This document shows positions 1 through 45,124 of a stretch of DNA of 45,124 nucleotides, piece by piece; the first letter of the stretch is position 1; every line of letters begins with the position of its first letter. The translations under genes were made by a program, and so were the position numbers. This stretch comes from a virus: the IMG/VR virus record IMGVR_UViG_3300001528_000384, positions 1-45,124 of that record. One strand, 5' to 3'. A model generated the notes under the pieces. The model ran no database searches. It was not told the DNA's origin and was given only the letters and a program-made list of their open reading frames with translations.

Positions 1-25221: not shown

Positions 25222-25454
25222 GAGAAAAGAAAGTTAAAACAACAAGAAAAAGAAAAGGCGAAAAAAGTGGTAGAATTTCTGTCTATATGGATAAAAATAC
25301 AATTGATGAATTTAAAGCACTATGTGGAGATAAAACCCAAGACATATTAAGAGCACTTATCAAAAAATATTTGGAAAAAATCAAAAAAATTGATGAAGAA
25401 GAGAAGGCAAGAAGAAATGAATATTTGAAATCTGGAAACAAATACAGACTTTAA
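25194..25454 (+). CDS. basic protein with an RHH-like core (possible Xis/regulator)
   Basis: RISVYMDKNTIDEFKALCGDKTQDILRALIKKYLEK fits a beta-strand/helix/helix pattern. The true start is uncertain (25194 or the internal Met). Confidence 0.4.
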   Translation: MPRRKIREIREKKVKTTRKRKGEKSGRISVYMDKNTIDEFKALCGDKTQDILRALIKKYLEKIKKIDEEEKARRNEYLKSGNKYRL

Positions 25455-25626
25455 AACTTGTTAAAATTCTAAAACTATGATATGATTTTGTTATAAGGGA
25501 ATACCTTATATTAAAAATGTCAATTTTGTTAATGTTTACTAATCCCAAACAAACAAAACTTTTTCTTTTATTTTCTGTTACTATTACAAGTTTTTGGCAT
25601 TTTTTCTTGTTTAGGAGATGATTCAA

Positions 25627-25743
25627 ATGGGCGAATTCCTAGGTATTATTATTATGATTTCACTAGGTTTATTCGCCTATTTTTTATGCAAATTAAACGA
25701 TAGAAGTACAAATGAAAAAATATTGAAAAAGAAAGATGAATAA
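25627..25743 (+). CDS. 38-aa membrane peptide
   Basis: Below the track cutoff. RBS AGGAGATGA. MGEFLGIIIMISLGLFAYFLCKLNDRSTNEKILKKKDE. Confidence 0.35.
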   Translation: MGEFLGIIIMISLGLFAYFLCKLNDRSTNEKILKKKDE

Positions 25744-26215
25744 ATTAAAATATGAACATGCAATAATAACAAAAGATGGAAAAGCCTATAATATAAATAT
25801 TCATAAAGTAGTTGCTGAAACATTTTTAGATAAAAAAAGTTTTAAATCTATGCCTTATGAAGATAGGGATAGAATTGATTTAGATAAATTAGTAATAAAT
25901 CACAAAGATGAAAATCCTTCAAACAATCGTGTTGATAATCTTGAATGGTGTACTCAATGTTATAACATAAATTATGGCACTAGAAATAGCAAAGTTTCAA
26001 AGACGATGATAAATTTTGAAAAATATTCGGTAAAAGTAAATCAATATGATTTGGATGGTAATTTTATTAAAACATGGAATAGTTTGAAAGAAATTGAACG
26101 AACATTAGGATTTTCAAGATGTGGGATTTCTAAATGTTGTCGTGGCATTTATAAACAAATGAAAGGATATAAATGGAAATATTATGACAAAAAAAGAATT
26201 AAAAGAGTGGTATAG
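25736..26215 (+). CDS. HNH homing endonuclease (HNH_3 plus C-terminal NUMOD1-like HTH), lacking NUMOD4
   Basis: VINHKDENPSNNRVDNLEWCTQCYNINYG, then WNSLKEIERTLGFSRCGISKCCRG. Confidence 0.65.
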   Translation: MNKLKYEHAIITKDGKAYNINIHKVVAETFLDKKSFKSMPYEDRDRIDLDKLVINHKDENPSNNRVDNLEWCTQCYNINYGTRNSKVSKTMINFEKYSVKVNQYDLDGNFIKTWNSLKEIERTLGFSRCGISKCCRGIYKQMKGYKWKYYDKKRIKRVV

Positions 26216-26420
26216 TAGTGTGGACTTTATAAAAAAAGAAATGCAATTTTATAGTATTGGGGACTTTTGGAATAACGCAAGCGACATAAGATTTTATTTC
26301 AATGAAAGTAATTCTTATATCAGACAAATGTATCAATGGTATGTATTTGCAAATACTAATATAACAATGAAACAAAAAGAAATGATATGGGATTATGTTA
26401 CTAAACCTTATGTGGAGTAG
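26184..26420 (+). CDS. hypothetical protein
   Basis: 78 aa. Overlaps the HNH 3' end by 32 nt. Weak RBS. Confidence 0.4.
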   Translation: MTKKELKEWYSSVDFIKKEMQFYSIGDFWNNASDIRFYFNESNSYIRQMYQWYVFANTNITMKQKEMIWDYVTKPYVE

Positions 26421-26447
26421 TTTAGAACATAGAAACTAATAAACATA

Positions 26448-26476
26448 TTGCATAAATTAAAATAATTTGTTATAAT
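26448..26476 (+). promoter_or_regulatory. sigma-70-type promoter with no ORF behind it
   Basis: TTGCAT (26448-26453), 17-nt spacer, TATAAT (26471-26476). Confidence 0.45.
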
Positions 26477-26482
26477 TAGTAT

Positions 26483-26568
26483 GTAAGCCAAATGGCTTAT
26501 TGATTGATTTTTTTTAATTCATAATTCACAGAAGAAATCTTGTTAATCCCCTTTTAACAAGTTTTTTT
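26483..26568 (+). ncRNA. candidate ~85-nt sRNA (two hairpins, each with a U-tract)
   Basis: TAAGCC/GGCTTA (26484-26499) plus T-rich run. CTTGTTAA/TTAACAAG (26539-26561) plus T7. No ORF. It starts about 7 nt after the -10 box. Confidence 0.3.
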
Positions 26569-26606
26569 CTTTTTTATGATATAATAATTTAGAGGAGAAG
26601 ATTTAA

Positions 26607-26825
26607 ATGGGTAAAAAAGAAGAGGCAAAATATGCTAGAGAATATTATAAAAAGAATAAAAAGTATCGTGAAAAGAAAAAAGAAGATAGATTGAAATATG
26701 CCAAAACTCACAAAAAAGAAGAGGCTAAACAAAGTAAAAAGTATTATTGGAAAGAGCCTGAATACAGAGCAAAGAAGAGAAAATACGCTAGAGATTATAA
26801 GAAAAAGAAAAATAATTCCAAATAA
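26607..26825 (+). CDS. 72-aa Lys/Tyr-rich repeat protein (likely nucleic-acid binding)
   Basis: RBS AGAGGAGAA and an extended -10 box TGaTATAAT upstream. Repeats AKYAREYYKKNKKYREKKK / AKQSKKYYWKEPEYRAKKRKYARDYKKKK. Confidence 0.5.
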   Translation: MGKKEEAKYAREYYKKNKKYREKKKEDRLKYAKTHKKEEAKQSKKYYWKEPEYRAKKRKYARDYKKKKNNSK

Positions 26826-26992
26826 TTCCGCCTTTTTTTCTCTTTGCAAAAAAGAAAATAAAAATTTAAAAAAATTCCACCTTTTTTCTACAATATTTTT
26901 GGCAAAAAAACAATTTGCGTAAAATAATTGTAAATGTCAATGTAAATAAAATGTAAAAATATTATGTTAACTCTTTCTTTAATTAAATTAAT

Positions 26993-27018
26993 AAAGATAT
27001 TTAAAACATATCTTTTTT
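26993..27018 (+). terminator. rho-independent terminator
   Basis: AAAGATAT (26993-27000) pairs with ATATCTTT (27008-27015), followed by TTT. Confidence 0.5.
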
Positions 27019-27135
27019 GATGGTTTAATATAGTTATTTTAAATGTTAACATATTAGGTAATGCAATTATACTATAAAACACAAATGTTTCTTAAAATGG
27101 CTAAAAATGATGCTTTTTGATATATAGCAAAATAA

Positions 27136-27167
27136 TGTAAAATAAAAAAGCACTTATTAAAAGTGCT
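27136..27167 (-). terminator. rho-independent terminator of the minus-strand cassette
   Basis: AAGCACTT (27148-27155) pairs with AAGTGCTT (27160-27167) and overlaps the stop codon. On the minus strand it is followed by TTTTTATTTT. Confidence 0.65.
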
Positions 27168-27918
27168 TAAATAGTTTGTTGATAGCATCTAAAGCGATAT
27201 TTGCTTTCCAAACCCAATGCAATTTTACTGGTTCTTGTTGCGTTGGTTCTTGTTCGTTTGTATATTTATACTTGTTTAATAATTCTTTTAGTACTATATC
27301 GTACATTTTTGCTATTTCTTCGTTGCTATACTCTTTAAAATCTTCTTTAATTTCTTTTATCATTGTGTCTTTAAGTTCTACGTATTTATAGGTTAAAATA
27401 ATATATTTTTTTGCGATGTCGCTTTTTTTGTTTGCGATTTCTAAATTATATTCAATTTTATTAGTTATAATCTTATGTAGTTTTTTCTCATTCTCTTCTT
27501 TTCTTAGTTTGTTTTTTTTGTTTTCTTCTCGTTCAATTTTTGAATAGATAGAGAAAAAGATTTCGTCTAAATAAATATAATCATCAATTTCTTGATTCTC
27601 TTCTTTGCTAACTTGTTTTTTTTCTTTTCCAGTCAGCCAAATGTTCACATTTTCTTCAATTTTTGCAAGATTTTCAAACTCATCAAGAGTTGAGTTGTTT
27701 TTTTTGTCATTTTTAAAAGTTTCTATCGTTTCAATAATTATATCATTTTTATTTTCTAAAATGTTCAAGAAACTTAAACCTTGAACAAGTTTAAGCTGTA
27801 ATATAGTAGTTAAATTATATTTTAAAGCCTCTTGACGGGCTTTTTTTTGTTCTTTTGCTTGCTTTTGTGTTTGTGTGTTTGATATTTCGTTTTTTATTTG
27901 TTTAATATCGTTTTTCAT
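27157..27918 (-). CDS. hypothetical E/K-rich 253-aa protein
   Basis: RBS GGGGGA 7 nt before the ATG. No recognisable domain. Confidence 0.6.
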   Translation of the reverse strand: MKNDIKQIKNEISNTQTQKQAKEQKKARQEALKYNLTTILQLKLVQGLSFLNILENKNDIIIETIETFKNDKKNNSTLDEFENLAKIEENVNIWLTGKEKKQVSKEENQEIDDYIYLDEIFFSIYSKIEREENKKNKLRKEENEKKLHKIITNKIEYNLEIANKKSDIAKKYIILTYKYVELKDTMIKEIKEDFKEYSNEEIAKMYDIVLKELLNKYKYTNEQEPTQQEPVKLHWVWKANIALDAINKLFKHF

Positions 27919-27929
27919 TAAGAATCCCC

Positions 27930-28100
27930 CTAAATATCTTGTAATTTATCTATTGTTTTAGATAATTCTTTAATTTCATAGTCGGTTTTATCTTCTGCAA
28001 TATAAAGTAACGTCAAAATATCATCTAATTTCTTATCAATTTTTTCAATTTCTTTTAATGCCTCTTTGTCGTTTCTAAAAAAATATTTTAATCTATTCAT
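27930..28100 (-). CDS. 56-aa hypothetical protein
   Basis: Below the track cutoff: MNRLKYFFRNDKEALKEIEKIDKKLDDILTLLYIAEDKTDYEIKELSKTIDKLQDI. Fills the gap and overlaps the upstream stop by 8 nt. Confidence 0.45.
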   Translation of the reverse strand: MNRLKYFFRNDKEALKEIEKIDKKLDDILTLLYIAEDKTDYEIKELSKTIDKLQDI

Positions 28101-28377
28101 TTTTCTCACTCGCTTCCCTTTCTATTTTTGTTTTGTAATTGTTTAAATCTTCCCACAAATCTATAAATTGAGTATAAAATTTATCCTTTTTTGATAATTT
28201 ATCAAGTTCTATTCTTATGTTATCAAGTTCTTGCTCTATTCCTTGCAAAGTTTCTAAATTTTCGGCTATTTCTCTATATAATGCAATAACAATCCCATTA
28301 TAATTCGGTACGCCATAATCTTTCCATAAATTGTAAGTTTTATTTATTAAATTTTCTTTAAAATTCATTCTTTTCAC
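28093..28377 (-). CDS. hypothetical 94-aa protein
   Basis: RBS GGGAGTGA. Helical/coiled-coil. Confidence 0.55.
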   Translation of the reverse strand: MKRMNFKENLINKTYNLWKDYGVPNYNGIVIALYREIAENLETLQGIEQELDNIRIELDKLSKKDKFYTQFIDLWEDLNNYKTKIEREASEKNE

Positions 28378-28555
28378 TCCCTTTTAGAATTTCGTTTATA
28401 AATCTTTTGCAATCATCTAGTTTTCTAAATTGAACATTGTTTAATAATTCATTTTTATTATTGATTAAAGTGTACAAATAAAAGTTTTTATCTGTCTTTT
28501 CCTTTAAAATATTAATATTTTTGTATTTCTTTAATTTACTTTCTAATATAAACAT
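28358..28555 (-). CDS. hypothetical 65-aa protein
   Basis: RBS GAAAGGAATGA. Confidence 0.5.
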   Translation of the reverse strand: MFILESKLKKYKNINILKEKTDKNFYLYTLINNKNELLNNVQFRKLDDCKRFINEILKGSEKNEF

Positions 28556-28656
28556 TTTTCATCATTCCTTTCTTTAAAACAATGGGATTGCGTTTTCTTC
28601 CCATTTAATTTTTCTATTACCTCATCTTTAATTTTATTATATTCTAAATAATTCAT
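28543..28656 (-). CDS. 37-aa hypothetical peptide
   Basis: MNYLEYNKIKDEVIEKLNGKKTQSHCFKERNDEKCLY. The RBS AAGAGGA is rather far away (11 nt). Confidence 0.25.
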   Translation of the reverse strand: MNYLEYNKIKDEVIEKLNGKKTQSHCFKERNDEKCLY

Positions 28657-28690
28657 AATTCTTTCAATCCTCTTTCTTTCTATTTTTTAA

Positions 28691-28885
28691 CTATTTTCTA
28701 TTATAATTGTGTAATTCATAAAAACTACACTTATAACCCATTTTTTCATCACATTTTTTAAAATCTTCTTTGATTTTGTTTATTATTAATATAGTGCTAG
28801 TTATAAATAATATAACTAATAATATTATTAATAATAATCTTTTAATCCATTTTTTTAAATGGTAGATTTTACCGTTTATTTTCAT
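28691..28885 (-). CDS. 64-aa membrane protein, first gene of the minus cassette
   Basis: RBS AAGGAAG. TM segment LLLIILLVILFITSTILII. Confidence 0.55.
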   Translation of the reverse strand: MKINGKIYHLKKWIKRLLLIILLVILFITSTILIINKIKEDFKKCDEKMGYKCSFYELHNYNRK

Positions 28886-28920
28886 CTCTTTTTCTTCCTT
28901 TCCTTTTCTATTACAATTAT

Positions 28921-28948
28921 ATTATAACATATTTAATAATAAAGTCAA
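28921..28948 (-). promoter_or_regulatory. strong sigma-70-type promoter of the minus-strand cassette
   Basis: The minus strand reads TTGACT, 16-nt spacer, TATAAT, with a TGt extended -10. It lies about 35 nt upstream of the first RBS. Confidence 0.6.
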
Positions 28949-29007
28949 TACCTTTTTACTACTTTTTTGTTAAAATGATACATTTTTTATAACTCACTTT
29001 ATATATA

Positions 29008-29139
29008 TACTACACTATAAACCTATTTACTACACTATATTAAGATTCACTATACTTAGTATGCTACTATACTACTATTATATATATATTACTATACTAT
29101 GTGTGTGTACTATACTTTATTATTTACACTATACTATAA
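29008..29139 (+). repeat. iteron-like array of ACTATA(C/A/T) motifs, all in one orientation
   Basis: Copies start at 29014, 29034, 29049, 29066, 29091, 29109, 29128 and 29133. An exact 12-mer TACTACACTATA occurs at 29008 and 29028. The array is flanked or interspersed by (TA)n, (GT)4 and (ATT)n tracts. Confidence 0.85.
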
Positions 29140-29145
29140 GCATAG

Positions 29146-29285
29146 CACTTATTATATATATATATTATTATTATTACATATTCTTTTTATTTTATTTTCT
29201 TTTATTAATTTTATTCTTTCTTTTATTATTAACCTTTTCTTTCTTCTTTTATTAGTATTTTCTTTTCTTTTCTTTTTATTTTTAT
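29146..29285 (+). repeat. strand-asymmetric polypyrimidine/AT tract
   Basis: Only one G (29255) occurs in 140 nt. TTCTTTT/TTATTTT-type runs dominate. The track ORFs here are low-complexity artefacts. Confidence 0.9.
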
Positions 29286-29478
29286 GTTAACTTAGTGTTC
29301 GCTTTTGTGGTTGTGTTACTTTTATAAAAAGAAATATAATAAATTTTTTCAACGTTCAATATTATATCAATATTGGAAGTTAAATGTTAAGAAAGTGTAA
29401 AGGCTACCCATACCACCCAAGCAATAAGCAGAAAATGGCTTAGTCAGTACCTCAAATAATTTTAAAACAAAATAAAAG

Positions 29479-29508
29479 TTGACAATAACCCCCCTCATAA
29501 AATACAAT
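29479..29508 (+). promoter_or_regulatory. sigma-70-type promoter of the HNH gene
   Basis: TTGACA (29479-29484), 18-nt spacer, TACAAT (29503-29508). Confidence 0.5.
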
Positions 29509-29531
29509 AGTTACAAGAAAGGAAGAGAACC

Positions 29532-30497
29532 ATGTGGAAACAATTTAGAGATACAAATTATGAAGTATCAGATAAAGGAGAAATAAGAAATAGAGTAACA
29601 CATAAAATTATTGCTCAAAATAATAAAGATAATAAACCAAACACATATAAAAAAGTGACAATATCAATAAAAGGCAAAAATAGTGTGTTTAGTGTCCATA
29701 GGATGGTATTAGAAGCATTTACTTATAGAGCAGATGATAAAGAAGTAAATCATATAAACTTAAAAAAAGACGATAATAGACTGTGTAATTTAGAATATTG
29801 CACTAGAGAAGAGAATAGAGAGCATGCTTTTAAGAATAATAAGAATATAGTTCAAAGGAAACCAGTGGTAGGAATAAATCTTGAGACTAAAGAAATAATA
29901 GAATTCAGAAGTTTGTATATGGCTGGGAAATATATTGCAGAAAAAAAGTGCAAAAAAGGTGAAAAAGTTATTAGCCATTATGCTACAACGATAAGTCAGT
30001 CTATAAAAGGTGAAATAAATAGTACAAATGGGTGTTATTGGTGGTTTAAGGAAGAATTTGATTTTAATGACATAGAGAAAATGATAGAAAGTAAAAAGAA
30101 ACCAGATAAATATACAAAAGAGCAGCAAGACATGATGAAAGAAAATAATTTAAACGTGTCTATCGTAAATAGAAGAATGAAAAAATACGGTTTAACTTTA
30201 GATGAAGCATTAATGTATAAAAAAAATCATATATTTGTAGAACCAAAAGAGATAGAACCAAAAGCCGATTCCAAATATATGCAAGGATTAGGGAAACGAT
30301 TTGGCAACTTGGAAGTTTTAGATGTAATAAGAATTAAAGGTACAAAGCCACTATATAAATGTAAATGCGATTGTGGAGAGGTGTTTACTACGCAAGCCAC
30401 GAATGTACTGATTGGGAAAACCAAAGGGTGTGGGCGTAATTGTAAATTAAAATTAAAAACCCCATTGACAGCCATCAAAAAAAGTGGTAACATTTAA
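29532..30497 (+). CDS. HNH homing endonuclease (NUMOD4 + HNH_3 + NUMOD1-like + CKCKCDCG module)
   Basis: WKQFRDTNYEVSDKGEIRN (NUMOD4). VNHINLKKDDNRLCNLEYCTREENREHAF (HNH). C-terminal GKRFGNLEVLD...LYKCKCDCGEVFTT. Confidence 0.75.
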   Translation: MWKQFRDTNYEVSDKGEIRNRVTHKIIAQNNKDNKPNTYKKVTISIKGKNSVFSVHRMVLEAFTYRADDKEVNHINLKKDDNRLCNLEYCTREENREHAFKNNKNIVQRKPVVGINLETKEIIEFRSLYMAGKYIAEKKCKKGEKVISHYATTISQSIKGEINSTNGCYWWFKEEFDFNDIEKMIESKKKPDKYTKEQQDMMKENNLNVSIVNRRMKKYGLTLDEALMYKKNHIFVEPKEIEPKADSKYMQGLGKRFGNLEVLDVIRIKGTKPLYKCKCDCGEVFTTQATNVLIGKTKGCGRNCKLKLKTPLTAIKKSGNI

Positions 30498-31274
30498 ATG
30501 TACTCAAGAACGAGTATGTGCTGATTTGTTGGATAAGAGAGAGCGAAAAAAAGTAAATAATCCAGAAGACACTATTCCTAAAACTTTTTATTCATAAAAC
30601 CAATCATATAAAAACTAAGTTCTCTCTTACCTCCTTTCTGAAAATGTTCTTTGAAAAGTAAGTAAATAGAGCCTTATGAAAGACTATTTGGAAAATAGTA
30701 AGGGTCTTGCCTTGAGCCCATTAGTTAAGAGAGAGGTTTCTTAATGGATTGGGTGGTAGATGCTAGTAATAGCGTGTATAGGACTTGGAAACCAAGGAAA
30801 AAGACAAGAGCGGTAGAGATAAGGAGATATAAAGGAAGAAAAACTAGTCGCCAGCAACTGATGAAAACGATAAGAGAAATCTTAAAGGGAGTAGCCATGC
30901 AATAGTTCTATTAACTGTGGTGGTTAAAAGATGAGTATGTAGAGCCGATAAGTTGGTAAGTGGTTGATACCTAGTGATAGGAGTAAAAATGACTAGAAAC
31001 TGTACGAGTAGCACAAATCCACTAAAAAAGGATACTCTGCTGATAGTAACCTAAACCGTGTGAAAGTTAGAAGTATCAGTCTTCTCTATGAATAAGAGGT
31101 AAAAACGGAGGATAGGTCGCTCCTACCGAGGATTTTTACTGCATAGTGCCTGAATAATGTTGAGCTTATCTTTATTAGTGCGAGGAACACCTGTTTACTT
31201 ATTTTTTAAAGAGCATTTTTGAAGCGAATGCTCTTTAGGATTATTTAATCCCCTGTGTGTCTGATTGTACAAAG
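30498..31274 (+). ncRNA. candidate large structured noncoding RNA (strand provisional)
   Basis: No ORF of 60 aa or more in six frames. G+C is about 38% by hand count at 30721-30840, versus about 25% in a coding line. There are nine or more local helices. The locus is bounded by a bidirectional terminator. Confidence 0.35.
30744..30905 (+). CDS. possible 53-aa basic peptide inside the ORF-free locus
   Basis: AGAGAGG lies 7 nt before the ATG. MDWVVDASNSVYRTWKPRKKTRAVEIRRYKGRKTSRQQLMKTIREILKGVAMQ. Its codons (AGG, GCG, CGC, CTG, CAG) are atypical for this genome. Confidence 0.2.
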   Translation: MDWVVDASNSVYRTWKPRKKTRAVEIRRYKGRKTSRQQLMKTIREILKGVAMQ

Positions 31275-31305
31275 AAAAAGGAGACTTTAATAAGCCTCTT
31301 TTTTC
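31275..31305. terminator. bidirectional rho-independent terminator
   Basis: AAAAAGGAGaCTT pairs with AAGcCTCTTTTTT around a TAAT loop. The A-tract/T-tract arms allow it to serve both rusA (-) and the + strand transcript. Confidence 0.6.
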
Positions 31306-31308
31306 GTG

Positions 31309-31686
31309 TTAAAATTTAGTAATAGTAATTTCTGTTCTAGGGTTTTCCTTGTCGTAATACACCCTAGAGCCGTCATGAGAAGATACAATAGTGTAATTAT
31401 CATCTAAAATAACACCATAATGTGTAAGCATGTCCGTTGTAGCCTCTAAAAGATTGTTTAAATCGCATTTTCTTCTAGTAGGCATGTAATATACGCATTT
31501 CATGGTGATAGGATAATCAATAGGAGTATCTAACTTTGGTAAAAAGGGTTTGCAATCCTTTTCGTATTGTTTGTATAGACTAGAAGGCATTATTATAGGT
31601 CTACCTTTAACTAAAACTATTCTTTGCGAGTTTTTTTTAGTTCTAGGTGGTATAGGAATATTAATGTGTAAAGGGGTCATATTCAT
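31309..31686 (-). CDS. rusA: RusA-family Holliday junction resolvase
   Basis: Start moved to ATG 31686 behind GGAGAG. PPRTKKNSQRIV...KCDLNNLLEATTDMLTHYGVILDDNYTIV is the RusA pattern. Confidence 0.7.
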   Translation of the reverse strand: MNMTPLHINIPIPPRTKKNSQRIVLVKGRPIIMPSSLYKQYEKDCKPFLPKLDTPIDYPITMKCVYYMPTRRKCDLNNLLEATTDMLTHYGVILDDNYTIVSSHDGSRVYYDKENPRTEITITKF

Positions 31687-31718
31687 TTGTTTCACTCTCC
31701 AAGTATATTTTATCACAT

Positions 31719-31747
31719 TAGACAAAAACGTTCAAATATGGTATGTT
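31719..31747 (+). promoter_or_regulatory. possible late promoter upstream of terS
   Basis: TAGACA, 17-nt spacer, TATGTT, with a TGg extended -10. Confidence 0.3.
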
Positions 31748-31769
31748 AAATACAAGGAGATAGGGATGT

Positions 31770-45124: not shown

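Follow-up and report, generated by a model that had tools for sequence, protein, structure and literature searches.

A probable ROOL RNA gene with its own small transcription unit upstream of the terminase genes of a siphovirus-like phage

Introduction

ROOL RNAs, non-coding RNAs of bacteria and their phages, were described in 2017 (Weinberg et al. 2017, PMC5737381), and cryo-EM revealed in 2025 that they form hollow RNA-only cages larger than the ribosome (PMC12286853, PMC12990946). ROOLs that are less than 50% similar all adopt the same flat monomer and assemble free of protein into closed dihedral cages, the env-120 and E. faecalis RNAs as octamers and the L. salivarius RNA, in which the apical stem is very short, as a hexamer (PMC12286853, PMC12990946). 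The pairing of L8 with J6/8 acts as an intermolecular kissing loop (bridge B4), L18 has been reported as a conserved symmetric kissing loop between the half-shells, and assembly tolerates removal of the variable linker, which is disordered in the cage interior (PMC12286853, PMC12990946). A ROOL can equal 16S rRNA in abundance and yet be dispensable, being non-essential in L. salivarius, and published work on the family assigns it no function (PMC12286853, PMC12990946).

Two other RNAs invite comparison. GOLLD is likewise a large ornate RNA of phages and prophages that forms an RNA-only cage and is often found near tRNAs. The phi29 pRNA, of about 120-174 nt, is also encoded by a phage, and its copies are joined by intermolecular loop-loop pairs into a homo-oligomer, in its case a 5-membered open ring that sits on the portal and belongs to the packaging motor.

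Here we analysed the full 45,124-bp stretch of IMG/VR record IMGVR_UViG_3300001528_000384 (hereafter the window). We put at roughly 90% the probability that its positions 30641-31219 (plus strand) are a ROOL RNA gene, organized as a small transcription unit of its own, in a siphovirus-like phage whose host is an uncultured low-G+C organism. The RNA shares with ROOL (RF03087) the same multi-junction fold with covariation, the pseudoknot at the linker flank, the L8-J pairing and the conserved motifs, and its length matches the family (579 nt, family mean 581 nt). It is unrelated to GOLLD in sequence and fold. Like the pRNA it is linked to packaging genes, which it adjoins; however, the two have no homology, a ROOL is about 580 nt long and forms a closed 28-nm cage, and ROOLs occur in many non-packaging contexts, on plasmids and chromosomes too.

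Results

A G+C-rich region without long open reading frames

An ORF scan of both strands agreed with a preceding reading of the DNA, made from its letters alone (the sequence-only reading), that 30498-31308 (811 bp) is the largest region of the window without an ORF of at least 60 aa. The runners-up are a region of 631 bp at the window end and, as the largest other internal gap, one of 336 bp. The longest ORFs within the region encode 57, 56 and 53 aa, and these three frames of 53-57 aa, which overlap the region, might be taken for the remains of a decayed protein-coding gene. However, a PHROG scan of five small ORFs at the locus returned no match even at E 0.1, conservation tracks base pairs rather than codons, and the region matches an RNA covariance model over its full length (see below). 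The absence of protein matches, together with the pattern of conservation, excludes a decayed gene, a reading that we find scarcely credible.

The ROOL span has a G+C content of 37.4%, compared with 27.5 +/- 3.3% for 562-nt segments across the window; only 0.4% of such segments are as rich, and G+C content peaks, for the window as a whole, at 30701. The sequence-only reading had called the region elevated in both G+C and purines. The G+C part of that description stands, and its hand counts were exact (38 G and 8 C among the 120 nt of 30721-30840; 15 G+C among the 60 nt of 16141-16200). The purine part does not hold over the whole element, where purines make up 60.3%, an unremarkable value compared with the window mean of 58.3 +/- 6.0%, the G excess being confined to about 30700-31000. 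The short repeats that it listed, TAAGAGAG at 30534 and 30726, CTCTCTTA at 30622 and TAGAGCC at 30667 and again at 30940, are all found at those positions. The comparison of folding energy with shuffled sequence that it had proposed as a check was uninformative, in that minimum free energies against dinucleotide shuffles (z = -1.9 on the plus strand and -1.8 on the minus strand) neither separated the element from shuffles nor told its strand. The case for structure is therefore made by comparative evidence.

A full-length match to the ROOL family

With curated thresholds, an Rfam 15 scan of the whole window gave two matches only, a tRNA-Cys at 7489-7563 and ROOL (RF03087; Table 1). The ROOL match is on the plus strand only and reaches 133.2 bits, above the gathering score of 99.1, with E 1.7e-27 and a cmscan 'bias' term of 30.5 bits. 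GOLLD was not matched in the window at its gathering score, nor at E <= 1 within 29000-32000, and a permissive Rfam scan of 29000-32000 yielded, besides ROOL, only chance-level matches below 27 bits, with no introns or other large RNAs and with no family match for the leader or the hairpins 3' of the RNA. The sequence-only reading had guessed at a large structured RNA in the size class of ROOL and GOLLD and named an Rfam search as the way to decide; the full-length match above the gathering score, joined by the covariation in homologues described below, bears out that guess and settles it on ROOL, with GOLLD, introns and other large RNAs unmatched.

When the nested Rfam structure was projected onto the window, 147 of the 159 model pairs were present, 130 of these 147 being canonical. 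The 12 deleted pairs include those of a small 3'-arm hairpin, a loss that sets the window copy apart from other ROOLs. Motifs that are highly conserved in ROOL (GUGAAAGUU, GGUCGCUCC, GUACGAGUAGCAC and UUGAUACC) are all in the window. The window ROOL is thus an ordinary addition to a family of RNAs that was known before.

The projected structure also sorts the local helices that had been proposed from the letters alone. Those at 30672-30703, 30718-30747, 30784-30796 and 31106-31128 are true ROOL stems, and those at 30498-30519, 31208-31236, 31238-31251 and 31275-31305 are real but lie outside the RNA or at its margin. The helices proposed at 30971-30996 and 31031-31077 are not pairings of the family, the model pairing 30991-30996 with 30844-30849 and treating 31024-31049 as an unstructured variable linker.

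Table 1 Coordinates of the features at the ROOL locus, in positions of the window
Feature	Position	Strand	Remarks
Candidate sigma70-type promoter	30465-30493	+	TTGACA, 17 nt, TG-extended TAACAT
Leader	30496-30640	+	Between candidate promoter and RNA
ROOL RNA as delimited	30641-31219	+	Rfam match plus 13-bp P1 extension, 579 nt
ROOL (RF03087) match	30648-31209	+	Model positions 1-574 of 574
P1, 5' strand	30641-30669	+	Pairs with 31191-31219
Loop UGGU	30918-30921	+	Complementary to GCCG at 30944-30947
GCCG, partner of loop UGGU	30944-30947	+	96% of cells paired
Pseudoknot strand AGUGG	30959-30963	+	Pairs with CCACU
Pseudoknot partner CCACU	31019-31023	+	5' flank of variable linker
Variable linker	31024-31049	+	26 nt, at the expected place
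Invariant motif GUGAAAGUU	31060-31068	+	Invariant in alignments A1 and A5
Motif GGUCGCUCC	31115-31123	+	Apex of long 3' arm; identical in 12/15 (A1)
P1, 3' strand	31191-31219	+	Last 11-12 nt shared with 5' arm of hairpin 31207-31237
Two local hairpins	31207-31237, 31238-31251	+	Just 3' of the RNA; fold of 31195-31312, z = -3.9
Bidirectional terminator	31274-31305	.	Between ROOL unit (+) and convergent RusA (-)
RusA gene	31309-31725	-	Convergent with ROOL

Relatives and covariation

Relatives were gathered from IMG/VR in two ways: a search with terL (32468-34243) gave 40 loci, and the pattern GTGAAAGTT-N25-55-GGTCGCTCC, half of which was the motif GUGAAAGUU, gave 113 viral contigs. A single-sequence nhmmer search found only 14 ROOL loci, and three profile rounds raised the number to 109, so that ROOL-like sequence was present in 109 of 153 loci; an nhmmer profile built from the window ROOL and its relatives matched 105 of the 113 pattern contigs. 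Because most profile matches cover only the 3' two-thirds of the element, the covariation test was limited to 14 full-length relatives. Ten of 12 relatives that were scanned with Rfam exceeded the ROOL gathering score, and at 133 bits the window copy lies at the low end of the relatives' 121-185 bits. A blastn ('distant') search of 29400-32500 against 50,697 GenBank phage records returned no match, and there is thus no cultured relative from which annotation could be transferred.

The window and the 14 full-length phage relatives were aligned with MAFFT (alignment A1, 15 sequences, mean column identity 62%), with no fitting to structure. The Rfam structure paired 77.6% of the cells of A1, compared with 40-49% when partners were slid by 1-3 columns, and both-sided changes occurred in 89 of 147 pairs, compared with 36-52 after sliding; the observed covariation score was not attained by any of 500 shuffles. 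Several G-U pairs are invariant (for example, in 15/15 or 14/15 sequences) and would be C-A mismatches on the opposite strand. Together with the match on the plus strand only, these pairs assign the RNA to the plus strand.

Such a G-rich island in an AT-rich genome could conceivably have produced the match by chance or composition, as the 'bias' term of 30.5 bits and the folding z of only about -1.9 might suggest. Against this stand the E value with all 574 model positions aligned, covariation far above both controls and the presence of the invariant family motifs, and we regard the chance of an artefact as negligible.

A long terminal stem defines the ends of the RNA

The two ends of the element are joined by an inverted repeat (I1) of 29 nt that is 86% complementary. 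The resulting P1 of about 29 bp comprises 16 bp within the Rfam model and 13 bp beyond it, and this extension, which distinguishes P1 from that of the model, is common to the subfamily of the window. RNAduplex recovered such an extended helix, of about 28-38 bp, for 11 of the 13 subfamily ROOLs, with duplex z values of -8 for the window and -4.5 to -8.6 for 10 other subfamily sequences. In an alignment that included the flanks, the 13 extra pairs were formed in 90.6% of cells, compared with 43-58% when slid, and 6 of them showed both-sided changes. The P1 extension implies that the RNA covers at least 30641-31219 (579 nt).

Because the 3' strand of P1 doubles as the 5' arm of the hairpin at 31207-31237, the P1 extension and this hairpin are mutually exclusive, and of the two it is the P1 extension that has comparative support. 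A hairpin of different sequence is present at the same site in L001, L002, L003 and L005, and none was found there in other ROOL lineages, which restricts the feature to the clade of the window. The hairpin at 31207-31237 was also considered as a canonical intrinsic terminator and rejected, since it has no U-run; the terminator is the one at 31274-31305.

Tertiary pairings, conserved loops and the variable linker

Among non-nested pairings, the top covarying run joins AGUGG to CCACU at the flank of the linker (Table 1), with 93% of cells paired and both-sided changes in 4 of 6 pairs. Relatives carry the variants GUGUAG/CUACAC, GUGCAG/CUGCAC, AUGUCG/CGACGU and GUCUUG/CAAGAC. Judged by the order of the stems, this run appears to correspond in position to the published J9/12-L13 pseudoknot. 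The second pairing, between the loop UGGU and GCCG, also covaries, relatives having UGGU/ACCA or GACA/UGUC. Its position in the same order of stems suggests that it is the L8-J6/8 pairing, and by analogy with the cages solved by cryo-EM it would act between molecules in the window RNA. Taken together, the two pairings are formed in 94% of cells, compared with 28-50% in slid controls, a figure that is partly circular because both were partly chosen on the alignment used for counting. The position of the pseudoknot agrees with the published one despite this partly circular choice.

At the tip of the long 3' arm, the motif GGUCGCUCC has one-base variants in L001 and L002 (GGUCGCACC) and in L005 (GGUCGCCCC), and from the order of stems it is probably L18. 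A 4-nt palindrome was sought in the GGUCGCUCC loop and none was found, so the assignment to L18 continues to be drawn from stem order.

At 26 nt the variable linker of the window is the shortest among the 15 sequences, the 14 relatives having 43-68 nt and, among them, L001 and L002 having 52 nt; in this respect, too, the window RNA is unlike other ROOLs. With 5 bp and a GAAA loop, the apical hairpin that lies between P6 and P8 is short, so that the cage may be either a hexamer or an octamer.

Promoter, leader, terminator and an HNH insertion

The two best promoter matches on the plus strand near the locus are 29479-29508, ahead of an HNH gene (11/12), and 30465-30493. The latter, which overlaps the final HNH codons and scores 10/12 with TG by consensus match only, is a candidate promoter for the ROOL unit and recurs in L001 at 3931-3959. 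The 36-nt block around it is identical in L001 and L002, both of which are without the HNH gene, although the sequence on either side has diverged. The statement of the sequence-only reading that there is no convincing internal promoter should accordingly be revised. The candidate promoter is 155 nt from the RNA. By contrast, many other ROOL loci have strong sigma70 promoters that abut the RNA, 0-25 nt upstream of its conserved 5' motif UCUUUGA, as exemplified by L122 (TTGACA-17-TGTTATAAT). A search for such an abutting promoter in the window yielded no more than a weak -10-like TATAAA (30607-30612), which no acceptable -35 accompanies.

The leader contains a hairpin at 30498-30519, a long-range stem that pairs about 30531-30545 with 30619-30633 and, at 30629-30639, an 11-nt motif resembling the 3' tail of 16S rRNA (ACCTCCTTTCT). 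Its fold is not significant (z = -1.6). The leader is conserved with an indel in L001 and L002 and unrelated in L003 and L005. An alternative pairing between CTCTCTTA (30622) and TAAGAGAG (30726), considered as a possible folding switch, is kept only in L001 and L002, where both arms are identical.

At the other end, the terminator was detected on the minus strand and on the plus strand folds with a T6 tail. It is kept in L001, L002, L003 and L005, which upholds the bidirectional terminator that had been proposed at 31275-31305.

The sequence-only reading had suggested that the RNA might arise, from the promoter at 29479-29508, as a long 3' extension of the HNH mRNA. This promoter is indeed the best match of the region, and there is no terminator-like site from the HNH stop codon to ROOL. 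However, positions 28673-29475 and 30456-34258 of the window are collinear with L001 and L002, which miss 29476-30455, and we conclude that the HNH gene is an insertion of about 980 bp bounded by two TTGACA copies. L001 and L002, without it, keep the ROOL and the 30465-30493 block unchanged, the upstream genes of L003 and L005 are unrelated to those of the window, and other ROOL loci own their promoters. Since the promoter block is identical in the relatives without HNH, the ROOL is independent of the HNH promoter, and we consider it unlikely that the RNA is mainly an HNH extension; read-through from the HNH promoter may contribute to ROOL transcription and is not required for it. The HNH gene (29476-30455) is of homing type, with NUMOD4 and HNH_3 domains. 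Being of this type and absent from close relatives, it is not a packaging HNH.

A facultative cassette ahead of the terminase genes

The window encodes terS, terL, an SPP1-type portal, a major head protein, RecT, an M23 peptidase and a DUF285 protein, as well as a tyrosine recombinase (23976-24872) and two HNH endonucleases. The ROOL lies just past the 3' end of the reverse RusA gene and upstream of terS, terL and portal, in a phage group in which the order reverse-RusA, terS, terL is common. Where terL relatives occur in genome assemblies, these are MAGs labelled Bacilli bacterium, Clostridia and Lachnospiraceae, labels that do not establish the host.

A ROOL beyond RusA was found only in five clade members, namely the window, L001, L002, L003 and L005. 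In terL, L001 and L002 are 96% and L004 is 69% identical to the window, and L004 has unrelated sequence at the ROOL position and no ROOL there. An Rfam scan of ten relatives with 51-62% terL identity found no ROOL within 6 kb of terL, and in four relatives terS is preceded, by about 0.9-1.2 kb, by a tRNA-Cys in a position comparable to that of the ROOL. The presence and absence of the ROOL among relatives indicate that it is a facultative cassette in a variable position, which fits the reported non-essentiality of ROOL in L. salivarius.

ROOLs typically, though not by definition, occur in phage or prophage context, often near tRNAs, and of these traits the window copy shows the phage context (terS, terL, portal and major head) only. 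A tRNA lies within 1 kb in 32 of 109 viral ROOL loci, whereas no tRNA is present within 23 kb of the ROOL in the window, the sole tRNA being that at 7489-7563. Terminase genes directly follow a ROOL in three further lineages (L043, L047 and L127), and other ROOLs neighbour tail-fibre, ParB, metallophosphatase, AAA ATPase, NrdD, glycosyltransferase and endolysin genes.

This setting bears on another proposal of the sequence-only reading, that the region might be a packaging site (cos or pac) acting as DNA, in which case the hairpins would be incidental. The location 560 bp upstream of terS and the ROOLs directly upstream of terminase genes in the three further lineages would suit it. However, substitutions at the locus keep RNA pairs, including the G-U pairs that are specific to one strand; L004 is without the element at this position, and it is likewise missing around terL in the ten more distant relatives, which have the same terS and terL; ROOLs also adjoin genes such as those for tail fibre, ParB, NrdD and glycosyltransferase; and the locus has no terminal-repeat-like or multiple direct repeats. 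A packaging site is not needed to account for the structure or its conservation, the nearby HNH gene is a homing-type insertion, and we judge this explanation to be very improbable.

Discussion

The evidence favours a ROOL RNA gene that is transcribed as a unit of its own. Transcription would run from the candidate promoter, with a start at about 30500, and end at or before the terminator. The terminal stem of about 29 bp would clamp the ends of the RNA, and it may also serve in processing, to release the RNA from the 150-nt leader.

By analogy with the ROOLs solved by cryo-EM, copies of the folded RNA would come together, unaided by protein, as a closed and hollow homo-oligomer of eight or possibly six subunits. 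The variable linker, short at 26 nt, would face the interior of the cage and should be tolerated. Our working guess is that the cage sequesters or shelters a macromolecule of the host or the phage and serves as a dispensable fitness factor.

We also considered whether, in this phage group, the ROOL belongs with the packaging or late module and is not an independent passenger. The idea is based on three observations, that in four or more separate lineages a ROOL heads the terS-terL-portal block, that the tRNA-Cys of relatives is about as far upstream of terS, and that the long terminal stem and the leader suggest processing similar to that of rRNA, and we regard it as a long shot. If it were true, with the cage acting in virion assembly or DNA packaging, or as a shelter for tRNAs of the phage or the host when late expression sets in, it would be the first function assigned to an RNA-only cage.

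As a member of a known family, the window copy adds little to knowledge at the level of kinds, and the 13-bp extension of P1 in its subfamily is a small practical correction for those who make constructs. The 45-kb phage nevertheless offers a compact and clean case of a self-contained ROOL cassette with defined ends. At this position some close relatives carry the cassette and others do not, and for one relative the main difference is the 26-nt linker deletion. If a host is found, these natural pairs of presence and absence would provide the comparisons that are wanted for a functional test of ROOL.

Terminal stem and linker of the window ROOL

The terminal stem P1 of the ROOL RNA continues for at least 13 bp beyond the Rfam RF03087 model, and this extension shows covariation. 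We observed it in the window copy and also in those of L001, L003, L005, L047, L062, L081, L091, L092, L098 and L102, and the terminal helix of this subfamily thus reaches ~29–38 bp, a length reminiscent of rRNA processing stems. The variable linker of the window copy is, at 26 nt, the shortest among the 15 ROOLs compared. Since the ROOL copies of the close relatives L001/L002 (96% terL identity) are 88% identical to it and have a 52-nt linker, the window linker has undergone a recent 26-nt deletion, which falls in the part of the RNA facing the cage interior.

The motif ACCTCCTTTCT lies upstream of P1, contains the sole plus-strand CCTCC of the whole window and is an 11-nt match to the Firmicute 16S rRNA 3′ tail (anti-Shine-Dalgarno). 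Read on the minus strand, this site resembles a strong ribosome-binding site, but the ATG that follows is 22 nt away and starts a 9-aa ORF. The motif is kept in L001/L002 and is missing from L003/L005, which belong to the same clade. It could be a vestigial ribosome-binding site or a mimic.

An HNH gene at the candidate ROOL promoter

Compared with L001/L002, the window carries a ~980-bp insertion (29476–30455), an HNH endonuclease gene flanked by TTGACA copies at 29479 and 30465. The HNH reading frame extends into the promoter block that was already present and stops at 30497. The gene resembles a homing-endonuclease cassette inserted at the promoter region of ROOL. Among the other window genes, the tyrosine recombinase is possibly an integrase, so the phage is perhaps temperate.

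Features of the window and tRNA genes at ROOL 3′ ends in other loci
Feature	Locus	Position	Remark
tRNA-Cys (GCA)	window	7489–7563	only tRNA in window; 23 kb from ROOL
RecT recombinase	window	20315–21181	
Tyrosine recombinase	window	23976–24872	
Second HNH endonuclease gene	window	25736–26215	
HNH endonuclease ORF	window	29532–30497	domains NUMOD4 + HNH_3
ACCTCCTTTCT	window	30629–30639	9 nt 5′ of extended P1
P1 extension	window	30641–30653 / 31207–31219	paired strands
Linker	window	31024–31049	
tRNA gene	L043	6772–6843	same strand as ROOL
tRNA gene	L098	2018–2088	same strand as ROOL
tRNA gene	L122	3149–3221	same strand as ROOL

Genomic setting of ROOL

The region 5′ of terS differs among members of the phage group: five genomes have ROOL there, the clade member L004 (69% terL identity) has unrelated sequence (1–1046) with a small ORF, and four more distant relatives, in which RusA was not detected, have a tRNA-Cys (L019 4394, L023 3728, L026 4405, L036 2246). 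A position directly upstream of terminase genes is also seen for ROOL in L043, L047 and L127, which represent three additional, unrelated terminase lineages, with terS/terL starting 0.2–1.4 kb downstream in ROOL orientation; in still other lineages it adjoins tail-fibre, ParB, NrdD, glycosyltransferase or endolysin genes.

In L122, L081, L062, L043/L152 and the L044 group, the 5′ flank of ROOL carries a near-consensus sigma70 promoter, in several cases with an extended −10, located 0–25 nt upstream of the conserved 5′ motif UCUUUGA. The L043/L152 −10 overlaps the segment assigned to the 5′ strand of P1 in the Rfam alignment. At the ROOL 3′ end, the window has hairpins in place of the same-strand tRNA gene that, in other ROOL lineages, abuts the RNA or overlaps it by ~10 nt. 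This abutment suggests co-transcription of the two RNAs and formation of the ROOL end by tRNA processing.
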